This document shows, piece by piece, positions 1 to 64,000 of a stretch of DNA of 64,000 bases. Every line of letters begins with the position of its first letter. Positions within the stretch are counted from its first letter, which is position 1. The translations under genes were made by a program, and so were the position numbers. The stretch is from IMG/VR virus record IMGVR_UViG_3300045970_000794, positions 248,001-312,000 of that record; one strand, 5' to 3'. Under the pieces are notes generated by a model. That model searched no databases. It saw nothing but the letters and a program-made list of their open reading frames with translations, and was not told the DNA's origin.

Positions 1-74
1 AAAGCATTTTTTATTTTACCAAAATTCTGCATAACATTTATTTATTAATAAATATTGTAATTACTCGAAAGAGC

Positions 75-2144
75 CTATATTTCTCTTAACTTTTTATTAA
101 TATCCTCAATCATATTGTTGATATTATCATTAATCTTTAGGTTTTTATCCGAAATCTTAGTAGTATGTTCACGAATTAATTTATCTTCTGGCACTTGTGA
201 ATTGATTAATCGGTCCATATACATCGATTGATACTTTGATGTTTTAGCATCTAATTTTTCACTAAGCAATTTTTTTTGCTCAGCTAATAATTTTTCAGCA
301 TTCTTTAATAATATTCTGTTAGATTCACCAAATGCTGGGACTTCAGTATCTTCAGCACCAGCTTCACCGCCAGCTTCTGTATCAGCACCAAATTCAGTTT
401 CTGCACCAGCTTCACCACCAGTATCTTCACCACCTTCAACAGGGGTTTCATCACCGAATCCACCACCCCCGAAGCCGCCTCCACCGCCGCCTCCACTAGC
501 ACCAGCATCACCACCAGCTTCTTCACCACCACCAACATCTTCACCAGCAGCAATTTTTTCTAAAGCTTTAGGGTCACCATAAATGTTGTCAACTTTATCA
601 AAGAAACCAGTTTGTTTAATAATAGAAGCTGTTTTAGCAAGTTCAGCAGCCGCAGCTTTTTCAATCCTTTGCTCAAGTAAATCTTGTTTAATTTCTTCAT
701 CACTAAATCCTAGGATTTCTTTTTTAGCTTTTGTCATTGACATTGCTTGGAAACCATTACCAGAATCACCAACTGCATCTCTATATAACGTGATTTTTTG
801 TTGTAAATGTTCAATTTTCAACATCTCAGCTTGAGTTGATGGGTTATTAAGTGTTAGAATGAAATTATCCAATTCATCATCAAAACCTAAAATGTATAAA
901 TGTATGATGGCAATTTTATTTAATTCCATCAATATAGCTTGTTGTATACGGTTAATTGTTCTAGAGAAACGAATATCCATCAATGCTAAATTTTTACCTT
1001 CACCAATAGCAGCATCAAAACCTAAAAATGGTTTTGGAATACGTAAAGCGGTAAATAATTTATTCTGTAAATATTCAATATCAGCAATTTCAGATAAGTT
1101 TGATGCACCTGGTAACGTATCAATTGGGCTTGGTGCGTTTTCATCACGAACTGGAACGAAAATATCTTGGTCTTGCCCTAGTTGATTATACCTTAAATCG
1201 ATTTGCCCTGTTGCTGAATCAACAACTGGTAAACGTTTGAATCTACTTGCAATCTCATTAACATAAGCTGCAACATCATTATCATCAATGTTACCAACAT
1301 ATATCTTATAAATTCTACGTTCTGGAGCTCTAGTAACACGATAAATTAACATCGCATCTTCCGATAACAATAATTGTTTCCAGATTCTACGAGCTTTTTC
1401 AAGTACTGATGTACCATATGGTAATTTTCTATCATCACCTAATAATCTGAAATGCGCTATTTGCCATGAATTGAATTCAACATCTTTGGTTTTCCAATAA
1501 AACTTAATCTTATTATCATACTCAGTTTTAGTACTATCAGAACCCATTACACGACTTCTAGCCAATAACATGTTATATAAATCACCTTCTCTACGTTCCA
1601 TTTCGAAATTAGGCATTTGTCTAGCACCAATAACGCCACCTTTTTCATCAACATTTAAAAACACAAAGTTATCACCATATTTACAAAGATTTCTAGCCCA
1701 TGCTGGTAAATTAGTATGACAATCTAAACGATTGAAGAATAAATCTTCCAATATTGTTTTAACTCTACTACTTTCAGAATAAATGTTTAGAATTTTACCT
1801 TTATCATTAGGTGTTGTTGATTCTTCCATCATAATATCCAATGCGGCCGCAATTTCTGGAAAAAATTCCATAGATTCAAAGTCACTATAAGAACCAATTC
1901 TAGTTACTTCATAATGAATTGATTGTTGATACATTTCTCCATCAACTTTTTGCCATAATTGGCTAAGATAACGATTTTGTTGTGCTTGTGTCTTAGCTAC
2001 ATCATATTCTTGTTTGGATGAAGTTTTTATAATTTCATCACGCCCAATACTATAACGATTAGTTTTTTCTTGAGGAACTTTAACACCTTCTGGACCAAAT
2101 ACTTTATTTAATCGTTGAAATACAGTTAATTTTTTTTCTGCCAT
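75..2144 (-). CDS. Portal protein (T4 gp20-like)
   Basis: YRVTRAPERRIYKIYVGN and AxIEYLQNKLFTALRIP motifs of gp20-type portals; next to TerL; Gly/Glu-rich C-terminal tail. Confidence 0.9.
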   Translation of the reverse strand: MAEKKLTVFQRLNKVFGPEGVKVPQEKTNRYSIGRDEIIKTSSKQEYDVAKTQAQQNRYLSQLWQKVDGEMYQQSIHYEVTRIGSYSDFESMEFFPEIAAALDIMMEESTTPNDKGKILNIYSESSRVKTILEDLFFNRLDCHTNLPAWARNLCKYGDNFVFLNVDEKGGVIGARQMPNFEMERREGDLYNMLLARSRVMGSDSTKTEYDNKIKFYWKTKDVEFNSWQIAHFRLLGDDRKLPYGTSVLEKARRIWKQLLLSEDAMLIYRVTRAPERRIYKIYVGNIDDNDVAAYVNEIASRFKRLPVVDSATGQIDLRYNQLGQDQDIFVPVRDENAPSPIDTLPGASNLSEIADIEYLQNKLFTALRIPKPFLGFDAAIGEGKNLALMDIRFSRTINRIQQAILMELNKIAIIHLYILGFDDELDNFILTLNNPSTQAEMLKIEHLQQKITLYRDAVGDSGNGFQAMSMTKAKKEILGFSDEEIKQDLLEQRIEKAAAAELAKTASIIKQTGFFDKVDNIYGDPKALEKIAAGEDVGGGEEAGGDAGASGGGGGGGFGGGGFGDETPVEGGEDTGGEAGAETEFGADTEAGGEAGAEDTEVPAFGESNRILLKNAEKLLAEQKKLLSEKLDAKTSKYQSMYMDRLINSQVPEDKLIREHTTKISDKNLKINDNINNMIEDINKKLREI

Positions 2145-2190
2145 AATATCTTTTTTATTAATTATAATCTTTTTTTAAATAAAATAAAGA

Positions 2191-2436
2191 CTATTTTACG
2201 TAATCACATGCAACATATGCTGACCTGTGTGTTATCACACCAACCAAATATGTATTATACACATAACTATTTGTATTATCATCACCTTGTGAATATGCTG
2301 TCGCATCACAACCTGTTTTAGGCCTTACATGACCAGTTGTTTTAGCACTTTTATCACTATCACTTGGTTGCCATTGGTAAACATACCCACGAGTAGGGGT
2401 CCTACCAAATATTTTTTTACTCTTATCTAACGCCAT
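2191..2436 (-). CDS. Hypothetical protein between terminase and portal
   Basis: 81 aa ORF co-oriented in the packaging cluster, ATATTTATA motif upstream. Confidence 0.6.
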   Translation of the reverse strand: MALDKSKKIFGRTPTRGYVYQWQPSDSDKSAKTTGHVRPKTGCDATAYSQGDDNTNSYVYNTYLVGVITHRSAYVACDYVK

Positions 2437-2459
2437 ATTAATATTATTTAATATAAATA

Positions 2460-4244
2460 TTATCTCATACCACTAAATAACCATAAGTAATCACCTTTAG
2501 GGTCTTGCATATTCTTAGATACGATTGGTGTGAACTTAGGTTTATTCATTGGCGTTTTGCTACCTTTTGGAACAAAACCAGTATTATATTCATCAGTAGT
2601 ATTTTTACCACCATTAACAACCCAGCTTTTTAGCATCGCCTTAGCTTGATTCTGGACTTTTTCTAAATTTTTAAATGAATGTTCTAACACCCATAATGCC
2701 ATACCTAATGCCATTAATAAATCATCGTGATGACCTTTCATATGGTCTGGCCTACCGTCACGATAAACAAATGTTTTCATTTCGGATGTTAATCTGATTG
2801 AACGTATTTTAACTAAATTCTGTCGGATGCTTTGTTCCAAATGCCCGATTAATGGTAAACGTATTGAATTTACTACTAAACCTGGTTTCTTATCATCATC
2901 CATCACGTGTTTAGCCAAATCTTTTTGGTCTAATAATTTATTACGTTCACTATAATGGATATTTTTATATTTCACTTCAATCAACTTCAATACTGTTGAC
3001 ACACCCCAACCACCAGTAACGTCAACTACTACATATGCATTATACAATAACCCATACTCTTCAACTATTTTTGCTAATAAATCTGGTGGGACTTTACCAC
3101 GATATTCAGCTACTTCTTCCATTGTCGTAAAATCGATAATAACAAAAGTTGAAAAATCGTCACCACCACCACTGGATACGTCAACACCCATTATGTAACG
3201 ATGACCTTCAATTGGTTTTTCCCAAATCCAAATTTCTTTTTTAATACCAGATAGATATTGTGGTTCTTTGCAATTATTTTTAACGTGGAATTCAATAAAT
3301 TCATCATCAATAACCTGACCCCCAGAACCTAGAAATGATACATCTAATTCTTGAGCAATCATTCGTTTATCACCATTCATACCACGACACATTGCTTCGT
3401 ACCATGAAGAAGTTGGTTTATAACCCGTATCTAATTTACTTTTATAGCTTTCAAATGTGAATTCCATTTCAGTGATTACTTCCTCACCTTTTAACCATTT
3501 TAAATCAATATTATAACGGTTATCTTCATACCACTTCATTTCAACAACATTAAAGTCATTATCACCTTTTAGCGAACCATCATATGATTTCCAATACAAT
3601 TCATCGTAACCATTTGGTGTTGAAATTAATGTTGCTTTACCCCCAGTACCTAGCGATGTTAGTGCGGCTCCGAATACTTCATCACCATTATCAATAAACG
3701 CAGCTTCATCCATAACAAGATATGTAGGAGTAAAACCCCTCAACGCATCTTTAGATGTTGCAACCGCTTTGATTTCACATTTATTTGGTAACATTAATTT
3801 TCTATTGGAATCAACTAAGAATATTGATTTTGCTTCTTTTTCAGCATCACCATAATAATCTTCACCCCAAACCCATCTAGGTAATTGTAATAGAAAATCT
3901 TTAATTTTGGCCAAAAATTCTTCGGCCATATCTCTTTTATTTGCTAATATAAGTATTTTTTCTGGACTTTCATCACTAGCAAAACCAACTTTTATCGCTA
4001 AATAAGCCGCCGTTGTGGTTGAAACCCCAGCTTGTCTTGGTTTTGTTACTAAATTAAAACGATGTAATTCATACGCTTGAATTATTTGTCTTTGTCTTGG
4101 AAATAAATAGAATTGTACGAATCCACCCCTACCTTCATTATATGTTTTATCGAACGTCTTAAAATAAGTTTCGATAGCATACGTTGGATTCATCAAACAT
4201 TTAGCATATTCTTGTAATATTTCACCACTAGTTAAATTATTCAT
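2460..4244 (-). CDS. terL: Terminase large subunit (T4 gp17-like)
   Basis: Walker A KPRQAGVSTT, Walker B LVMDEAAF, coupling motif STPNG, nuclease GVDVS and HDDLLMA. Confidence 0.95.
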   Translation of the reverse strand: MNNLTSGEILQEYAKCLMNPTYAIETYFKTFDKTYNEGRGGFVQFYLFPRQRQIIQAYELHRFNLVTKPRQAGVSTTTAAYLAIKVGFASDESPEKILILANKRDMAEEFLAKIKDFLLQLPRWVWGEDYYGDAEKEAKSIFLVDSNRKLMLPNKCEIKAVATSKDALRGFTPTYLVMDEAAFIDNGDEVFGAALTSLGTGGKATLISTPNGYDELYWKSYDGSLKGDNDFNVVEMKWYEDNRYNIDLKWLKGEEVITEMEFTFESYKSKLDTGYKPTSSWYEAMCRGMNGDKRMIAQELDVSFLGSGGQVIDDEFIEFHVKNNCKEPQYLSGIKKEIWIWEKPIEGHRYIMGVDVSSGGGDDFSTFVIIDFTTMEEVAEYRGKVPPDLLAKIVEEYGLLYNAYVVVDVTGGWGVSTVLKLIEVKYKNIHYSERNKLLDQKDLAKHVMDDDKKPGLVVNSIRLPLIGHLEQSIRQNLVKIRSIRLTSEMKTFVYRDGRPDHMKGHHDDLLMALGMALWVLEHSFKNLEKVQNQAKAMLKSWVVNGGKNTTDEYNTGFVPKGSKTPMNKPKFTPIVSKNMQDPKGDYLWLFSGMR

Positions 4245-4380
4245 AAGTTATACTTTTATACTATATAAGTATTTAGAAAAATAAAAATGTTGGTTTTATT
4301 AACTTTTACAATATTTCTTATATTTATTGTTATAACGTTGTATAAACAATTAATAATATTAAAATAAAAACTATTTAATT

Positions 4381-4755
4381 ATGAAAAATGAAACCATAAC
4401 AATTAGGATTGAAGATGAATTGAAAAATGATTTTCAATGTATTTGTAACGAAGAACATACTGATATGTCGGATAAATTATATGAGTATATTATTACTGAA
4501 ATTAAAGCCAAAAAAAATACTATAATTAATACTAATTTTGAAAATATATTTAAATCATTTGGTTATACTAATGTTTTCATAGTGAATTTAGTAATAAATA
4601 AAATAGATAATAAAGAATATCAATTAATGACATTACGATTATCACATGATTATACATTAAGTGATTTTTTAAAAGATAATCAAAATAAAAAAACTTATAT
4701 ATATTTATCTGGTTCAGATTTACCAATTATGATTAGATATTTTACAATTGATTAA
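4381..4755 (+). CDS. Ribbon-helix-helix (CopG-like) domain protein
   Basis: N-terminal TITIRIEDELKNDFQCIC..MSD pattern typical of RHH. Confidence 0.55.
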   Translation: MKNETITIRIEDELKNDFQCICNEEHTDMSDKLYEYIITEIKAKKNTIINTNFENIFKSFGYTNVFIVNLVINKIDNKEYQLMTLRLSHDYTLSDFLKDNQNKKTYIYLSGSDLPIMIRYFTID

Positions 4756-4760
4756 ATAAT

Positions 4761-5363
4761 ATGAAAACTGAAAAACAACAAATTCAATCACAAGAATCAC
4801 AACATAAATATTACATGAAAAATTGTGAAATTATTAAAGTTAAAAAGAAAAAATATTATAATGATAATCGTGAAACTGAGATTAAACGTAAAAGTGAATA
4901 TCAAAAGAAAAATAAAGAAAAGGTAAATGAATATAATCGAAAATATCGTGAAACTGAAAAATATAAATTATGGAAAATAAATAATAAAGAGAAAAATAGG
5001 ATTAATGATAAATTATCTGAAAATAATCGTTTAAAACATAATGCTTTATATAAGTTAAAACACAATATTAGGTCTTTAATTAGAAATTCATTTAAAAATA
5101 AAGAATTTAATAAAAAATCTAAAACAACTGATATACTTGGTTGTTCATTCGAAGAATTTAAATTACATTTAGAATCTAAGTTTGAATCATGGATGAACTG
5201 GGATAATCGTGGCTTATATAATGGCACACCAAATTATGGTTGGGATATTGACCATATTATTGCTCTTGCAACTGCATTGAGTGAAAATGATATAATTAAA
5301 TTAAATCATTATACTAATTTACAACCGCTATGTAGTTATATAAATCGAGATGTTAAAAGGTAA
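4761..5363 (+). CDS. HNH homing-endonuclease-like protein
   Basis: Lys-rich N-terminus, C-terminal WDIDHII..LNHYTNLQPLC..N. Confidence 0.75.
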   Translation: MKTEKQQIQSQESQHKYYMKNCEIIKVKKKKYYNDNRETEIKRKSEYQKKNKEKVNEYNRKYRETEKYKLWKINNKEKNRINDKLSENNRLKHNALYKLKHNIRSLIRNSFKNKEFNKKSKTTDILGCSFEEFKLHLESKFESWMNWDNRGLYNGTPNYGWDIDHIIALATALSENDIIKLNHYTNLQPLCSYINRDVKR

Positions 5364-5423
5364 TATCTCTCCCGATGTAAGCATATTGTATTATTTTATT
5401 AATAAATATGCGTAAAAACGTAA

Positions 5424-6173
5424 TTAGTACTTAAATGGCCAATTATCGGGGTCTCCTTGGGGTAATTTTGGGTCTACCATAGGGAATATAGTAAACTTAT
5501 CCACTGTATCCTTATCCGTCAATAAATTATAAAATAAATCATCACGACCATTATATGTTGATGACATAATCATTTGTCCACCACTTCTGAGTGAATTCGA
5601 TGCTACGTCAAACATTTCTGGGCCATTAATTAGGAATGCTGCATCTGAAATATAAACAATATCAGTCGTATAACCTCTAATTTCACCTGGGTTCACAACT
5701 GAAGTTATTGTACGACCACCAACACCAATAGATTTAATATTTTTATGTCTGAACTTTTCTTTATAATCATTAAAAAGATTATTCCGACTCATTAATATAT
5801 CGGCCATCATAGTGACTATCTGTATTAAATTATTACCAATAACTGATGTTGGTGAAATTATTATTACGTCATTACTATGATAATATGCTTGATAAATTAA
5901 ATAGACGCATACTATTAACCTTTCTCTGGTTCGTTGGTGCTTTGGTATTAGTATGTGCTTATTTGCCATTAGAAGGGTTAATAATACTAAATCTTGGTCA
6001 CCAAATTTATTAGATGATTTATCTAGTATTGTATTAAACTTATCTAATAAAAAATTAATACATTCATCCTTACCGATTGGTGTGAAAAATAATGCTGATA
6101 ATCTAATATTCTCAATAATTGTATCATTTAAAGTGATAAAACTATCGTTATTTAATTTTTCTAATAAATTCAT
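5424..6173 (-). CDS. Truncated, degenerate terminase-ATPase paralog
   Basis: IRGYTTDIVYISDAAFLINGPEMF..SSTYNG aligns with TerL LRGFTPTYLVMDEAAFIDNGDEVF..ISTPNG; no nuclease domain. Confidence 0.7.
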   Translation of the reverse strand: MNLLEKLNNDSFITLNDTIIENIRLSALFFTPIGKDECINFLLDKFNTILDKSSNKFGDQDLVLLTLLMANKHILIPKHQRTRERLIVCVYLIYQAYYHSNDVIIISPTSVIGNNLIQIVTMMADILMSRNNLFNDYKEKFRHKNIKSIGVGGRTITSVVNPGEIRGYTTDIVYISDAAFLINGPEMFDVASNSLRSGGQMIMSSTYNGRDDLFYNLLTDKDTVDKFTIFPMVDPKLPQGDPDNWPFKY

Positions 6174-6192
6174 TAATAAAACATTAAAGTAA

Positions 6193-6212
6193 AAAGCCCC
6201 TATTGGGGCTTT
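6193..6212. terminator. Intrinsic terminator hairpin
   Basis: AAAGCCCC-TATT-GGGGCTTT just after the 6216 stop. Confidence 0.75.
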
Positions 6213-6215
6213 ATT

Positions 6216-7463
6216 TTATAATCCGAAATCTGCTAAATCAATTCCATTAATACCATCCGAATCCAAATATTTTGTTTCTTCAAAGGTTTTTCTTCGTTCA
6301 TCAATAGCTTCATTGAATTCATCTTGTTTCATTTCTTTTTTAACTTGAGCAACAATATTGGTAATAATTTCTTTACCACTTGATGTTCCAGCGAAAATTT
6401 CTTTCATACTAGAATTGAACTCATCAACTGGTAATGATGCTAACTCCATATAAACTTGATGTTTAAGATTAAAATCTTCTGGTTCAAACAGTTTAGTAAA
6501 TCGTTCCCATAAAGCTGGTCCTAATCTCATATCCCATGGTTCAGCAGCTAAGAAATCAGCTTTACCTAATACATATTTTTGAATTTTCTCATCTTCTGGT
6601 AAACCATGTGATGATAATAATTCCATAGCACCTTTAGCTAATTCATGAATTAAAACTGGGAATATCAATGCTTGTGCATGAATCTTTGGTTTATCACCAT
6701 CTTTTTTAGGGAATTCAACACGTACAATACCACCTGGTACTCCACCCTCCATTTTATCAATAATGTAATACATATAATCAGCGGCCGCCATTGTTTTAGA
6801 ATATAAATTAGGGAGCCTAGGATTCATTTCAGATAATTCATTATCAACCATATGAAACATGTGGTGATTTTTCTTAGCGGCACCTTGAGTCATAGCATTT
6901 AATAATCTTCTTTTATAAACTTCAGCATTAGCGTTTTCTAAATCTTTATGACTCTTAAATTCCATACCTTCAACTGGTATTGGTTTAGGATTAAGTTTAG
7001 TACCTTCTAATGATATATTATCAACTAATTCAACTGTAATTTCAACATCTTCATCTGGTATATCAAACTCTTCACGAATCATTTTAATTGCTAATTCTTC
7101 AAGTTCTTTTCTATTAGCTTTTTCACTTACCATACAATCTTTAACCAATGGTAATTGAGCCGCTAATATCATTTCTGGTGTGATATTATCAGAATCAAAA
7201 TATTTTTTAGCATTTTTAACCACATCTTTGAATCTTTCACCAATAATTTTTTCTTCAAAATGTTGTTCATCACCTTCTGGAAATGCTGGGTGTTCACCCA
7301 ATGAGTGATTTCTACGTCTAAGCGCAATTTCTAATTCTGAAGCCATTCTTTCACTATGTTTATCATCATAAGTGATTCTAGATTCATTTAAATTATTATG
7401 ATTATTCTTAACATCGGTTAAGATTTTATCAATCATTTTTGAATATTTGTCTTGTTCTGGCAT
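6216..7463 (-). CDS. Hypothetical protein, probably virion/head cluster
   Basis: 415 aa ORF co-oriented with portal and TerL; no catalytic motif recognised. Confidence 0.7.
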   Translation of the reverse strand: MPEQDKYSKMIDKILTDVKNNHNNLNESRITYDDKHSERMASELEIALRRRNHSLGEHPAFPEGDEQHFEEKIIGERFKDVVKNAKKYFDSDNITPEMILAAQLPLVKDCMVSEKANRKELEELAIKMIREEFDIPDEDVEITVELVDNISLEGTKLNPKPIPVEGMEFKSHKDLENANAEVYKRRLLNAMTQGAAKKNHHMFHMVDNELSEMNPRLPNLYSKTMAAADYMYYIIDKMEGGVPGGIVRVEFPKKDGDKPKIHAQALIFPVLIHELAKGAMELLSSHGLPEDEKIQKYVLGKADFLAAEPWDMRLGPALWERFTKLFEPEDFNLKHQVYMELASLPVDEFNSSMKEIFAGTSSGKEIITNIVAQVKKEMKQDEFNEAIDERRKTFEETKYLDSDGINGIDLADFGL

Positions 7464-7466
7464 ATT

Positions 7467-8018
7467 CTATTTTTTTAAATTTTTAACTTTAATGGTTTCA
7501 ACAACCTTTAATTTGGTATTCTTTTCAATCAATTCAAGTAAATCCTTCTTTTTCATTTTAGGATTAACTTCAGTGCTTTCACCGATTGAAGTTGCCAAAG
7601 TATCAGCTATCATGGTTTTTAATTTATTAAGAGTATTACCATCCATCTGCAATCTTTTAATAAATTCATTAGCTATCGCTAGTTTATCTTTAGGTGCTTT
7701 AGCATTATTAGCAATTGCAACTAATGGCGCATTTTTATCTAATAACATGAAGAATTTTTCTGCTACTTGTGTTAATCCACCGAATTCTTGTTGGTTACTA
7801 GTATCAGTCGCTTGAGCTGGTATATCAGTAGCTTCAGACATACCAAGTGAATTTGTCACTGGTTTTGAAGAAGAAGCGTTATCATCAACCACATGTATTT
7901 CAGTACCAGGTTTTACTTTACTCTGAACATCCTTTACATCATTCTTAGTTGCATATACTACATCCTTAGTATCAGCTTCTTTTAGTTTCAACTTTATCTT
8001 TTCCTGTATGTTTTTCAT
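7467..8018 (-). CDS. Hypothetical protein
   Basis: ATG at 8018 (MKNIQEK) preferred over TTG at 8039. Confidence 0.65.
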   Translation of the reverse strand: MKNIQEKIKLKLKEADTKDVVYATKNDVKDVQSKVKPGTEIHVVDDNASSSKPVTNSLGMSEATDIPAQATDTSNQQEFGGLTQVAEKFFMLLDKNAPLVAIANNAKAPKDKLAIANEFIKRLQMDGNTLNKLKTMIADTLATSIGESTEVNPKMKKKDLLELIEKNTKLKVVETIKVKNLKK

Positions 8019-8418
8019 TTTTACTATTATTAAAGTCAAGTATTATATCTTTTTCATATAATTTATTAGTTACTGAACTAATAGGTTCAGCGAATCTGAA
8101 ACACATTCTAATATCTGGATATTCATCATATTCAGATATATCTTCCCAACCTAACGCAATTACATTGTCTATCGCATCCCACACAGCAAATGTATCACTA
8201 TTTTGGATTAGATTTAACTTAATATCTGATACTAATATCCCAATTTTTTTAACTAAATCTGCTCTAGGTGGTTCTGGATTTCCAGCGGCTGGGTAAACAT
8301 CCCAATCAACACCATCAACATCACTAGTTTTATCCGAAAATAAAAATTCGTATCGATATTGCCCTTCCCAAGTTTTACCAACTTCATTAATATAAATTAA
8401 AAATAATTCAGATTCCAT
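7972..8418 (-). CDS. Hypothetical protein
   Basis: 148 aa; start overlaps upstream stop (TAATG). Confidence 0.7.
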   Translation of the reverse strand: MESELFLIYINEVGKTWEGQYRYEFLFSDKTSDVDGVDWDVYPAAGNPEPPRADLVKKIGILVSDIKLNLIQNSDTFAVWDAIDNVIALGWEDISEYDEYPDIRMCFRFAEPISSVTNKLYEKDIILDFNNSKNEKHTGKDKVETKRS

Positions 8419-9524
8419 TACTTAATACTTGCTTTTGGGTCTGGATTTTCCTTAATTCTAGGAACTTTCCATGGTTTATTTCTTCTTGTTGGTTGACTAT
8501 CTGGTTCTTTAGTCTTAGTGTCTGGTTCTTTAACTGGTGTTTCAATTTCTGGTTCACCATTATCACTAGTACTATTACCTAATAAACTAAATACTTCCTC
8601 AACTGTTTCAGTTAGAAAATTTGCTTTATTGAATTTATCCATAATGATTTTTTCAACAAAGGTACTATAATTTTCACCAATTGGCAAGTTTTCTGCAATA
8701 TTTTGTTCATACTCAATAACAACACCATCTTCAGAATTCTCAGTTATATTAAGAAATGTTTTTCTAAACCATTTATAACCATATGTAACATCACCCGAAA
8801 ATGAATATACTGCGATATCATGTTTTCCATTAGGATATTCAGCCCAAACATATTGGAATTTCTTAGGACCATCTTGTGTATTGATAGTGAATGGTTGCTC
8901 TGTACCGTAATCTTTTAAATAACCAACATACATTTCACCCATTGGGTCCTTAGCTTCTGGTTCTATCCCATCAACTATCATATTTTCTTCAACGTCAGCA
9001 TCATTTGGTAATGCCTCATCACCGCTAAATGAATCTTCTTTATCATTGGTTGGTTCATCTGGATTATCAGTAGGTTCTGAATTTTCATCACCTTGGCCAG
9101 CTGTCTTAATTTTTTTGATTATTTCGTTTTGGTCTTGTCCATCCATATCACCAGTATGTGTTGCGGAAACAACTGAATTAACAGCGAATTTTTCTAGCTC
9201 AAAATCTGGTTGACCTTGAGTTTCACTATATTTTCTCATTGTGGTACCTAATTTACCAGCTAATTGTTGAATGAATTTTTTAGGGTCACTATCTTCGTCA
9301 GCTTCAACGCCAGCGTCAAATGGTTCATCTTCAAATGGCTTATCACCACCGTCTTCAGAACCGCCACCAAAATCACCTAAATCTTCGGAATTGTCACCAA
9401 AACTTGGTTCAGCATCTGGGGTATTTTCTTCACCGCCAGACATAAAATCAGCTGAAGGTGGAGTATCAGACTTTACCTTCAGCTTATATTTTAATTCATT
9501 GAGTTCTTGGACGGACTCAACTAC
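8418..9524 (-). CDS. Acidic low-complexity protein, C-terminal part of a probable -1 frameshift fusion
   Basis: Frame stays open from 9524 (VVESVQELNELKYKLKVKSDTPPSADF) into the Met at 9443. Confidence 0.7.
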   Translation of the reverse strand, partial: VVESVQELNELKYKLKVKSDTPPSADFMSGGEENTPDAEPSFGDNSEDLGDFGGGSEDGGDKPFEDEPFDAGVEADEDSDPKKFIQQLAGKLGTTMRKYSETQGQPDFELEKFAVNSVVSATHTGDMDGQDQNEIIKKIKTAGQGDENSEPTDNPDEPTNDKEDSFSGDEALPNDADVEENMIVDGIEPEAKDPMGEMYVGYLKDYGTEQPFTINTQDGPKKFQYVWAEYPNGKHDIAVYSFSGDVTYGYKWFRKTFLNITENSEDGVVIEYEQNIAENLPIGENYSTFVEKIIMDKFNKANFLTETVEEVFSLLGNSTSDNGEPEIETPVKEPDTKTKEPDSQPTRRNKPWKVPRIKENPDPKASIK

Positions 9525-9535
9525 TTTTTTTTTTT
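9499..9535 (-). other. Candidate programmed -1 frameshift site A_AAA_AAG with 3' hairpin
   Basis: 11 A then G; TTGAGT-N10-ACTCAA stem starts 4 nt downstream. Confidence 0.6.
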
Positions 9536-10162
9536 AATATCATCAAGTGATTCGAAAACATCCTCGATACCTTTTGGTAATACATGCATATTGCAATAGC
9601 CACCATCATCTTCATTTATAGCTTTAGCTATTGATGAACTTCTAGATTCAGTTTGATAAGTTGAACCACATTCGTCACAATCTTCTTCTTTCTCATTTTC
9701 AAGCTCTTCAACAACTTCAGTTACAGTTTCTTCGTCATCACAAGCTTCTTCTTCATAAACTGGATTTTCTTGTTCCATGTTTAATAAATGTTCATTAGCG
9801 AATGTATTGATTTCACTAGTAATACCATAAGATTCAGCAACTACAATAAGTTTACCATTTAAACGTTTAAGTGCTTTCGCATATGTTGGATAGGATTCAT
9901 CATGTTTATTTTGTAATCCACCAATATATTGAAAATCTTCGGTAACTAATGGTCCTTTTTTCTGAGCAGCAATTTTAATGAAATAGTTGTGATTTTCTCT
10001 AACTATTGCATAGATTTTACCATCGGCAGCTTTTTTAGTTAATTCTACCACTGAATTTCTAACACTTTCATTTATAGGAGTTAATTTGTGCATTAAATCT
10101 TGAATATGTTGAAGTTGCTCTTTACCCTTTAAACCTACTGGGTTTATTCTGTTTTGATTCAT
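9521..10162 (-). CDS. Hypothetical protein ending in IKKKK, N-terminal part of a probable frameshift fusion
   Basis: Ends ATT AAA AAA AAA AAG TAG. Confidence 0.75.
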   Translation of the reverse strand: MNQNRINPVGLKGKEQLQHIQDLMHKLTPINESVRNSVVELTKKAADGKIYAIVRENHNYFIKIAAQKKGPLVTEDFQYIGGLQNKHDESYPTYAKALKRLNGKLIVVAESYGITSEINTFANEHLLNMEQENPVYEEEACDDEETVTEVVEELENEKEEDCDECGSTYQTESRSSSIAKAINEDDGGYCNMHVLPKGIEDVFESLDDIKKKK

Positions 10163-10240
10163 ATGTTTATCTTTTTTTAACCATTATTTTTTAATAAATA
10201 TCCTCATAGTAATAAATATATCGATTTTAGCTAATATTCA

Positions 10241-10492
10241 TTATGGTAATGAGTAAGTTCCATTACTATTAACACAGTCCGATACATTAAGTGGACTACC
10301 AATTAAATAAACACTAGTTCCACCACTAATGCTTTGTATTTTTAGATTAATAGTTGTACCGCCAGCCAATGTCATTGCAGTTCCATTTACAACTGTTGTT
10401 GTATTAGCACCAATTACTAATTGACTATAAGTAAATGCGCTAAAATTAGCAGTTGCTGGTGTGTGTACGATACTATCATGTATTCCAATCAT
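10241..10492 (-). CDS. Hypothetical protein
   Basis: 83 aa, Thr/Gly/Ser-rich, beta-strand-like. Confidence 0.6.
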   Translation of the reverse strand: MIGIHDSIVHTPATANFSAFTYSQLVIGANTTTVVNGTAMTLAGGTTINLKIQSISGGTSVYLIGSPLNVSDCVNSNGTYSLP

Positions 10493-10514
10493 AATATTTC
10501 TTATTTAATATATA

Positions 10515-11300
10515 TTATTTATTTAATAAATATAGTGATTCATCCATAACTGTTATAGAATTGATTGAATCATATGCTCTATTTTTTAAATCTGTTAGTC
10601 TTTCTAGGTATTCACCACGCCTTAATACTTTAAAAACAATGTTTTCAATTGAGTATTCACCAGAATGGGTTAATCCTTTTTTTCTCATATCTTTAATCTT
10701 ATCCCAAAGTGGTTGATAAGCTTTCATTACATCATCATACTTTTCAGCCTTAAATAAATCCTCAATCTCATCAATCTCATCAATAATATCAGCAGCTTTC
10801 TGTTTCACAACTTCTTTATCGTATTTAGGCTTTTGTTTCTTAGGTTTTTTAATCCATTCATTATCTTCTAATGAATAAACACCACTAGCAACATGTGGCT
10901 CTTTATAATCTTGAGCGTATAATTCAACATCATAATCATTAACCGTTAAGTCGTGAAGGTCGTTCCAAGAATCTTTCTTTAATTTAAGATATTCTTTAAC
11001 TAAGTCAACATCATCATTAACATCTTTATAATCAATAATGACATGTAAATCAACATCCGAGAATTTGGACCAATTATAATTAGCTAAACTACCTGTTAAT
11101 CTAACATCTTTGATTTCAACCCATGGAATATCTAATGATTCAAAAAAATCATCAGCAATTTTCAATAATTGTTTCCTAACTTCTGGTCTGATTTTATTTT
11201 CAGTAGCCCAAAGTTTTGGATTCAATTTAGGTTTAATTTCAAATGAGTCCAAATTAACGTCTTCTGGATTTAATTTCTCCAATATTAAATGTTCTTTCAT
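10515..11300 (-). CDS. Nucleotidyltransferase (Pol-beta superfamily)
   Basis: GSLANYNWSKFSDVDLHV (GS..DxD) plus DVELY third acidic residue. Confidence 0.8.
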   Translation of the reverse strand: MKEHLILEKLNPEDVNLDSFEIKPKLNPKLWATENKIRPEVRKQLLKIADDFFESLDIPWVEIKDVRLTGSLANYNWSKFSDVDLHVIIDYKDVNDDVDLVKEYLKLKKDSWNDLHDLTVNDYDVELYAQDYKEPHVASGVYSLEDNEWIKKPKKQKPKYDKEVVKQKAADIIDEIDEIEDLFKAEKYDDVMKAYQPLWDKIKDMRKKGLTHSGEYSIENIVFKVLRRGEYLERLTDLKNRAYDSINSITVMDESLYLLNK

Positions 11301-11390
11301 TGATTTTTATTTATAAATATCACTTAACATATTAAAATTCTTAATATTAATTTTAAATATCATCATCATATTTATTATAAATTCTATACT

Positions 11391-11669
11391 ATGAAAAATC
11401 TTATTAAAAACTACAAAAAGAGAATATGTACCACATGGTCTGGTGCGATATTGCATTTAATTATTTTCAATAATCCAGCTAGGCTTGTATTTTTCATTCT
11501 ATTAGCCATTATCGGTTCTATTATTACTCATGCGTTTAATAATGATGCATTATTATTTAAAATTTTAACATTGACAGGAATTTTATATAGTTTCGGATAT
11601 ACTATTATCGTAACTATTATCGCAATAAAAAATTACTTTAATGAATTAATAAAAAAAGCCCTTAATTAA
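11391..11669 (+). CDS. Small membrane protein
   Basis: Two or three hydrophobic segments. Confidence 0.55.
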   Translation: MKNLIKNYKKRICTTWSGAILHLIIFNNPARLVFFILLAIIGSIITHAFNNDALLFKILTLTGILYSFGYTIIVTIIAIKNYFNELIKKALN

Positions 11670-11677
11670 GGGCTTTT
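11654..11677. terminator. Bidirectional terminator
   Basis: Perfect palindrome AAAAGCCCTTAATTAAGGGCTTTT between convergent genes. Confidence 0.8.
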
Positions 11678-11680
11678 ATA

Positions 11681-12643
11681 TTAAATAGCTATCGGTGCTT
11701 TTATTGCTGGGTGTGGGTCATACCCTTCAAATTTGATATCATCATATTTGTAATCAAATATGTTTTTAACTTCTGGATTCAACCAAAGCTTAGGCAATGG
11801 TCTTGAATCCCTACTTAATTGTTCAGCTACTTGGTCAAAATGATTCAAGTAAATATGTGTATCACCTAATGAACATATTAAATCACCCACAACCATGTTG
11901 GTTTGAGCTGCGAACATATGCAATAGGATGGCGTAGGATGCAATATTAAATGGAAGACCAAGGAAAGTATCAACCGAACGTTGATTCCACATTAAAGTGA
12001 GCTTACGAGTTGGGATATTTTTACCTTGTGGGTCGCTCAATATTGTTCTAATCTCCAAGTCAGCATCAATATTTTTACCATGATAGGTTTCTTCCATTGC
12101 TTTTTCATAATCAACACCAGCTAATTCACACATTTCTTTTGTCGTTAACTCATGCGTTTCCAATTGAAACCCATAATGGCAAGGTGTTAAAGCCATTTTA
12201 TCTAGGTCACCAACATTCCATGCACTTACAATCATTCTACGACAATCTGGATTAGTTCTTAATCGGTCAACCATCATTTCGATTTGGTTGATAGGGGTTT
12301 TTGGTATTTGACATACATTAAATGCAGACCAGCTTACCCATTGTTTACCATAGATTGGTCCTAGATTACCATCTTCATCAGCCCACTCATCCCAAATAGT
12401 AACACCATTTTCGTTAAGATACTTAATATTGGTATCACCTTTAAGGAACCATAATAATTCATGGATTACTGATTTCATATGAATTTTCTTTGTAGTTAAC
12501 AATGGAAATCCTTCACTAAGGTCAAACCTTAGCATGCGGCCGAATACTGAAATTGTACCAACGCCAGTGCGGTCTTTTTTTACAACGCCATTCGCTTGAA
12601 TGTCACGTAATAAATCTGTGTAAATTTTATCTGTTTTATTCAT
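11681..12643 (-). CDS. thyA: Thymidylate synthase
   Basis: DRTGVGT, GFPLLTTKK, catalytic PCH, NQRSVDTFLGLPFNIASY, HIYLNH. Confidence 0.97.
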   Translation of the reverse strand: MNKTDKIYTDLLRDIQANGVVKKDRTGVGTISVFGRMLRFDLSEGFPLLTTKKIHMKSVIHELLWFLKGDTNIKYLNENGVTIWDEWADEDGNLGPIYGKQWVSWSAFNVCQIPKTPINQIEMMVDRLRTNPDCRRMIVSAWNVGDLDKMALTPCHYGFQLETHELTTKEMCELAGVDYEKAMEETYHGKNIDADLEIRTILSDPQGKNIPTRKLTLMWNQRSVDTFLGLPFNIASYAILLHMFAAQTNMVVGDLICSLGDTHIYLNHFDQVAEQLSRDSRPLPKLWLNPEVKNIFDYKYDDIKFEGYDPHPAIKAPIAI

Positions 12644-12654
12644 ATTTTTAAATT

Positions 12655-13020
12655 TTATTGTTGATATCTATTATATCTTAATAAGATACCTTTAAAAGGT
12701 ATCATTTCTAACTCTTCTGGTCTATATATTGTTGGTGTTAAACCAACATAAAAAAATATTAATTTTCGACCTAAATCAATTTCATTTTTAAAACAATTAA
12801 TATCTTCATTAAATTCTGTTAATTTATTATTACCAACATCTAATAGTGTTTTCATCATTCGTGTATCCATGCAACGTACACCACTACCATGGATGCATGT
12901 AGTGGCTAGTGCTATAGCGGAATCTAATTGAGCTAATTCTCTGATAAATGGAAATAATGATTCAACCTGATTAACCATTGTATCGTTAAAAATATTAGAA
13001 TTTAGGTTTGATATAGCCAT
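12655..13020 (-). CDS. Hypothetical protein
   Basis: 121 aa ORF. Confidence 0.6.
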   Translation of the reverse strand: MAISNLNSNIFNDTMVNQVESLFPFIRELAQLDSAIALATTCIHGSGVRCMDTRMMKTLLDVGNNKLTEFNEDINCFKNEIDLGRKLIFFYVGLTPTIYRPEELEMIPFKGILLRYNRYQQ

Positions 13021-13086
13021 ATATTGTAATGTATTATAACAAAGTAACCCAGATTTACTTAGTGGGTCTAGTCCATCAATGCAACC

Positions 13087-13134
13087 CTGTAAATTATAGT
13101 GAAAAATTAATTAATTTTTCACTATAATTTACAG
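13087..13134. repeat. Perfect 48-bp palindrome
   Basis: CTGTAAATTATAGTGAAAAATTAA|TTAATTTTTCACTATAATTTACAG, no loop. Confidence 0.95.
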
Positions 13135-13160
13135 CCCATAAAATTGACTCTACAAACGAA

Positions 13161-13183
13161 ATGGGGGTAAAACTTACCCCCAT
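13161..13183. terminator. GC-rich hairpin / terminator
   Basis: ATGGGGGTAA-AAC-TTACCCCCAT. Confidence 0.7.
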
Positions 13184-13223
13184 CACATTTATATTTGGTG
13201 TTTGAAATAAATCCATGAGTGGA

Positions 13224-13664
13224 TTAAGCTAAAACTGCGTTTTTTGATTCTTTAACTTTGTTAATGAAATATTCAACGTTTTCCAAATCTTTAACATCAA
13301 TACTAGATTTGTTTTTACTAGCAATTAATAAAGCTTCCATTGTTGCAATAAGTTGCTTTTCTTCTTTTGACATTTCTTTTGGAGTGTATTTGTGGATTTC
13401 TCTAACTAATGTTGTTGTGTTAACATCAGTTAATCTTTCAGCTGGGTATTGTTTAATTCTACCATTAAGTTCTTTACCTTGACTATCAGATATTTCAAAT
13501 CTGGTATAATCAGTCATTCTAACTCCTTTATATTTGTACTGTGTTCCAGCGTTGAATACTACGGTTAATTCTTGTGTTGCTTTATCATATTTTGATGATA
13601 ATACGTTTGATGAGTTGAATAAACACTCAATTAATGTTCCATTTTCAATTTTTTTTACTAACAT
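13224..13664 (-). CDS. KTSC domain protein
   Basis: SSNVLSSKYDKATQELTVVFNAGTQYKY..S.GK..N..IK. Confidence 0.8.
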   Translation of the reverse strand: MLVKKIENGTLIECLFNSSNVLSSKYDKATQELTVVFNAGTQYKYKGVRMTDYTRFEISDSQGKELNGRIKQYPAERLTDVNTTTLVREIHKYTPKEMSKEEKQLIATMEALLIASKNKSSIDVKDLENVEYFINKVKESKNAVLA

Positions 13665-13689
13665 GGTTCTAAAATTTATTTATTTATTA

Positions 13690-13947
13690 TTATGATTTAT
13701 ATGTTCGATAACCAGCAATTTGGGATAAATGAAATATCCTACCAGTACTAGTTAATGAATGCTCTGGATGTACTTCGTCTTCAACAACGATAGCATAATC
13801 ACCTGTGATAATTAATCCAGCGTCAGTAAATTCTAGTCTAGTTGTTTGTGGGAAATCCTCAGTTTTAGGTATTAGCCCATCACTTTGTTTACTGGTATTA
13901 TTTTTCAATAATAATTCAACTTTACTATATTTTGGTGCTGTGTTCAT
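13690..13947 (-). CDS. Hypothetical protein
   Basis: 85 aa ORF. Confidence 0.6.
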   Translation of the reverse strand: MNTAPKYSKVELLLKNNTSKQSDGLIPKTEDFPQTTRLEFTDAGLIITGDYAIVVEDEVHPEHSLTSTGRIFHLSQIAGYRTYKS

Positions 13948-14054
13948 CGTCTATTTATATTAATTAATATTTATAGAAACAAATATACTAATAAAAATTA
14001 AATAAATCAATAGAAAACATTATAATTTAACTTGTTTTTTAAAAAAATAGTTTG

Positions 14055-14062
14055 TATCTTTG
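14055..14062 (+). promoter_or_regulatory. Bacteroidota-type -7 box for clpC
   Basis: TATCTTTG 22 nt before ATG. Confidence 0.65.
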
Positions 14063-14084
14063 TAAAAAAATAATAATTTAATTT

Positions 14085-16607
14085 ATGGGTAACAGAGAAG
14101 TCGATTCTAAAGTTCAAGAAATTTTACAAAAAGCAATTGCAGAGGCTGACCAATATAATGACACTAAATTTAGGCCAGAGCATATCGTATTATCAATTAT
14201 TGATGATTCGAATAATGAATGTGTTAATATACTTAAAAATTTAGGTATTAATTTAGATAGTTTATATGATTTATTATTAAATTCTGTTAGTAATAATCAA
14301 ATAACACCACGTGTTGGACCTAAATATAATGGTAAAGCACCCCCAAGTGAATTAACTATTAAAGTATTAAATTTTGCTGATAAAGAAGCCGAATTAATGA
14401 ATGACACTAGTATTAATTTAAAACACATCATGTTAGGTATTTTAGATACTGATACACCAGTTACTAGACTCCTTAATGATTTGGATATAACAAGAACATC
14501 GTTTTACGAACAAATTAAAACACAAAATATGAGAGAAGATTATGATTTTGAGGATGATAACAATTCAAAAAAGAACATCCCACCAAGTAATAGGGTGAAA
14601 AAGAATTCTAAAACCCCAGTACTGGACAATTTCTGTAGGGATGTAACCAAAGCTGCTGAGGAAAAAACATTAGACCCAATTGTTGGTCGTGAAAAAGAAA
14701 TCCGTAGGGTTTCTCAAATTCTTTCTCGTAGAAAGAAAAACAATCCAGTTCTTATCGGTGAACCTGGTGTTGGTAAAACTGCATTAGTTGAAGGATTAGC
14801 ACAATTAATCGTTGATGGTAAAGCACCTAGAATTTTATTAGATAAACGAGTTTGTACATTAGATTTATCAGCATTGGTTGCTGGTACAAAATATCGTGGT
14901 CAATTCGAAGAAAGAATGAAAGCTTTATTAAACGAATTGGAGACTAATCCAGATGTAATTATTTTTATTGATGAATTACACACTATTATTGGTGCTGGTA
15001 ATGCTTCTGGTTCGCTGGATGCTTCCAACATTTTTAAACCAGCTTTAGCCAGAGGTGAAATACAAATCATTGGTGCTACTACATTAGATGAATATCGTGA
15101 GAATATTGAAAAAGATGGTGCACTTACTCGTAGATTTCAACAAGTATTAATTGAAGAGCCTACTTTATTGGAAACCAAAACTATTCTTATGAATGTTAAA
15201 TGTAAGTACGAAGACCATCATAAAGTAATTTATACTGAAGAAGCTATTGATGAATGCGTTAAATTGGCTGAAAGATATATTACCGACCGTGCTATGCCAG
15301 ATAAAGCTTTGGATGTTATGGACGAAGCTGGTGCATCTACCAATGTTACTGTTGAAATCCCAGAAATCATTAAAGAATTGGATGAAAAGAAAAAAGCCAT
15401 TCAACAAAAGAAAATGGAAGTTGTTAGAGCTCAGAAATATGAAGAAGCTGCTAAATTAAGGGATGATGAAGGAAAATTGGATGTTGAAATAAAGGCTGCT
15501 AAAGATGCTTGGATTAAACGATTGGATAATAAGAAAACAATTGTTGATGGTGATTTAGTTGCTGAGACAATTTCAATGATGACTGGAATTCCATTAAATA
15601 AAATTTCCAATAAAGAAAATAAAAGGTTACTTCAAATGGAAAGTGAACTCACTAATAAAATCATTGGTCAGAATGAAGCTGTGAGTAAAATTTCTAAAGC
15701 AATTAAACGTAATCGACTTGGAATTAAAGATAAAAATAAGCCAATTGGTTCATTTATATTTCTTGGGCCTACTGGTGTTGGTAAAACATTTTTAGCTAAA
15801 ATGTTAGCCGAATACGTATTTGGTGATACAGATGCATTGGTTCGTATCGATATGAGTGAGTATATGGAAAAACATTCCGTATCTAGATTAATCGGTGCTC
15901 CTCCAGGTTACGTTGGTTATGAACAAGGTGGTCAATTAACTGAGAAAGTTAGAAGAAAACCATACTGTGTAATACTTTTCGATGAAATTGAAAAAGCTCA
16001 TGATGATGTTTTTAATATCATGCTTCAATTATTAGATGAAGGTCAATTAACTGATAGTTTAGGTCGTAAAGTTAATTTTAAAAATACATTAATCATTATG
16101 ACTTCTAATATTGGGGTCAAAGATGCCAATGAATTCGGTGCTGGTATTGGATTTGATACTAAAGCTGGTGGTATTGTTGATGATGATAGAATGCGTTCAA
16201 TCGTTGAAAAAGCGTTGAAAAAGAAATTCAAACCAGAATTCCTTAATCGTTTAGATGATATCGTTACCTTCAATACATTAACCCGTGAAGACATTAGTAA
16301 AATCATTGTAAATGAATTAGGTCGTTTAACTCTTCGTATTAATGAAATCGGTCATGATGTAAAATACAGTAAAGAAGCTGTTGAACATTTAGCTACGATT
16401 GGTTACGATGTTAATTATGGTGCTAGACCATTAGCTAGAGCCATTCAGAAATATGTTGAAGACCCAGTATGTGAGGAAATTCTATCAGATAACATTAAAA
16501 AAGGTGACCAAATCAAAGTTACTTTTGATAAAAAAACTGAAACTCTATTGATTAAAGGTGTTAAAGCTAAATCGGCTGATGTATCAGAACCAGAATCTGT
16601 TGAGTAA
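14085..16607 (+). CDS. clpC: ATP-dependent Clp protease ATP-binding subunit
   Basis: Clp-N repeats, GEPGVGKT and GPTGVGKT Walker A motifs, UVR-like [15 protein letters not shown]. Confidence 0.93.
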
Positions 16608-16609
16608 TA

Positions 16610-16626
16610 TCTGGAATCTCCAGACG
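16610..16626. repeat. 17-bp direct repeat, copy 1 (hairpin)
   Basis: TCTGGAATCTCCAGACG, identical to 17349-17365. Confidence 0.9.
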
Positions 16627-16632
16627 AAAATT

Positions 16633-16660
16633 AAAGAACCGCTAATATTAGCGGTTCTTT
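16633..16660 (+). terminator. Terminator after clpC
   Basis: Perfect palindrome AAAGAACCGCTAATATTAGCGGTTCTTT followed by T run. Confidence 0.8.
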
Positions 16661-16688
16661 TTGTTAATGGAACTATATTTATAGTTAA

Positions 16689-17336
16689 ATGTTTACGATG
16701 GAAGCAAAAAAAGAAAATCTTAAAGGTGGTAATGCTGATGGTCTTACAGCTATTGATTTAGCTAGAAAGCACTCATTATTTATCGGTACAATTGAGAATG
16801 AAATTGAATTAGGTACTAAAATTGAGTCTGAACACACTAAAAATAAAGCAACTGCTAGGGAAATCGCTATGGACCACATATTTGAATTCCCAGATTATTA
16901 TAGCAATAAAAAATTTGGTTTAAAATCTAACGAAAAAAAGTTTGAAAAATCAAAGGAATCTACATCGGAATCATTAAATCGATTAGGAGCGATTTTAAGA
17001 GAGAATATAGGTCTTAACGTAGTTGATGAAGCCTCGAGTGAGATAACGTATAATATCATGTCTAATGACATTGTAGCGGGTGAATTAACCATTAAGATTA
17101 ATCACCCAGATTTGGGTAATGATGTTATTGAAATTCTTAAATTTAATATGGACCCTAGATTTAAAACAATTAAATTGGCTTATGATACAATCAAAACAAT
17201 ATGGTTCATGTTTAAAAAGATAAATAAGATAGTTCTATCACCATCGGATGAATCACTTCAGTTTTGGACTAAGCTAGGTTTTAGTCGATTAAATAATGAT
17301 TATTATTTTATACTTAGAAGTCAAAAATTATTTTAA
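16689..17336 (+). CDS. DUF5661-like domain fused to a GNAT-like C-terminus
   Basis: ELGTKIESEHT..AREIAMDHIFEFPDYY; C-terminal LQFWTKLGF; start may be 16698. Confidence 0.55.
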   Translation: MFTMEAKKENLKGGNADGLTAIDLARKHSLFIGTIENEIELGTKIESEHTKNKATAREIAMDHIFEFPDYYSNKKFGLKSNEKKFEKSKESTSESLNRLGAILRENIGLNVVDEASSEITYNIMSNDIVAGELTIKINHPDLGNDVIEILKFNMDPRFKTIKLAYDTIKTIWFMFKKINKIVLSPSDESLQFWTKLGFSRLNNDYYFILRSQKLF

Positions 17337-17348
17337 CAAAAAAAAACG

Positions 17349-17365
17349 TCTGGAATCTCCAGACG
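17349..17365. repeat. 17-bp direct repeat, copy 2 (probable terminator hairpin)
   Basis: CGTCTGGA-ATC-TCCAGACG between convergent genes. Confidence 0.9.
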
Positions 17366-17373
17366 CTTTTAGT

Positions 17374-17829
17374 TTATTTATCACTCCATTTAGTTTTCGG
17401 TAAGAAACTAGTTAAATCACCCTTACTTTCAACTGCTTTAATAAAAGCATCCCAAGTTTCATCGGTGAAAGTTTCTTTCCAGTTATTCCAATGTTTTAAC
17501 CAATCCCAATATTCTTGACATGGTTGTTTAGTTTCTTCACTGGTGTCACCTTCTTTATTAACTAATTCAAAGTTAACACCGAAACGTTTAGTTTCTTGAG
17601 CGGCTTCACCTTGCATTCTGTTAATTGCCATCATATCTTTCATTACACCACCCATGCTATCTTCTGGTATTTGGCCATTTGCTGCCAAATGATTCATACG
17701 CCAGATGAACGCACCAGCTTCATCAATTACAAAATATAATTCATGTTCTTGACATGTCTCAATGAATTCTTTAAAATTCGCTTTGCCATTTTCTGACTGT
17801 TGTTCTTCATGTTGTTTTTGTTCTTCCAT
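17374..17829 (-). CDS. Hypothetical protein
   Basis: 151 aa, Trp-rich C-terminus. Confidence 0.65.
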   Translation of the reverse strand: MEEQKQHEEQQSENGKANFKEFIETCQEHELYFVIDEAGAFIWRMNHLAANGQIPEDSMGGVMKDMMAINRMQGEAAQETKRFGVNFELVNKEGDTSEETKQPCQEYWDWLKHWNNWKETFTDETWDAFIKAVESKGDLTSFLPKTKWSDK

Positions 17830-17849
17830 TGTTTAAAAATTTAAAATTA

Positions 17850-18533
17850 TTATATTCGTGAAACATCATACCCCGAAAATTTTACGAGATATGATTCTAT
17901 TAAACCTCTATTCTTTAATTTCATATCAGAATTGAAGTATCTCTTAATTGAGCCACCACCACCTAAGTGTGCGGCTGCTAATATGCCAGATTCAGTTATA
18001 AGGATTCCATTAAATATCTTACCGCAATAAGTTGAAATGTAATCATATAAATTTCTTTTATTAATTTTAATTAGTTTAACCATCGCCGCATCTTGTTCAA
18101 CATCAGACCAACATTTTGAACGTAAACTATCTGGTGATTTTGCAAATTTATCCCGAAATAATTTAGCATCATTAATATTGGTACATATCCCAACACCAAC
18201 CAATGTACTAGGTCCAAATTGATATTTACCAATATGACCATTTCGGCTAACAGTAGTATAATCATTATGAGATTCACTATGACCAATAGCATCAATAAAT
18301 TTTTTAATTGGTTTATTTGTAGTAACCGATACAGTTACTCGATTCATGCTATCTAATTTACTACTAACCTTATCTTGTAATAATTCAAATGTTTGAATTC
18401 GTTTTTGTGCACCCTCAATTTTTTCAACTCTAGACTCAATATTAACTAGTTTTATAACAATAACAATTGTTATTGCTATTACTGTGACGAAAAAAAGAAC
18501 TAATAATTTTTTTAATGTTAATAAATTTACCAT
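17850..18533 (-). CDS. Lysozyme-like / lytic-transglycosylase-like protein with N-terminal membrane anchor
   Basis: AIGHSES..Y..GHIGKYQFG..L, ITESGILAAAHLGGGG; ATG at 18533 followed by a TM segment. Confidence 0.65.
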   Translation of the reverse strand: MVNLLTLKKLLVLFFVTVIAITIVIVIKLVNIESRVEKIEGAQKRIQTFELLQDKVSSKLDSMNRVTVSVTTNKPIKKFIDAIGHSESHNDYTTVSRNGHIGKYQFGPSTLVGVGICTNINDAKLFRDKFAKSPDSLRSKCWSDVEQDAAMVKLIKINKRNLYDYISTYCGKIFNGILITESGILAAAHLGGGGSIKRYFNSDMKLKNRGLIESYLVKFSGYDVSRI

Positions 18534-18595
18534 TTGTTTTAGTTTTAGTTTATAGGCAAAATTAATAAAAATTTTTGTAACTACCAAATATTTTA

Positions 18596-19078
18596 TTACT
18601 TTTTTTGTCCTATGTACTCATGACTGAAGCAAATCCTCTCATTATCAGCGTAATGGTTTTTGAAAATATTTAAATGCTTAATATCAGTTCTAAGTTTTTT
18701 ATTTTTTGATGTTGGTTTCCATAGTGGTGACATTGTTCGATAATACCCCATTCTAGGATGTGCAGTCCTAGAGAAATAACGTTTTCCTTCATCTAAATGT
18801 ATTTCACCTATCGCATCTGAGAATCTAACACCGATACCCATACCTTGAAAATCTGGTAAAATAACTGTTCTATGTCCCCTCCAAGCTTGCTTTAAATAAC
18901 CATTCGGCATTGCTATTACCGAACCGAATGCGACTAATATGCCATTCCATAAACCAACGAAACATCTTGATGATTTATGTATATCATCCCTTAAATAGTG
19001 ATGTTCTTTAAACATTTCCCACGTACTGCGGTCTGTGCTATAAATTTCGAGATTGATTTCTGGTCGGACAAAAAAAAA
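18596..19078 (-). CDS. GNAT (Mom-like) acetyltransferase domain in the -1 frame of the ABC ATPase
   Basis: RPEINLEI..WEMFKEHHYL, RTVILPDFQGMGIG acetyl-CoA motif; frame open from the T run at 19070-19078. Confidence 0.75.
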   Translation of the reverse strand, partial: FFFVRPEINLEIYSTDRSTWEMFKEHHYLRDDIHKSSRCFVGLWNGILVAFGSVIAMPNGYLKQAWRGHRTVILPDFQGMGIGVRFSDAIGEIHLDEGKRYFSRTAHPRMGYYRTMSPLWKPTSKNKKLRTDIKHLNIFKNHYADNERICFSHEYIGQKK

Positions 19079-19677
19079 CCGTCATACATTTCACCAGTAT
19101 TCGTATTAATCACCCAATCTGGCTCCAGCCAGTCTAGTATATCCTCATGACATGTTGCTAGGACTAATCCTGTGATATTGGCTTGCTTCACATATCTAGA
19201 TAGTGCAACTGAAGCAGCTTTTGCTACATTACGGTCTACCACTGATGTAAATTCATCAATAACAGCATTATTTTTAACTCTTCTAGCTAATTCAGCTCGG
19301 AATTTTTCACCGTTTGATAATACATGATGTGGTTTATGCCATGCTGGTATTGAATTTAATCCAACAGCACCTAATTTATTTAGAGCATCATCTTCAGTTT
19401 CGAAATGAGATACGATGGCTTTATTTGGGTCCCAAGTTAATATTTCTTCAGTACCAAATTCATGAAGTAATGTAGTTTTACCACTACCACTAGCACCATA
19501 AATAACACCAATCTTAAAATCTTTTGGGATTGTAGGTTTTTCCCATGGATGAAATTTTGACTTACCATTAAACACTAAATCAAAAGCTTTTGATGAAGCT
19601 TTAGTATAGCTATCAATTTCAACAGTTGATGTTAATGGTTCAGATTTTCTAACTAATTTACCAATTATTTTTTCCAT
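18991..19677 (-). CDS. ABC-type ATPase (soluble, GNAT-associated)
   Basis: GASGSGKTT, LSNGEKFR signature, IDEFTSVVDR, ATCH; GFFL slippery tract near the end. Confidence 0.85.
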   Translation of the reverse strand: MEKIIGKLVRKSEPLTSTVEIDSYTKASSKAFDLVFNGKSKFHPWEKPTIPKDFKIGVIYGASGSGKTTLLHEFGTEEILTWDPNKAIVSHFETEDDALNKLGAVGLNSIPAWHKPHHVLSNGEKFRAELARRVKNNAVIDEFTSVVDRNVAKAASVALSRYVKQANITGLVLATCHEDILDWLEPDWVINTNTGEMYDGFFLSDQKSISKFIAQTAVRGKCLKNITI

Positions 19678-19795
19678 GTACAAATATACTTGATTAAAAG
19701 CAATAAAGCAAGTAAAATAATAAAAAAAACAAGAATAGCTCAGAGCGATATTATCACCCTAAGCTATGTCATTATTATAATTAAAAAGTATGCTA

Positions 19796-20011
19796 TTATT
19801 TTTTTCTTCTAATAACCACTTTTGAAAGCTGTTCTTTCAAAACTTTGTTAACTTGTTCTTCAATTACTGAAGCTTGTTTTTTTTCCATTTCAGTAATCCA
19901 TTCTTTTTTCTTTTCAGCTACTGCTTCAGCAACAATACCTTCAAGCATTTTTACCATGTCAGATTCTTTAACTCTAACAACTTTAACTGGATTTGACGTT
20001 TCTTTTGCCAT
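19796..20011 (-). CDS. Hypothetical protein
   Basis: 71 aa, charged helix. Confidence 0.6.
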   Translation of the reverse strand: MAKETSNPVKVVRVKESDMVKMLEGIVAEAVAEKKKEWITEMEKKQASVIEEQVNKVLKEQLSKVVIRRKK

Positions 20012-20107
20012 AATATGCGATTTTAATTAATTAATTTATAGTTATGCACTTAGTCATAAATAAATATAATCAATTAATTGAAAAATCACATACCATGAAA
20101 AAAAAAA

Positions 20108-20584
20108 TTATTTCTTAGCGTATCGGTCAGCGTTGAATGAAGCACAGAATGCGTCTGGTTTTACTTTGTAATCATAACCCATACCCATGATGTAACCTAC
20201 AGCTTGACTCATAGACTTATTTGAATCCCATTTTTCGTTTGAATTAATATCAACGTGGATTTCTAATTTAACATCATATAATTCAAGTAATGGATTAATT
20301 TCATAAGCAATTTCAATTGACTTATAAACTTCCTTCAATAATTTCTGATTAAGAGTTATCTTGTGAGGTTCAATGATTTCAGTATACATAAGTTTACCAC
20401 CTTTACCTTCAGATACTAAGGCAATCATCGTTACAAACTTATGACCACGGCCTTTTCGCTGTGCATCAGTTCCAACACATACTCTTACTTTATTACCTTT
20501 TTTTTGTTCGATAATAATTAATTTTTCTAAATAATCAATGATTGGTTCATTGATTGGTCCGTTTTCTGCTCTTGTCCATTTCAT
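20108..20584 (-). CDS. RNase H-like YkuK (DUF458) family protein
   Basis: VCVGTDAQ, EVYKSIEIA, EIHVDIN, ADRY. Confidence 0.75.
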   Translation of the reverse strand: MKWTRAENGPINEPIIDYLEKLIIIEQKKGNKVRVCVGTDAQRKGRGHKFVTMIALVSEGKGGKLMYTEIIEPHKITLNQKLLKEVYKSIEIAYEINPLLELYDVKLEIHVDINSNEKWDSNKSMSQAVGYIMGMGYDYKVKPDAFCASFNADRYAKK

Positions 20585-20618
20585 AATACAACTTTTTTAT
20601 TTATTTATTATTAAAAAA

Positions 20619-20639
20619 AAAGCCCCTAATTGGGGCTTT
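20619..20639. terminator. Intrinsic terminator
   Basis: AAAGCCCC-TAATT-GGGGCTTT; same family as 6193 and 11654. Confidence 0.75.
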
Positions 20640-22095
20640 AATTATTTTGTCCGTCCACTATATGTGTGGATGGTAGAAGTTTTTTAAGCTTCTTATAATT
20701 TGATTCACCAATATCTTTTTCACTTACCGTGATACGAAACAAGCTACCACCTCTCGTTTTATCTAGTTCCGCAATTTCATCTGGAATATTCTCAATAGGG
20801 TTACCTATTAAGTTCATAAAGTCCAAATTCTTTAATTTACCAATTTCTTTAGGTAAAGATTTAATTTTATTACCCGAAATTGATAATAATTCTAATTTTG
20901 TTAAATTACCAATTGATGGGTGTAATTCATGCATATCTAATTTCATTAATAGTAATGAATCTAAATTCTTAAATTTTGATATATCAGGTAATTTAGGTAC
21001 CACTCTATTTTGTAATTTTAACATTGGTATATCAGCATCTAAAAAATCGAATAAACTTTCAGTAAAACCAAATTGAATTAAAAAGTCTAAATATAAATTA
21101 TTATCTATCGTCTTTAATTGTCTAGCCATACTGTCTAGCTCAGCGTGAAAGAATTCTGAAACACCCTCACTCGTTGATAAAATTGGTTCATATATATTAA
21201 CATTTGAACCATTTGTTCTATCTTTTATTTGCCTAGTCTCAAAATGAATTTGATAACATTCTTTTGATTCACCAGTAAACAATTTATTATTTATTATAAT
21301 ATAAATATTCGAATTTTTACCATTAGGCTTTTTGCTATTTTTAGTGTAACTGTCGAACATTGAATTACCAGGTTTAGTTGTACACCAACCAGCAAAATTA
21401 TTCATAACACAATTCGCATCAGTAGTTAATGGAATGAAAATAGTCCATTTCCTATCACGATATGGAATAATCGCTTGACCTAAATTAACAAAATTATTCA
21501 TTTGCCTCTCTAAATTTGAAGCTTCTCTCTCCATAAATGGGTCTACAGCATCAAATAACTGTGATAAAGAACGATATTGATTAATGTTTGATGCGTTATA
21601 TTTTAAATCTTCCCATTTTAAATTCGTTTCATCTTTATGGTGATTAAGCCATTTCCGATGTTCATTCGTATTACACCACTCAATAAATTTATGTTTACGT
21701 TTATTTTTTTCAAATAAAATTAAATATTCTTTAGCTACAGTTAAATCTTCTTCCGAAAATCTAATTGCATCTGGAATTCGCTCATCTTTAATTAAACGTT
21801 TAAATGTATTCAACATCCATTGAAGATTAGTTTTATTAACAGTTGGGTCAGCAAGAATCATATTAGTGAATATTTTTGCACTAACAGATATTTTAACTGT
21901 TGGCTTTCTTTTATCCTCTAATGTAATTTTTTTAATCGCAATTATATCATTAGATAGTCCTCTAATAAATTCATAATGAATTATATTATTCTTATCATTT
22001 GCTGATTCCTCAATTGCTTTAGCTTCTTCTACTGTAAAAACATCAAATTCTTTTGCTAAATAAATTAAACGCTCTTTATTATTAACATTACTCAT
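20638..22095 (-). CDS. Protein with C-terminal leucine-rich repeats
   Basis: LHPSIGNLTKLELLSISGNKIKSLPKEIGKLKNLDFMNLIGNPIENIPDEI. Confidence 0.8.
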   Translation of the reverse strand: MSNVNNKERLIYLAKEFDVFTVEEAKAIEESANDKNNIIHYEFIRGLSNDIIAIKKITLEDKRKPTVKISVSAKIFTNMILADPTVNKTNLQWMLNTFKRLIKDERIPDAIRFSEEDLTVAKEYLILFEKNKRKHKFIEWCNTNEHRKWLNHHKDETNLKWEDLKYNASNINQYRSLSQLFDAVDPFMEREASNLERQMNNFVNLGQAIIPYRDRKWTIFIPLTTDANCVMNNFAGWCTTKPGNSMFDSYTKNSKKPNGKNSNIYIIINNKLFTGESKECYQIHFETRQIKDRTNGSNVNIYEPILSTSEGVSEFFHAELDSMARQLKTIDNNLYLDFLIQFGFTESLFDFLDADIPMLKLQNRVVPKLPDISKFKNLDSLLLMKLDMHELHPSIGNLTKLELLSISGNKIKSLPKEIGKLKNLDFMNLIGNPIENIPDEIAELDKTRGGSLFRITVSEKDIGESNYKKLKKLLPSTHIVDGQNN

Positions 22096-22111
22096 AATAA
22101 AATATTTTATA

Positions 22112-22142
22112 CAAATATACTATTTTATGTTCAAAATGTCAA
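22112..22142 (-). promoter_or_regulatory. Promoter for the LRR gene
   Basis: TTGACA-17-TATATTTG (TAnnTTTG -7 box). Confidence 0.6.
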
Positions 22143-23197
22143 CTTTTTTTATTTATTAATTCATTTATTACTTCAATAACTAAGTTTGGTGTTGTAACTA
22201 ATGTAGTTGAATAATCAACATTATTCAAATCTTGATTAGCAGTAATTCTACTGATACCAGATTTAAATTCATGCCACCATGGAGTTACATCACTAATCAT
22301 AACCACATGCGTTCCAACCGCCCACGATAGCCAAGCTAAACCAGAGCTAACACCAATATAAAATTCAGCACCCTCAATGTCTGAAATCCTATCTTTCAAT
22401 TCAATTGGACCCGTTTTATTAATTACATTATTTAATTGGGTTGGTTCCTTTGAAATTACTACCACTTTAAAACCGTTTTCGTTTAAGTAGTCAACAATTA
22501 ATTGCCAACCACCAGCATATTTCCACGATTTATCAGTTGAACTACCGAATTCCGAAATGCAGACATATTTCCCACCATAATCTTTTTTTGGTAAATCACG
22601 ATAACCAATTTTTGGTTTAACTTCCACATAATCTAAACCTAATGTTTTAGATGCGACCTTTTGTAATGTCACATTAGTTGATATTACAGGTGAATATTTA
22701 AAATTAATTTCAGTTACCGCACCAATATAGAATTGACTGTATAAGTTTTTAATTACTGTATTAGGTTCAACAAATAATATTTCTGGGTATTCGGTGTAGA
22801 ATAAATGGTTATGAAATGTTGAACATATCATATCACAATTATATTTCTTTCGATACTCTTCTACATACGGCATCCACGCTATGTTATCACCCAATGCATA
22901 AGCATCAATCTTAATATAAACTTTTTTAAATGTAGGGTCATATTCATTCGAATAAACAATCTCATTTTTAGAATTAATAACATGAATCAACCAATCAATA
23001 TGCCATTGCCTACTACCAATGATTGTATTATTTATAGCACAATCGCCACTAAAAATCAATTCATTGGTATTTTTATCGATGAATAAAACGTGAAATACTT
23101 CAGTATTATTTGGATTACCAAATATCGTGACTTTTGGATTATGGCCTTCTAATGGGTTAGTGACAACATAATCTACTTTAAAATTAACATCTAACAT
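22139..23197 (-). CDS. Glycosyltransferase, autotransporter O-heptosyltransferase/GT9-like
   Basis: ALGDNIAWMP, FYIGVSSGLAWLSWAVG..VMIS. Confidence 0.75.
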   Translation of the reverse strand: MLDVNFKVDYVVTNPLEGHNPKVTIFGNPNNTEVFHVLFIDKNTNELIFSGDCAINNTIIGSRQWHIDWLIHVINSKNEIVYSNEYDPTFKKVYIKIDAYALGDNIAWMPYVEEYRKKYNCDMICSTFHNHLFYTEYPEILFVEPNTVIKNLYSQFYIGAVTEINFKYSPVISTNVTLQKVASKTLGLDYVEVKPKIGYRDLPKKDYGGKYVCISEFGSSTDKSWKYAGGWQLIVDYLNENGFKVVVISKEPTQLNNVINKTGPIELKDRISDIEGAEFYIGVSSGLAWLSWAVGTHVVMISDVTPWWHEFKSGISRITANQDLNNVDYSTTLVTTPNLVIEVINELINKKS

Positions 23198-23207
23198 GAA
23201 ACAATAT

Positions 23208-23537
23208 TTAATGATTTATAGCGAAACTGATTATTTTTTGATGTAGTCTAACTAATTCTGGTGTATGATTAATTGATTTATTAATAACATCAATACAAAC
23301 TTTACTCGGGTTTTCATTATCCGTTAATCTATATTGCAATTCTTTAACTAACATCATATTTTTGATATTATTTTTTAACTCTAATATCACTTGATTATAC
23401 GTGGCCCACTCATCTTTAACACAAAACTCACCCAACAAAAGCTTTTCGGTAATTGTTTCCTCATACTTATGTTCCAAAAAGGTCTGAAATTCTCCATACC
23501 GTTCTCTTAGGGCTGATTTTATTCGAGTTGAGTCCAT
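23208..23537 (-). CDS. Hypothetical protein
   Basis: 109 aa ORF. Confidence 0.6.
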   Translation of the reverse strand: MDSTRIKSALRERYGEFQTFLEHKYEETITEKLLLGEFCVKDEWATYNQVILELKNNIKNMMLVKELQYRLTDNENPSKVCIDVINKSINHTPELVRLHQKIISFAINH

Positions 23538-23794
23538 TATGTTTTGATGTGAATATTCATTAACGTTTGATAAATCTCATTCTCATCTAGCTCTAGCTCA
23601 TTAGATAATATTTTCGATAATTCTTTAAATAGTTTAAGTACCCCTAGATATATCTTATCTTTAAGTTTATCATCCACTTCAGTTTTTTTAACCTTACCCC
23701 TAATTGAGTAATAATTTATCATACTACGGGCTATTAGCTTGGTCTCAACAGGATAATTTTTTTCACAGTATTTTATGATAAAGTCATTGCTCAT
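23537..23794 (-). CDS. Hypothetical protein
   Basis: 85 aa, coupled stop/start. Confidence 0.6.
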   Translation of the reverse strand: MSNDFIIKYCEKNYPVETKLIARSMINYYSIRGKVKKTEVDDKLKDKIYLGVLKLFKELSKILSNELELDENEIYQTLMNIHIKT

Positions 23795-24114
23795 TACATT
23801 GGAATATTAGCTGATAACTGGAAATTTCCGTCCTTAAACTTACCATTAATCCAATCATTTATTACTTGTGCTATGAATTTAATATCAACATTAGTGAATT
23901 TAGATTTAATGTAATCAATTAAATTATCTTTTAAAATCACTTCCCCATCAACCTTACTTACAATACTTGGTTCAGTACTATATTCGTCTAAGGTTTCATC
24001 CCGTTTTACGCCGATTTTAGGTTCGTATGATGTATTCAAAAACCTAACCATTTTCTCAATGACAGTTTGTTGATTTTCATTAACCAATTCCTTATAAATT
24101 TTTATGATATTCAT
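23794..24114 (-). CDS. Hypothetical protein
   Basis: 106 aa, coupled stop/start. Confidence 0.6.
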   Translation of the reverse strand: MNIIKIYKELVNENQQTVIEKMVRFLNTSYEPKIGVKRDETLDEYSTEPSIVSKVDGEVILKDNLIDYIKSKFTNVDIKFIAQVINDWINGKFKDGNFQLSANIPM

Positions 24115-24177
24115 ATTAATAATTACTTTATTATAAATATCAGATAATATAGGACAAATTCAATTTATACTTTAAAC

Positions 24178-24567
24178 TTACCTATTAAACACCTTTTCAA
24201 CTGAATTATAAAACAAATCAATTGAAATTTTAGCCACTTCTTCGAATTCAACATATGATTTATCGTAAAAGAAATGACTTATTAAATAATAAGCTTCATC
24301 AATATTGAATCCAAATATATCAATTATCTTTTCAATTAATTCAGCTTGAATATTAATAGTATCCTTAGATGCCCACACTGATTTATTATTAACACTTGCC
24401 AATGTATTAATTTCTAATCGTAGTTTATCGCACCAATGAGTGAAAGTCCTAAATTTACCTTTTTTTCTAAATATTTTAATTGCTTCTTCACAAATAAATA
24501 AATCAATACGGTTCCGCATTCTATTATTCATTTGATTAAACATTAATTCTATTTTATTATTTTCCAT
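24178..24567 (-). CDS. Hypothetical protein
   Basis: 129 aa; TATCTTTG box at 24577-24584. Confidence 0.6.
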   Translation of the reverse strand: MENNKIELMFNQMNNRMRNRIDLFICEEAIKIFRKKGKFRTFTHWCDKLRLEINTLASVNNKSVWASKDTINIQAELIEKIIDIFGFNIDEAYYLISHFFYDKSYVEFEEVAKISIDLFYNSVEKVFNR

Positions 24568-24627
24568 AATTATTCACAAAGATATTGATTTTTTAATTAA
24601 AAATCACTATATTTCAATAAAAAGTTT

Positions 24628-25041
24628 ATGGAAATCGATTTATATTTAAAAAATAAAGTTCAGTCATTCACCACAAAACACTATTATGTTGATGATGATA
24701 ATTATTTAAGAACATCTTCTGATGAATCTTGTTCACCAAGTAACCTTTATGATGATGTTATAAATATCTTTGGTTTGGATAATGATTTTGCGTATTTAGT
24801 AGTGGTTGAGTGGTTATTTATTAATGAAATGGCTAACATTAAACTTGAATGGTGTGGTAGATTCACATCACCTGGTGTCAGCACCATAGAACGTGATAAT
24901 AGTATATGTTTCTCTGGTACTAGCAACGTTGCAATTGGAATGTATGCTAGCTATGGTAATACTGGTGGTTATAGTCATGCTGAGGGTAATAGCTCAACTG
25001 CTGTTTATCATTATGACGATTGCTTTGTAGTTAAAGGATAA
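24628..25041 (+). CDS. Hypothetical protein
   Basis: 137 aa ORF. Confidence 0.55.
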   Translation: MEIDLYLKNKVQSFTTKHYYVDDDNYLRTSSDESCSPSNLYDDVINIFGLDNDFAYLVVVEWLFINEMANIKLEWCGRFTSPGVSTIERDNSICFSGTSNVAIGMYASYGNTGGYSHAEGNSSTAVYHYDDCFVVKG

Positions 25042-25046
25042 TTAAT

Positions 25047-25325
25047 ATGGCTCATGAAGACATTGAGGAAAGAGTTTATAAATATTTGTATCGTCATTTT
25101 CCAATTAAACGATTGAAAGATGATAGTACCAAACGTTTTAGACGTGGAATAGTAATTTACGATTCTTTTACAACTAAAAAAATGTTTTTTAATCCTAAAG
25201 AGAATGCCCATAAACTATATTCAGCAATTTATGATGATTTAGTATTGGTATTTGGATTAAATTCCGAAGATTTAACACCAATATTATTCAAATATCTATA
25301 TTTAAACAAATATTATAAATCTTAA
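25047..25325 (+). CDS. Hypothetical protein
   Basis: 92 aa ORF. Confidence 0.6.
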   Translation: MAHEDIEERVYKYLYRHFPIKRLKDDSTKRFRRGIVIYDSFTTKKMFFNPKENAHKLYSAIYDDLVLVFGLNSEDLTPILFKYLYLNKYYKS

Positions 25326-26269
25326 CCTTTATAATTTACAATAATTTTATCCAATAATGTTTTATTAGCTAAAACATCAATCCATTCAGCTGGAATATTA
25401 TCAACACCGTATAATATGGCCGCTAAGCCACCAGTTACTGCTGCGGTAGTATCAGTATCATCACCTAGGTTTACTGCCTTTAAAACAGCCTCAGAATAGC
25501 TATTACTGTTAATTATACACCAGATACTTGATTCCAATGTTGATATAACAAAACCACTACCCGATATATCATCTTCAACCACATCTTCTAATGTACCTAA
25601 TATCCTATCAAATGGTGACATATCCTTAATAATAGTTGGGTATTGGGTGATGAAATTTCGTATTTTATCTTCAGTTATAATTAATGCGACTAACTTTGCC
25701 ATTCCATAATTAATTTTATCCTTACAATTAATTAATGCGATTGCATATTCAACCAAAAAGAAACAAGCAAACTTACAATTAATATGAGCATGCGTTAAGC
25801 TTGAAACCTCACTAACAATTCGATATCGCTCATCTATTGTCATGTTTTTCACTAATGGAACTAATGCTAATGTCCTCATTAATGAACCATTACCTTGACT
25901 TCCTTGATGTACCCCACCGCATTCAGTCAATGGGTATCGCCTAGATTTAATATTATCAATACCATTGATTGTAGCAATCCCAGCATCGAAAACTTTATTA
26001 TGAGCCGTAAATTCAGCTCCATAATACCAATTAACAAAATTATTTGCGATTTTATCTAGATTATAGCCATCACTAATACCATCGGAAATTGCCAATAGGA
26101 GTGATGTATCGTCAGACCATGTACCAGCTACTTGATTATGACTGCCGTTACCGAACATAGTTGTTACTGGTTTATCTTTTAATCTACTTCGTTTAATAAA
26201 TTCAACTGGTACACCTAATGCATCACCAACTGCGGTGCCATAAACTATGGCATTCATCAATTTATTCAT
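25322..26269 (-). CDS. ADP-ribosylglycohydrolase (DraG/ARH family)
   Basis: GDALGVPVEF, WSDDT, GNGSLMR, GDDTDTTAAVTG. Confidence 0.92.
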   Translation of the reverse strand: MNKLMNAIVYGTAVGDALGVPVEFIKRSRLKDKPVTTMFGNGSHNQVAGTWSDDTSLLLAISDGISDGYNLDKIANNFVNWYYGAEFTAHNKVFDAGIATINGIDNIKSRRYPLTECGGVHQGSQGNGSLMRTLALVPLVKNMTIDERYRIVSEVSSLTHAHINCKFACFFLVEYAIALINCKDKINYGMAKLVALIITEDKIRNFITQYPTIIKDMSPFDRILGTLEDVVEDDISGSGFVISTLESSIWCIINSNSYSEAVLKAVNLGDDTDTTAAVTGGLAAILYGVDNIPAEWIDVLANKTLLDKIIVNYKG

Positions 26270-26280
26270 TTATATAAGAT

Positions 26281-26856
26281 TTAATTTATTTTCTGAAATA
26301 TTAGTTCATTAAAATATTTGCAATTATAACCATTAATATTTTCATATGCTTCCTGTACATAGAATTTAACAATGTTATTATTATAATCATCCAAATATGC
26401 TCTAATTACCCTAGAAGAACCACCAAGATTCATTTGATTTGGGTTCGTAATTGATGGGTCCTCAACGATAGTCCAATTATTTTGAGTTACATAAAACCCA
26501 TATAATTCAGTTGAATCACCATTTAAAATAAATTTACCATAACCTGGTACTTGATTAGGTTTAGTAAATTCCCAAGTAGTAATGTTTTTCTCAATAACTT
26601 CGAAATCAATCATAGCACCAGAATACCTTAAACTACTAGTTAGTTTAGTTGGGTTGAAATGCGAATATTTAATTTTTTGGCCAGTAGTCGAGTTTTCAAT
26701 ATACATGTACGCATCCAATAATAACCATTTACCATAAATGGATACGCTGGGTGTTTGTGTTGTATCTTGTGTTGTTGGAACTAGAGTTTCCTCTTTTTGA
26801 CAACTAACGAATACTGTCGTTAGTAATACTAAAAAAACTAATAAATACTTTTTCAT
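26281..26856 (-). CDS. Putative lipoprotein
   Basis: MKKYLLVFLVLLTTVFVSC lipobox. Confidence 0.7.
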   Translation of the reverse strand: MKKYLLVFLVLLTTVFVSCQKEETLVPTTQDTTQTPSVSIYGKWLLLDAYMYIENSTTGQKIKYSHFNPTKLTSSLRYSGAMIDFEVIEKNITTWEFTKPNQVPGYGKFILNGDSTELYGFYVTQNNWTIVEDPSITNPNQMNLGGSSRVIRAYLDDYNNNIVKFYVQEAYENINGYNCKYFNELIFQKIN

Positions 26857-26929
26857 GATTATAGCGTTTTAATTTGACTACAAAGATAAAAAAAATATTT
26901 GGAATAAAAAAATTTTTTAAGCTATTTTT

Positions 26930-27658
26930 TTATTTTTTTGATTCTTGGTATTGCTGAAGTATTGTTCTTCTAAGGTTAAGGTCATTTAAAATATCTAACA
27001 CACTCACACCATGCTTTAACGCATAATCTCTTAATGCTAATTTTTCTTCCATAGGACTTAATGTTAGTCTATTCTTCTTAGCATCATTCATTTTAGCTAA
27101 TTCAGAATCTTTCCTTTCTTTTTTTCTAGCTAATAAATAATCTTTCTGTTGTATTTCTTTAGAATCGGTTGTATACACATCCTCACCTTCAATATTATTA
27201 CTCAAAAATTCTAAGATATCATTCCCGAAGAAAGCTAATACTTTAATCACAGCATCTTCCATTGGTGATTTACCAACTGGTTTACATGTTTTTTCTGGCT
27301 GGTCTGGGTGTTGAATATTAGTACATGATTTAACGAAGAAAGTCCTTTTTTGACCATAACCACTATCATTATAAGTACCAGCCTCACGTTTATCTAAAAT
27401 TGAAGTCATTTTACCCATAAAGTTTCCATTAGGATATAAATCAATTTGATAAAGGCCGTCACCATGATATAAATCACCATAATTTGGGTTTGATGCAACT
27501 AATTTCATTGCATTAAAAATTCGTTCTTTGGCTTTTGTGATAACAGCATCACTTGATTTAGCGGTTATTTTACCGCCGCTAGGATTGGATGGTGTATGTG
27601 TGGATAGTCTACCCTCAGTTAATTTCCTTCTTAATATTTTCTGAATCAAATCATACAT
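26930..27658 (-). CDS. Hypothetical protein
   Basis: 242 aa; ATATTTATA upstream. Confidence 0.65.
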   Translation of the reverse strand: MYDLIQKILRRKLTEGRLSTHTPSNPSGGKITAKSSDAVITKAKERIFNAMKLVASNPNYGDLYHGDGLYQIDLYPNGNFMGKMTSILDKREAGTYNDSGYGQKRTFFVKSCTNIQHPDQPEKTCKPVGKSPMEDAVIKVLAFFGNDILEFLSNNIEGEDVYTTDSKEIQQKDYLLARKKERKDSELAKMNDAKKNRLTLSPMEEKLALRDYALKHGVSVLDILNDLNLRRTILQQYQESKK

Positions 27659-27689
27659 AGTTGATTATTTTCATATAAATATCTAGAAA

Positions 27690-27974
27690 TTAAAACAAAT
27701 CAACCTCTTCCTCATCTTTAATAAGAGTATGGCAACCAAGATATGGTGCTATTTTTTCGAGTGTTTCATCCTTACAATATAATAATGAATAATTATAGTG
27801 TATTAATATTTCACCCTCCATTATTTCATGTAATACTGTAGAAATTTCACTATGATTGAAGAATACCATTTCAATAACATTCCAATCTAGTCTATATAGA
27901 CAATAGTCATAATCGTCTAACCATTTAAAAGGGGTTGTTTCCCCATACTTTTGTTTTTTTCTTATTATTTTCAT
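27690..27974 (-). CDS. Hypothetical protein
   Basis: 94 aa ORF. Confidence 0.55.
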   Translation of the reverse strand: MKIIRKKQKYGETTPFKWLDDYDYCLYRLDWNVIEMVFFNHSEISTVLHEIMEGEILIHYNYSLLYCKDETLEKIAPYLGCHTLIKDEEEVDLF

Positions 27975-27982
27975 ATCCTAAT

Positions 27983-28501
27983 TTAACATTCGTTTACCCT
28001 ATCAATAGATTTTAATTTCATTTTAAGACGGTATACATACTTTTCATCCCAATCCACATTGTTTTTATCGCAGCAATCAGTACATGCTATACCATGTACC
28101 TTATTATACCTATATAATTTACCATTACATACTGGACATTCATACTCATAATTGTAACTAGGTACATTAATATCATTAGCATCAACGGTTGTTTTACCAT
28201 TACCACCTATTTTAATAAAGATTTTACGCCAATTATCACAATGTAATGCGCTTTTATATCTTATATATGCTAATGCATGAGCAATTTCATGAATTATAGT
28301 ATCAATAATCACATCCATATTATCATTTACATTACATAAAGAAACAGAATATGATAATGTAATCGTTTTATTAACAAAATCACAAGTACCGAAAGAAATT
28401 TTTGATGAATTAAACCCAAATTTCCAACCACGAGCTAATAATCCATGTTCATACATTAATTCCATAGCGTTTTTAGCGACATCTAATAATTTTTCTTTCA
28501 T
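27983..28501 (-). CDS. SprT-like zinc metalloprotease
   Basis: IIHEIAHA..H..W, C-terminal CxxC pairs; ATG at 28501. Confidence 0.8.
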   Translation of the reverse strand: MKEKLLDVAKNAMELMYEHGLLARGWKFGFNSSKISFGTCDFVNKTITLSYSVSLCNVNDNMDVIIDTIIHEIAHALAYIRYKSALHCDNWRKIFIKIGGNGKTTVDANDINVPSYNYEYECPVCNGKLYRYNKVHGIACTDCCDKNNVDWDEKYVYRLKMKLKSIDRVNEC

Positions 28502-28580
28502 ACTTTGCAAAGATACAACAATTTACTTCAATTTTCAAGATAAATAGTGAAAAATATTTGCATTTTAATTTTATTTATAT

Positions 28581-28588
28581 TATCTTTG
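28581..28588 (+). promoter_or_regulatory. Bacteroidota -7 box
   Basis: TATCTTTG with TTTG about 20 nt upstream. Confidence 0.65.
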
Positions 28589-28610
28589 CCATTAAATTAA
28601 TTAAAATATC

Positions 28611-29294
28611 ATGAAAAATAAAGAAATCGAAAGAAAATTCCTAATTAATGAGCTTGATTTACCAGACCTTTCATTATTATCCTATATGGATATAACCCAA
28701 GGGTATTTACCTGATATGTGTAACTCATATACCTATCGATTACGACATGTATTACATTATTCATGTGATAAAAGCGTTGTGGGTGAAGAATATTTCCAAA
28801 CTATTAAAGGTAAAGGTACCAAAATGCGCCCAGAATACGAAATTAATATGATGTATCAACAATTTCATGAACTATGGCCCCTATGTAGTGAAGTTACTAT
28901 ACATAAACATAGGTATATTATCAATTCACTTAATGACCCAACTGAACATTACTACTTAGACATATATAAAAATGGTGTATTAGGATTATATACTGTAGAA
29001 GTTGAGTTTAAAACATTAGAAGAATGTAATTCATTTATACCACCAGACTGGTTTGGTGTTGAATTAACCGAAGATTCTAGGTTTAGTAATTATTCATTAG
29101 CCATGAATGGGTTCTATGATATAATTGGTAATGGTTATATGTGGAAATGTGTTGACTGTGAAAAAGAATTCTTTAAAAAACCTAAACATATCTGCGTTAA
29201 TGGTGTTAAAAATAACTCACCAAAATTTTTATTCATACCATCTAATTTGAAGCCAGATATTGATTTAAATAAAGGGTTTAGAGCTTTAGAATAA
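28611..29294 (+). CDS. CYTH domain protein
   Basis: EIERKFL N-terminal motif, VEVEF, YSNxSLA-like motif. Confidence 0.85.
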   Translation: MKNKEIERKFLINELDLPDLSLLSYMDITQGYLPDMCNSYTYRLRHVLHYSCDKSVVGEEYFQTIKGKGTKMRPEYEINMMYQQFHELWPLCSEVTIHKHRYIINSLNDPTEHYYLDIYKNGVLGLYTVEVEFKTLEECNSFIPPDWFGVELTEDSRFSNYSLAMNGFYDIIGNGYMWKCVDCEKEFFKKPKHICVNGVKNNSPKFLFIPSNLKPDIDLNKGFRALE

Positions 29295-29335
29295 AAATTT
29301 ATCAATAAAAACTTGTTTATTAAAATTATTATTTA

Positions 29336-29343
29336 TATCTTTG
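29336..29343 (+). promoter_or_regulatory. -7 box for the envelope operon
   Basis: TATCTTTG 34 nt before ATG 29378. Confidence 0.6.
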
Positions 29344-29377
29344 CAGTTCAAATTGTAAAACTAAATTATTAAAATTT

Positions 29378-30091
29378 ATGGGATTCCTACAAAAATTAGG
29401 TCTGGTTGAAGAAACCGAACCTGTGGTAGAAGAAACTACCGAACAAATACCTTCAGAAACAAAAACTGTTGTGGCTAAAACTGAAGTAAAACAAACCACA
29501 CCTAAAAAATCAACTCTATCTTTTGCTCCATCAACTACAACATCATCAATTGGTGGTGCTATCGTTGGTAAAGTTAATAGCGACATATATGATAAGTTGT
29601 CAGTTGCTATTGAAGAAAACAATTTAGATGGTAATGATTTCTTAGAATTCATGCAGTCATTAACTAAAATGGCTAATCTTGTTGTTGATGAAAAAACCAA
29701 ATATAATATGGTTTTCGCAACATTAACTACTTCATCTGGTGGTATGACTTTAGACCATTTGATTGATTCTATCTCACATTATATTAATGTGATTAACAAT
29801 GAAAAATCTACATTTAAATCTGAAATGCAGAATGCATCCGCTGAAATGGTTGGTGAAAAAGAAAAAGCTGTTGAAACATTAACTAAAACTGCTCAAGAAA
29901 AAGCCGACCTTATCCAAAAATTAACCCAAGAAATTCAAGAAATTAATGGTGATATTAATACGCTTAAATCTGAATCCGAAGAATCGAAAGTTGTTATCGC
30001 TCAGAAAGAAGCTGATTTTGATGTTACCGTTAAACAATTAGAATCTCAAATTCTTGAGTTTAAAGATAAAATCGTTCAACATATCAAATAA
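29378..30091 (+). CDS. Coiled-coil protein, first gene of the envelope operon
   Basis: DFLEFMQSL motif, long heptad C-terminus. Confidence 0.7.
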   Translation: MGFLQKLGLVEETEPVVEETTEQIPSETKTVVAKTEVKQTTPKKSTLSFAPSTTTSSIGGAIVGKVNSDIYDKLSVAIEENNLDGNDFLEFMQSLTKMANLVVDEKTKYNMVFATLTTSSGGMTLDHLIDSISHYINVINNEKSTFKSEMQNASAEMVGEKEKAVETLTKTAQEKADLIQKLTQEIQEINGDINTLKSESEESKVVIAQKEADFDVTVKQLESQILEFKDKIVQHIK

Positions 30092-30125
30092 TTAAATAAA
30101 TTAAATAACTTAAAAAAAAGTAAAA

Positions 30126-31133
30126 ATGGAAAACAGTTTAGAACAAGGTGTGAAAAAGTTTTTCGACAAACCAGAAGGTAAAGTTGGAAAAGGATTTCTA
30201 GTATTAATTGGATTAGGTCTTTTATTTGTATTATACAAAGCATTACCTTATATCCTAATTTTATTAACAAATACATTGCATGCGATGTTATTGTTAGGTG
30301 CAATTCTTTTAATTATCTTTCTTGTAACCAACAAAAAGGTTCAAATGTTATTCTCATTTGGATTTCAAATGGTAATGAGGTGGATTACTGGGGTTTTTGT
30401 TGAATTAAATCCTATTGCGATTATCAGAATTCATATTGAAAATCTAAAACATAATCATAGTGCTATGGATGTTCACATTGGTGCGTTAGGTGGTGAAATA
30501 CGTGGACTTGAAGCTAAGATTAAAGATAATAAACAAAACATCGAAAAAAGTCTAAGAATAGCATCTTCAGCTAAAGAAAGCGACCAAAAAGGTCAAGCTT
30601 GGATTGAAGCTAGAAAAGCTGGTCGTAGAAAAGATGGTACTATTAAACTAACTGATTTATTAACTAAGCTTAAAAAAATCTATGATGTTTTAACTAAAAT
30701 GTATGAAATTTCTGGTTTCGTTATCGAAGATTTGGAAGATGACGTTCAAAATAGAGAAACTGAATATATTTCTATTAAAAAAGCCCATGCCGCTTTAATG
30801 TCTTCAATGTCAATCATTAAAGGTAACCCTAATGAAAGAGCTATGTTTGAATTAGCATTAGAAAAAATGGAAGAAGAAATTTCAACCAAACTTGGAACCA
30901 TGGACAGATTTATGGATATGTCAGCTAATTTAGTTGCTGGTATTGATATCGAACAAGGTATCTTCGCAGAAGATGGTATGCTTATGTTAGAAGAATACGA
31001 AAAAGGTGGTTTTGATGCTTTCTTAAATGATTTCGGTAAAATGCCTTCTGGTAATAACGTTGATGAAAATGAATCATTAAAGTCTACTGGTATTAAACCA
31101 TTGAAGAAAAATGCTGACGGTAAATATTTCTAA
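30126..31133 (+). CDS. Membrane-anchored coiled-coil (PspA-like) protein
   Basis: Two N-terminal TM segments then long amphipathic helices. Confidence 0.6.
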   Translation: MENSLEQGVKKFFDKPEGKVGKGFLVLIGLGLLFVLYKALPYILILLTNTLHAMLLLGAILLIIFLVTNKKVQMLFSFGFQMVMRWITGVFVELNPIAIIRIHIENLKHNHSAMDVHIGALGGEIRGLEAKIKDNKQNIEKSLRIASSAKESDQKGQAWIEARKAGRRKDGTIKLTDLLTKLKKIYDVLTKMYEISGFVIEDLEDDVQNRETEYISIKKAHAALMSSMSIIKGNPNERAMFELALEKMEEEISTKLGTMDRFMDMSANLVAGIDIEQGIFAEDGMLMLEEYEKGGFDAFLNDFGKMPSGNNVDENESLKSTGIKPLKKNADGKYF

Positions 31134-31161
31134 TAATTTAAACTTAAATAAAAATAAAACT

Positions 31162-31962
31162 ATGCAATATTTTAAAAGAAGATTCAAAACAAAGCGATTT
31201 ATAGTACTTATCGCATTAACTACTGGGTTAATTGTATTCCTATCGCTTACATCATCAGCACAGGAAGCTAAATTCCCAATCAAAGCTGATTCAACTATCG
31301 TTGATACAGTTAAAAAAGAATGCCTAAAACCAAGCTTATTCGGTAGCGGTATGCTTGTTAGTCAACACGTTTGGCGTGGAGTTTTACTCGATAGTAAACC
31401 AAATATTCAACCAAATATCGGTGTTGGTATCGGTGGTTTTGAATTTGGTGCATTTGGAACCGTTAGTTTCTTTAATGACTATTCTGAAGTAGATGTTTAT
31501 GCATCATATACTTATAAATCATTTAAGTTAATGGTAACAGATTTCTACATTGATTTAGGTGGTTCATCAAAGTCTCAAGATTATTTCGACTATTCTGATA
31601 CTGCTGGATATCATCACGTAATGTGTGATTTAATATTTATCGGTAGTGAAGCGATACCAGTTAGAGTTACTGCGTCAACTATGTTACATAGTGGATGGGA
31701 TGTAGACTCTCTAAATAAACCTAAATTCACAACATATTTAGAAGCTAGATACTTACGTAATGATTTCGAATTCTTTGTTGGTGGGATAACTGGTCAAAGT
31801 GATTTCTACCTTAACAAAAACAATGGATTTAATATAATTAATGTGGGTGCCGCATACAATTATCATTTAAGATTCAATGAAATTGAGATTCCATTATCCA
31901 CTCAATTGTGTGTTAATCCTCAATTGCAGAAAGCTTACCTAACTTTTTTAGTAATTTTTTAA
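31162..31962 (+). CDS. Outer-membrane beta-barrel (TorF/TIGR02001-like putative porin)
   Basis: Signal peptide, SQHVWRG..QP..G..FGAFG, EVDVYASY, terminal Phe. Confidence 0.6.
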   Translation: MQYFKRRFKTKRFIVLIALTTGLIVFLSLTSSAQEAKFPIKADSTIVDTVKKECLKPSLFGSGMLVSQHVWRGVLLDSKPNIQPNIGVGIGGFEFGAFGTVSFFNDYSEVDVYASYTYKSFKLMVTDFYIDLGGSSKSQDYFDYSDTAGYHHVMCDLIFIGSEAIPVRVTASTMLHSGWDVDSLNKPKFTTYLEARYLRNDFEFFVGGITGQSDFYLNKNNGFNIINVGAAYNYHLRFNEIEIPLSTQLCVNPQLQKAYLTFLVIF

Positions 31963-31980
31963 AAAAAAAGTGTTAAAAGA

Positions 31981-32012
31981 TTTGGAGAATAGAAATATTC
32001 TCCGTATCTTTG
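31981..32012 (+). promoter_or_regulatory. Promoter with a GAAA hairpin in its spacer
   Basis: TTTG-GAGAATA GAAA TATTCTCC-G-TATCTTTG. Confidence 0.75.
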
Positions 32013-32065
32013 CACTTCAGAATTAAACTAAAATGTTTTTTATTAACAATTAAAATTTTAAAACT

Positions 32066-33595
32066 ATGAGTAACACAATGTTAACAGTTAAAAAACCAGG
32101 TGGTATTACAACCCGTGGTAAAATCGTAATCGCAACTTTATTTGTTGGATTACTTGCAATCCTTTATTTCTCGTTCAGAGATAAAATTACTAAATTCGCT
32201 GGTGGTGCAACTAGTGGTGATGTGATTAAAATTGGCGTTGTTACATGGCCAGGTTATATCGGCGGTGAATACATGAACAACGGTTTTGCACCAAATATGG
32301 AATGCCGTTTCTATAAAGAATATGGTATTCAAGTTGAATTTAAAGTTCTTAACGATTTCTTAGCATCTAGAAAAGCTTTCGAATCTGGTGAAGTTGACCT
32401 TTTATGGTGTACTGCCGATGCTTTCCCAACTGAAATGGGTAGAGAAGGTACAATGGCTTTAAGTAATCCTAAATTCCTTTTCCAATCTGACTGGAGCCGT
32501 GGTGGTGATGCGATTGTTGTTGATATGTCTATCGATAAAATTTCTGACCTTAAAGGTAAAACTGTAGCTGTTGCTGAAGGAACTCCTAGTCACTCATTCC
32601 TTATTAACTTACTTAAAGCTAATAACATGACATTATCCGATATTGATGTGAAATCAGTACCAAGTGCTGTTGACGCTGCCGATGTTTTTAAACAAGGTGC
32701 ATGTGTAGCCTCAGTTGTATGGTCACCAGATGATATCGATTGTCTTAAAAAAGTTTCTGGTTCTAAAGTTTTAGCCTCTACTAAAGAAGCAACATATATT
32801 ATTGCCGATGGTTTTATTGCTAAAGACGAATATATTAAAAAGAACATTGAAAAATTACAAAAGCTTTACGATGGTTGGATGGTCGGTGCTGCTGAAATTA
32901 ATGCAAATAAAGATGGTGCTAGAAATAAAGCCGCAAAAATATTAGCCGATAATTTCCAAATGACTGAAAAAGATGCGTTAGCTTCACTTGATAACGTTAG
33001 ATTAGCCAATCACGGTGATAATAAAAATTTCTTCGGTCTTGGTGAATCAAATTGCGTAACTGGTGATATGTTATACACTACTATGTCTGGTGAATATCAA
33101 AAAATTAAAAAAGTTGAAAATCCTTTAATGTGGAGAGAAGTATCTGACGCAGTATTAGTTAAAGCATCAACCTTAACTGGTAACGGCCAATTAGCTGAAG
33201 TTAGTAAGAAATTTACCCCAGCTGGTTCAGATGTTAAAGAACGTAAAGCTTATTCTACTAAGAAAGTAACTATCAACTTCCCAAGTGGTTCTTATGCATT
33301 AACTGGTGAAGCTAAAGCTAAAATCAATAGAGAATACTCTGAAATTGCTAAAACCAATGGTGGTGCTAGAATTAGAGTAGAAGGAAATACTGATAACTCA
33401 GGTAATCCTAACTTTAACCAAACACTTTCTTATAATAGAGCTAAAGCTGTTGCAGAATATTTAACAAATCAATTTGGATTTGACTTCAATAGGTTCATTG
33501 TAATTGGAAATGGTTCTAAGCATGCAATAGATGCTGGTTCAAAAGGTGATGATGAAAATTATAGAACTACAGATTTCGGATTAATAAAAGAGTAA
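32066..33595 (+). CDS. ABC substrate-binding protein (SsuA/NMT1-like) fused to an OmpA-like C-terminal domain
   Basis: TWPGYIG, QSDWSRGGDAIV, DLKGKTVAV; IRVEGNTD..N..LS..RAKAV..YL. Confidence 0.85.
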   Translation: MSNTMLTVKKPGGITTRGKIVIATLFVGLLAILYFSFRDKITKFAGGATSGDVIKIGVVTWPGYIGGEYMNNGFAPNMECRFYKEYGIQVEFKVLNDFLASRKAFESGEVDLLWCTADAFPTEMGREGTMALSNPKFLFQSDWSRGGDAIVVDMSIDKISDLKGKTVAVAEGTPSHSFLINLLKANNMTLSDIDVKSVPSAVDAADVFKQGACVASVVWSPDDIDCLKKVSGSKVLASTKEATYIIADGFIAKDEYIKKNIEKLQKLYDGWMVGAAEINANKDGARNKAAKILADNFQMTEKDALASLDNVRLANHGDNKNFFGLGESNCVTGDMLYTTMSGEYQKIKKVENPLMWREVSDAVLVKASTLTGNGQLAEVSKKFTPAGSDVKERKAYSTKKVTINFPSGSYALTGEAKAKINREYSEIAKTNGGARIRVEGNTDNSGNPNFNQTLSYNRAKAVAEYLTNQFGFDFNRFIVIGNGSKHAIDAGSKGDDENYRTTDFGLIKE

Positions 33596-33612
33596 CAATC
33601 ATTAACTAAATG

Positions 33613-33642
33613 AAAAAGCACCTAAAATTTTGGGTGCTTTTT
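33613..33642 (+). terminator. Intra-operon hairpin/terminator
   Basis: AAAAAGCACC..GGTGCTTTTT between the binding-protein and permease genes. Confidence 0.65.
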
Positions 33643-33656
33643 TTAAAAACTTTAAT

Positions 33657-34619
33657 ATGGAAACATTCAAATCCCTTTTTAAATTAGGTGGAACAATCTC
33701 TAATAGATTATCTACCATTGTTGGAGTCTTAGGATTCGTATTCTTAATGGCTGTTTGGTATATTATTACCAGTGCAACTGGTTGGGTTAAACCTCAAACA
33801 ATTCCAAGCCCAAATAGTGTTCTATTCGCTTTTGTTGAAATGTTTTCAAAAGACCAGTTTTTACTTATGGTCTGGAAACCGTTATTGCTTTTAATTGGTA
33901 TTATTATTACATTATATTTCATACCATTCACAAAATTTTTAGTTAATTACGCCATTAGTGCTCTATTAATTTTATTCGCAATTTACCTTTTGATGGGTAA
34001 TTTCATAATGAAAGATGCACCAATTTCAATGAATATCTTATATTCACTACAACTAAATGTCGCTGGATATCTTAAAGCAATATTAATATCGATACCAATC
34101 GGATTCTTAATCGCATTATTCCCTTTACTAAGAAGTATGTTCAGTAAATATATCGATGCAATTAGATATGTTCCATTAACTGGTCTTATCGGTGTGTTCA
34201 TCGCATGGTTCGGAATCGCTTCTGGTATGAAAATTAATTTCCTAGCTTTTGGTATCATCGTATACCTATTACCTATCGTTGTTCAACGTGTTTATGAAAC
34301 TGAAAAAATTCACTTAGATACTATATTCACACTAGGTGCTAATAGCTGGCAAACGTTCCGTAAAATATACTGGCCATCCGTTATTTCTAAACTAATAACT
34401 GATATTAGAGTTATCACTGCAATATCTTGGACCTATATAATCGTAGCTGAAATGGCTAACAATGAAGGCGGTCTTGGTGGATTTGTATATACTTGCGCTA
34501 GACAAAGTAGATTGGATAAAATATTTGCTGTAATCCTTATTATCGTTATAATTGGATTCTTACAAGACATTCTATTCAAATGGTTAGATAAAAAAATTAA
34601 TAAATTTAAATACGTATAA
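33657..34619 (+). CDS. ABC transporter permease (NitT/TauT-like)
   Basis: Multiple TM segments; EAA-like TLGANSWQTFRKIYWP; SWTYIIVAE..GLG. Confidence 0.9.
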   Translation: METFKSLFKLGGTISNRLSTIVGVLGFVFLMAVWYIITSATGWVKPQTIPSPNSVLFAFVEMFSKDQFLLMVWKPLLLLIGIIITLYFIPFTKFLVNYAISALLILFAIYLLMGNFIMKDAPISMNILYSLQLNVAGYLKAILISIPIGFLIALFPLLRSMFSKYIDAIRYVPLTGLIGVFIAWFGIASGMKINFLAFGIIVYLLPIVVQRVYETEKIHLDTIFTLGANSWQTFRKIYWPSVISKLITDIRVITAISWTYIIVAEMANNEGGLGGFVYTCARQSRLDKIFAVILIIVIIGFLQDILFKWLDKKINKFKYV

Positions 34620-34621
34620 TC

Positions 34622-35530
34622 ATGGGTTATTTCGATTCAAAAAAAGATACTAAAGTAATTAGTGATATCGTTAGAGGTACTAGCGAAGAACCAACCGTTA
34701 AAGCCAAAACAATTAAATTTGATGAGTCAAAATATGACCCAATTGATAAAATTCAATTGAAGAATATCAATCAAGTTTATACTGATAAAAATGGTAATAA
34801 AAATGTTGTATTCAATGACTTTGACCTTGATATTAAAGATATTAAAGGTGGTGGTCAGTTCACAGTTATTGTCGGTGCCAGCGGTTGTGGTAAATCTACA
34901 TTGCTAAGATATATTGCTGGTCTTCAAAAACCAACATCTGGTGAAATATACCTTAATGGTAATCTAAGAACTAATAATGATAGAGTTGGTATGGTTTTCC
35001 AACAATACTCTTCAATGACATGGGCTACAGTACTTGAAAATGTTGCATTACCATTGCAGTTAAAAGGTGTTTCTAAAGCTGAAAGAGAAGAACAAGCTAT
35101 GGAAATGATTAAAATCGTTAACCTTGAAGGTCATGAAAATAAATTCGCACAATATCCAATCCTTAGTGGTGGTCAATTACAACGTGTAGCTATTGCTAGA
35201 AGCTTAATGGCTAATAGTGAAATGCTATTACTTGATGAACCATTCGGTGCCTTAGATATTAATACTAGATTGAGAATGCAAGATATGCTAATCGATATCT
35301 GGTCCAAAGTTAAAGGTGACCCAACATTCATTTTTGTTACCCACGATTTATCCGAAGCGGTTTATCTTGCTGATGAGATTTATGTGTTAAAGGCTAACCC
35401 AGGTGAAGTGTGTGAATTCATCGAAATTGATATCCCGATGAAAAGAACTTCAGCAATCAAAAGGACTCCAAAATTTATGGAATATGTTCACCACCTTGAA
35501 GATTTAATGATGAAGATTAATATCAAATAA
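34622..35530 (+). CDS. ABC transporter ATP-binding protein (NitT/TauT-like)
   Basis: GASGCGKST, LSGGQLQR, LLLDEPFGALD, VTHD. Confidence 0.95.
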   Translation: MGYFDSKKDTKVISDIVRGTSEEPTVKAKTIKFDESKYDPIDKIQLKNINQVYTDKNGNKNVVFNDFDLDIKDIKGGGQFTVIVGASGCGKSTLLRYIAGLQKPTSGEIYLNGNLRTNNDRVGMVFQQYSSMTWATVLENVALPLQLKGVSKAEREEQAMEMIKIVNLEGHENKFAQYPILSGGQLQRVAIARSLMANSEMLLLDEPFGALDINTRLRMQDMLIDIWSKVKGDPTFIFVTHDLSEAVYLADEIYVLKANPGEVCEFIEIDIPMKRTSAIKRTPKFMEYVHHLEDLMMKINIK

Positions 35531-35532
35531 TA

Positions 35533-36012
35533 ATGAATTTTAGAAGTAAACAAAATTTTAATTATTATGGTATTTTTAGATACATTAAAGCTGGGTCTCG
35601 ATTGCCACGTAAAATTAAAAAATGTGTATTAGGGTATAGAATGAGTAAAACGCAAATTAAAAAACATTATAATAATAGCGTTTTATTCGTTCACCAATAC
35701 CAATCTTCGACCTCATTAAGTGTTGATGTTATTTGCCCAGAATGTGGTTGTTATTGGACTATAACTGAAAATCATGGTGCCGAATATCCAGAAGTATATA
35801 TTACTGAATATTGCGCTAGATGCCACTGTTTGATTGGTAGTGCCGATAATTCACCAACATACCTTTTCTATGAATGTGATGATAATGAGTTCGTTAACAA
35901 ACATAAAATTAGAACCATTTTTATGATAAATCGTGAGAGATATGAGGGTAAATTAAAAGAAAAAGAACGCTCAATGAATAAAAATAACACCGATTTCTGT
36001 GACTTTTTTTAA
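35533..36012 (+). CDS. Hypothetical protein with CxxC pairs
   Basis: CPECGC and CARC. Confidence 0.6.
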   Translation: MNFRSKQNFNYYGIFRYIKAGSRLPRKIKKCVLGYRMSKTQIKKHYNNSVLFVHQYQSSTSLSVDVICPECGCYWTITENHGAEYPEVYITEYCARCHCLIGSADNSPTYLFYECDDNEFVNKHKIRTIFMINRERYEGKLKEKERSMNKNNTDFCDFF

Positions 36013-36026
36013 AATAGACGATTAAT

Positions 36027-36521
36027 ATGGCAATGAAACTAGATAAACCTATTGTAGTTGAATCAACTACATTGGTTAATAAACAAAATGTAATGGTTTG
36101 CTTACAAACTGACCAAACGATTAGACTTAAACTAAAATCAGCTGATTCAAAAGTGTTAACTATTAGTGTTGAAGATTTATATAAATTCCTTCAAACTAAA
36201 GATAATCCAATACCAATTAAAAAAGTTGAAGTAACACCATCAGTACCAGAAACTAAAATCAATAAATCTAATTTAGAAGTTAGAGACTGTAATGATAATG
36301 AACCATTATTCAATATGCAAGATTTTAGAAGTGCTTATATGATTCTTCCAATACCTTACGATGTTAAGGTCAAACTTGAAGCTAAAACATCAGAGTTATT
36401 AGGATTATATAAACGTAAAAAATCAGATAAAACTGAATCCACTGAGAAAAATAGTGTTCAAGTTGGTGTATCCGCTTCCGAAAGTACTACAACCGAAAAA
36501 AAGAAACGGAAAAAATCATAA
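36027..36521 (+). CDS. Hypothetical protein
   Basis: 164 aa ORF. Confidence 0.65.
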   Translation: MAMKLDKPIVVESTTLVNKQNVMVCLQTDQTIRLKLKSADSKVLTISVEDLYKFLQTKDNPIPIKKVEVTPSVPETKINKSNLEVRDCNDNEPLFNMQDFRSAYMILPIPYDVKVKLEAKTSELLGLYKRKKSDKTESTEKNSVQVGVSASESTTTEKKKRKKS

Positions 36522-36971
36522 TTCATAAACTTTAAAGTATTCTTTAAACTTACGTCTGGGGATGAGGTAGCCAACTGTATTGCTGTCTTTATCCCCAGAA
36601 TTAGTTACCTTCCGAAAATTATTATCATCAATAAGCTTACGTAAATCATTACTTAAAATATACCATATTTGTTTTCTAAAAGGTAAATAAAATACATACC
36701 AATCAGCTTTCGTTACACTTAAACCAGATGCCTTACCCCTACACTCAACTTCAACAAATAAATTACCATTATCAAACCCAGCTCTGCAATATTCATCAGT
36801 CTTTATTTCATACGTTTTATCAATGCCAGACTTTTTAACCATGAAATCAAATTTATTATCATTATTAACATCAACTAACGTTCCATTAGTCATACTTAAT
36901 ACATGCTCTAATACTACTTTCTCACCATCTTGCCCTGTGATTATATCCCTATTGAAATTATACTGTCCCAT
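36516..36971 (-). CDS. PD-(D/E)XK nuclease-like protein
   Basis: FDF..YEIKTD..GNLFVE..SGL..TKADW. Confidence 0.65.
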   Translation of the reverse strand: MGQYNFNRDIITGQDGEKVVLEHVLSMTNGTLVDVNNDNKFDFMVKKSGIDKTYEIKTDEYCRAGFDNGNLFVEVECRGKASGLSVTKADWYVFYLPFRKQIWYILSNDLRKLIDDNNFRKVTNSGDKDSNTVGYLIPRRKFKEYFKVYEL

Positions 36972-37041
36972 ACCTTTATTTTTATCTAATGATACGCATT
37001 TTTATTCAAATAGTCAAATATTTATCATTAAATAAACTATT

Positions 37042-37551
37042 ATGCAACGAATTAAACTAACAGAAAAACAAGCTTGTTTAGTACAAGAAATCATTAAAGA
37101 AGCCGAATCATTCGAAAATAATGATAATGAAACTAGATTCAATACTCTATTTAAAGGTTATACTAATATTATTAAAAAATATGTTAATGAAATCAACGTA
37201 TTATATAATAAAGTAAGCGTTGAACCAGTGGATTTAACACCAGAAGAATTACTAGATATCTTTAATAAATGTCATGGGATTATTAAAGCATCACATAATA
37301 TTGGAATGAAGTTCGAATATAGTCTTAAAACACTATCCGATGAAGAATTTAGTCAATTTGGTGATGATTTAGATATTGAAATGGATAATATTAGAATGCT
37401 TTTATCACATAAAGCTGATGTGGTATTAGATTTTGTTAATCTTTACGATAAAGCTAAAGATAATCCAGAAGAATTCGATGCAAAACTAGTTCATCTAAAT
37501 AGTTTAGGTGAAAAATATTTCTCAGATATCAAAACAATTAATATTGATTAA
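37042..37551 (+). CDS. Hypothetical protein
   Basis: 169 aa; ATATTTAT upstream. Confidence 0.6.
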   Translation: MQRIKLTEKQACLVQEIIKEAESFENNDNETRFNTLFKGYTNIIKKYVNEINVLYNKVSVEPVDLTPEELLDIFNKCHGIIKASHNIGMKFEYSLKTLSDEEFSQFGDDLDIEMDNIRMLLSHKADVVLDFVNLYDKAKDNPEEFDAKLVHLNSLGEKYFSDIKTINID

Positions 37552-37591
37552 AATAATCAATAAAATTCTTGCATATTAAATTTATTTATCT

Positions 37592-37599
37592 TATCTTTG
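37592..37599 (+). promoter_or_regulatory. Bacteroidota -7 box
   Basis: TATCTTTG before the YqeY gene. Confidence 0.6.
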
Positions 37600-37622
37600 C
37601 ACCATAATTTAAAAATTGTTTT

Positions 37623-38030
37623 ATGGGAAATCTTAAAAATACCATCATTGGCGATAGAGATATGGCTATGAAAATGCATGATGCAGCCTTAACCAGCGTT
37701 CTTAGAACACTTATTGGTGAACTTGACCGAGTAGATAAAAATCCATCCGATGATGTTGTACTTAAAACAATCTCAAAAATAGTTGATGCTAACATTGAAT
37801 TCAATATGAATGAATTCGAAACAGCTATCCTATCCCAATACCTTCCAAAAAAATTAAGTGAACTTGAAATTACTACTATAGTTAAACATCAAATCACTAC
37901 CAACCAATATACTGGTATGAAAGATATGGGTAAAATAATGAAATTCTTCCAAGATAACTACCCTAGTCAATATGATGGTAAATTAGTTAGTAACATTATT
38001 AAAACAGAACTCCTAATCCCCGCCAATTAA
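37623..38030 (+). CDS. GatB/YqeY domain protein
   Basis: E..IL..YLPKKLS, KDMGKIMK, DGKLVS. Confidence 0.85.
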   Translation: MGNLKNTIIGDRDMAMKMHDAALTSVLRTLIGELDRVDKNPSDDVVLKTISKIVDANIEFNMNEFETAILSQYLPKKLSELEITTIVKHQITTNQYTGMKDMGKIMKFFQDNYPSQYDGKLVSNIIKTELLIPAN

Positions 38031-38071
38031 ATGGAGGGGCTGGGGTGGTTTTTAATTTAGCTACCAAACAC

Positions 38072-39262
38072 ATGGAATATAAAGAATTAGCATCATACGG
38101 CGATGAAAGTGTTACGAAACTATTAGATATGTATCGAAATGATAAATATAATACTAGAGTCGTATACTATAATAGTCGTGAAAAAGCAATCAAATGTAGA
38201 TTAGCCGCTTTCATTAAAGAAGATAATACATTTGAATTAGCTATATTCAAAAAAACTTGGGGTATATCCAAAATTAATGTGATTTATAGTCGAGAAGTTA
38301 AAGAAATGTCAATATTTAAATCCAAAAAAGGATATTATACCGTTAAAGGTAAATTGATTAAACCATTAATTCTTAATGATATTTGGCTAAGTAGATTCTC
38401 AAAAGAAATATTGTTATTCATTAAAGATTATATACCTTTCATTGAACTACAAGTTAAACATAATCTACTTGTTCATAAATCATTTAACTATATCATTGAA
38501 CATAAATTAACTTCATTAAAGAGAATGACCATATTTGAGTATGGTATTCCTTATTCTAGAATTAAGAAACTAATGGAAAGACCATCATTCTATGACTCAT
38601 TACCCGATTTTAAAAGAGTGCTTTATTATAATAAAGAGTATATTACCAAACTAGAAAATATTAATCTGGAAATCTTTGATAAACAACATCATTTTCATAT
38701 ATTCAGCGATGCTGCCAAAATGGCCCGATGTCTTAATGTTAAAATCAATGCATCATGGTCAATTAAAAGACTTAAAGAAGAACATGATAATTTAGCGGTT
38801 ACATTAACCGAAATAGTATTCACAGCCGATAATCGAGAATTATCTATTAGTAAAGTATATAGAGACTTCTCAATATTCGCCAACTATCGACTATTACAAA
38901 CAACTAAAGAATTAGCACTAGAAAGCCAAAAACAAAAACATTGCATAGTGACTTATTCTAACAAAGTTAATATGCATGCTTGCGGTATCTATCACATTGA
39001 TGGATATACCCTAGAATTAATAATTAGCTCAAATAAATTAGTCATTAACCAATTCAGAGGATATGGCAATGATGATGCACCCGATGAATTAAAACAATCA
39101 GTTCAACTTAAATTGGATGAATATCACCAAAAACTTAATGGTGAAAATAAAAAAATTAATGACACAATTAATATCTTTAGTAGTGACTTTGATAATCTTG
39201 AACAAGTTCAACAAATTAATATGGTTAACCTTGCTAATGATGATATATTAAATATTTTTTAA
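38072..39262 (+). CDS. PcfJ-like domain protein
   Basis: ELALES..QKHCI.TY, TLEL, QFRGYGN. Confidence 0.65.
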   Translation: MEYKELASYGDESVTKLLDMYRNDKYNTRVVYYNSREKAIKCRLAAFIKEDNTFELAIFKKTWGISKINVIYSREVKEMSIFKSKKGYYTVKGKLIKPLILNDIWLSRFSKEILLFIKDYIPFIELQVKHNLLVHKSFNYIIEHKLTSLKRMTIFEYGIPYSRIKKLMERPSFYDSLPDFKRVLYYNKEYITKLENINLEIFDKQHHFHIFSDAAKMARCLNVKINASWSIKRLKEEHDNLAVTLTEIVFTADNRELSISKVYRDFSIFANYRLLQTTKELALESQKQKHCIVTYSNKVNMHACGIYHIDGYTLELIISSNKLVINQFRGYGNDDAPDELKQSVQLKLDEYHQKLNGENKKINDTINIFSSDFDNLEQVQQINMVNLANDDILNIF

Positions 39263-39281
39263 ACTATAAACATAAAAACAA

Positions 39282-39644
39282 ATGAAAAATTTACTCTGGA
39301 GAAAAAAAGGTCAAAGACTTTATCTTACTGAAAAAGCTGAAGAAGTTAAAGTATTAGCACCAGATGTTGTTGAAATTACTAACTTCAAAAAAGATGCTGA
39401 GGGAAATTCAATTAATGTTATTGATAAAGTATACATATTAAAAGTTGAAGAAGCTCGTAGCTACCATTATAACTACAAATTCAATAAAAATGATGACGAT
39501 GCAATCAACATCCATAACACAAATATGTTGGCCGAATCAGTTGAAGCTATACCATCAAAATATAAAATAATAAACCCAACAGCTAAATTAACTATTGAAG
39601 AACCTTCTTTCAATATCAGCGAAAATTTAACTAAAAGCAATTAA
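39282..39644 (+). CDS. Hypothetical protein
   Basis: 120 aa ORF. Confidence 0.6.
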   Translation: MKNLLWRKKGQRLYLTEKAEEVKVLAPDVVEITNFKKDAEGNSINVIDKVYILKVEEARSYHYNYKFNKNDDDAINIHNTNMLAESVEAIPSKYKIINPTAKLTIEEPSFNISENLTKSN

Positions 39645-39679
39645 TTCTAACAATAACAATTAATAAAAACAACAAAATT

Positions 39680-39961
39680 ATGCCAAACGTAAGAGAAGAT
39701 TATTACGAAACAAATTCCATTGCCTCTGGTAGAGCAAGCTATAGCTGCGAATGCTGCGGTGGTACAATTAAAAAAGGTGACCCATCTGATGTCCATAAAT
39801 TCTACCCAGAATTCGATTCACGCAGAACTCACCCTAAATGTTCCAAAAAATTCTTAGATGGATTTTATTGCCCAGAATGCGGGCAATGGTGCGAAAAACT
39901 TATAGAACATAATGGCGGCGAATTCTGTCAAGAATGCTTTGATGAAGTATCAAAATATTAA
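39680..39961 (+). CDS. Zinc-finger-like protein
   Basis: CECC, HxxC, CPEC, CQEC. Confidence 0.65.
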   Translation: MPNVREDYYETNSIASGRASYSCECCGGTIKKGDPSDVHKFYPEFDSRRTHPKCSKKFLDGFYCPECGQWCEKLIEHNGGEFCQECFDEVSKY

Positions 39962-39963
39962 TT

Positions 39964-40320
39964 ATGAGCGGAGGACGATATACCAAAAAAATACCACCAT
40001 ACGTTTATTTCGTTGGTGAAGATGGTAATTGGATTCAAGGCCCCTATGTTAATCCCCCTAAACGTGATGACTATCGGAAATTTAAGGTTTTCGAAATATC
40101 ATCACATATGGGGGTTGAGATAGTTAAAGCCGATGACCAATTTATTGACCTAGTGTTTAACTCAATCATAACTAAACTGGAAACAGAGGATAAACTTATC
40201 ACCGAAGCTATCGGTGATATAATCGTAATAGCTAAATTGAATGATTACGAAACAGCAATAGAATTAATTAAAAAACAATTTATTGTTATTGATAAACAAG
40301 ATATACACAATGGAAAATAA
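39964..40320 (+). CDS. Hypothetical protein
   Basis: 118 aa ORF. Confidence 0.6.
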   Translation: MSGGRYTKKIPPYVYFVGEDGNWIQGPYVNPPKRDDYRKFKVFEISSHMGVEIVKADDQFIDLVFNSIITKLETEDKLITEAIGDIIVIAKLNDYETAIELIKKQFIVIDKQDIHNGK

Positions 40321-40510
40321 CGAAATACTCAAAACTTCAGATGTGTGGCAAAAAGAATACCCACATATCACAGTTCTCGACTCAGATGGTTGGGATAGGA
40401 AAAATTATCAATACTCTTGGTTCGAAGAAAAAATAACCTATGCGGAATATACTAATAGACTAATGATGTCAACTTGTATGGGATTTAACCCAGAAATGAA
40501 ACAGCAATAA
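40310..40510 (+). CDS. Hypothetical protein
   Basis: ATG 40310; DSDGWDR motif. Confidence 0.6.
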   Translation: MENNEILKTSDVWQKEYPHITVLDSDGWDRKNYQYSWFEEKITYAEYTNRLMMSTCMGFNPEMKQQ

Positions 40511-40654
40511 TCCCCATGAGGAAAATTTTCCCAAAAAAATTTTTTGTCATCCAGAAAAAATAAAAAAATAGGGTCGATATATAGGCAAAAACACTATACC
40601 CCAAAATTTCTAAAAAAATTTTTCCGAGGGTCCGACCCCCAACCTTACGGGCGT

Positions 40655-40712
40655 GGGAGGGGGGGTGTAAAAGGGGGGATACGGGAGGTAGGGGTAACGG
40701 AGGGGAGGGGGG
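40655..40712 (+). other. G-run tract with G-quadruplex potential
   Basis: GGG-A-G7-TGTAAAA-G6-ATAC-GGG-AGGTA-G4-TAACGGA-G4-A-G6. Confidence 0.8.
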
Positions 40713-40783
40713 TATATTTATTTTTAATATACTCTTTACTTTTTAATTTTTATTAGTATTTATAATATATAAATTAATATATT

Positions 40784-41401
40784 ATGGAGAATAAGATAAA
40801 GAAAAAATTAAAGAGAAGAGGAAATAAATTATATCAAACATATTTTTTTAATCCTGACAATATCATCAATGAAATTATCAATCAAATTGATAATAATGAA
40901 ATAATTAATGAAAATAATTGTGAAACTGTTTTTAATATTAGTGATAAAAATATTCCATTAGTATATGAATTGATTTCTTATTATCCTAAAAAGTTAAAAG
41001 AATTAAAATATATAAATGATGAAACGATAAATGAATTGTATAAAGTATATGGTGAAACTATATCAATAATAAAAGAGAATAGAGATGGTCGAACAAATGT
41101 ACGTGGTAAAATAACTAATAGTGCATTGTCACGAGCAAAGTTATATAATTTACCATGTGATATTATAAGTGAAGATATTATTTTAGTACGGACTTGTAAA
41201 TATTTAAACATACCAATTCAATACGGAAATTCATCATCAGCAAATAATTCACCTTCAATAGATAAAATAAATCCAAATTTAGGTTATGTAAAAGGTAATA
41301 TTGAAATAATATCAATGTTAGCTAACAATATGAAGAGTTCAGCAACTATTGAAGAGTTATTAACTTTTTCAAAGAACGTATTAAAAATTTATCAAAGATA
41401 A
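40784..41401 (+). CDS. HNH-like (His-Me finger) endonuclease
   Basis: C..L..P...SPSIDKINPNLGYVKGNI.IIS..AN.MKS. Confidence 0.7.
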   Translation: MENKIKKKLKRRGNKLYQTYFFNPDNIINEIINQIDNNEIINENNCETVFNISDKNIPLVYELISYYPKKLKELKYINDETINELYKVYGETISIIKENRDGRTNVRGKITNSALSRAKLYNLPCDIISEDIILVRTCKYLNIPIQYGNSSSANNSPSIDKINPNLGYVKGNIEIISMLANNMKSSATIEELLTFSKNVLKIYQR

Positions 41402-41475
41402 AAAGCTAAAAATATAATAATTATTGCAAATAGACTTAATAACAGTTTAAGGTTAAATTTTTCAATATTATTCAT
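41392..41475 (-). CDS. 27-aa hydrophobic peptide (not in ORF track)
   Basis: MNNIEKFNLKLLLSLFAIIIIFLAFYL directly behind promoter module P1. Confidence 0.4.
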   Translation of the reverse strand: MNNIEKFNLKLLLSLFAIIIIFLAFYL

Positions 41476-41489
41476 GATAATAATTTTTA

Positions 41490-41560
41490 ATTAATATGTT
41501 ACAAAGGTAATAAAAATAAAGTTACCAAACAAATTATTCAGTAACTTTATTTAATATATT
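41490..41560 (-). promoter_or_regulatory. Module P1 (with inverted repeat)
   Basis: -7 box TACCTTTG 41509-41502. Confidence 0.7.
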
Positions 41561-41563
41561 AAT

Positions 41564-41908
41564 TTAAGCAATCATTGATTTTCGTTTAACTAATCTACTT
41601 TCAACCACATCGAATGCTTTAGTTTTATGAACGTCTTCGCTAACTTCATCGATAGAAAGGATAGCAATTAAAGATTTTTTAACTAGAGGACTTTCAACCA
41701 CATCAAATGCTTTAGTACTTTGTTTATCGGCACTACATTCATCGATAGAAAGGATAGCCACATCGATATTGGTGCTGGGATTAATCGAAGGCAAAGCGGT
41801 ATCGTAGCTGAATGATACGAAAGTATCATCATTAGATGTTTGTACTTGTGCATTAGCACAGAAAGTTAGAGTAAATAAGCAAATTGCGAACATGATTAAG
41901 TTTTTCAT
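41564..41908 (-). CDS. Secreted protein with two 31-aa internal repeats
   Basis: Signal peptide; AILSIDE..TKAFDVVES twice (93-bp period, 41597-41758). Confidence 0.65.
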   Translation of the reverse strand: MKNLIMFAICLFTLTFCANAQVQTSNDDTFVSFSYDTALPSINPSTNIDVAILSIDECSADKQSTKAFDVVESPLVKKSLIAILSIDEVSEDVHKTKAFDVVESRLVKRKSMIA

Positions 41909-41920
41909 AATTTTAAAATT

Positions 41921-41988
41921 TTAGGTTAATAATATAATACAAAGGTAAATAAAATAAATGAGAAAAACAAATATTATTTAATATATTT
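41921..41988 (-). promoter_or_regulatory. Module P2
   Basis: -7 box 41947-41940. Confidence 0.8.
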
Positions 41989-42312
41989 TGCTAAATAATT
42001 ACGATAATTTTGTCTATATTTTTTATAGTATTGTTTTTTAATAATATTAAGATTATAACCAATGGATTCCAATTCATTTTTTAAATCATTATATTCGGTT
42101 TCAGTAGCTAATTTGGATATTGAAACGCAATGCAAATACATTGCTTCAGAGTGTTGTCCGTTATGCATATATGATAATATATTACCACGACTTGATTCTA
42201 TTTCATAAGGGAATAAAGCAATAATATCACCTTCTTTAAATTTTCTGAAAATTACATCAGTTTTATTAATATCTTTTTTAAACGGGAATAAAGTAATATT
42301 ATCTTTTTTCAT
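41974..42312 (-). CDS. Hypothetical phage protein
   Basis: VIFRKF..IIALFP..SY.H.GQHS; follows P3. Confidence 0.7.
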   Translation of the reverse strand: MKKDNITLFPFKKDINKTDVIFRKFKEGDIIALFPYEIESSRGNILSYMHNGQHSEAMYLHCVSISKLATETEYNDLKNELESIGYNLNIIKKQYYKKYRQNYRNYLAKYIK

Positions 42313-42324
42313 GGTGTTTTGGTT

Positions 42325-42394
42325 TTAGTATTGATTAATATAATGCAAAGGTAATATAAATAATTGAGAAAAACAAATATTATTTAATATATTT
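42325..42394 (-). promoter_or_regulatory. Module P3
   Basis: -7 box 42353-42346. Confidence 0.85.
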
Positions 42395-42589
42395 TTAAAT
42401 ATAATATTTATCAGCTGTAAATTGTTTATCAAAAACGACCATACTATTTGATTTTGAAGGGTATTTATTAACTAAATTAATAGCTTCATCACGTGTTAAG
42501 CCTCTTCTTATTATTTCACGTCTTCTTGAAACTCTGAACACTTTATATACTTTATAAGTTCCAATGTATTTTTTTTCAATTGTTTTCAT
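42395..42589 (-). CDS. Hypothetical protein
   Basis: 64 aa; follows P4. Confidence 0.65.
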   Translation of the reverse strand: MKTIEKKYIGTYKVYKVFRVSRRREIIRRGLTRDEAINLVNKYPSKSNSMVVFDKQFTADKYYI

Positions 42590-42600
42590 AGTGGTTTGTT

Positions 42601-42670
42601 TTAGTATTGATTAATATAAGACAAAGGTAATATAAATAATTGACAAAAACAAATATTATTTAATATATTT
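42601..42670 (-). promoter_or_regulatory. Module P4
   Basis: -7 box 42629-42622. Confidence 0.85.
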
Positions 42671-42730
42671 TTATTTTTATTTTATATTGCTTGGTATCAT
42701 TGTATTATAGAGAAAAGATGAAAATAAATT

Positions 42731-42800
42731 GAAAATAATTGCATTTTTATTTGGTAGATTAAAATAATTGTTGTAGATTTGCAATATCAAATTAATCAAT
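42731..42800 (+). promoter_or_regulatory. Module P5 (class B upstream element)
   Basis: -7 box TAGATTTG 42774-42781. Confidence 0.75.
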
Positions 42801-42822
42801 TTAACCACTAAAACATATTATT

Positions 42823-43395
42823 ATGAAAAACGTAGAAATTCAAATTATCGCTTCTGACAATGCAACTAGAGTTATTAACACTTTAAAAAATGCAGTTAGA
42901 AAATCACCTACAGGCGTTTCAATGATTAGCATTAGAAATTATACTAATAGTTACAATGAAATTAGTAACTCACGTATTAACATTGGTGCAAGTTACGAGA
43001 ATGCAAAACAAAAAGATATTAACTTTTTGAAAGCCCTTGACATCACTACATTAGAGAATAGAAAATCTGACGTTGTTACTTTAGAAATGGCAAGAATTGA
43101 ATTAATCAAATCTTTTGAAACACCCGATAAAAATCGTTCTAATGGTCAAATCGATGCTTATACTCATATTGTAAGCGGTTTAAAAGTACATAATGAAACT
43201 TCTAGGGTATATATTTATGGTTTGAGAGTAGCAAAGGAAGTTATTGTAAAAGGTGAATATCCAGTAGTGAATAGCAAACCACTTACTATTGCAAAAAATG
43301 AATTGAGAAAATTGTTAAAAACTAATGAATTTGTAAATTTTGCAATTGATATGACTGAAAGTATTCGTGCAAATGGTGAAGAGTTAACATTCTAA
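42823..43395 (+). CDS. Hypothetical protein
   Basis: 190 aa with own promoter and terminator. Confidence 0.75.
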   Translation: MKNVEIQIIASDNATRVINTLKNAVRKSPTGVSMISIRNYTNSYNEISNSRINIGASYENAKQKDINFLKALDITTLENRKSDVVTLEMARIELIKSFETPDKNRSNGQIDAYTHIVSGLKVHNETSRVYIYGLRVAKEVIVKGEYPVVNSKPLTIAKNELRKLLKTNEFVNFAIDMTESIRANGEELTF

Positions 43396-43412
43396 GCTAA
43401 TCAACTAAAATT

Positions 43413-43444
43413 AAAAGGGGTGAATTTATTCACTCCTTTTTTTT
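43413..43444 (+). terminator. Intrinsic terminator
   Basis: AAAAGGGGTGAA-TTTA-TTCACTCCTTTT plus T run. Confidence 0.8.
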
Positions 43445-43603
43445 GTTCTTATAAATTTAAGCTATTAATTAAATAGGTAATAATATAAATTAGGCTTCAT
43501 TAGATAAGCTATAAACGACTTTAATAATGTTTTAATATTTGGATATAGTTTGGATATTGGAGTGCCTTAAATCGCTTTAAAATGCTTAATGAAAATAATT
43601 ATA

Positions 43604-43669
43604 AAATATATTAAATAATATTTGGAATTATAGATTTTAATTTGTACCTTTGCATTATATTAACCAATA
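43604..43669 (+). promoter_or_regulatory. Module P6
   Basis: -7 box TACCTTTG 43645-43652. Confidence 0.85.
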
Positions 43670-43682
43670 AACCTTTTATATT

Positions 43683-43958
43683 ATGGAAACTACATTGAAT
43701 ATGAATGAACACAAATTTTATGTCTTAACTGATGATACTGGTAAAATAGTTGCTATCATTAGGACTGAAAGTATTCCACCATTTTGGAATAAGATTGAAC
43801 AAGCTATTAGAGAAGACCTTTGTTTAGAAAAGGATGTTAAAGTTAAATTAGTATCTAGTATTAGTCAGAATGAGAATACAACTATTTTCATTGATATTGA
43901 ATTTGGTGGTGGTATATGGGTTGGTAGTTATGAGTTAACGCAAACGGCGGTATATTAA
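43683..43958 (+). CDS. Hypothetical protein
   Basis: 91 aa with own promoter and terminator. Confidence 0.65.
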   Translation: METTLNMNEHKFYVLTDDTGKIVAIIRTESIPPFWNKIEQAIREDLCLEKDVKVKLVSSISQNENTTIFIDIEFGGGIWVGSYELTQTAVY

Positions 43959-43964
43959 ACAAAG

Positions 43965-43988
43965 AAACCCAGTAGAGATACTGGGTTT
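43965..43988 (+). terminator. Intrinsic terminator
   Basis: AAACCCAGTA-GAGA-TACTGGGTTT plus T run. Confidence 0.85.
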
Positions 43989-44028
43989 TTTTTTGGTATG
44001 ATACACAATTTAAAAGATACACAATTTA

Positions 44029-44042
44029 TACACAAATGTGTA
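44029..44042. promoter_or_regulatory. TACAC-N4-GTGTA palindrome 1
   Basis: TACACAAATGTGTA, preceded by two ATACACAATTT half-sites. Confidence 0.6.
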
Positions 44043-44099
44043 CTTTCTGAAAAATATTAGTATTTATTAGTAAATAATATATTATTAATATTTTAATTT

Positions 44100-44738
44100 A
44101 TGCCATATAAAGATAAAGATAAAGAAAAACAATACCAAAAGGAATACAGAGAAAAGAATAAAGAATATTTCGAAGAATATCGAAAAATACATAAATATAA
44201 AAATAATAAATCGTATCAGGAATATAGTGAAAATAATAAAGAATCGTCCAAAAAATATTATAAAACTAAGGATAAAATTGTATTACAAAAAAAAGAATAT
44301 TATGAAAATAATAAAGAAAAATTAAAGCAATCTCAAAAGGAATGGCGAGAAAATAATAAAGATTATACGAATAAAATTGCTCGTAATAAATATAAAACAG
44401 ACCCATTATTTAAACTTAAACGAAGTATAAGGCGTATAATTGCTTTCAGTCTTAAAAATAAAGGACTCAAAAAAACCAGTAGAGCACACCTTATTTTAGG
44501 CTGTTCTTTTAATGATTTTAAAACTCATATTGAATCGAAATTTGAATATTGGATGACTTGGGATAACTATGGTTTATATAACGGTACGTTAAATTATGGA
44601 TGGGATATTGACCACATTATACCATTAGCAACGGCAATAAATGAAGATGAAGTGATTAGATTAAATCATTATACTAATTTGCGACCATTATGTAGTCATA
44701 TTAATCGGGTAATAAAACGTAATAAAATTGTGTATTAG
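44100..44738 (+). CDS. HNH homing-endonuclease-like protein (paralog of 4761-5363)
   Basis: GLYNGT.NYGWDIDHII.LATA..E.....LNHYTNL.PLCS.IN shared with 4761. Confidence 0.75.
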   Translation: MPYKDKDKEKQYQKEYREKNKEYFEEYRKIHKYKNNKSYQEYSENNKESSKKYYKTKDKIVLQKKEYYENNKEKLKQSQKEWRENNKDYTNKIARNKYKTDPLFKLKRSIRRIIAFSLKNKGLKKTSRAHLILGCSFNDFKTHIESKFEYWMTWDNYGLYNGTLNYGWDIDHIIPLATAINEDEVIRLNHYTNLRPLCSHINRVIKRNKIVY

Positions 44739-44944
44739 GTATAGCGTTTACTAACTTCCTCCACGTATTTAATAACCATTTGAGAATGTTCTGTGGCTTT
44801 TTTCACGTAGTCGACATTAGGGTAATAGATTTTTCTATTAGGGTAGTTTTTCTTAACGAATTCAATAAGTTCCATAAGAACATCATTAGTATTATCGAGA
44901 GCGGTAAGAATGAGTTCACGTTCATCTATTTCTAATTGATTCAT
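44735..44944 (-). CDS. Hypothetical protein
   Basis: 69 aa; follows P7. Confidence 0.6.
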   Translation of the reverse strand: MNQLEIDERELILTALDNTNDVLMELIEFVKKNYPNRKIYYPNVDYVKKATEHSQMVIKYVEEVSKRYT

Positions 44945-44954
44945 AAGATTATTG

Positions 44955-45000
44955 GTTAAAGGTTAATGCAAAGATAAGGATAATATTTCTATTATCCAAA
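44955..45000 (-). promoter_or_regulatory. Module P7 with GAAA hairpin spacer
   Basis: TTTG-GATAATA GAAA TATTATCC-T-TATCTTTG. Confidence 0.75.
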
Positions 45001-45011
45001 TTTTTTTGCAT

Positions 45012-45404
45012 TTATTTTAATTGGTTATAAAAAATACCTTTTTCAGCATTTTCAAGGTCTTTACCAGTTGCTCCACGAAACCAAGCATCCCAATAAGTTC
45101 TTTGACAACTAGAATCCATTAAACGACCAATAATGATTTCTCTAATGTTTTCTTTATATGCTTGCATATCGCTTAATAAGTGGTCTGCAATGTCTTCATT
45201 TGATAACATAATATTTTTTACTGTAACATCTTTATTTAGTTTTAAAAATGTTTCCTCATACTTAGCTTTAGCTTCTTCTAATGTTTTAGCATCCACAATA
45301 CACCATTCTTCGGAGTTAAAAGAAGCTTCTTCAACTGTATTGTACTGTGTTAATGTTTCACACTTACAATCATCATCAATATCATATCCTAATATAAATT
45401 TCAT
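45012..45404 (-). CDS. Hypothetical protein
   Basis: ATG 45404 (MKFILG); the track start is a promoter TTG. Confidence 0.6.
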   Translation of the reverse strand: MKFILGYDIDDDCKCETLTQYNTVEEASFNSEEWCIVDAKTLEEAKAKYEETFLKLNKDVTVKNIMLSNEDIADHLLSDMQAYKENIREIIIGRLMDSSCQRTYWDAWFRGATGKDLENAEKGIFYNQLK

Positions 45405-45414
45405 AGCAGTAAGT

Positions 45415-45484
45415 TTTAATTGGTTAATACTTTGCAAAGATACTACAAATAATCCACATTACCAAATATTATTTAATATATTTT
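45415..45484 (-). promoter_or_regulatory. Module P8
   Basis: -7 box 45442-45435. Confidence 0.85.
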
Positions 45485-45500
45485 ATTCCAGTAAATGGGG

Positions 45501-45532
45501 AAAGGCTGTCCCCCACTACAAGGACAGCCCTT
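45501..45532 (-). terminator. Terminator hairpin
   Basis: GGCTGTCC..GGACAGCC stem. Confidence 0.7.
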
Positions 45533-45563
45533 TAACAAAATAATCAACCTTAAAAATAATCAC

Positions 45564-46109
45564 TTATTTAAATAAATCAAAAATAATTTCTTCTTTACAA
45601 TAACTTGGTACTTCAATTTCCAGACTTATCACATCCCTAGCCCATGTACCAATTAATTCAACATTACCTTTTTTTGCTTCGTGGTTAATATGATAATCAC
45701 CGCCGCCACGTCCGTTGCCTTCGCAAGTCATTAAAGGAAGTGGGTGTATAATCCAACCGTCAACATCAACACATTTTCTTTTATCAATGAATTGATTTTT
45801 GCTGTGGTTAACCAAGTAAGGGAATATTTCTCTTTTGATAACTGTATCAACTGGATTAACTTTTGTTTTATCAGCACATCTACCATATACATTGGATTTA
45901 AGACCTTTGCATTCATCAGCATAATCACCAGCCCAAACAACCCTTTGTGGCTTCTGCATTATTAAACTTTCGAATGCACCAACAAATCTGTTTAACAACC
46001 AAGAATGTTCCATAAGGTTAAGACCATTGTCATAGTCATGAGAATATATCCATGCTTTGACTGTTCTTTTATTGTCGCCTAAAATGGCGGGGTTATAATA
46101 CTGTCCCAT
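45564..46109 (-). CDS. Hypothetical phage protein
   Basis: ATG 46109 (MGQYY); LMEHSW, HPLPLMT..GNGRGGGD. Confidence 0.7.
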   Translation of the reverse strand: MGQYYNPAILGDNKRTVKAWIYSHDYDNGLNLMEHSWLLNRFVGAFESLIMQKPQRVVWAGDYADECKGLKSNVYGRCADKTKVNPVDTVIKREIFPYLVNHSKNQFIDKRKCVDVDGWIIHPLPLMTCEGNGRGGGDYHINHEAKKGNVELIGTWARDVISLEIEVPSYCKEEIIFDLFK

Positions 46110-46119
46110 AATATAAAGT

Positions 46120-46171
46120 TTTAATTGGTTAATATGATACAAAGGTAAGTAAAATATTTTAATAAACCAAA
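46120..46171 (-). promoter_or_regulatory. Module P9
   Basis: -7 box 46147-46140. Confidence 0.75.
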
Positions 46172-46551
46172 CTTTTTAACACTTTTCTTTCAATTACTTC
46201 ACTTTTTGCAAAGAAACATTGTTTACCCGATAAACTTGGAACATAGTCACTAACAACATACTCAACTAATACGAATCCATGTTTTAAGATTTCTCTATTA
46301 TACCCTTTAAACCATTTACGCAATTTATTAATGGTATCACAAGTGGAATAATATTTACTAATCATACCACGATGTGAGACTGGTAAATCTTCATATAATA
46401 TTGGGTGCCCATCTGATTTCCAACTATGTTCACGACAAACCTTACGTTGAAAATCCAATACCTCCTCAACATTATTGAATGGTTTCTCATCTGCTCTATA
46501 AAAACCATCCTCATCGAATGGGCTTTCATAACGATATATAGTCATTTCCAT
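46159..46551 (-). CDS. Hypothetical protein
   Basis: 130 aa; carries the leader motif but no promoter. Confidence 0.65.
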   Translation of the reverse strand: MEMTIYRYESPFDEDGFYRADEKPFNNVEEVLDFQRKVCREHSWKSDGHPILYEDLPVSHRGMISKYYSTCDTINKLRKWFKGYNREILKHGFVLVEYVVSDYVPSLSGKQCFFAKSEVIERKVLKSLVY

Positions 46552-46584
46552 AATACGATTGGTTTAATTGATTAATACTAACAC

Positions 46585-47175
46585 TTATTTGTTATAAAAC
46601 GTTGTGTATGCTTTATAGCTTTTTGAAATTGTATTATGATAATCGTCTTCATTTTTTAAACTTAAAGCAGTTATTAAAACATTCAGAATTTGAACGAGTG
46701 AATATAATTTTAAATTTTCTTGGTTATTACAATCAATATAATTGGTTTTATTATTATAATAATAACCGTATGCGCTTGTCCTTGTAAGTTTATTAAATAC
46801 TTCATAAAATCTAATTAACAATTCATTTTCATTATAAAGTTCTTTAAACTCTGTTGCTAACTTGTTTTTTATATCATTAGTCCAATTATCAACAATCAAT
46901 GAGTAAATAACGCCAAAAAAATAGTTTGGATGTTCCCTTAATCCCATATCCCAACATCTTTGTATAAAATCTGAATGTGTGAAACCTCCAAAAGTATTTT
47001 TATTTCCAATTGTCATTGTTGGAATGAGTAAAAACCCATAATTTCGTTTATCCCTTTTAATACGATTATTTTCATCTAATAAGAATTTTGCTTCATTAAC
47101 ATTTGCAAATAACACCCAAAAAGGATTTGGGCTAAATGATTTACATAATAATAAACCGCTTTCAATATTTTCCAT
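46585..47175 (-). CDS. Hypothetical protein
   Basis: 196 aa; follows P10. Confidence 0.6.
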   Translation of the reverse strand: MENIESGLLLCKSFSPNPFWVLFANVNEAKFLLDENNRIKRDKRNYGFLLIPTMTIGNKNTFGGFTHSDFIQRCWDMGLREHPNYFFGVIYSLIVDNWTNDIKNKLATEFKELYNENELLIRFYEVFNKLTRTSAYGYYYNNKTNYIDCNNQENLKLYSLVQILNVLITALSLKNEDDYHNTISKSYKAYTTFYNK

Positions 47176-47186
47176 GATTTTTGGTT

Positions 47187-47275
47187 TTAGTATTGATTAA
47201 TATAATGCAAAGGTAATAAAAAAAAGTTGCTATCCAAATTTTTTAGCAACTTTTTTCATATTATTTAATATATTT
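47187..47275 (-). promoter_or_regulatory. Module P10 (13-bp inverted repeat over the -33 box)
   Basis: -7 box 47215-47208; arms 47220-47232 and 47244-47256. Confidence 0.8.
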
Positions 47276-47792
47276 TACCAACTTGAACCATATTCACAAT
47301 AGCTAGAAATACCATTTATCTCATCAGCTTTCAATTCTCTAATGATAGGTGCTAACATTTTAACGGTATCTTTAAGGTCACCAAAATAGCTTTCATCATA
47401 TTGAGTACCACCAAAAAAGAAACCACTTTGACTTGGCAATAATCTTTCAGCTACCTTTGGGCTTTTTGATTTAACAACTCTTCTACAAAGTTCAATCAAT
47501 GTTTCTAATTGATTTAAACTAACTTCATAATCGCCACAATCGTCATTACCCTCTTGAACGTTCTGAACAAACCAAGCATGAATTTGATTAGATTTGCACC
47601 AGTAAGCAACGTTTTCAGTGATTTCAGTTACTCGTTTGAATTTGATGTTAATTTGATGTTAATTTTGACTTTCTTTTCACCTTCATTTTCGATGTAAACT
47701 TTTCTTGAAATGTCAATAACACCTTTAACCTTATTGTGTTCGTATTGAGCACCAATGTAGGTTTTTTTACTTAAATACATATCTAGTCCCAT
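47275..47792 (-). pseudogene. MGLDMYL-type phage gene frameshifted by an 11-bp tandem duplication
   Basis: TTTGATGTTAA x2 at 47641-47662; removing one copy gives a 168-aa ORF with YWCKSNQIHAWFV. Confidence 0.8.
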
Positions 47793-47803
47793 AATATAAA
47801 GTT

Positions 47804-47874
47804 TTAGTATTGATTAATATAATGCAAAGATACAAAATATAATTCAAATAAACAAATATTATTTAATATATTTT
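47804..47874 (-). promoter_or_regulatory. Module P11
   Basis: -7 box 47832-47825. Confidence 0.85.
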
Positions 47875-47886
47875 TAATTATTTTAC

Positions 47887-48082
47887 ATAAATAATGGGTT
47901 AGGTAACCACACCTAACCCAAATAATCAATTAATCAATATACTAAACACACTATGAAGACGTACTCAGTTTCTTTAAATAGTTAGTAGCTACCTCCGAAT
48001 TCAACCCTTAGTAAATCTATTAAGTACAAGTCAGTAGAAAGTTATGTACTTCGAGGGTAATTGCTATCTAACTATAATTTCT
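47887..48082 (-). ncRNA. Candidate structured small RNA (about 195 nt)
   Basis: Own promoter P12, no ATG, long bulged stem (48068-75 with 47978-85; 48050-66 with 47986-99), terminator 47895-47920. Confidence 0.55.
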
Positions 48083-48087
48083 TTTTG

Positions 48088-48119
48088 CAAAGATACAACA
48101 AATAATTTACTTTACCAAA
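48088..48119 (-). promoter_or_regulatory. Module P12 (core only)
   Basis: TTTG 48119-16, N20, TATCTTTG 48095-88. Confidence 0.7.
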
Positions 48120-48514
48120 TATAATTGCAACGATTTATTAATTTCTTTTAAATAAGCTTCTGCTTCTGTTTTATTATATAAAGCATATCTATCCATTTGC
48201 TTACCATTATAAGGTTTTAATGTAACAACATCAATTACTTTGCCATCTCTATTAACAAAATAATAATAAGTTGAGCAAGCTGGCATTCCACTTGCTAATG
48301 ATTTACCCCTAGATGGAATGTATTGATTTGATTTCAATTCAAACTGTGGCGGTATTGCTGCTAAATAAAATACTACTTTTGATACATCAGATTTACATAC
48401 TACAGTTCTGAATTTTCTACCTGTGATTTTAACATCCTCTTTAGTGAAATTACTCTTTTCATAAGTGATTCCTTTTCTTGTAAATTTCTCGGGTAATACT
48501 GTAAATGTTTTCAT
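48107..48514 (-). CDS. Hypothetical protein
   Basis: ATG 48514 (MKTFTV). Confidence 0.65.
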   Translation of the reverse strand: MKTFTVLPEKFTRKGITYEKSNFTKEDVKITGRKFRTVVCKSDVSKVVFYLAAIPPQFELKSNQYIPSRGKSLASGMPACSTYYYFVNRDGKVIDVVTLKPYNGKQMDRYALYNKTEAEAYLKEINKSLQLYLVK

Positions 48515-48523
48515 GGTATAAAG

Positions 48524-48594
48524 GTTTAATTGATTAATATAATGCAAAGATACAATAAATAATTTAATCTACCAAATATTATTTAATATATTTT
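48524..48594 (-). promoter_or_regulatory. Module P13
   Basis: -7 box 48552-48545. Confidence 0.85.
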
Positions 48595-48622
48595 TAATAT
48601 ATTTTTAATTATTTTTCAAAAT

Positions 48623-48653
48623 AAAAGGGTTAGTCTACGGAACCAACCCTTTT
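48623..48653 (-). terminator. Terminator hairpin
   Basis: AAAAGGGTT..AACCCTTTT. Confidence 0.65.
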
Positions 48654-48690
48654 AACTCGACACCTGCCGCCAACTGAGTAATTAAATTAC

Positions 48691-49062
48691 TCAATATTTT
48701 GAATCCTTAACAGCCTTTTGAATTAGCTTAATAGCTTCAATACACTGCTCGGGAGTAATAGCCTTATACTTTTTATTACATTTGATATGATTGTAAATTT
48801 TTTCAGCTTCACAACCACTTGGTAAATTGGTATTCCAATCCTTTTCTTTTGCAAATCCAACTCCAATTCGTGTGAATTTTGGAAAGCCAACAATAGCTTG
48901 GTCTTTATGTAACTTCACTCTGAAAACCCAATAGTTTTCATCGATTGGTGGGGTTATCATTATAACTCCACGGTTGCCATTACTGAAAATTGAACTCACA
49001 TCACCTTTGAAATATTCATTGAATTCAACTACTAACTTAGGTACTTCTGTTTTTGTTTCCAT
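48691..49062 (-). CDS. Hypothetical phage protein
   Basis: 123 aa; TPPIDENYW..GFPKF..DWNTNLP. Confidence 0.7.
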   Translation of the reverse strand: METKTEVPKLVVEFNEYFKGDVSSIFSNGNRGVIMITPPIDENYWVFRVKLHKDQAIVGFPKFTRIGVGFAKEKDWNTNLPSGCEAEKIYNHIKCNKKYKAITPEQCIEAIKLIQKAVKDSKY

Positions 49063-49073
49063 GATAAATAGTT

Positions 49074-49142
49074 TTTATTGATTAATATAATGCAAAGATA
49101 AGTAAAATATTTTAACCCACCAAATAAAAATGCAATTATTTT
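49074..49142 (-). promoter_or_regulatory. Module P14 (class B)
   Basis: -7 box 49100-49093. Confidence 0.85.
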
Positions 49143-49480
49143 TACATTGTTGAAATTATTTCCTCAAGTATAGCAATCCTTTTTTTAGTATAGAATATAT
49201 TATGTGGGAACCAATTAAGGTTTTTATCCCTTTTACGTTTCGGACAATATTTGTCTAACTCTATATAAACGTTTTCATCCTCATAAAAGCTAAAAACTTT
49301 AGATTTAGCATCCCATGTATCTATATTCAATATTTCACAAGCACGACTAATAGCAAGACATATACCATTATAGTAAATAGGGTACCCTTTTTGAATTTTA
49401 TTATCTTCAACACGTTCTTTAATAAACTTTAACGCCTCTTGATAAATCTTTTTCCTTAATTTAGTTGTATTTCTTGGCAT
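49142..49480 (-). CDS. Hypothetical protein, paralog of 60826-61185
   Basis: LRK.IY..L....G.C..I..IEL..Y.P..WFP..KRI.ILE. Confidence 0.65.
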   Translation of the reverse strand: MPRNTTKLRKKIYQEALKFIKERVEDNKIQKGYPIYYNGICLAISRACEILNIDTWDAKSKVFSFYEDENVYIELDKYCPKRKRDKNLNWFPHNIFYTKKRIAILEEIISTM

Positions 49481-49492
49481 GATATAAAAGGT

Positions 49493-49579
49493 TTATTGAT
49501 TAATACTTTGCAAAGATAATAAAAAGATAGTTACTAACCTAATTTTTTAGTAACTATTTTTCATATTATTTAATATATT
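49493..49579 (-). promoter_or_regulatory. Module P15 (11-bp inverted repeat)
   Basis: -7 box 49518-49511; arms 49527-37 and 49547-57. Confidence 0.8.
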
Positions 49580-49886
49580 ACCAAACACTTCCAAATAAGT
49601 TTTTGTTAATATCAACTTTAGTCTTACACCAGTCAATTATTGTTTCAGCATAATAACTTGTTGTTAAGTCACTAAGGAACATATACAATTCTCTATATGT
49701 ATTACCAGTACCAACTGTTACAACCCTACGTGTAAACTCTTCAGCTTTACTTTGGTCACTGGAACTCCTTGTACCTTTTGAATAGTCCCATTCTTTTCCA
49801 ATAACAGTAATTGCTTTTTTTGTTGTTTCTACAGTGATAATGCCACCTTTAGCATATTCACCAATTTTCCAAGTCTTTGTTGCCAT
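49578..49886 (-). CDS. Hypothetical protein
   Basis: ATG 49886 (MATKTWK). Confidence 0.65.
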   Translation of the reverse strand: MATKTWKIGEYAKGGIITVETTKKAITVIGKEWDYSKGTRSSSDQSKAEEFTRRVVTVGTGNTYRELYMFLSDLTTSYYAETIIDWCKTKVDINKNLFGSVW

Positions 49887-49895
49887 AATATAATA

Positions 49896-49966
49896 GTTTA
49901 ATTGATTAATATGATGCAAAGATAAAACAAATAAATGAGAAAACCTAATATTATTTAATATATTTT
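49896..49966 (-). promoter_or_regulatory. Module P16
   Basis: -7 box 49924-49917. Confidence 0.85.
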
Positions 49967-49980
49967 TATGCGCACACATG

Positions 49981-49994
49981 TACACCTTTGTGTA
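49981..49994. promoter_or_regulatory. TACAC-N4-GTGTA palindrome 2
   Basis: GTACACCTTTGTGTAC. Confidence 0.6.
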
Positions 49995-50185
49995 CGTGAT
50001 TGTTAGCTTTTAATAATAGCCAAATAAAAATAAATACATCCCTACAACCAACGATAATAGAGCGGTAAATAATATACTGCATTTAACAACCAAACAACTT
50101 GGTTAATCGGGTGGAAGTGGTATAACTAATGTCCCTAATGAAAAAACAATTGCTAATACTAATAGAAATAATATAAGTCCCATGA

Positions 50186-50554
50186 TTAAAGAATATTAGT
50201 TGAAATAAAAATTGCGGCTGGTTTAACATCTAAATAGATTACTAATCCATTACCACGTTTAATACCATACTTAGCATATGGCATATTAACAACACGCACC
50301 AATGGCTTTCTTACACCACTTGCTCTCCAAATGGCTTCGAGGTCTTCTTGAGAAAGAACATGGAATGTATTTCTACCTTCGGTTCTGAATATAGGTTTAC
50401 CCCTTTCAGCATCTTTAATTATCCTTAATTCAATTGATAACTTATTTGCTTTATTAGCATTAGATTTCCATTTAAAAGAATCCACTGTTAACTTTTCCCT
50501 TTTCTTATCGAGTGCCTTTATTTCAGCAGTCAATTCATCAATGTTCTTTTTCAT
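50186..50554 (-). CDS. Hypothetical protein
   Basis: ATG 50554 (MKKNIDE). Confidence 0.6.
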   Translation of the reverse strand: MKKNIDELTAEIKALDKKREKLTVDSFKWKSNANKANKLSIELRIIKDAERGKPIFRTEGRNTFHVLSQEDLEAIWRASGVRKPLVRVVNMPYAKYGIKRGNGLVIYLDVKPAAIFISTNIL

Positions 50555-50558
50555 ACCT

Positions 50559-50732
50559 TTATGTTGTTTTAAAATTACCACACGATTTACATCCATTTTT
50601 ACGACCATCACCTGGTGCATATAAACACCCTCGACATTCATACCAATCAATCACTCTAGGATTTTTTTTAGGTTTGATTTTAATACCCTTTATATTTGCT
50701 ACAATGCTTGGTTTAATTATAATACCTTCCAT
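50559..50732 (-). CDS. 57-aa Cys-rich protein (not in ORF track)
   Basis: MEGIIIKP..WYECRGC..GCKSCGN; fills the gap between neighbours. Confidence 0.5.
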   Translation of the reverse strand: MEGIIIKPSIVANIKGIKIKPKKNPRVIDWYECRGCLYAPGDGRKNGCKSCGNFKTT

Positions 50733-50737
50733 GATTT

Positions 50738-51205
50738 CTATTTTTTAAGTAATTGAATATAACCAACCCAATATTCCATAACATCAAATTTTTCGCTTGG
50801 TTCTGTATCATCGTCAGTATCATTACACAAATCTTGAAAATCATTTAATGAGTATACATCAACTATACAATTAAATGCACTATGAACATCTTTTAATGTA
50901 TTGAACTTTTCATTTGCATATGTTTCAACAATCTTACGACCACTACGATTATCTCTAATTGGAACTAAAGCAATATGTGTTTCATATACCTTTTCTTTTT
51001 CATCAATGGTAATACCATGTCTATTAAGAAAAGTAGTCCATTGATGATATAATAAAGGGTGACAAGCTGTAGCCCCAACAAATTTACCGTCTTTAAGACG
51101 AATTTCACCCATTGAATCCCCAACTTTGAATCCAGTTCCTTCTAACTCGACATCACCTTTTTCAGCGAAGGCAACTATTTTTGTTTTGGTTGTTTTGAAT
51201 TTCAT
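50738..51205 (-). CDS. Hypothetical protein
   Basis: 155 aa; follows P17. Confidence 0.65.
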   Translation of the reverse strand: MKFKTTKTKIVAFAEKGDVELEGTGFKVGDSMGEIRLKDGKFVGATACHPLLYHQWTTFLNRHGITIDEKEKVYETHIALVPIRDNRSGRKIVETYANEKFNTLKDVHSAFNCIVDVYSLNDFQDLCNDTDDDTEPSEKFDVMEYWVGYIQLLKK

Positions 51206-51214
51206 AACAATTTA

Positions 51215-51285
51215 GTTTAATTGGTTAATAATACTACAAAGATAATAAATTAAATTGACATTACCAAATATTATTTAATATATTT
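51215..51285 (-). promoter_or_regulatory. Module P17
   Basis: -7 box 51244-51237. Confidence 0.85.
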
Positions 51286-51291
51286 TAATTA

Positions 51292-51489
51292 TTATTTTAA
51301 TTCTTTTACATCCTTTGATATCACTACATATTCTTTAAGAAGCTCCTCATATAATGCCTCATCTTGCTCATGCAGCTTATTAAATAATACGCCAATGTTG
51401 CTATCTTTGGGGGTTAATGATTTATTTTTAATTGCTCCCATTTTACCCCGAATAAGGAATTCCAGTTTTTTAAGGTCTTTACTACTCAT
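51292..51489 (-). CDS. Hypothetical protein
   Basis: 65 aa ORF. Confidence 0.6.
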   Translation of the reverse strand: MSSKDLKKLEFLIRGKMGAIKNKSLTPKDSNIGVLFNKLHEQDEALYEELLKEYVVISKDVKELK

Positions 51490-51501
51490 CGCTAATAATA
51501 T

Positions 51502-52107
51502 TTAAACGTTATCAATTTTCTTTAACTCATTATCAATGTAATCATATACCTCCTTGGCAATGTCACCTGTAACTTCTGAATAAACGCCAGTTCTGAACCG
51601 CTCTTCTGTAGCATTAACATGAACCTCAAGCTTTTTTCCATTATAATCCACATCGTAAATCTCAATCTTAGTGGTAAGAGTCATTGAACTATTTTTAGCT
51701 TTCTTTTCTTTTACCCTAGCCAAGACATCCATAACACCTCGCTTTGCGATATAATTAACATCCATTACCGTGAAACCATTAGCATACATTAAAATGATTT
51801 CTGATATTGGAACGGAGGTTACAATTAATTTATCTGGATTTCTCCAATCTGAACCCATTATTAACGTTTGTCCATCATCCTCTGGATTAGGAATCAAATT
51901 CACATATTGGAAATTGTATGTTACTGTGTCACCACTCATGTCGTCATCAATCTGAACATCAAATAACGGCTCATCATTCATATCGTTAACCGTGTCCCAA
52001 TCCGAAAAACTTTCGAACTCTATAACTTGAACAGGTAAGTTGGTACCCACTACTAAATATTGTTTCTCCTTAACATTTAGGTATACTTTATCAATTGTTG
52101 CATCCAT
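51502..52107 (-). CDS. Hypothetical protein
   Basis: 201 aa; follows P18. Confidence 0.6.
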   Translation of the reverse strand: MDATIDKVYLNVKEKQYLVVGTNLPVQVIEFESFSDWDTVNDMNDEPLFDVQIDDDMSGDTVTYNFQYVNLIPNPEDDGQTLIMGSDWRNPDKLIVTSVPISEIILMYANGFTVMDVNYIAKRGVMDVLARVKEKKAKNSSMTLTTKIEIYDVDYNGKKLEVHVNATEERFRTGVYSEVTGDIAKEVYDYIDNELKKIDNV

Positions 52108-52119
52108 GGTTTATATTGT

Positions 52120-52183
52120 TTTAAATGATTAATTACAAAGGTATGTAAAATAATTCTTATTACCAAATCTTATTTAATATATT
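52120..52183 (-). promoter_or_regulatory. Module P18
   Basis: -7 box 52143-52136. Confidence 0.75.
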
Positions 52184-52519
52184 ATCAGTTTTTTCCACGG
52201 GCTTCTTTATGCTATTCAACTCAATTCTTTTTGGTTCAATTGTTACCTTTACATATTCACCAATAATTAATGTATTCTGGTTTTTAACATATGCATTAAC
52301 ACCATTACGAATATATTTTTCGGCACTATCCAATTGAACTACATTGGTACAACTGTCCACAACCTTTTTAATCCGTAAGGAATAACGCTTGAGGAATTCA
52401 TCCAATTCAATTTTATACTTCGCTTGTCTGACCTCAGAATCAAAACTATTAAATGTATCGCTAATTGTTTTAATTACACTATCAAACGTATCATTCGCTT
52501 TATTAAGAAGACTTTCCAT
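52160..52519 (-). CDS. Hypothetical protein
   Basis: 119 aa; follows P19. Confidence 0.65.
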   Translation of the reverse strand: MESLLNKANDTFDSVIKTISDTFNSFDSEVRQAKYKIELDEFLKRYSLRIKKVVDSCTNVVQLDSAEKYIRNGVNAYVKNQNTLIIGEYVKVTIEPKRIELNSIKKPVEKTDNILNKIW

Positions 52520-52531
52520 AGTGTAAAAAAG

Positions 52532-52601
52532 GTTAATTGGTTAATATGATGCAAAGATAAAACAAATAAATGACAATTCCAAATATTATTTGATATATTT
52601 T
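52532..52601 (-). promoter_or_regulatory. Module P19
   Basis: -7 box 52559-52552. Confidence 0.85.
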
Positions 52602-52714
52602 TTATAATGTGAAAATTATTAAATTTCCCTAGGGGACAAAACTCTTACATCCCTTGATAACCCATTATATACATTTTATCTATATCCTTCTGAAAGCCCA
52701 TATGAAAATAAATT

Positions 52715-52765
52715 GAAAATAATTCACTTTTTATTTGGTAGTTTAATTTATTTTTTGTACCTTTG
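52715..52765 (+). promoter_or_regulatory. Module P20 (class B)
   Basis: -7 box TACCTTTG 52758-52765. Confidence 0.8.
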
Positions 52766-52918
52766 TTCTGTCATTATAAGACATGTTGGTACCACCACAG
52801 TACCAAGAGGTATACTCCAACCTACACCATATTTTTTTTACCATATATTTAGATATATACATAACCTACATACGTATCAATAACAAAAAGGGAATGAGTA
52901 TTACACCCACCCCCTTAA
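52766..52918 (+). ncRNA. Candidate small RNA, copy A
   Basis: TGTCATTA..AGAC.TG and AGGTATACTCCAAC shared with 54922-54976; TTGGTAC-N7-GTACCAA hairpin. Confidence 0.4.
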
Positions 52919-52940
52919 AGAAAATAATATTAACTAAAAA

Positions 52941-53921
52941 CTATCTTAATACATAATCATTTTGACCTGTAACTTCTAATGCAAAATTAAATGATTGCAT
53001 ATTAGTTCTATAATTAGTACCAACACTTAAACTTTCAAGTTGACCATTCTCACGTTTTGGGTGTGATTTAGCATGATTAGTCCAACTAGTTACCCCATTG
53101 TGTAATCCAAAAATTGTATTACCTTTTTGGTTCATTTCTTTTTTAATGTGGGAATATAATGTGTCCATTGCATTTAAAGTTTTACCACTATCAACACCAA
53201 CCTTAGCAGTCAATCTATCAACACCTAATAATTCTCTTACTAAACCATCAACTAAATTTTGTGTACAGGCTGTTGAGTGGAATTTATTATAAATCTCAAT
53301 TTGTTTCATACTTTCGTTTAATGCTAAACGAATTAAACTTGGTAACTCAACCATTTTACCCTCTAACGACGCACTATGTTTTAACTTCATTTCACCCCTT
53401 TTATAAAAACGAAAAAATTGATTTGAACAGCTCATTACCATATCTGAAATTCCTACACCTAATCCAGTGCTACCATCATTAGAATCAATAATGGTAATGT
53501 ACTTTTTAATGCTATCATTACCAACTTTTGAAAATCCATCAATAGCTAACTGAATAAACGTTTTACGCCCACCATTCAAACAACCAGCTTTGCTTACATT
53601 TAACTCACCAAAACCATTCATACCACGTAACACCAATTCAACAACATCATCATTTTGGCTCACATGATAACTAGCTTTGGTAGTGTTAATGATTTCCATA
53701 CTTTGAGTATTTAATAACCCAAAATATGTGGTGCGAATTGATTTCTGTTTTTTAGCTTTACCAAATAAGCCAACCATTGGAACTTTCTCAATACGAAAAT
53801 TTAAACCATTGTCAACCAAGATTTTTTTCACTTGATTTTTAAGTGCTCTTTCTTGCTTTTTAGCATTATTAGTTTTTTGTGCCATAGCTTCTTTTTCAAA
53901 ATTTACGATTTCTGTTTTCAT
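52941..53921 (-). CDS. DUF932-family protein
   Basis: AGCLNGGRKTFIQL, DSNDGS..G..MVMSCSNQF, KHSAS; ATG 53921. Confidence 0.75.
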   Translation of the reverse strand: MKTEIVNFEKEAMAQKTNNAKKQERALKNQVKKILVDNGLNFRIEKVPMVGLFGKAKKQKSIRTTYFGLLNTQSMEIINTTKASYHVSQNDDVVELVLRGMNGFGELNVSKAGCLNGGRKTFIQLAIDGFSKVGNDSIKKYITIIDSNDGSTGLGVGISDMVMSCSNQFFRFYKRGEMKLKHSASLEGKMVELPSLIRLALNESMKQIEIYNKFHSTACTQNLVDGLVRELLGVDRLTAKVGVDSGKTLNAMDTLYSHIKKEMNQKGNTIFGLHNGVTSWTNHAKSHPKRENGQLESLSVGTNYRTNMQSFNFALEVTGQNDYVLR

Positions 53922-53930
53922 GATATATAG

Positions 53931-54000
53931 TTTTAATTGATTAATATAATGCAAAGGTAAGTAAAATATTTTAATCTACCAAATATTATTTAATATATTT
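53931..54000 (-). promoter_or_regulatory. Module P21
   Basis: -7 box 53959-53952. Confidence 0.85.
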
Positions 54001-54013
54001 TCAAATTATTTTA

Positions 54014-54676
54014 CTAATGTTGTACGAAACACACGTTATTCTTAGTTATACAGTAAGTACACTCCAAACCACATTTAATGTTTTTACTACTTGTAACAGG
54101 GCAAATAAATGATTTATGATTTGCTTTTAACTCATTGCAATACTCAATACTACCAAAATTCAATTTACCATTGATGAAACTACTTATTAAATTGAAATTG
54201 CTATTAGTCTTAATAACACTAAAATCTAATAAACTTTCTACCTTGGTATATACATAAAATTTAATATGTGGAAATAAACCAATAATATCATTCCAAAAAT
54301 CAATATATGATTGACTGAAAAAGTCACCACTAGAATGAATCCTTACCACAGTCCTTTTTGTTTCACTTAATTGTGTTACAATTAATTCCTTTAATAAACT
54401 TGGATTGTTTAAAAACAATTCATGATTAACAGTACGATACAATTCAGTATCTACATATTGAACCTCAGCCTTTTTTGCATAGCAACTTGCTTTGCAGTCC
54501 ACACAATTTAAACAAGTTTTTACACTTGGTAAATCAAAGATAAGAATATTATGTAACTTGCTATTACCATTAACTAATCTATTCTTATTAATATAGATGT
54601 AATTAAATAGTAATTCACGAGTATTGGTTTGTTTGCTGTAATCTCTGAATGTCCTAGATAAATCAAAATTGTTCAT
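54014..54676 (-). CDS. GP88-like (phage Gene 88) Cys-cluster protein
   Basis: FDLPSVKTC..C..C..CYAKK, VRIHSSGDF, FYVYTK, C..C..C; ATG 54676. Confidence 0.6.
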   Translation of the reverse strand: MNNFDLSRTFRDYSKQTNTRELLFNYIYINKNRLVNGNSKLHNILIFDLPSVKTCLNCVDCKASCYAKKAEVQYVDTELYRTVNHELFLNNPSLLKELIVTQLSETKRTVVRIHSSGDFFSQSYIDFWNDIIGLFPHIKFYVYTKVESLLDFSVIKTNSNFNLISSFINGKLNFGSIEYCNELKANHKSFICPVTSSKNIKCGLECTYCITKNNVCFVQH

Positions 54677-54689
54677 AGTGTTTCGGTTT

Positions 54690-54759
54690 AAGTGATTAAT
54701 AACATATTGCAAAACTACAAAAAATATTTCATATAAACAAATATTATTTAATATATTTT
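54690..54759 (-). promoter_or_regulatory. Module P22
   Basis: -7 box TAGTTTTG 54717-54710. Confidence 0.75.
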
Positions 54760-54870
54760 TCATATACTATATAAGATATTAATTGTTGGCTCAAACCCTC
54801 TGAAACCCCTATGGCAACTCAAAAACATTCTTATTCCGTGAATAAGAATGATAGCAAATTAAAATATTTT

Positions 54871-54921
54871 GAAAATAATTCACTTTTTATTTGGTAGATT
54901 AAATTATTTTCACTACCTTTG
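54871..54921 (+). promoter_or_regulatory. Module P23 (class B)
   Basis: -7 box TACCTTTG 54914-54921. Confidence 0.8.
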
Positions 54922-55020
54922 TATTGTCATTAAGACGTGACGATACCCACAACGGTCTCGGAAGGTATACTCCAACATGCAATGTTGTCGGTGGAACACT
55001 CCAATATGCCCGCTATTTTC
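54922..55020 (+). ncRNA. Candidate small RNA, copy B (3' end uncertain)
   Basis: Shares motifs with copy A; CAACAT-GCA-ATGTTG hairpin. Confidence 0.4.
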
Positions 55021-55278
55021 CTATGGGGAAATATTTGGAATTGTAAATTATTATTTGTAAGTTTGCATATGATTTAAATGGGACTGCGGTCCCACTGAAT
55101 TTGCTCGCTCATTAAATAAATGGGTTAGCCTTGCCATTCCTATTACTGAATATATCAGCGATACGGATTCCTATACCCATTTTTTTGCGAATTTGGGCAT
55201 CGGCATAGCTATTTCCAAAAATTTCTGGCGAAAAATATTAACAAAAATTTTTGCACAAGTCCGATTCCTATTAGAATA

Positions 55279-55314
55279 TACTATGGAATCTACTGTGGAA
55301 TATACTATGGAATA
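55279..55314. repeat. 12-bp tandem repeat x3
   Basis: TACTATGGAATC TACTGTGGAATA TACTATGGAATA. Confidence 0.85.
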
Positions 55315-55425
55315 TATTGTAAATTCCCTATAGGTGTAGGTAATTTTCTTAGGGGCTATAAAGGTGATTTTATATCATTTTTATGGGGAGTTATAGCTAT
55401 GGGAAAAATAAAACGATGAAGCATA

Positions 55426-55439
55426 TACACAATTGTGTA
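55426..55439. promoter_or_regulatory. TACAC-N4-GTGTA palindrome 3
   Basis: TACACAATTGTGTA. Confidence 0.6.
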
Positions 55440-55626
55440 CTTATGCTGGCATAGAGGCTCTTAGGAATCTCCATTTTTTACCACATTTTCCCACAAAGCC
55501 CCATACTTACCCCCATATAGTAAGGGGAACGTGGTTTAGAATGTATAGGGGCATATCTTATTATATTAGGCTATATAAAGCTCTGTAATGGATTAAAAAG
55601 TATATGGTGGGGCAGAAGTATAAAGA

Positions 55627-55640
55627 TACACATTTGTGTA
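55627..55640. promoter_or_regulatory. TACAC-N4-GTGTA palindrome 4
   Basis: TACACATTTGTGTA. Confidence 0.6.
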
Positions 55641-55650
55641 TTAGAGGGGC

Positions 55651-55932
55651 TTAAAATGAGTTAGTATTATCTAGTTCATTTTGTATAAATTGTATGGCTT
55701 CCATGGGTGACAATTTATTAATATCTCTATATAGCAGTTCATGAGATTGTCTAAGGAGGTGTTTTTGTATAGTTGATTCATCGAATGATTTGGATATAGA
55801 TTTAATGGACTCCAAGTACCTTACCCAATTAGAGTTGTTATTATAGTAGCCTAAATTTTCAGAGAATGTTTTAGCTATTCTATCATACTCGATATATTTG
55901 AATAGATTATATTGTTTATCTTCAAGTGCCAT
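55651..55932 (-). CDS. Hypothetical protein
   Basis: 93 aa, bracketed by palindromes 4 and 5. Confidence 0.6.
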   Translation of the reverse strand: MALEDKQYNLFKYIEYDRIAKTFSENLGYYNNNSNWVRYLESIKSISKSFDESTIQKHLLRQSHELLYRDINKLSPMEAIQFIQNELDNTNSF

Positions 55933-55953
55933 AATAATTTTTTATTGAATAAG

Positions 55954-55967
55954 TACACATTTGTGTA
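55954..55967. promoter_or_regulatory. TACAC-N4-GTGTA palindrome 5
   Basis: GTACACATTTGTGTAC, 21 nt upstream of ATG 55932. Confidence 0.6.
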
Positions 55968-56213
55968 CCATGGGATGGGTATTATTCGGTAATATATATA
56001 CCATCAAATTCTTCATCACAAATACAATCATAGTCTTTAATAAATCTTTTTGATTGTGCTATTATTTTATGACCATTGACGACCATTGAAAATTCTATGT
56101 AGTAATACATTTTTCTTCTCTAAGAACTTTAATTTCGAAAAATTCTTGGGTTTTTCTTTGACCTTCTTCTGAGTCAAGGAACTTTTTTAATTCATCTATA
56201 TAGCTCATAATAT

Positions 56214-56387
56214 TTATTTATTTTCGATATGATTATGCATTAATTTCAATACCCAAGCGTTTTCAAACTCATACAGTCCACATTCTTCATTAGCTTTTTC
56301 TTCGGTATCATAATATTTTATTTTACCTTCTTTATTTTTCATGAAGTCCATATTTCTAAGGTCTATTATTACAAATTGTCCTTTCAT
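56214..56387 (-). CDS. 57-aa hypothetical protein (not in ORF track)
   Basis: MKGQFVIIDLRNMDFM..; TAATG-coupled to the upstream ORF. Confidence 0.5.
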   Translation of the reverse strand: MKGQFVIIDLRNMDFMKNKEGKIKYYDTEEKANEECGLYEFENAWVLKLMHNHIENK

Positions 56388-56536
56388 TATAATAATTCTT
56401 CATTTTTATGTACATTCAATCTAAGAAAATCATTACAAACTCTTTCACCTTCATCGTTATAATAAAGTAAATGAATATAGTCATCAGTTTTAAGTGCTTT
56501 CAAGTCACTCATTTTTAAAACTTCACCTTTTCTCAT
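56387..56536 (-). CDS. 49-aa hypothetical protein (not in ORF track)
   Basis: MRKGEVLKMSDLK..; directly behind P24. Confidence 0.45.
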   Translation of the reverse strand: MRKGEVLKMSDLKALKTDDYIHLLYYNDEGERVCNDFLRLNVHKNEELL

Positions 56537-56560
56537 AAGATTATGTATTTGATTAGAGCA

Positions 56561-56592
56561 CAAATTTACAACAAATAATTTAAATAACCAAA
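56561..56592 (-). promoter_or_regulatory. Module P24 (core only)
   Basis: TTTG-N20-TAAATTTG. Confidence 0.6.
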
Positions 56593-56595
56593 TTT

Positions 56596-56964
56596 TTATT
56601 CAACTATTTTAATTTGCCCTCTCATTTCATTGAGTTTATCGTAATGTTCTATCATAATTTTACAGCTATGCGTATGATTGAGCTCACAATTATAATGTAT
56701 GTCATCCCAATGGTCTTTTTTATTAATTGTGCATGTGGTACATGGGTTATTTTTCTCATGCCATTCTTGTATTGGTTTATGTGCAATAGCCCACTTTTCA
56801 TTATAAGCATCACGTTTATCCCATGAATCGGTTAATGATACTCTGGTTTCATCATTACCAACATTCGTGATATCAATCTTAATGTATTTGAGCATTTGTT
56901 CTAGAAAATTCAAATTATTTTCTTTTTCGATTACTTCTATGATTTTATCTTTATAACTTCCCAT
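56596..56964 (-). CDS. Hypothetical protein with Cys/His cluster
   Basis: CTTC..HYNC..H.HSC. Confidence 0.6.
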   Translation of the reverse strand: MGSYKDKIIEVIEKENNLNFLEQMLKYIKIDITNVGNDETRVSLTDSWDKRDAYNEKWAIAHKPIQEWHEKNNPCTTCTINKKDHWDDIHYNCELNHTHSCKIMIEHYDKLNEMRGQIKIVE

Positions 56965-57394
56965 TTTCCATTAGTTTTTCGATTAATATTTTACCTTCAT
57001 TAAAGGTAGTATCTTTTAGTGTGTCACAGATTTCAGCATAGAACTTTTTGATATAGATGATAGCTTCATCAAAAGGAAGGTTGAACATATCTTTAAGCTC
57101 TTCTGTTGCTGCTACGACATATAAATACTCATGTTCAATTGGTTTTTCTGCATTTACTATATTATCGTATATTGTATCGATAGTAGATTTAAATAAATCA
57201 TTATCACCATGGACTTGAGTGGTTAAATAATTGAATAGATAGTTATAAAACCAAGTTAATTCGGTTTGTCTGAACAATTGATATTGTTTATCATCAATCA
57301 ATTTAGCATCTTCTGGAAAATTAAACATAGGTTGCCAATCAGTTCTGATACAACCATACTTCATTCTCATTCCCTCACCATTAAAATCTCTCAT
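56951..57394 (-). CDS. Hypothetical protein
   Basis: 147 aa ORF. Confidence 0.6.
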   Translation of the reverse strand: MRDFNGEGMRMKYGCIRTDWQPMFNFPEDAKLIDDKQYQLFRQTELTWFYNYLFNYLTTQVHGDNDLFKSTIDTIYDNIVNAEKPIEHEYLYVVAATEELKDMFNLPFDEAIIYIKKFYAEICDTLKDTTFNEGKILIEKLMENGKL

Positions 57395-57396
57395 GG

Positions 57397-57606
57397 TTAT
57401 TGTTCTTTATGGAAGACAGTATTGCCGATGATGATAATATTATAACCATATTCTCTCATTCGATAGTCAGAGATACCCATAGCGGTTCTGAGTTGGTCGA
57501 ATTCGTCTTTAGTTAGTTGATGCACTTCACCTTCGAAAAATTTTGAAGGAAGTAGCTCCAATATTGGCATGCTTAATGCTTTTTGTAATGCTTCGTCTTT
57601 AGTCAT
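57397..57606 (-). CDS. Hypothetical protein
   Basis: 69 aa ORF. Confidence 0.6.
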   Translation of the reverse strand: MTKDEALQKALSMPILELLPSKFFEGEVHQLTKDEFDQLRTAMGISDYRMREYGYNIIIIGNTVFHKEQ

Positions 57607-57618
57607 ATTGTTTAGTAT

Positions 57619-57918
57619 TTAAGATTTTCTTTGAAAATTTAGTGAACCACTGGCAACGCAACCCCATACATGATATTTTTTACCATAAAATAGCGTAATA
57701 TCATCAATTAATGACCAATCCATATCGCAACCATTAACATTTCCTAGGATATTTGTACTAGAAGTTTTGGAACCGATTATCATATCCAATACCGCATCAA
57801 TTGTATATGGTGCAATTTCACTATGGTAATGATAGTATTCACCCATTTTCAAGTGAACCAATTCAGTCATTATGTCATTCCTAATAATCTCATATTTTTT
57901 CTTCTCTTCACTAGTCAT
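57619..57918 (-). CDS. Hypothetical protein
   Basis: 99 aa ORF. Confidence 0.6.
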   Translation of the reverse strand: MTSEEKKKYEIIRNDIMTELVHLKMGEYYHYHSEIAPYTIDAVLDMIIGSKTSSTNILGNVNGCDMDWSLIDDITLFYGKKYHVWGCVASGSLNFQRKS

Positions 57919-57930
57919 AGTCTATAGTAT

Positions 57931-58179
57931 TTACCATTTACGTTTAAATTTATCAATAGCTTCACCGATACGATTAAAATTACCTAGTCGTTTGCCATCT
58001 GAATCATCATATACACCACCACCACCATAATGATATGTTCTATTAGCGTCCTTATATTGTTGGGTGAACTCTTTAAATCCGAATAATTTTTCAAACCAAT
58101 TGGGTGTAAATGTTACCTCAAAAATCAGTCGATTTGATGGTCTAACCTCCACTACTTGTTTAACATTAGTTATTTTCAT
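57931..58179 (-). CDS. Hypothetical protein
   Basis: 82 aa, coupled start. Confidence 0.6.
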   Translation of the reverse strand: MKITNVKQVVEVRPSNRLIFEVTFTPNWFEKLFGFKEFTQQYKDANRTYHYGGGGVYDDSDGKRLGNFNRIGEAIDKFKRKW

Positions 58180-58388
58180 TAGATTTCAGTTAATAATTGA
58201 TTAATAGTCTCATCAATATCTTTACGAATACCTATGTTTTCTTCTAACATAGATTTAAAAAACTCTCTATAAACAACATCTGTCATTATGTTTTCTACGT
58301 TTACCTCTGAGTAACCAAATTCTTTTAGGTTTTTTACACCACCCTCTAACAAATGTTTTCTAATACCTTTGCTTGTTGTTAAATCCAT
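58179..58388 (-). CDS. Hypothetical protein
   Basis: 69 aa ORF. Confidence 0.6.
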   Translation of the reverse strand: MDLTTSKGIRKHLLEGGVKNLKEFGYSEVNVENIMTDVVYREFFKSMLEENIGIRKDIDETINQLLTEI

Positions 58389-58395
58389 AATATTA

Positions 58396-58743
58396 TTACT
58401 TTACGATTTCTTTTAATCTTTTTAATTCAGCACGCAATGTTGCTTCCCATTGTGTAATATGATGTTTTTGCAATCTTATTGCTTCATCCTTATTGAGGGT
58501 GAACCATTTATTTATTTTAGTAGGACCATAAAGAAAGACATATAATACATTTTCACTATCATCATAGTTATTATGATAATTCCAGCTACCGTTATTAGCT
58601 ATCAATCCTTTACATTCAATAATTTCCAAGTCATCATCTAAAGTGAAAACTGGGTATTCAGTATTAGCTTTCAATACTTTAAGATAGTCTTCAACTATTT
58701 GACCTCTATTAGAGGGTAATATTACTTTATGTTTTAATTCCAT
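58396..58743 (-). CDS. Hypothetical protein
   Basis: 115 aa ORF. Confidence 0.6.
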   Translation of the reverse strand: MELKHKVILPSNRGQIVEDYLKVLKANTEYPVFTLDDDLEIIECKGLIANNGSWNYHNNYDDSENVLYVFLYGPTKINKWFTLNKDEAIRLQKHHITQWEATLRAELKRLKEIVK

Positions 58744-58778
58744 TGGTATTATTTTATTTTAAGTAAATAATTTAATAT

Positions 58779-58997
58779 TTAATCTCTTGGAATATTCTTT
58801 AAAATGAATGCTTTGTTTTCCTGTTGGCAGTGAGGACAATCAAGCCCGATATATGCATAAGGTCCATTAGGACATCCACATGGCATGTCACAATCGCATA
58901 CGAAGTAATCAGTTCTAAATTCAGCATCGCCAGTGAATGGTTGACCACATTTGGAACATTCAAGTTCAAGAGTTATTTTTGTTATTTTATTTGCCAT
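58779..58997 (-). CDS. Cys-rich zinc-binding protein
   Basis: CSKC, CDCDMPCGC, CPHC; ATG 58997. Confidence 0.6.
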   Translation of the reverse strand: MANKITKITLELECSKCGQPFTGDAEFRTDYFVCDCDMPCGCPNGPYAYIGLDCPHCQQENKAFILKNIPRD

Positions 58998-59214
58998 CGC
59001 TATTTTTTTTAAAAGATAATTTACCAATCTTTTTAACTGGTGTACATACATCACACCTAGTATATTGTGTTTGTTCTAGGTCACCAGTATTATTAGGCTC
59101 ATGATTACCTTTACGTCCAATACCAATTGAGTAATTCTCACTTATTTTAATGAAAATATTTCCATTTGGTGACTCCCAAACATCATAAATGTCTAAATCT
59201 TTTTCTAGTTTCAT
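58987..59214 (-). CDS. Hypothetical protein
   Basis: 75 aa; follows P25. Confidence 0.6.
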   Translation of the reverse strand: MKLEKDLDIYDVWESPNGNIFIKISENYSIGIGRKGNHEPNNTGDLEQTQYTRCDVCTPVKKIGKLSFKKNSDGK

Positions 59215-59235
59215 GGCTATAGTATTAATTTTTTA

Positions 59236-59267
59236 CAAAGATATATAAAATAAATTAAAAAACCTAA
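59236..59267 (-). promoter_or_regulatory. Module P25 (core only, weak -33)
   Basis: TATCTTTG 59243-59236. Confidence 0.5.
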
Positions 59268-59272
59268 TAAAA

Positions 59273-59455
59273 TTATTTTTTTCTTGTGAAAAAATGTTGT
59301 ATTATTTGTAATGGGAATACCCAAGGGCCAATAAGTGCTAACCACCCATCATTTTTAGATGGTGGTGATTTAGTTTTGCTAGATAATCTATAATAATAGA
59401 TAAAATAGATAGAAACAATTAAACCTATTAGGTAATAAGAAATTAAGTAAATCAT
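59273..59455 (-). CDS. Small membrane protein
   Basis: Two hydrophobic segments. Confidence 0.55.
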   Translation of the reverse strand: MIYLISYYLIGLIVSIYFIYYYRLSSKTKSPPSKNDGWLALIGPWVFPLQIIQHFFTRKK

Positions 59456-59483
59456 AATTTTAAAACTTTAAATTGTTAATATT

Positions 59484-59696
59484 TTAAACGGTACCTAATG
59501 TATCACCACAATCATTTACAATCCATATAACACCATTTTGATTATCATCAATGTATTTGATTCGATTTCTACACGGTTTATCAGTAAAGCCATCGGCGAA
59601 CATAAGCCCAAAGAAGAATAGGAATGCAATTGTTATTATCATTATTTTACCAGTTAATGTTAATCCATCACCGATATCAAAGCTTGATTTCTTCAC
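59484..59696 (-). CDS. Small membrane protein
   Basis: One TM segment, GTG start. Confidence 0.5.
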   Translation of the reverse strand: MKKSSFDIGDGLTLTGKIMIITIAFLFFFGLMFADGFTDKPCRNRIKYIDDNQNGVIWIVNDCGDTLGTV

Positions 59697-60150
59697 GTTC
59701 TTTTAGTCTTTTTTTATGTTTTAACATTCGTCTATATAATTCTTCAACAATATCGAATGATACCTGAGTACATCCAATAATAAACTTATCAATACCAAGG
59801 TTTACAATATGTTCACCAATTTTAATTGGAAGGTCTGGTACTTCATAACCTTCTGGCATATCTGATAATTCTAGATTTTTTACAGAATAACTTACGTTTG
59901 CAAGGTCATCAGTAGTTTTAACATCAGCATAATCAACTGGGTATGCACTGAAAAAGCCAAGTCTTCTTAACTCATCATGAGCTGATTCAATAGCATTTTG
60001 GCAAAGGTATATTTTTTTATGTTCAACATCATTGAAGATTAAACCATCTATCATCTTTGACCGATACATAGCAGTAAAATAGGTACCACTGGGTACTTTA
60101 TCCCAATGTATCACATGAACAGTTTCTTCTGTTAAATATTTTTTATCCAT
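59677..60150 (-). CDS. Hypothetical protein, tandem paralog A
   Basis: Aligns over its length with 60155-60598; ATG 60150. Confidence 0.65.
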   Translation of the reverse strand: MDKKYLTEETVHVIHWDKVPSGTYFTAMYRSKMIDGLIFNDVEHKKIYLCQNAIESAHDELRRLGFFSAYPVDYADVKTTDDLANVSYSVKNLELSDMPEGYEVPDLPIKIGEHIVNLGIDKFIIGCTQVSFDIVEELYRRMLKHKKRLKEREEIKL

Positions 60151-60154
60151 GGGA

Positions 60155-60598
60155 TTAATCTTTTTTATCAATTAAGTTATCAGCGATTTTACGTACCAAA
60201 TCATTGTCAATAGTTGTACAACCAACTTTGATGTGACCTTCCTTTATTTCAAGTTTATAGTCACCAATTCTTATTGGTAAGTCTGGTGTAACAAAACCTT
60301 CTTGTACATCAAGAATTTCAATATTTCTCATACTACCATAACCACCAAATTCCAATTCAGCAACAGTTCTTATAGTGTTATAATTTAAAGTGAATCCAAA
60401 TTTATACCCTAAATTGTTTGGTGCATCTGAACCTTGAGCAAAATCTTGGCATAAAATTATCTTTTTATCATCTACATTATTAAATATAAGACCAGATATT
60501 GGGTTTTCGTTATAAATCGCTCTAAATTCAGTACCAGTTGGTACATTTTCCCATCTGATATATTCAGTAACTTGTTTTCTAATACAATTTTCATTCAT
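60155..60598 (-). CDS. Hypothetical protein, tandem paralog B
   Basis: I.W..VP.GT.F.A.Y....I.GLIFN.V..KKI.LCQ; PDLPI.IG; GCT. Confidence 0.65.
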   Translation of the reverse strand: MNENCIRKQVTEYIRWENVPTGTEFRAIYNENPISGLIFNNVDDKKIILCQDFAQGSDAPNNLGYKFGFTLNYNTIRTVAELEFGGYGSMRNIEILDVQEGFVTPDLPIRIGDYKLEIKEGHIKVGCTTIDNDLVRKIADNLIDKKD

Positions 60599-60610
60599 AA
60601 TATTATAGTT

Positions 60611-60823
60611 TTAAAGGTTAACGTATTTGTTAATAAATTTCATGTTGCACGTTATATTGGCTAATGCAAAACAAACTGGAATTGATATTAACATAAGGAA
60701 CATCCAGTTTGGATTCTCAGTAATTAACATAAGGATTGCTGGTGCAACTCCAATGATAAATGGTGTTAAAATACAAAATAATATCCAATAAAAAGAAACC
60801 ACTCCTAATAAAAATTTTTTCAT
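60611..60823 (-). CDS. Small membrane protein
   Basis: Two TM segments. Confidence 0.6.
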   Translation of the reverse strand: MKKFLLGVVSFYWILFCILTPFIIGVAPAILMLITENPNWMFLMLISIPVCFALANITCNMKFINKYVNL

Positions 60824-60825
60824 AA

Positions 60826-61185
60826 TTATTTTTTAAAGGTTAATAATATTACTTCAAGTATATGAATTCTTTTTAGAATATCTTCACTAGTATATGATGG
60901 AAACCAGAAGCATGAGCTATTGAAGTGTGGGTCATAGTAATTAACATATGGTTTATAAGCCATTAGTTCAATGAGCCAGCAATCGTTACTCTCTAGGTCA
61001 AATCTATTCTCATTAGCATCCCGCCAATTTACTATTGGTCTGGCACCGTATAGAATACCATTACAAAATCCTTCACCAAATACATCATTCTCTTTAAGTT
61101 TCACTATAAGATATTTGAGCATTGCTTTATAGATTCGTTTCCTTAAAGCTGGAGTATTTTTAGTGCTTTTAGTTAGTCGTATCAT
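60826..61185 (-). CDS. Hypothetical protein, paralog of 49142-49480
   Basis: ATG 61185 (MIRL). Confidence 0.6.
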   Translation of the reverse strand: MIRLTKSTKNTPALRKRIYKAMLKYLIVKLKENDVFGEGFCNGILYGARPIVNWRDANENRFDLESNDCWLIELMAYKPYVNYYDPHFNSSCFWFPSYTSEDILKRIHILEVILLTFKK

Positions 61186-61371
61186 TGCAAACGGCTTTAT
61201 CTTTAAGTTGAAAATCCATTTCATTAATGATGGTTTTCAATATTTTAATTCTTTTTGTCATACCACGCTTATTATCATTGAACCAGTATCCAAAATAACC
61301 ACCATAATTATTTTTTGGCTTATATTTAAGAAGCCCAGTAAAAATAATACTCTTGATAAAAAATTTTTCAT
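61169..61371 (-). pseudogene. Frameshifted or truncated third member of the 49142/60826 family
   Basis: ATG AAA AAT TTT TTA, then -1 frame GLLKYKPK..YWF..TKRIKILKTII. Confidence 0.45.
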
Positions 61372-61373
61372 AA

Positions 61374-61610
61374 TTATTTAGTTTTATTACGTTTAGCACA
61401 GAATTTACAATTACCTTTGTGAGCGGCCCAGTCATTGTTTTGACCATAAATAGAGCCAACATACTCACAGCCATCAATGACATATGTATTGATAGGAGTA
61501 TAGTTAACAGAATAGCCACTAGGCTTTGTAGCCACATTATCCTCTTGCCGTTTTGGTAAACAAGATGTGATTAAGATTGATATAAGAATCAATGGAATGT
61601 ATCTTTTCAT
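61374..61610 (-). CDS. Putative lipoprotein
   Basis: MKRYIPLILISILITSC lipobox; HKGNCKFC. Confidence 0.6.
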   Translation of the reverse strand: MKRYIPLILISILITSCLPKRQEDNVATKPSGYSVNYTPINTYVIDGCEYVGSIYGQNNDWAAHKGNCKFCAKRNKTK

Positions 61611-61611
61611 A

Positions 61612-61956
61612 TTAGTTTACGATTTGTGATTTCTTTGCTACGATGATACTATCATTTTCTGATATGATGGATTCAATATTAATAACCTTACCAGTGTTTT
61701 GGTTATTGATGATAATAGTTGATTGGTGGCTTTTACCAACGCTATAGGTTGTTGAGTTAACAGCTCCATTAAGTACAGCAACTTTAACATAACTACCGCT
61801 ACCAGTTGACATATCATAAATTTTAAGACCTTTTAATTCTTGAGAAAGCTTTTCTTCAGCACCATTTAATGTATTTCTAGTGGTACCAGCATCTTCACAA
61901 GAAGAGAAAGCGATTGCTAATAATAATACACCTAAAACTAATGTAATTTTTTTCAT
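61612..61956 (-). CDS. Putative lipoprotein
   Basis: ATG 61956, MKKITLVLGVLLLAIAFSSC lipobox. Confidence 0.7.
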   Translation of the reverse strand: MKKITLVLGVLLLAIAFSSCEDAGTTRNTLNGAEEKLSQELKGLKIYDMSTGSGSYVKVAVLNGAVNSTTYSVGKSHQSTIIINNQNTGKVINIESIISENDSIIVAKKSQIVN

Positions 61957-61969
61957 AGGATATAAGATT

Positions 61970-62036
61970 TTAAGTATTAATTTGATGCAAAGATAAATAA
62001 AATATTTTAATCTACCAAATAAAAATGCAATTATTT
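61970..62036 (-). promoter_or_regulatory. Module P26 (class B)
   Basis: -7 box 61995-61988. Confidence 0.8.
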
Positions 62037-62047
62037 TTATAGCTATA

Positions 62048-62419
62048 TTATTTTTTATGTTTAACTTCACTTGCTCTACGTTTAATATCAGCATCAAGCC
62101 ATATCATATTAGTATGTTTTATAATTGCCTCATTAACCCATTTAAGGACATCAGTTGGGTTATAATAATGCACATGATTAATATATTCGGATTCTATTTT
62201 ATCTTCAAACATTGCATTAGTACCAATTAAATAATCATCACACCAATCAACAACTTTAATTTTAAACCATAATATCTTAACGATTTTATACGCTTTTAGA
62301 TTAACATAATGGCTTGTTGACCAATCTCTAGTCCAAAACTTACTACGCATGTGAGCTTTATAAAGAACACCATCAATTGTTGTGGTGAACGTCTTATTTT
62401 CTTCAATTAGTTCTTTCAT
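62048..62419 (-). CDS. Hypothetical protein
   Basis: 123 aa ORF. Confidence 0.6.
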   Translation of the reverse strand: MKELIEENKTFTTTIDGVLYKAHMRSKFWTRDWSTSHYVNLKAYKIVKILWFKIKVVDWCDDYLIGTNAMFEDKIESEYINHVHYYNPTDVLKWVNEAIIKHTNMIWLDADIKRRASEVKHKK

Positions 62420-62420
62420 A

Positions 62421-62633
62421 TTAGCAATGTAGTACTAGACAAGATACCATCCAATAAATTAAAAAACAAATAGCTAAACATGCCGCAATACCAAACCAGC
62501 ATAATATACCAAACAAGGTATTTATAATGCGTTCCTCTAAATCTTCATCAAATGTATGTAATACACCGTTACCCATATAATAGGCCCCAACAAAGAATAT
62601 TGCAATGCCTATAAACGTTAAAATTGCTACCAT
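62421..62633 (-). CDS. Small membrane protein
   Basis: Two TM segments. Confidence 0.55.
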   Translation of the reverse strand: MVAILTFIGIAIFFVGAYYMGNGVLHTFDEDLEERIINTLFGILCWFGIAACLAICFLIYWMVSCLVLHC

Positions 62634-62644
62634 AGTTTTAATTT

Positions 62645-63562
62645 TTAAATTTTATTATTTCTTACTGAATCTTTTATTTCGATATAAATGGTTGATGCCA
62701 TTGGATATTTCTTCGTGACATCAAGTTTGATTTGCTCAATAGTATCTTCAATATCATAAGCTACTTCATCATCTTCAATATCCAATGATAATAATAACAT
62801 GAACTGGTTTTTACCTATGAACATTGTTTGAATCTTATTGATATGTTTTACCATATGATATTGCCCGATAATATGTTTAATATCATTTCTTATTTCCCTC
62901 GGGGCACTCTCACCAATAATTAACTTTCTGAGCTCATTAGAGAGCGTATAAGCGATTATCATCAGAATTAGACCTACAACTATGGAACCGATTGCATCGA
63001 ACACTGGAGAGACTGTAACAGCTAAAATTGTGGTGATGGCTACAACGATTAATCCGAATAATGCAACCATATCTTCTAGGATAATAACCAATAGGTTTGT
63101 ATCACTAGTATCAATGATTTTACGGAAGAATGAATCCTTACTGATTGTTTTGAATTGATTATAAGCAACTCTGAATGAGTTGAACTCTAAAATGATACCA
63201 ATACCAAGAACGATGAAGGACCAATAAACATGATGTATTGGTTCTGGCTTTGATAGTTTTTCAATTCCCTCATAAAGCGAATAGAATCCACCAACAAAGA
63301 ATAATAGTATTGCTACCATGAATCCCCAGAAATATTCTTCCTTACCATAACCGAATGAATGTAGTTCGGTTGGAGCTTTAGATGTTCTTTTATTACCAAT
63401 CAACAAGAACACTTGATTGCAACAATCAGCTGTTGAGTGAATGGCTTCGGCCAACATAGCAGTACTAGTAGTAACGACAGCTACAACGAATTTTATGGCT
63501 GCGATGATTGCATTACCAATAAGTGCGACCATAACGGCCTTCATTGAATTAGGTTTAGACAT
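62645..63562 (-). CDS. Cation diffusion facilitator (CDF) transporter
   Basis: SxAMLAEAIHSTAD, H.FGYGKEEYFW, EDMVAL, C-terminal dimerisation domain. Confidence 0.9.
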   Translation of the reverse strand: MSKPNSMKAVMVALIGNAIIAAIKFVVAVVTTSTAMLAEAIHSTADCCNQVFLLIGNKRTSKAPTELHSFGYGKEEYFWGFMVAILLFFVGGFYSLYEGIEKLSKPEPIHHVYWSFIVLGIGIILEFNSFRVAYNQFKTISKDSFFRKIIDTSDTNLLVIILEDMVALFGLIVVAITTILAVTVSPVFDAIGSIVVGLILMIIAYTLSNELRKLIIGESAPREIRNDIKHIIGQYHMVKHINKIQTMFIGKNQFMLLLSLDIEDDEVAYDIEDTIEQIKLDVTKKYPMASTIYIEIKDSVRNNKI

Positions 63563-63866
63563 TTTGTTTAAGTATTTCTATTAGTTTAATACGCTTAGCT
63601 AGGAACCAAAGGCCACCTTGATTAGTAGGTCTTTTAAATTCTTCGAACTCTTCAATTTCAAGTTTAATCCAGACTCTACCTTTTTCGGATAGATGTGGTG
63701 CCACTGGCTCTGATGTACAATGCCAAAACGGTCTCACTTTATAACCATTTGTTGGATGACATTCAGCTTCCATCCATTCATTAAATGGAAGGACCTTTGA
63801 TTTATTAATGAAGAGTGGTGTTATATCACCATTCTTTTTTACTCTACAAAGTTTATATGCTAGCAT
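63555..63866 (-). CDS. Hypothetical phage protein
   Basis: 103 aa; AECHPT.G..VRP.WHC..APHLS. Confidence 0.65.
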   Translation of the reverse strand: MLAYKLCRVKKNGDITPLFINKSKVLPFNEWMEAECHPTNGYKVRPFWHCTSEPVAPHLSEKGRVWIKLEIEEFEEFKRPTNQGGLWFLAKRIKLIEILKQNV

Positions 63867-64000
63867 TATCTATATATTTTTCTAGTTTGACTATTAATAC
63901 ATTTTGGGTTGATGCATTTGTATTCACCGAATATCCCTAGGAATCCGCTACGAACAACTGATGAGCCACATCTAATACAACATTTAGTACTACCTTCACG

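What the first reader, a model, noticed from the sequence alone, without database searches (positions are those of the whole stretch)
52689..54990. Twin plus-strand non-coding transcription units with shared nucleotide motifs
Seen: P20 and P23 are near-identical class B promoters, each preceded by TCTGAAA(G/C)CCC.TATG and followed by TGTCATTA(TA)AGAC(A/G)TG and, about 25 nt later, AGGTATACTCCAAC. The shared 14-mer falls in different frames of the short chance ORFs, so conservation is at RNA/DNA level. Both point against the surrounding genes. Inference: a duplicated sRNA family, or primer RNAs for the adjacent origin-like region.
Basis: partly seen in the sequence, partly recalled or inferred. 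Interest (0 to 1): 0.65.

Follow-up and report, generated by a model that had tools for sequence, protein, structure and literature searches.

The report
New phage small-RNA gene family
The two look-alike non-coding units are real genes for a structured RNA of about 70 nt, each with its own promoter; the family is not in Rfam, has about 100 distinct copies in related uncultured Bacteroidota-type jumbo phages, and its binding partner is still unknown.

Summary
Two plus-strand units (about 52689-52843 and 54799-55019) share an identical 29-bp promoter block, a hairpin and the 14-mer AGGTATACTCCAAC, and sit among minus-strand genes. The window is part of a complete 362-kb T4-like phage genome with Bacteroidota-type promoters (TTTG at -33, TAnnTTTG at -7).

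The units are two members of a large RNA family that Rfam 15 does not hold. A covariance model found 129 copies (102 distinct) in 66 phage and metagenome loci. There are up to seven copies per 64-kb fragment, sometimes in tandem, on either strand.

Both hairpins covary: all 11 pairs show double changes, and 85% of cells are paired against 31-50% in slid controls. G-U outnumbers A-C two to one, so the structure belongs to the RNA of the promoter strand. A -7 box lies just upstream in 77 of 100 units, and 59 of 100 end in a T-run. No reading frame is conserved. The core GUAUACUCC is nearly invariant.

No copy, mimic or 13-nt complement of the core turned up in the Bacteroidota genomes sampled.

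Best reading: stand-alone, probably early, trans-acting small RNAs whose conserved core binds a conserved partner, probably a protein. The primer-RNA idea is not supported. Expression could not be checked.

The parts
52689..52704 (+). Upstream motif of unit A (TCTGAAAGCCCATATG), shared with unit B apart from a one-base indel. Role unknown.
52705..52765 (+). Promoter of unit A: an A/T-rich upstream block including the 29-mer at 52713-52741, TTTG (-33) at 52734-52737 and TACCTTTG (-7) at 52758-52765.
   Evidence: The same promoter type stands in front of 4 protein genes elsewhere in the genome.
52767..52843 (+). Small RNA gene A. P1 is 52769-52783 and P2 is 52786-52806. The conserved core is 52807-52825, and its invariant part GTATACTCC is 52810-52818. 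The tail and T8 run end at 52839.
   Evidence: Model R1 scores it 72.9 bits, E 2.5e-15. Fold. Covariation.
52888..52916 (-). Terminator-like hairpin plus T-run of the convergent DUF932 gene, between RNA A and that gene.
52941..53954 (-). DUF932-family gene. The likely start is the ATG at 53921. It is convergent with RNA A.
   Evidence: Pfam PF06067, E 1.4e-18. A homologue lies beside 30 of 60 units.
54014..54763 (-). GP88-family gene. Its promoter lies back to back with unit B.
   Evidence: Pfam PF17338, E 6.4e-22. A homologue lies near 22 of 60 units.
54799..54813 (+). Upstream motif of unit B (TCTGAAACCCCTATG).
54826..54850 (-). Minus-strand terminator-like hairpin, inserted between the upstream motif and the promoter of unit B.
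54861..54921 (+). Promoter of unit B: the 29-mer at 54869-54897, TTTG at 54890-54893 and TACCTTTG at 54914-54921.
54920..55019 (+). Small RNA gene B. P1 is 54925-54937, P2 is 54941-54960 and the core is 54961-54976. A degenerate second copy of the core follows at 54993-55009. The tail is a weak GCTATTTT at 55012-55019, with no long T-run.
   Evidence: Model R1 scores it 60.3 bits, E 4e-12. Internal duplication D6.

Best explanation
Each unit is a stand-alone gene for a structured small RNA of about 65-75 nt.

How it is made. Host RNA polymerase starts a few bases after a Bacteroidota-type promoter (TTTG at -33, TAnnTTTG at -7, with an A/T-rich upstream block). In most family members it stops at a T-run.

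What the RNA looks like. It has two scaffold hairpins whose sequences drift freely while pairing is kept. P1 has 4-6 bp. P2 has 5-8 bp, is closed by C-G, and has an A-G apposition at its base. A conserved 3' element follows: GG-N-A-R, then GUAUACUCC, then R-A-C-C-U-A-Y. This element may be displayed as the loop of a weak A/U terminator stem.

How it most likely works. The RNA acts in trans. The conserved element is the working part and binds a partner that is conserved across the hosts or phages concerned. That partner is more likely a protein than a long complementary RNA. The RNA would then be a decoy or sponge, or the RNA subunit of a small ribonucleoprotein. Several divergent copies per genome would raise the dose while avoiding recombination between copies.

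Shown: promoter, structure, strand, non-coding nature, family size and phage-only distribution. Inferred: transcription itself, trans action, and the nature of the partner.

My odds: about 0.85 that these are genes for a structured RNA; about 0.35-0.4 that the partner is a protein.
For: - Family size: the exact core is found behind a -7 box in 7 other viral contigs and 59 metagenome loci. Model R1 finds 129 copies, 102 distinct.
- Covariation: P1 has 4 of 4 pairs and P2 7 of 7 pairs with changes on both sides, 243 such cells against 74 in shuffles. 85.5% of cells are paired against 31-50% when partners are slid, and 0 of 500 shuffles reach the observed value. RNAalifold recovers P2 on its own. 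Mutual information ranks the same pairs highest.
- Strand: G-U 118 against A-C 59 in the stems, so the fold belongs to the promoter strand.
- P2 is a scaffold: in two members (L157, L172) it is lengthened and capped by a CUUCGG loop.
- Transcription signals: TAnnTTTG ends within a few nt of the model start in 77 of 100 units (3% at random positions). A T5+ run follows the core in 59 of 100 (17% at random).
- Intergenic position, in either orientation relative to the neighbouring genes. This argues for a diffusible product.
- No conserved frame.
- No long RNA target: the core and its complement are no more frequent than a reversed control in 301 Bacteroidota genomes, and the phage genome has no complement beyond chance.
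- Not a known RNA: no Rfam hit even at E up to 10 in the region or up to 5 in eight related loci, and no tRNA or tmRNA.
Against: - No expression data.
- No partner was identified.
- About half of the family was collected with an exact 18-mer, so the invariance of the core is partly a result of how the copies were found. The copies found only by the model still keep GUAUACUCC.
- Neither fold proposed for the core (GGAG/CUCC, or GUAUA/UAUAU) shows covariation. The first is broken without compensation in 15-32 of 102 sequences.
- Unit B lacks the usual tail and T-run.
- Pairing with a host mRNA through a short seed of 7-9 nt cannot be excluded with these tools.
Confidence: 0.6

Rival explanations
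1. Antisense regulator. The conserved single-stranded element (CUCCAACCUAC within the core) pairs through a short seed with one or more host or phage mRNAs and changes their translation or stability.
For: The design fits many base-pairing small RNAs: variable scaffold hairpins, a conserved unpaired stretch and a terminator T-run.
Against: The phage genome holds no complement of the 11-16-nt core beyond chance: 5 one-mismatch 11-mers found, about 6 expected. The 13-nt complement is not enriched in 301 Bacteroidota genomes: 18 genomes with a match, about 24 control matches. As far as I know, Bacteroidota lack Hfq and ProQ. Near-invariance over 16-20 nt is more than a seed needs.
Confidence: 0.15
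2. RNA mimic used against host defence. The RNA imitates a CRISPR repeat (an RNA anti-CRISPR) or a type III antitoxin RNA, and so loads or blocks a host nuclease.
For: The units sit in a region of small early-type accessory genes (DUF932, GP88; SprT-like and DUF6011 in relatives). I recall these families from plasmid leading regions, which carry anti-defence genes. Part of unit A (GTTGG ... CCAAC, 37 nt) loosely recalls Cas13b repeats as I remember them. Multi-copy expansion is known for pseudo-ToxI (from memory).
Against: The exact 18-mer core is absent from 185,579 species genomes except for 4 chance hits, of which the three inspected (L120-L122) lie in what reads as coding sequence. No sampled Bacteroidota genome has 2 or more copies of the 13-mer, so no array carries it. 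Model R1 finds nothing real in 151 genomes. The GTTGG 5' end is not conserved in the family. The units are separate genes, not tandem short repeats in front of a toxin gene. The ORF of about 180 aa behind one subtype has no ToxN or AbiQ Pfam match.
Confidence: 0.08
3. DNA-level regulatory cassette. The repeated promoter, stem-loop and terminator modules mainly insulate transcription or promote recombination between gene cassettes in a plastic genome region, like the PeSL elements of T4-type phages. The RNA would be a by-product.
For: The phage is T4-like (portal gp20, T4-type terminase). The units flank a conserved two-gene cassette as direct repeats about 2.2 kb apart in at least five contigs. 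The promoter and P1 of A and B are nearly identical while P2 differs, which suggests exchange between copies.
Against: Compensatory changes keep the pairing while the sequence drifts, and G-U exceeds A-C two to one. This is selection on a folded RNA of one strand, not on duplex DNA. An insulator or recombination site does not need a nearly invariant core. The units point against the genes they would have to serve.
Confidence: 0.08
4. Primer or R-loop RNA of a replication origin, as at T4 oriF, oriG or oriE, serving the iteron-like region next to unit B.
For: Unit B lacks a strong terminator. It runs towards 55000-55650, which holds a further plus-strand promoter, four tandem 12-nt units (55274-55320) and palindromes. 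T4-type phages do use promoter-primed origins (from memory).
Against: The same RNA occurs many times per genome, in tandem and on both strands, mostly with its own T-run. Unit A ends at a T8 run that faces a convergent gene. Structural covariation of two hairpins is not expected for an R-loop primer.
Confidence: 0.05
5. The units encode small peptides.
For: Chance ORFs of 40-57 aa overlap both units.
Against: 42 of 99 family members have no ORF of 20 aa or more through the core. The rest are spread over all three frames. The distance from the model start to the core is spread over all three residues modulo 3. The substitutions are pair-compensating.
Confidence: 0.02

Closest known systems
Phage-encoded trans-acting small RNAs in general (for example the T4 band C and D RNAs of unknown function, or prophage sRNAs such as DicF and IpeX; recalled from memory)
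   Same: Short, non-coding, own promoter and terminator, carried by a phage genome, and likely made by the host polymerase.
   Different: No sequence or model similarity to any Rfam family. Here the RNA is a multi-copy family with a nearly invariant core of 9-20 nt on a freely varying two-hairpin scaffold, in phages with Bacteroidota-type promoters.
PeSL (promoter-early stem-loop) repeats of T4-type phages (from memory: Arbiol et al. 2010)
   Same: Repeated intergenic modules with an early-type promoter and a stem-loop. They flank small accessory genes in a plastic region of a T4-like genome.
   Different: As I recall them, PeSLs are co-oriented regulatory DNA repeats. Here the order is promoter, structured RNA, terminator; the unit usually points against its neighbours; both stems covary; and there is a conserved unpaired core.
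RNA anti-CRISPRs (solitary repeat units) and pseudo-ToxI antitoxin mimics
   Same: Small phage RNAs with their own promoter that could work as decoys, sometimes amplified in copy number.
   Different: No host repeat or antitoxin resembling the core was found in the genomes searched. There is no toxin gene and no array context.
put RNAs of phage HK022 and lambda nut sites (twin elements just downstream of two promoters)
   Same: Two copies per genome in this phage, each about 70 nt with two hairpins, directly after near-identical promoters.
   Different: Those elements act in cis on downstream co-oriented operons. Here there are no co-oriented genes downstream, most units end in their own T-run, and relatives carry many copies.

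Membership tests
Any Rfam 15 family | Covariance-model score at or near the family's gathering threshold | tested here: not met
   There were 0 matches at gathering score in the 64-kb window. At E up to 10 in 52700-55700 there were only two unrelated weak hits elsewhere. At E up to 5 in eight related loci no hit fell on any unit.
tRNA / tmRNA | Cloverleaf or tmRNA architecture detectable by ARAGORN | tested here: not met
   There were 0 genes in the window. The genome's 40 tRNA genes all lie at 24-77 kb.
RNA anti-CRISPR (solitary repeat unit) | Sequence and hairpin closely match a CRISPR repeat present in arrays of the host lineage | tested here: not met
   The 18-mer core gave only 4 chance hits in 185,579 species genomes. 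The 13-mer never occurs twice in any of 301 Bacteroidota genomes. Model R1 found nothing in 151 genomes. The true host is unknown, so this is not absolute.
Type III antitoxin RNA (ToxI-like) or phage pseudo-ToxI | Tandem short repeats (about 36-45 nt) directly upstream of a ToxN, AbiQ, CptN or TenpN endoribonuclease gene | tested here: not met
   The units are about 70-nt genes with their own promoters, at least 140 nt apart. The neighbours are DUF932, GP88, SprT-like and DUF6011 genes. The co-oriented ORF of about 180 aa has no Pfam match.
Processive antiterminator RNA (put-like) | Lies in the leader of a co-oriented operon and lets polymerase read through downstream terminators | tested here: not met
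   In this window all the ORFs that flank the two units, about 1 kb upstream and 1-2 kb downstream, are on the opposite strand. About 45 of 60 units elsewhere are antisense to both neighbours. 59 of 100 end in a T5+ run.
Origin primer RNA (T4 oriF/oriG/oriE type) | One promoter-primed transcript per origin that forms a persistent RNA-DNA hybrid at an unwinding element or iterons | tested here: inconclusive
   Copy number, tandem arrangement, both strands and own terminators speak against it for the family. Unit B does face iteron-like repeats. R-loop formation is not testable with these tools.
PeSL-type mobile regulatory cassette | Repeated early promoter plus stem-loop DNA that flanks accessory ORFs, conserved as sequence rather than as RNA fold | tested here: inconclusive
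   The flanking arrangement is met. Conservation is of the fold, with compensatory changes and a G-U bias, which goes beyond the definition.

The most novel reading that the evidence does not exclude
These RNAs are a new class of phage effector: an abundant early RNA whose invariant GUAUACUCC-containing element captures a conserved Bacteroidota protein. That protein could be a defence nuclease, an RNA-decay or translation factor, or RNA polymerase. Alternatively, the RNA forms a ribonucleoprotein with the DUF932 and GP88 proteins that it flanks. Jumbo phages would then use a multi-copy RNA decoy to take over or disarm the host.
Probability: 0.2. Interest if true: 0.85.

Novelty: new variant of a known kind. 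Interest (0 to 1): 0.62.

Why it matters
Small RNAs of phages that infect Bacteroidota are, to my knowledge, essentially uncharted, and jumbo phages known only from metagenomes have no genetics.

This family is well defined: about 100 distinct members, clear covariation, its own promoters, and a nearly invariant core. It therefore gives a concrete, easily synthesised handle. A 70-nt RNA can be used as bait to fish out its partner from Flavobacterium or Cytophaga-type hosts.

If the partner is a defence or core-machinery protein, the family would be a new example of RNA-based host takeover. It would also be a useful marker for this phage clade in lake metagenomes.

If it turns out to be an ordinary regulator, it is still a new family for Rfam.

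Tried and rejected
- Rfam at gathering score and at loose E-values, and ARAGORN: nothing.
- Thermodynamic folding of single units: not better than shuffles, z between -1.5 and +0.2. The evidence for structure comes from covariation, not from energy.
- P3 (GGAG/CUCC) and P4 (GUAUA/UAUAU, a possible terminator stem): no covariation, and P3 is broken without compensation. Both are left open.
- A pseudoknot between the A-rich P2 loop and the 3' U-run: rejected by eye. Loops without A-runs still carry U-runs, and some P2 loops are replaced by CUUCGG caps.
- A target in the phage genome: only chance-level complements.
- A host target, a mimic or a CRISPR array: not found in the genomes searched.
- Megablast of the region against the phage collection, and tblastn of the DUF932 protein: no match. 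The nearest isolates by portal protein are only 36-38% identical, and Flavobacterium phage immuto has no copy.
- DUF932 as a possible RNA-binding partner: the model is good (pLDDT 85.6), but Foldseek against the PDB, the wide VIA search and a profile search of PDB sequences gave only noise. The GP88 profile also had no solved relative.
- Type III toxin idea: the ORF of about 180 aa behind one RNA subtype has no Pfam family.
- Literature: the core sequence, DUF932 plus phage, and structured-RNA surveys of viruses gave nothing that describes this RNA.
I did not try to reach reads another way.
Full report
**What is there.**
The window is bases 248001-312000 of a complete 362,102-bp virus record with direct terminal repeats. 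It is about 30% G+C. It encodes a T4-type portal and terminase and about 40 tRNAs elsewhere in the genome.

Around the finding every ORF of 60 aa or more is on the minus strand. On the plus strand two units share:
- an identical 29-bp block at 52713-52741 and 54869-54897 (none in 100 shuffles);
- TTTG, then 20 bp later TACCTTTG. From my own knowledge, this is the -33/-7 promoter pattern of Bacteroidota;
- a short hairpin;
- the 14-mer AGGTATACTCCAAC at 52808-52821 and 54963-54976.

These are the only two copies in the genome. The same promoter type occurs four more times in the genome, in front of protein genes. It is therefore a working promoter class and not part of the repeat as such.

**It is a family.**
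Scanning IMG/VR for the 14-mer gave mostly chance hits. It also gave several contigs in which the 14-mer lies 45-60 nt behind a TAnCTTTG box and is followed by CTAC and a T-run.

The 18-mer AGGTATACTCCAACCTAC gave 59 metagenome loci, nearly all of this kind. In 185,579 species genomes it gave only four chance hits; the three I looked at (L120-L122) read as coding sequence.

A covariance model was built from 16 units. It found 129 copies, 102 distinct, in 66 loci. Many were divergent copies that the 18-mer had missed. Some contigs hold six copies, some copies are in tandem about 145 nt apart, and copies lie on either strand. Two related viral fragments of 64 and 122 kb, estimated at 19% and 34% complete and hence also jumbo phages, carry 7 and 2 copies.

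**It is an RNA, and of the promoter strand.**
On the 102 distinct sequences:
- All 4 pairs of P1 and all 7 pairs of P2 show changes on both sides.
- 85.5% of cells are paired, against 31-50% when partners are slid by 1-3 columns. No shuffle out of 500 reaches the observed values.
- RNAalifold recovers P2 independently, and mutual information ranks the same pairs highest.
- In the stems G-U occurs 118 times and A-C 59 times. This places the fold on the strand read from the promoter.
- Two members lengthen P2 and cap it with CUUCGG, so the P2 loop is scaffold.
- At the base of P2 an A-G apposition is replaced by U-A or G-A in variants.

The 3' element is conserved as sequence: GG-N-A-R, GUAUACUCC, R-A-C-C-U-A-Y. 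The nine-base heart is unchanged in about 97-99 of 100 sequences. Half of the set was collected through this sequence, so its invariance is partly a result of the search. The copies found only by the model keep it too.

Neither fold I tried for this element covaries. The first was GGAG/CUCC. The second was GUAUA paired with the UAUAU before the T-run, which would make a weak terminator stem displaying CUCCAACCUAC as its loop.

**It is a gene with its own signals, and it is not coding.**
A TAnnTTTG box ends within a few bases of the model start in 77 of 100 units, against 3% at random positions. A run of five or more T follows the core in 59 of 100, against 17%.

The units lie in intergenic gaps. 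About three quarters point against both neighbours and the rest run with them. This fits a diffusible product better than a cis element.

42 of 99 units have no ORF of 20 aa or more through the core. The others use all three frames.

**Context.**
In this window the order is RNA A, then the DUF932 and GP88 genes on the opposite strand, then RNA B. The same order, with different RNA sequences, recurs in at least four other contigs (L064, L170, L178, L142) and in looser form in L134 and L153. There the DUF932 proteins are 45-60% identical to this one.

A DUF932 homologue stands beside 30 of 60 units. Because the phages are related, this may be inherited synteny rather than a functional link. The DUF932 model is confident but matches no solved fold. 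Other neighbours are SprT-like, DUF6011 and HNH-like genes and many unknowns. This is a typical accessory-gene region in which each gene has its own promoter.

**Unit B is atypical.**
After the core it carries a degenerate second copy of the core (54993-55009) and only a short T4 tail at 55016-55019. Another plus-strand promoter follows directly.

**Mechanism.**
The pattern is a freely drifting scaffold, an invariant unpaired element, several diverged copies and a strong promoter shared with early-type genes. It points to a trans-acting RNA whose conserved element binds something conserved.

A long complementary RNA is unlikely. The phage has no complement beyond chance. In 301 Bacteroidota genomes the 13-mer, on either strand, is no more frequent than its reversed control. 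The same result, with the 18-mer scan and a model search of 151 genomes, argues against mimicry of a host CRISPR repeat or antitoxin. The true host is unknown, so this is not final.

I therefore favour a protein partner, with the RNA as decoy, sponge or RNP subunit, at about 0.35-0.4. A short-seed antisense role comes next. The origin-primer idea fits neither the copy number, nor the tandem and two-strand arrangement, nor the terminators.

**Limits.**
The host is not identified. The alignment used for the statistics was fitted by the model, which leans towards its structure. The seed alignment made by MAFFT alone gave the same verdict for P2.

**Novelty.**
I found no Rfam family and no paper that describes this RNA. 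It may be hidden among the unnamed candidates of large viral surveys. It is a new family within the known kind of phage-encoded small RNA. Its copy number and its invariant core on a variable scaffold are unusual.

Noticed in passing
window 55028-55190 (+): A further Bacteroidota-type promoter (TTTGG ... TAAGTTTGCA, 55028-55068) follows directly after unit B. Behind it lies a stretch of about 115 nt with a GGGACTGCGGTCCC hairpin and a long stem that ends in T7. It folds better than shuffles (-30.5 kcal/mol, z -2.7), has no long ORF and has no Rfam match. It may be a second, unrelated small RNA.
   Followed up: partly
window 55274-55320: Four tandem 12-nt units (GGAATATACTAT / GGAATCTACTGT), iteron-like, in a 650-bp gene-free stretch with positive GC skew. 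It was not tested.
   Followed up: no
window 55425-55439 and 55626-55640; also L060, L128, L135, L143, L158, L174, L180: The palindrome ATACACAATTGTGTA occurs twice here. The same 17-18-mer recurs in several related contigs. It looks like a conserved operator for a dimeric DNA-binding protein.
   Followed up: no
genome C1 71732-71807 (outside the window): Among about 40 phage tRNA genes at 24-77 kb, ARAGORN calls one with anticodon CTA (an amber suppressor). This hints that TAG may be read through at some stage. No recoding was assumed in this work.
   Followed up: no
L188/L189 (LR756502.1, about 10880-11100, minus strand of the record): A 642-kb uncultured phage has one look-alike of the core (AAGTATACTCCAACCTGC, then TTATATA). 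It lies about 110 nt behind a promoter of the same type, but with a longer and different 5' domain. Model R1 does not score it. The core may therefore be shared by a wider superfamily.
   Followed up: partly
window 36857-equivalent sites: genome 36857(-), 290729(+), 297117(-), 310012(-): The promoter class of the two RNAs (AAAATAATTGCATTTTTATTTGGTAG, then a -7 box) also drives four protein genes. It probably marks one temporal class.
   Followed up: partly
L143 4154-4521, L158 9339-9706: Three family members stand head to tail about 145 nt apart, each with its own promoter-like box. This is a small-RNA gene array reminiscent of tRNA clusters.
   Followed up: partly
window 14085-16607 (+), 32066-33595 (+), 62645-63562 (-): The phage carries a ClpB-like double AAA+ chaperone, an OmpA-domain protein with an NMT1/THI5-like domain (substrate-binding type), and a cation-efflux family protein. 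These are unusual auxiliary genes.
   Followed up: no

What the first reader, a model, noticed from the sequence alone, without database searches (positions are those of the whole stretch)
54980..55650. Roughly 670-bp non-coding region with iteron-like repeats
Seen: the largest ORF-free stretch in the window, with 3 x 12-bp TACT(A/G)TGGAAT(A/C), recurring ATTCCTAT and CTATGG words, strand-biased GGGG runs, a C-rich patch (55478-55515) and two TACAC palindromes, downstream of promoter P23. Inference: a replication origin (transcription-primed, as in T4 R-loop origins) or a packaging/terminal-repeat junction.
Basis: partly seen in the sequence, partly recalled or inferred. Interest (0 to 1): 0.6.

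Follow-up and report, generated by a model that had tools for sequence, protein, structure and literature searches.

The report
Phage copy of host MraZ operator
The long gene-free stretch is a conserved control region of a large Bacteroidota phage holding small-RNA genes and a look-alike of the DNA site where the host's cell-division regulator MraZ binds, a feature I found no report of in phages; a replication origin is neither shown nor excluded.

Summary
The gap is even larger than reported: 54677-55650 (about 970 bp), non-coding under codes 11, 4 and TAG=Q. The 12-bp repeats, the ATTCCTAT and CTATGG words, the G runs, the C-rich patch and the palindromes are all present and far above chance.

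The window is part of a 362-kb phage genome from pond metagenomes, with Bacteroidota-type promoters. The gap is one copy of a non-coding module found in at least 21 related phage contigs, next to a GP88-like gene. It contains:
- two strong promoters on the + strand, the first driving a new three-hairpin small RNA;
- a short tandem-repeat array whose sequence differs between relatives;
- the C-rich patch.

Read on the minus strand, the patch is a row of GTGG/ATGG boxes exactly 10 bp apart. Relatives have 3-4 canonical GTG(G/T) boxes. The same 24-mer lies about 44 nt upstream of mraZ in 116 of 120 bacterial genomes, nearly all Bacteroidota. That matches the published MraZ operator. The phages encode no MraZ.

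Best reading: a host-MraZ binding array on phage DNA, acting as decoy, roadblock or architectural site. I found no positive evidence for an origin: there is no skew switch and no replication or terminase gene nearby. Coverage could not be tested. A packaging site is unlikely.

The parts
52771..52845 (+). sRNA-B: second copy of the small-RNA family, behind its own strong promoter (motif ends 52765). It lies antisense to the neighbouring genes and ends in a T run.
   Evidence: (nhmmer E 1.6e-13).
54014..54676 (-). GP88-like gene (PF17338). Start revised from 54763 to 54676. It is the constant neighbour of the module in relatives.
   Evidence: Pfam E 6e-22. Alignment with 9 homologues starts at this Met. 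The homologous gene lies 670-1100 bp from the box array in 10 loci.
54710..54742 (-). Bacteroidota-type promoter (TTTG, 17-23 nt, TAnnTTTG) of the GP88-like gene.
   Evidence: The same position holds a promoter in relatives.
54826..54850 (-). Terminator-like hairpin (11 bp) followed by T5 on the minus strand. It would stop minus-strand transcripts that cross the gap.
54890..54921 (+).
54926..55040 (+). sRNA-A: three-hairpin small RNA with an invariant AGGUAUACUCC. Here its 3' module is duplicated.
   Evidence: (P2 helix with compensatory changes). Transcription is inferred, not observed.
55034..55065 (+). Second strong promoter, P2.
   Evidence: (repeat D2).
55070..55192 (+). Inferred second non-coding transcript. 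It starts with a GGGAC-UGCG-GUCCC hairpin and ends in a long-range stem followed by T7. It holds two of the ATTCCTAT words.
   Evidence: The boundaries are inferred.
55218..55256 (+). Degenerate copy of a block conserved in relatives (AAATTTTGGCTGAAAAAT ... TTTTTACAG). Function unknown.
55274..55320 (.).
   Evidence: Arrays of 10-13 bp with different sequence lie at the same relative position in L127, L274, L317 and L311.
55426..55439 (.). Palindrome TACACAATTGTGTA, the inner flank of the box array.
   Evidence: Relatives carry TGTACAC-N4-GTGTACA on one or both sides of the array.
55471..55516 (-). The C-rich patch, read here as an MraZ-box array. On the minus strand: ATGG, GTGG, GTGG, ATGG at 10-bp steps (boxes at 55504-55501, 55494-55491, 55484-55481, 55474-55471), plus a fifth ATGG 12 nt upstream.
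   Evidence: the only such 4-box array in the genome, expected 0.0; homologous arrays with 3-4 canonical boxes; host operator; literature.
55528..55533 (.). AACGTG (CACGTT on the minus strand), part of a block conserved beside the array in relatives.
   Evidence: Its presence in the retrieved relatives was required by the search pattern.
55627..55640 (.). Palindrome TACACATTTGTGTA, the outer flank of the array, next to the 3' end of the 93-aa ORF.
55651..55932 (-). 93-aa ORF of unknown function, flanked by palindromes 2 and 3 (third copy at 55954-55967).

Best explanation
The gap is a conserved non-coding control region in the early-gene part of a large phage of Bacteroidota. From the GP88-like gene's own promoter, two strong host-type promoters face the other way. 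They make small non-coding RNAs; the first is a new three-hairpin family.

Further along lie a short tandem-repeat array that differs from phage to phage, and then the C-rich patch, bracketed by a phage-wide palindrome. Read on the minus strand, the patch is a row of GTGG/ATGG boxes spaced exactly one helical turn apart. That is the architecture, and in relatives the exact sequence, of the operator that MraZ binds upstream of its own gene in Bacteroidota. [quoted passage not shown]

Proposed mechanism: ring-shaped host MraZ oligomers bind cooperatively to the phased boxes on phage DNA.

Shown:
- the match to the host operator in sequence and spacing;
- conservation of the array in phages;
- its single-copy, intergenic position;
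- the absence of a phage mraZ.

Inferred:
- that MraZ actually binds;
- what binding achieves. My preferred reading is that many replicating phage genomes soak up the scarce, self-regulated MraZ (a decoy). Equally possible, the bound complex blocks or organises the strong early transcription that runs into it.
For: Host operator:
- In 8 bacterial metagenome loci the same 10-bp phased CCAC repeats lie 11-48 nt from the start of an mraZ gene that is followed by rsmH. Pfam and NCBIfam confirmed both genes in the two loci scanned; the other six were assigned by blastp clustering.
- The 24-mer GTGGTAAAAAGTGGTAAAAAGTGG occurs in at least 120 species genomes, nearly all Bacteroidota. In 116 of 120 it is on the same strand as mraZ, at a median of 44 nt upstream.
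- The literature describes MraZ boxes as GTG(G/T) with 6-nt spacers, three or four per operator (PMC12957436; bioRxiv 10.1101/2022.02.09.479790).

Phage arrays:
- 17 of 21 phage elements have three or more canonical boxes in exact phase, although the search pattern required only two.
- The array is unique in G000, G001 and G002, with 0.0 expected.
- The window's array is homologous by position: it lies between the CACGTT block and a palindrome, and it has 4 boxes in phase.
- 49 further IMG/VR loci (39 distinct arrays) hold arrays of 3-5 boxes. Of the 39 distinct arrays, 36 are intergenic, and none of the 49 loci has mraZ nearby.
- No MraZ or AbrB/MazE-type gene is present in the complete genome or in five related records. 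No mraZ remnant lies beside the arrays.

Context:
- The promoters are of Bacteroidota type.
- The module's order is conserved: promoter(s), sRNA, blocks, array, palindrome, next to GP88.
- A freshwater metagenome (X3) holds pieces 93-97% identical to 55326-55476 and 55545-55692, while the flanking genes are barely covered.
Against: - No experiment shows MraZ binding to these boxes in any Bacteroidota, let alone on phage DNA.
- The window's own array is degenerate: two canonical GTGG boxes plus ATGG variants. Two canonical boxes alone would be expected about once per genome by chance.
- Relatives were retrieved with patterns taken from the array, so part of the similarity is ascertainment.
- Phage arrays are not followed by the -7 promoter box that follows the host operator. 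They also lie hundreds of bases from the next gene, so the host's mode of action, promoter occlusion, does not carry over directly.
- No RNA data exist for any of the inferred transcripts.
- The 12-bp repeats, the ATTCCTAT words, the palindromes and the TAKGGGG words are not explained by MraZ.
Confidence: 0.5

Rival explanations
1. Replication origin. The tandem repeats are iterons for a phage-specific initiator, the MraZ-type boxes serve as host-factor sites (as DnaA or IHF sites do in plasmid and phage origins), and the strong promoters activate or prime initiation.
For: The module is single-copy and conserved. Tandem repeats of about one helical turn, differing in sequence, lie 60-196 bp from the array in 5 of 21 elements. 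One to three strong promoters fire toward it. The spacers are AT-rich and T tracts are phased. Other phage arrays sit in long intergenic regions far from gene starts.
Against: There is no GC-skew inflection at the locus; the skew simply follows gene orientation. The DnaB-like helicase and the polymerase lie at 139 kb and 191 kb, against 303 kb for the locus. The constant neighbour is a Cys-rich uncharacterised protein, not a recognisable initiator. 16 of 21 elements lack the tandem repeats. MraZ has no known role in replication. Coverage could not be examined because the runs are held as contigs only.
Confidence: 0.2
2. The region downstream of the two promoters is one long structured non-coding RNA or processed precursor, and the conserved blocks, palindromes and C-rich repeats are RNA elements rather than protein-binding DNA.
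For: Strong promoters point into the region. Two palindromes keep their symmetry through paired changes: GTTCCACGTGGAAC versus GCTCCACGTGGAGC, and TGTACAC versus TGTACAG variants. The small RNA next door is clearly structured.
Against: The fold of the first 275 nt is not better than shuffles (z -1.84). The box array is conserved as sequence in strict 10-bp phase and is identical to a DNA operator of the host. Paired changes in a palindrome fit a dimeric DNA-binding protein equally well. There is no Rfam match in the window or in 20 relatives.
Confidence: 0.1
3. The array is a functionless remnant of captured host DNA, and the repeats are slippage products in a recombination hot spot for free-standing endonuclease genes.
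For: Endonuclease VII/HNH-like ORFs sit in or beside the module in G002, L199 and L294, and the same palindrome precedes such a gene at window 44100. The window's array is partly degenerate.
Against: No mraZ or promoter remnant accompanies the arrays. Boxes stay in phase in about 60 distinct phage arrays while the spacers vary. 36 of 39 distinct arrays are intergenic.
Confidence: 0.1
4. Packaging (pac) site or terminal-repeat junction.
For: Only the presence of repeats and palindromes in a non-coding stretch.
Against: The large terminase gene is 51 kb away. The assembly closes with a 127-bp overlap inside an ORF, which points to a circularly permuted or circular assembly. No contig ends pile up at the locus (table 6).
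Confidence: 0.03

Closest known systems
MraZ-binding repeats (operator of the Pmra promoter of the dcw cluster)
   Same: GTG(G/T) boxes with 6-nt spacers, 3-5 in a row. Relatives carry the very 14- to 24-mer that precedes mraZ in Bacteroidota.
   Different: The phage array is not next to mraZ or any dcw gene. It is not followed by the host's -7 promoter box, and it lies hundreds of bases from the nearest gene in a phage genome that has no mraZ. The window's own copy has only two canonical boxes.
Iteron-type origins of phages and plasmids (lambda ori, P1 oriR, pSC101)
   Same: Short direct repeats at about helical spacing, host-factor sites beside them, AT-rich DNA, single copy, transcription running toward the site.
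   Different: The repeats are only 12 bp in 3.6 copies and are absent from most relatives. No initiator gene is adjacent and there is no skew signal. The host-factor sites are of MraZ type, not DnaA or IHF type. This comparison rests on general knowledge of those origins.
T4 oriF/oriG and T7 primary origin (promoter plus unwinding element, R-loop priming)
   Same: Strong early promoters directly upstream of an AT-rich non-coding stretch.
   Different: Here the promoters are followed by discrete small-RNA genes with terminator-like ends. Nothing shows a persistent RNA-DNA hybrid.
datA-type titration locus of E. coli (a cluster of DnaA boxes that soaks up a regulator)
   Same: A cluster of binding sites for a host regulator placed away from the regulated promoter. 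This is the functional analogy for the decoy reading.
   Different: A different protein and a chromosomal rather than viral context. The analogy comes from general knowledge and was not tested.

Membership tests
MraZ-binding repeat array | Boxes of sequence GTG(G/T) | tested here: inconclusive
   The window has 2 canonical GTGG boxes plus ATGG variants. 17 of 21 homologous elements have 3-4 canonical boxes.
MraZ-binding repeat array | Six-nucleotide spacers (10-bp period), three or more boxes in a row | tested here: met
   Four boxes at 55471, 55481, 55491 and 55501. This is the only such array in the 362-kb genome, against 0.0 expected.
MraZ-binding repeat array | Lies in the promoter region of mraZ or the dcw cluster | tested here: not met
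   No mraZ is present in the phage genome or in relatives, and there is no remnant beside the arrays. The host arrays do lie about 44 nt upstream of mraZ.
MraZ-binding repeat array | Bound by MraZ | not testable with these tools
   Needs EMSA or ChIP.
Iteron-type replication origin | Array of direct repeats bound by a cognate initiator encoded nearby | tested here: inconclusive
   Repeats are present. No recognisable initiator is adjacent.
Iteron-type replication origin | Strand-composition switch or coverage peak at the site | tested here: not met
   There is no GC-skew inflection. Coverage is not testable because the runs are contigs only.
Iteron-type replication origin | DnaA boxes | tested here: not met
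   By eye, no TTATCCACA within one mismatch in the gap; the CCAC boxes differ from it at two or more positions (reading).
pac site / terminal junction | Adjacent to terminase genes; DNA ends map there | tested here: not met
   TerL lies at window 3483-4046. No pile-up of ends is seen, though only contigs were available.
Any Rfam RNA family (for the small RNA and the rest of the gap) | Match to a covariance model | tested here: not met
   No hit at gathering score in the window or in 20 related loci. No hit at E up to 5 in 52500-56000, apart from one chance miRNA match.

The most novel reading that the evidence does not exclude
Many phages of Bacteroidota, including this one, carry free-standing copies of the host MraZ operator in long non-coding regions. 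They use the host's cell-division master regulator as a factor on phage DNA. Either the arrays titrate MraZ to reprogramme division and cell-wall genes during infection, or MraZ serves as the architectural or origin-binding protein of a new type of phage origin whose specificity comes from the neighbouring variable iterons. Together with a new small-RNA family that always accompanies the module, this would be an undescribed host-takeover locus.
Probability: 0.3. Interest if true: 0.85.

Novelty: new variant of a known kind. Interest (0 to 1): 0.68.

Why it matters
MraZ is one of the most conserved bacterial regulators, yet its biological role remains poorly understood. Finding its operator copied into about 60 distinct phage arrays, without the gene, would be the first sign that phages target this node. 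It gives a directly testable handle: does MraZ bind, and does the array change division-gene expression or phage yield? The arrays also carry the phylum-specific operator sequence, so they could help assign uncultured phages to hosts. The accompanying three-hairpin small RNA is a new phage RNA family with clear covariation and no known function.

Tried and rejected
- Other genetic codes (TAG=Q, code 4) open no ORF in the gap. I name no other code for this genome.
- tRNA and Rfam scans were blank.
- DNA search of cultured phages was blank for the window and for a relative's element. The GP88-like protein finds only distant mycobacteriophage and Streptomyces-phage proteins.
- A 14-mer from the small RNA and a 16-base pattern from the array were too unspecific; two viral scans were largely wasted.
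- Small RNA as a mimic of a host CRISPR repeat or host sRNA: its 20-mer core occurs in no species genome. A remembered likeness to Cas13b repeats was not pursued further.
- Small-RNA tail pairing with the block beside the array: duplex energies are no better than shuffles.
- Palindrome as the Bacteroidetes LexA box: the published motifs are GGA-N5-TCC and CTAA-N5-TTAG, which do not match.
- Boxes as DnaA boxes: two or more mismatches each. Single perfect DnaA boxes seen in two bacterial loci and in G002 are not a shared feature.
- A G-rich partner pairing with the C-rich patch as a long-range RNA stem: convincing only in L202, where it is better read as an inverted pair of boxes.
- Phage-encoded MraZ or AbrB/MazE: none. 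mraZ remnant beside the arrays: none.
- GP88-like and the 93-aa ORF against solved structures: nothing.
- A protein-based search for related loci with the GP88-like protein found nothing in viral contigs.

Full report
**Setting.** The window is bases 248001-312000 of a 362,102-bp virus record with 30% G+C. Its 127-bp end overlap lies inside an ORF, so it reflects a circular or permuted assembly, not real termini. The DNA occurs in pond and freshwater metagenomes. The genome carries 40 tRNA genes at 24-77 kb. It also has about 14 near-identical strong promoters of the Bacteroidota type (TTTG, about 20 nt, TAnnTTTG), concentrated at 280-320 kb among many small genes. The finding lies in this early-looking region. 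Nearly all genes there are on the minus strand.

**The observation.**
- The 12-mers lie at 55279, 55291 and 55303. TRF gives period 12, 3.6 copies, score 72-80.
- ATTCCTAT occurs 3 times against 0.01 expected, and CTATGG 4 times against 0.09.
- GGGG occurs 7 times on the + strand against 3 CCCC, and the CCCC runs are confined to 55499-55514.
- The TACACA-WW-TGTGTA palindrome lies at 55426 and 55627, with a third copy at 55954.

The gap is larger than stated. The flanking GP88-like gene starts at 54676, not 54763. This follows from its own promoter (54710-54742, minus strand) and from the alignment with nine homologues. So 54677-55650 is non-coding. No ORF opens under TAG=Q or code 4. There is no tRNA and no Rfam family.

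**Small-RNA genes.** Two of the strong promoters face against the surrounding genes, ending at window 52765 and 54921. Each is followed by about 75 nt of homologous non-coding sequence ending in the invariant AGGUAUACUCC.
- Nineteen distinct copies were collected from this genome and related contigs. In most of them the MFE fold shows the same three hairpins, and the first two hairpins differ in sequence between copies.
- RNAalifold found compensatory changes in 4 of 6 pairs.
- Only two copies exist in this genome. Relatives have up to about eight.
- The core 20-mer is absent from 185,579 species genomes and from Rfam.

A second strong promoter (55034-55065) follows. It would give a transcript of about 120 nt ending in a stem plus T7. 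On the minus strand, an 11-bp hairpin with T5 at 54850-54826 looks like a terminator. No RNA run holds this DNA, so all transcripts are inferred.

**The module in relatives.** Pattern searches seeded from the C-rich patch recovered the same arrangement in IMG/VR contigs (G001, G002, L199, L202) and in about 16 metagenome contigs. Read in the direction of the window's + strand, the order is constant:
1. the GP88-like gene, pointing away, with its promoter;
2. one to three strong promoters pointing inward, the first usually driving the small RNA;
3. conserved blocks;
4. the C-rich repeats;
5. a block containing AACGTG;
6. a palindrome of the TGTACAC-N4-GTGTACA type, often with a second copy on the other side.

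These points rest. The GP88-like gene lies 670-1100 bp from the repeats in 10 loci, and a DUF932 gene lies behind it in 5. Each genome examined has exactly one such module. In the freshwater run X3, short contigs 93-97% identical to 55326-55476 and 55545-55692 were found, while the flanking genes were hardly covered.

**What the C-rich patch is.** The same metagenome scan also returned bacterial contigs. In eight of them, the phased CCAC repeats lie 11-48 nt from the start of a gene on the other strand. In the two loci scanned that gene is mraZ (TIGR00242, E about 1e-42), followed by rsmH. The other six were assigned by blastp clustering with those two.

Read on the gene strand, the repeats are GTGG boxes every 10 bp.
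Nearly all are Bacteroidota, for example Pedobacter, Flavobacteriaceae, Polaribacter, Tenacibaculum, Saprospiraceae, Chitinophagales and Bacteroidales.
- In 116 of 120 it lies on the same strand as mraZ, at a median of 44 nt upstream.
[quoted passage not shown] In Bacillus subtilis it is three GTGG(A/T)G motifs with 4-nt spacers that are needed for repression (bioRxiv 10.1101/2022.02.09.479790).

In the phage elements, 17 of 21 have at least three canonical boxes in exact phase, although the search pattern fixed only two.

The window's own array is weaker. On the minus strand it reads ATGG, GTGG, GTGG, ATGG at 55504, 55494, 55484 and 55474, with a fifth ATGG 12 nt upstream. It is still the only four-box array of this relaxed kind in the genome, against 0.0 expected.

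Neither this complete genome, nor a complete 288-kb relative, nor four partial ones encode MraZ. The window's own genome also encodes no AbrB/MazE-type protein. No mraZ remnant lies beside the arrays.

A further viral scan found 49 more IMG/VR loci with arrays of 3-5 boxes (39 distinct arrays).
- None of the 49 loci is near mraZ, and only three are near a GP88-like gene.
- Of the 39 distinct arrays, 36 are intergenic.
- The next same-strand gene starts 129-2253 nt away (39 nt for one of the three arrays that lie inside an ORF).
- None is followed by the -7 promoter box.

These points rest. Full-text searches found no paper linking MraZ boxes with phages, within the limits of that library.

**Mechanism.**
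- Shown: the sequence and spacing match the host operator, the array is conserved, and its position is single-copy and intergenic.
- Inferred: that host MraZ binds.
- Not established: what binding does.

The arrays lack the host's promoter context and sit far from genes, so simple promoter occlusion is unlikely. I prefer a decoy that titrates a scarce, self-regulated repressor as phage genomes multiply. The alternative is a bound complex that blocks or organises the strong early transcription converging on it. I put 0.5 on the array being a functional MraZ site.

**The origin idea.** The 12-bp repeats are not explained by MraZ. Arrays of 10-13 bp with 3-4.6 copies and unrelated sequence lie on the same side, 60-196 bp from the boxes, in 5 of 21 elements. 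That is how iterons for a fast-evolving specific protein would behave. It is also how slippage-prone DNA would behave.

Against an origin:
- the cumulative GC skew shows no change at the locus;
- the helicase and polymerase genes are far away;
- there is no initiator-like neighbour.

Coverage could not be tested, because all four runs are held as contigs. I leave the origin at 0.2. A packaging site is unlikely, since the terminase is 51 kb away.

**The palindrome.** It is conserved as sequence, sometimes with symmetric paired changes. It is not the Bacteroidetes LexA box and has no T run behind it. It also precedes an endonuclease VII/HNH-like gene at window 44100. Homologues of that gene sit inside or beside the module in G002, L199 and L294. 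So it may be a signal tied to these mobile genes. That could also explain the patchy high identity seen in X3. This is speculation.

**Limits.**
- Relatives were found with patterns taken from the element, which biases what was retrieved.
- No expression data, read-end data or coverage data were available.
- MraZ binding has not been tested in Bacteroidota.
- Read laying was given 5,501 letters.

Noticed in passing
window 52771-52845 and 54926-55040 (+); further copies in L127, L276, L274, L311, L293, L312 and others: A new small-RNA family of about 75 nt. It has three hairpins, an invariant AGGUAUACUCC and a tail CCUACC-UAUAUU, and always sits directly behind a strong Bacteroidota-type promoter. 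There is no Rfam match, and the core is absent from bacterial species genomes. The two copies in this genome flank the DUF932 and GP88-like genes in antisense orientation.
   Followed up: partly
G000 71732-71807 (outside the window): ARAGORN calls a tRNA with anticodon CUA (labelled Pyl), a possible amber suppressor, within a cluster of 40 tRNA genes at 24-77 kb. I did not test whether any genes use in-frame TAG.
   Followed up: no
window 44000-44738: Two direct copies of GATACACAATTTA plus the palindrome TACACAAATGTGTAC sit just upstream of a 212-aa lysine-rich ORF. That ORF is 52% identical to ORFs flanking the module in L199 and weakly matches PHROG endonuclease VII/HNH families. The palindrome seems tied to these free-standing endonuclease genes.
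   Followed up: partly
G000 156486-156590 (outside the window): An AT-rich intergenic tandem array, period 12 (TATTATAGTAAT), about 8 copies. It is a stronger iteron-like array than the one in the finding.
   Followed up: no
window 52601-53919: In runs X1 and X2, a second contig joins 52601 to 53919 with 622 other letters in between. This is a variant in which the DUF932 gene region is replaced.
   Followed up: no
window 52940 / 55473: In run X4, a low-depth contig (depth 2) joins 52940 to 55473 with 27 other letters between. The right-hand breakpoint is exactly at the edge of the box array. It may be a relative's rearrangement or a repeat artefact.
   Followed up: no
IMG/VR loci L449-L497: 49 further viral loci (39 distinct arrays), many from contigs of 100-380 kb, carry 3-5 phased GTGG boxes in long intergenic regions without mraZ. 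In one group the array is followed directly by GTGTACAC, a half-site of the palindrome.
   Followed up: partly
window 54014-54763: The mechanical ORF overstates the GP88-like gene by 29 codons. The true start is 54676, behind a canonical promoter at 54710-54742. The protein family shares a conserved Cys cluster and the motifs R-L-N-G-T-S-D and F-Y-D-Y-T-K, which suggests an enzyme.
   Followed up: partly
window 55021-55650 (+): Seven words of the form TA(T/A/G)GGGG(A/C) occur on the + strand. Similar ATAGGGG words lie beside the palindrome in L126 and L128. They remain unexplained.
   Followed up: no
L128 about 6470-6580 (G002): In a relative, the same strong promoter type drives a tRNA-like gene with its own terminator, directly followed by the palindrome. 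This supports the view that these promoters serve small-RNA genes.
   Followed up: no
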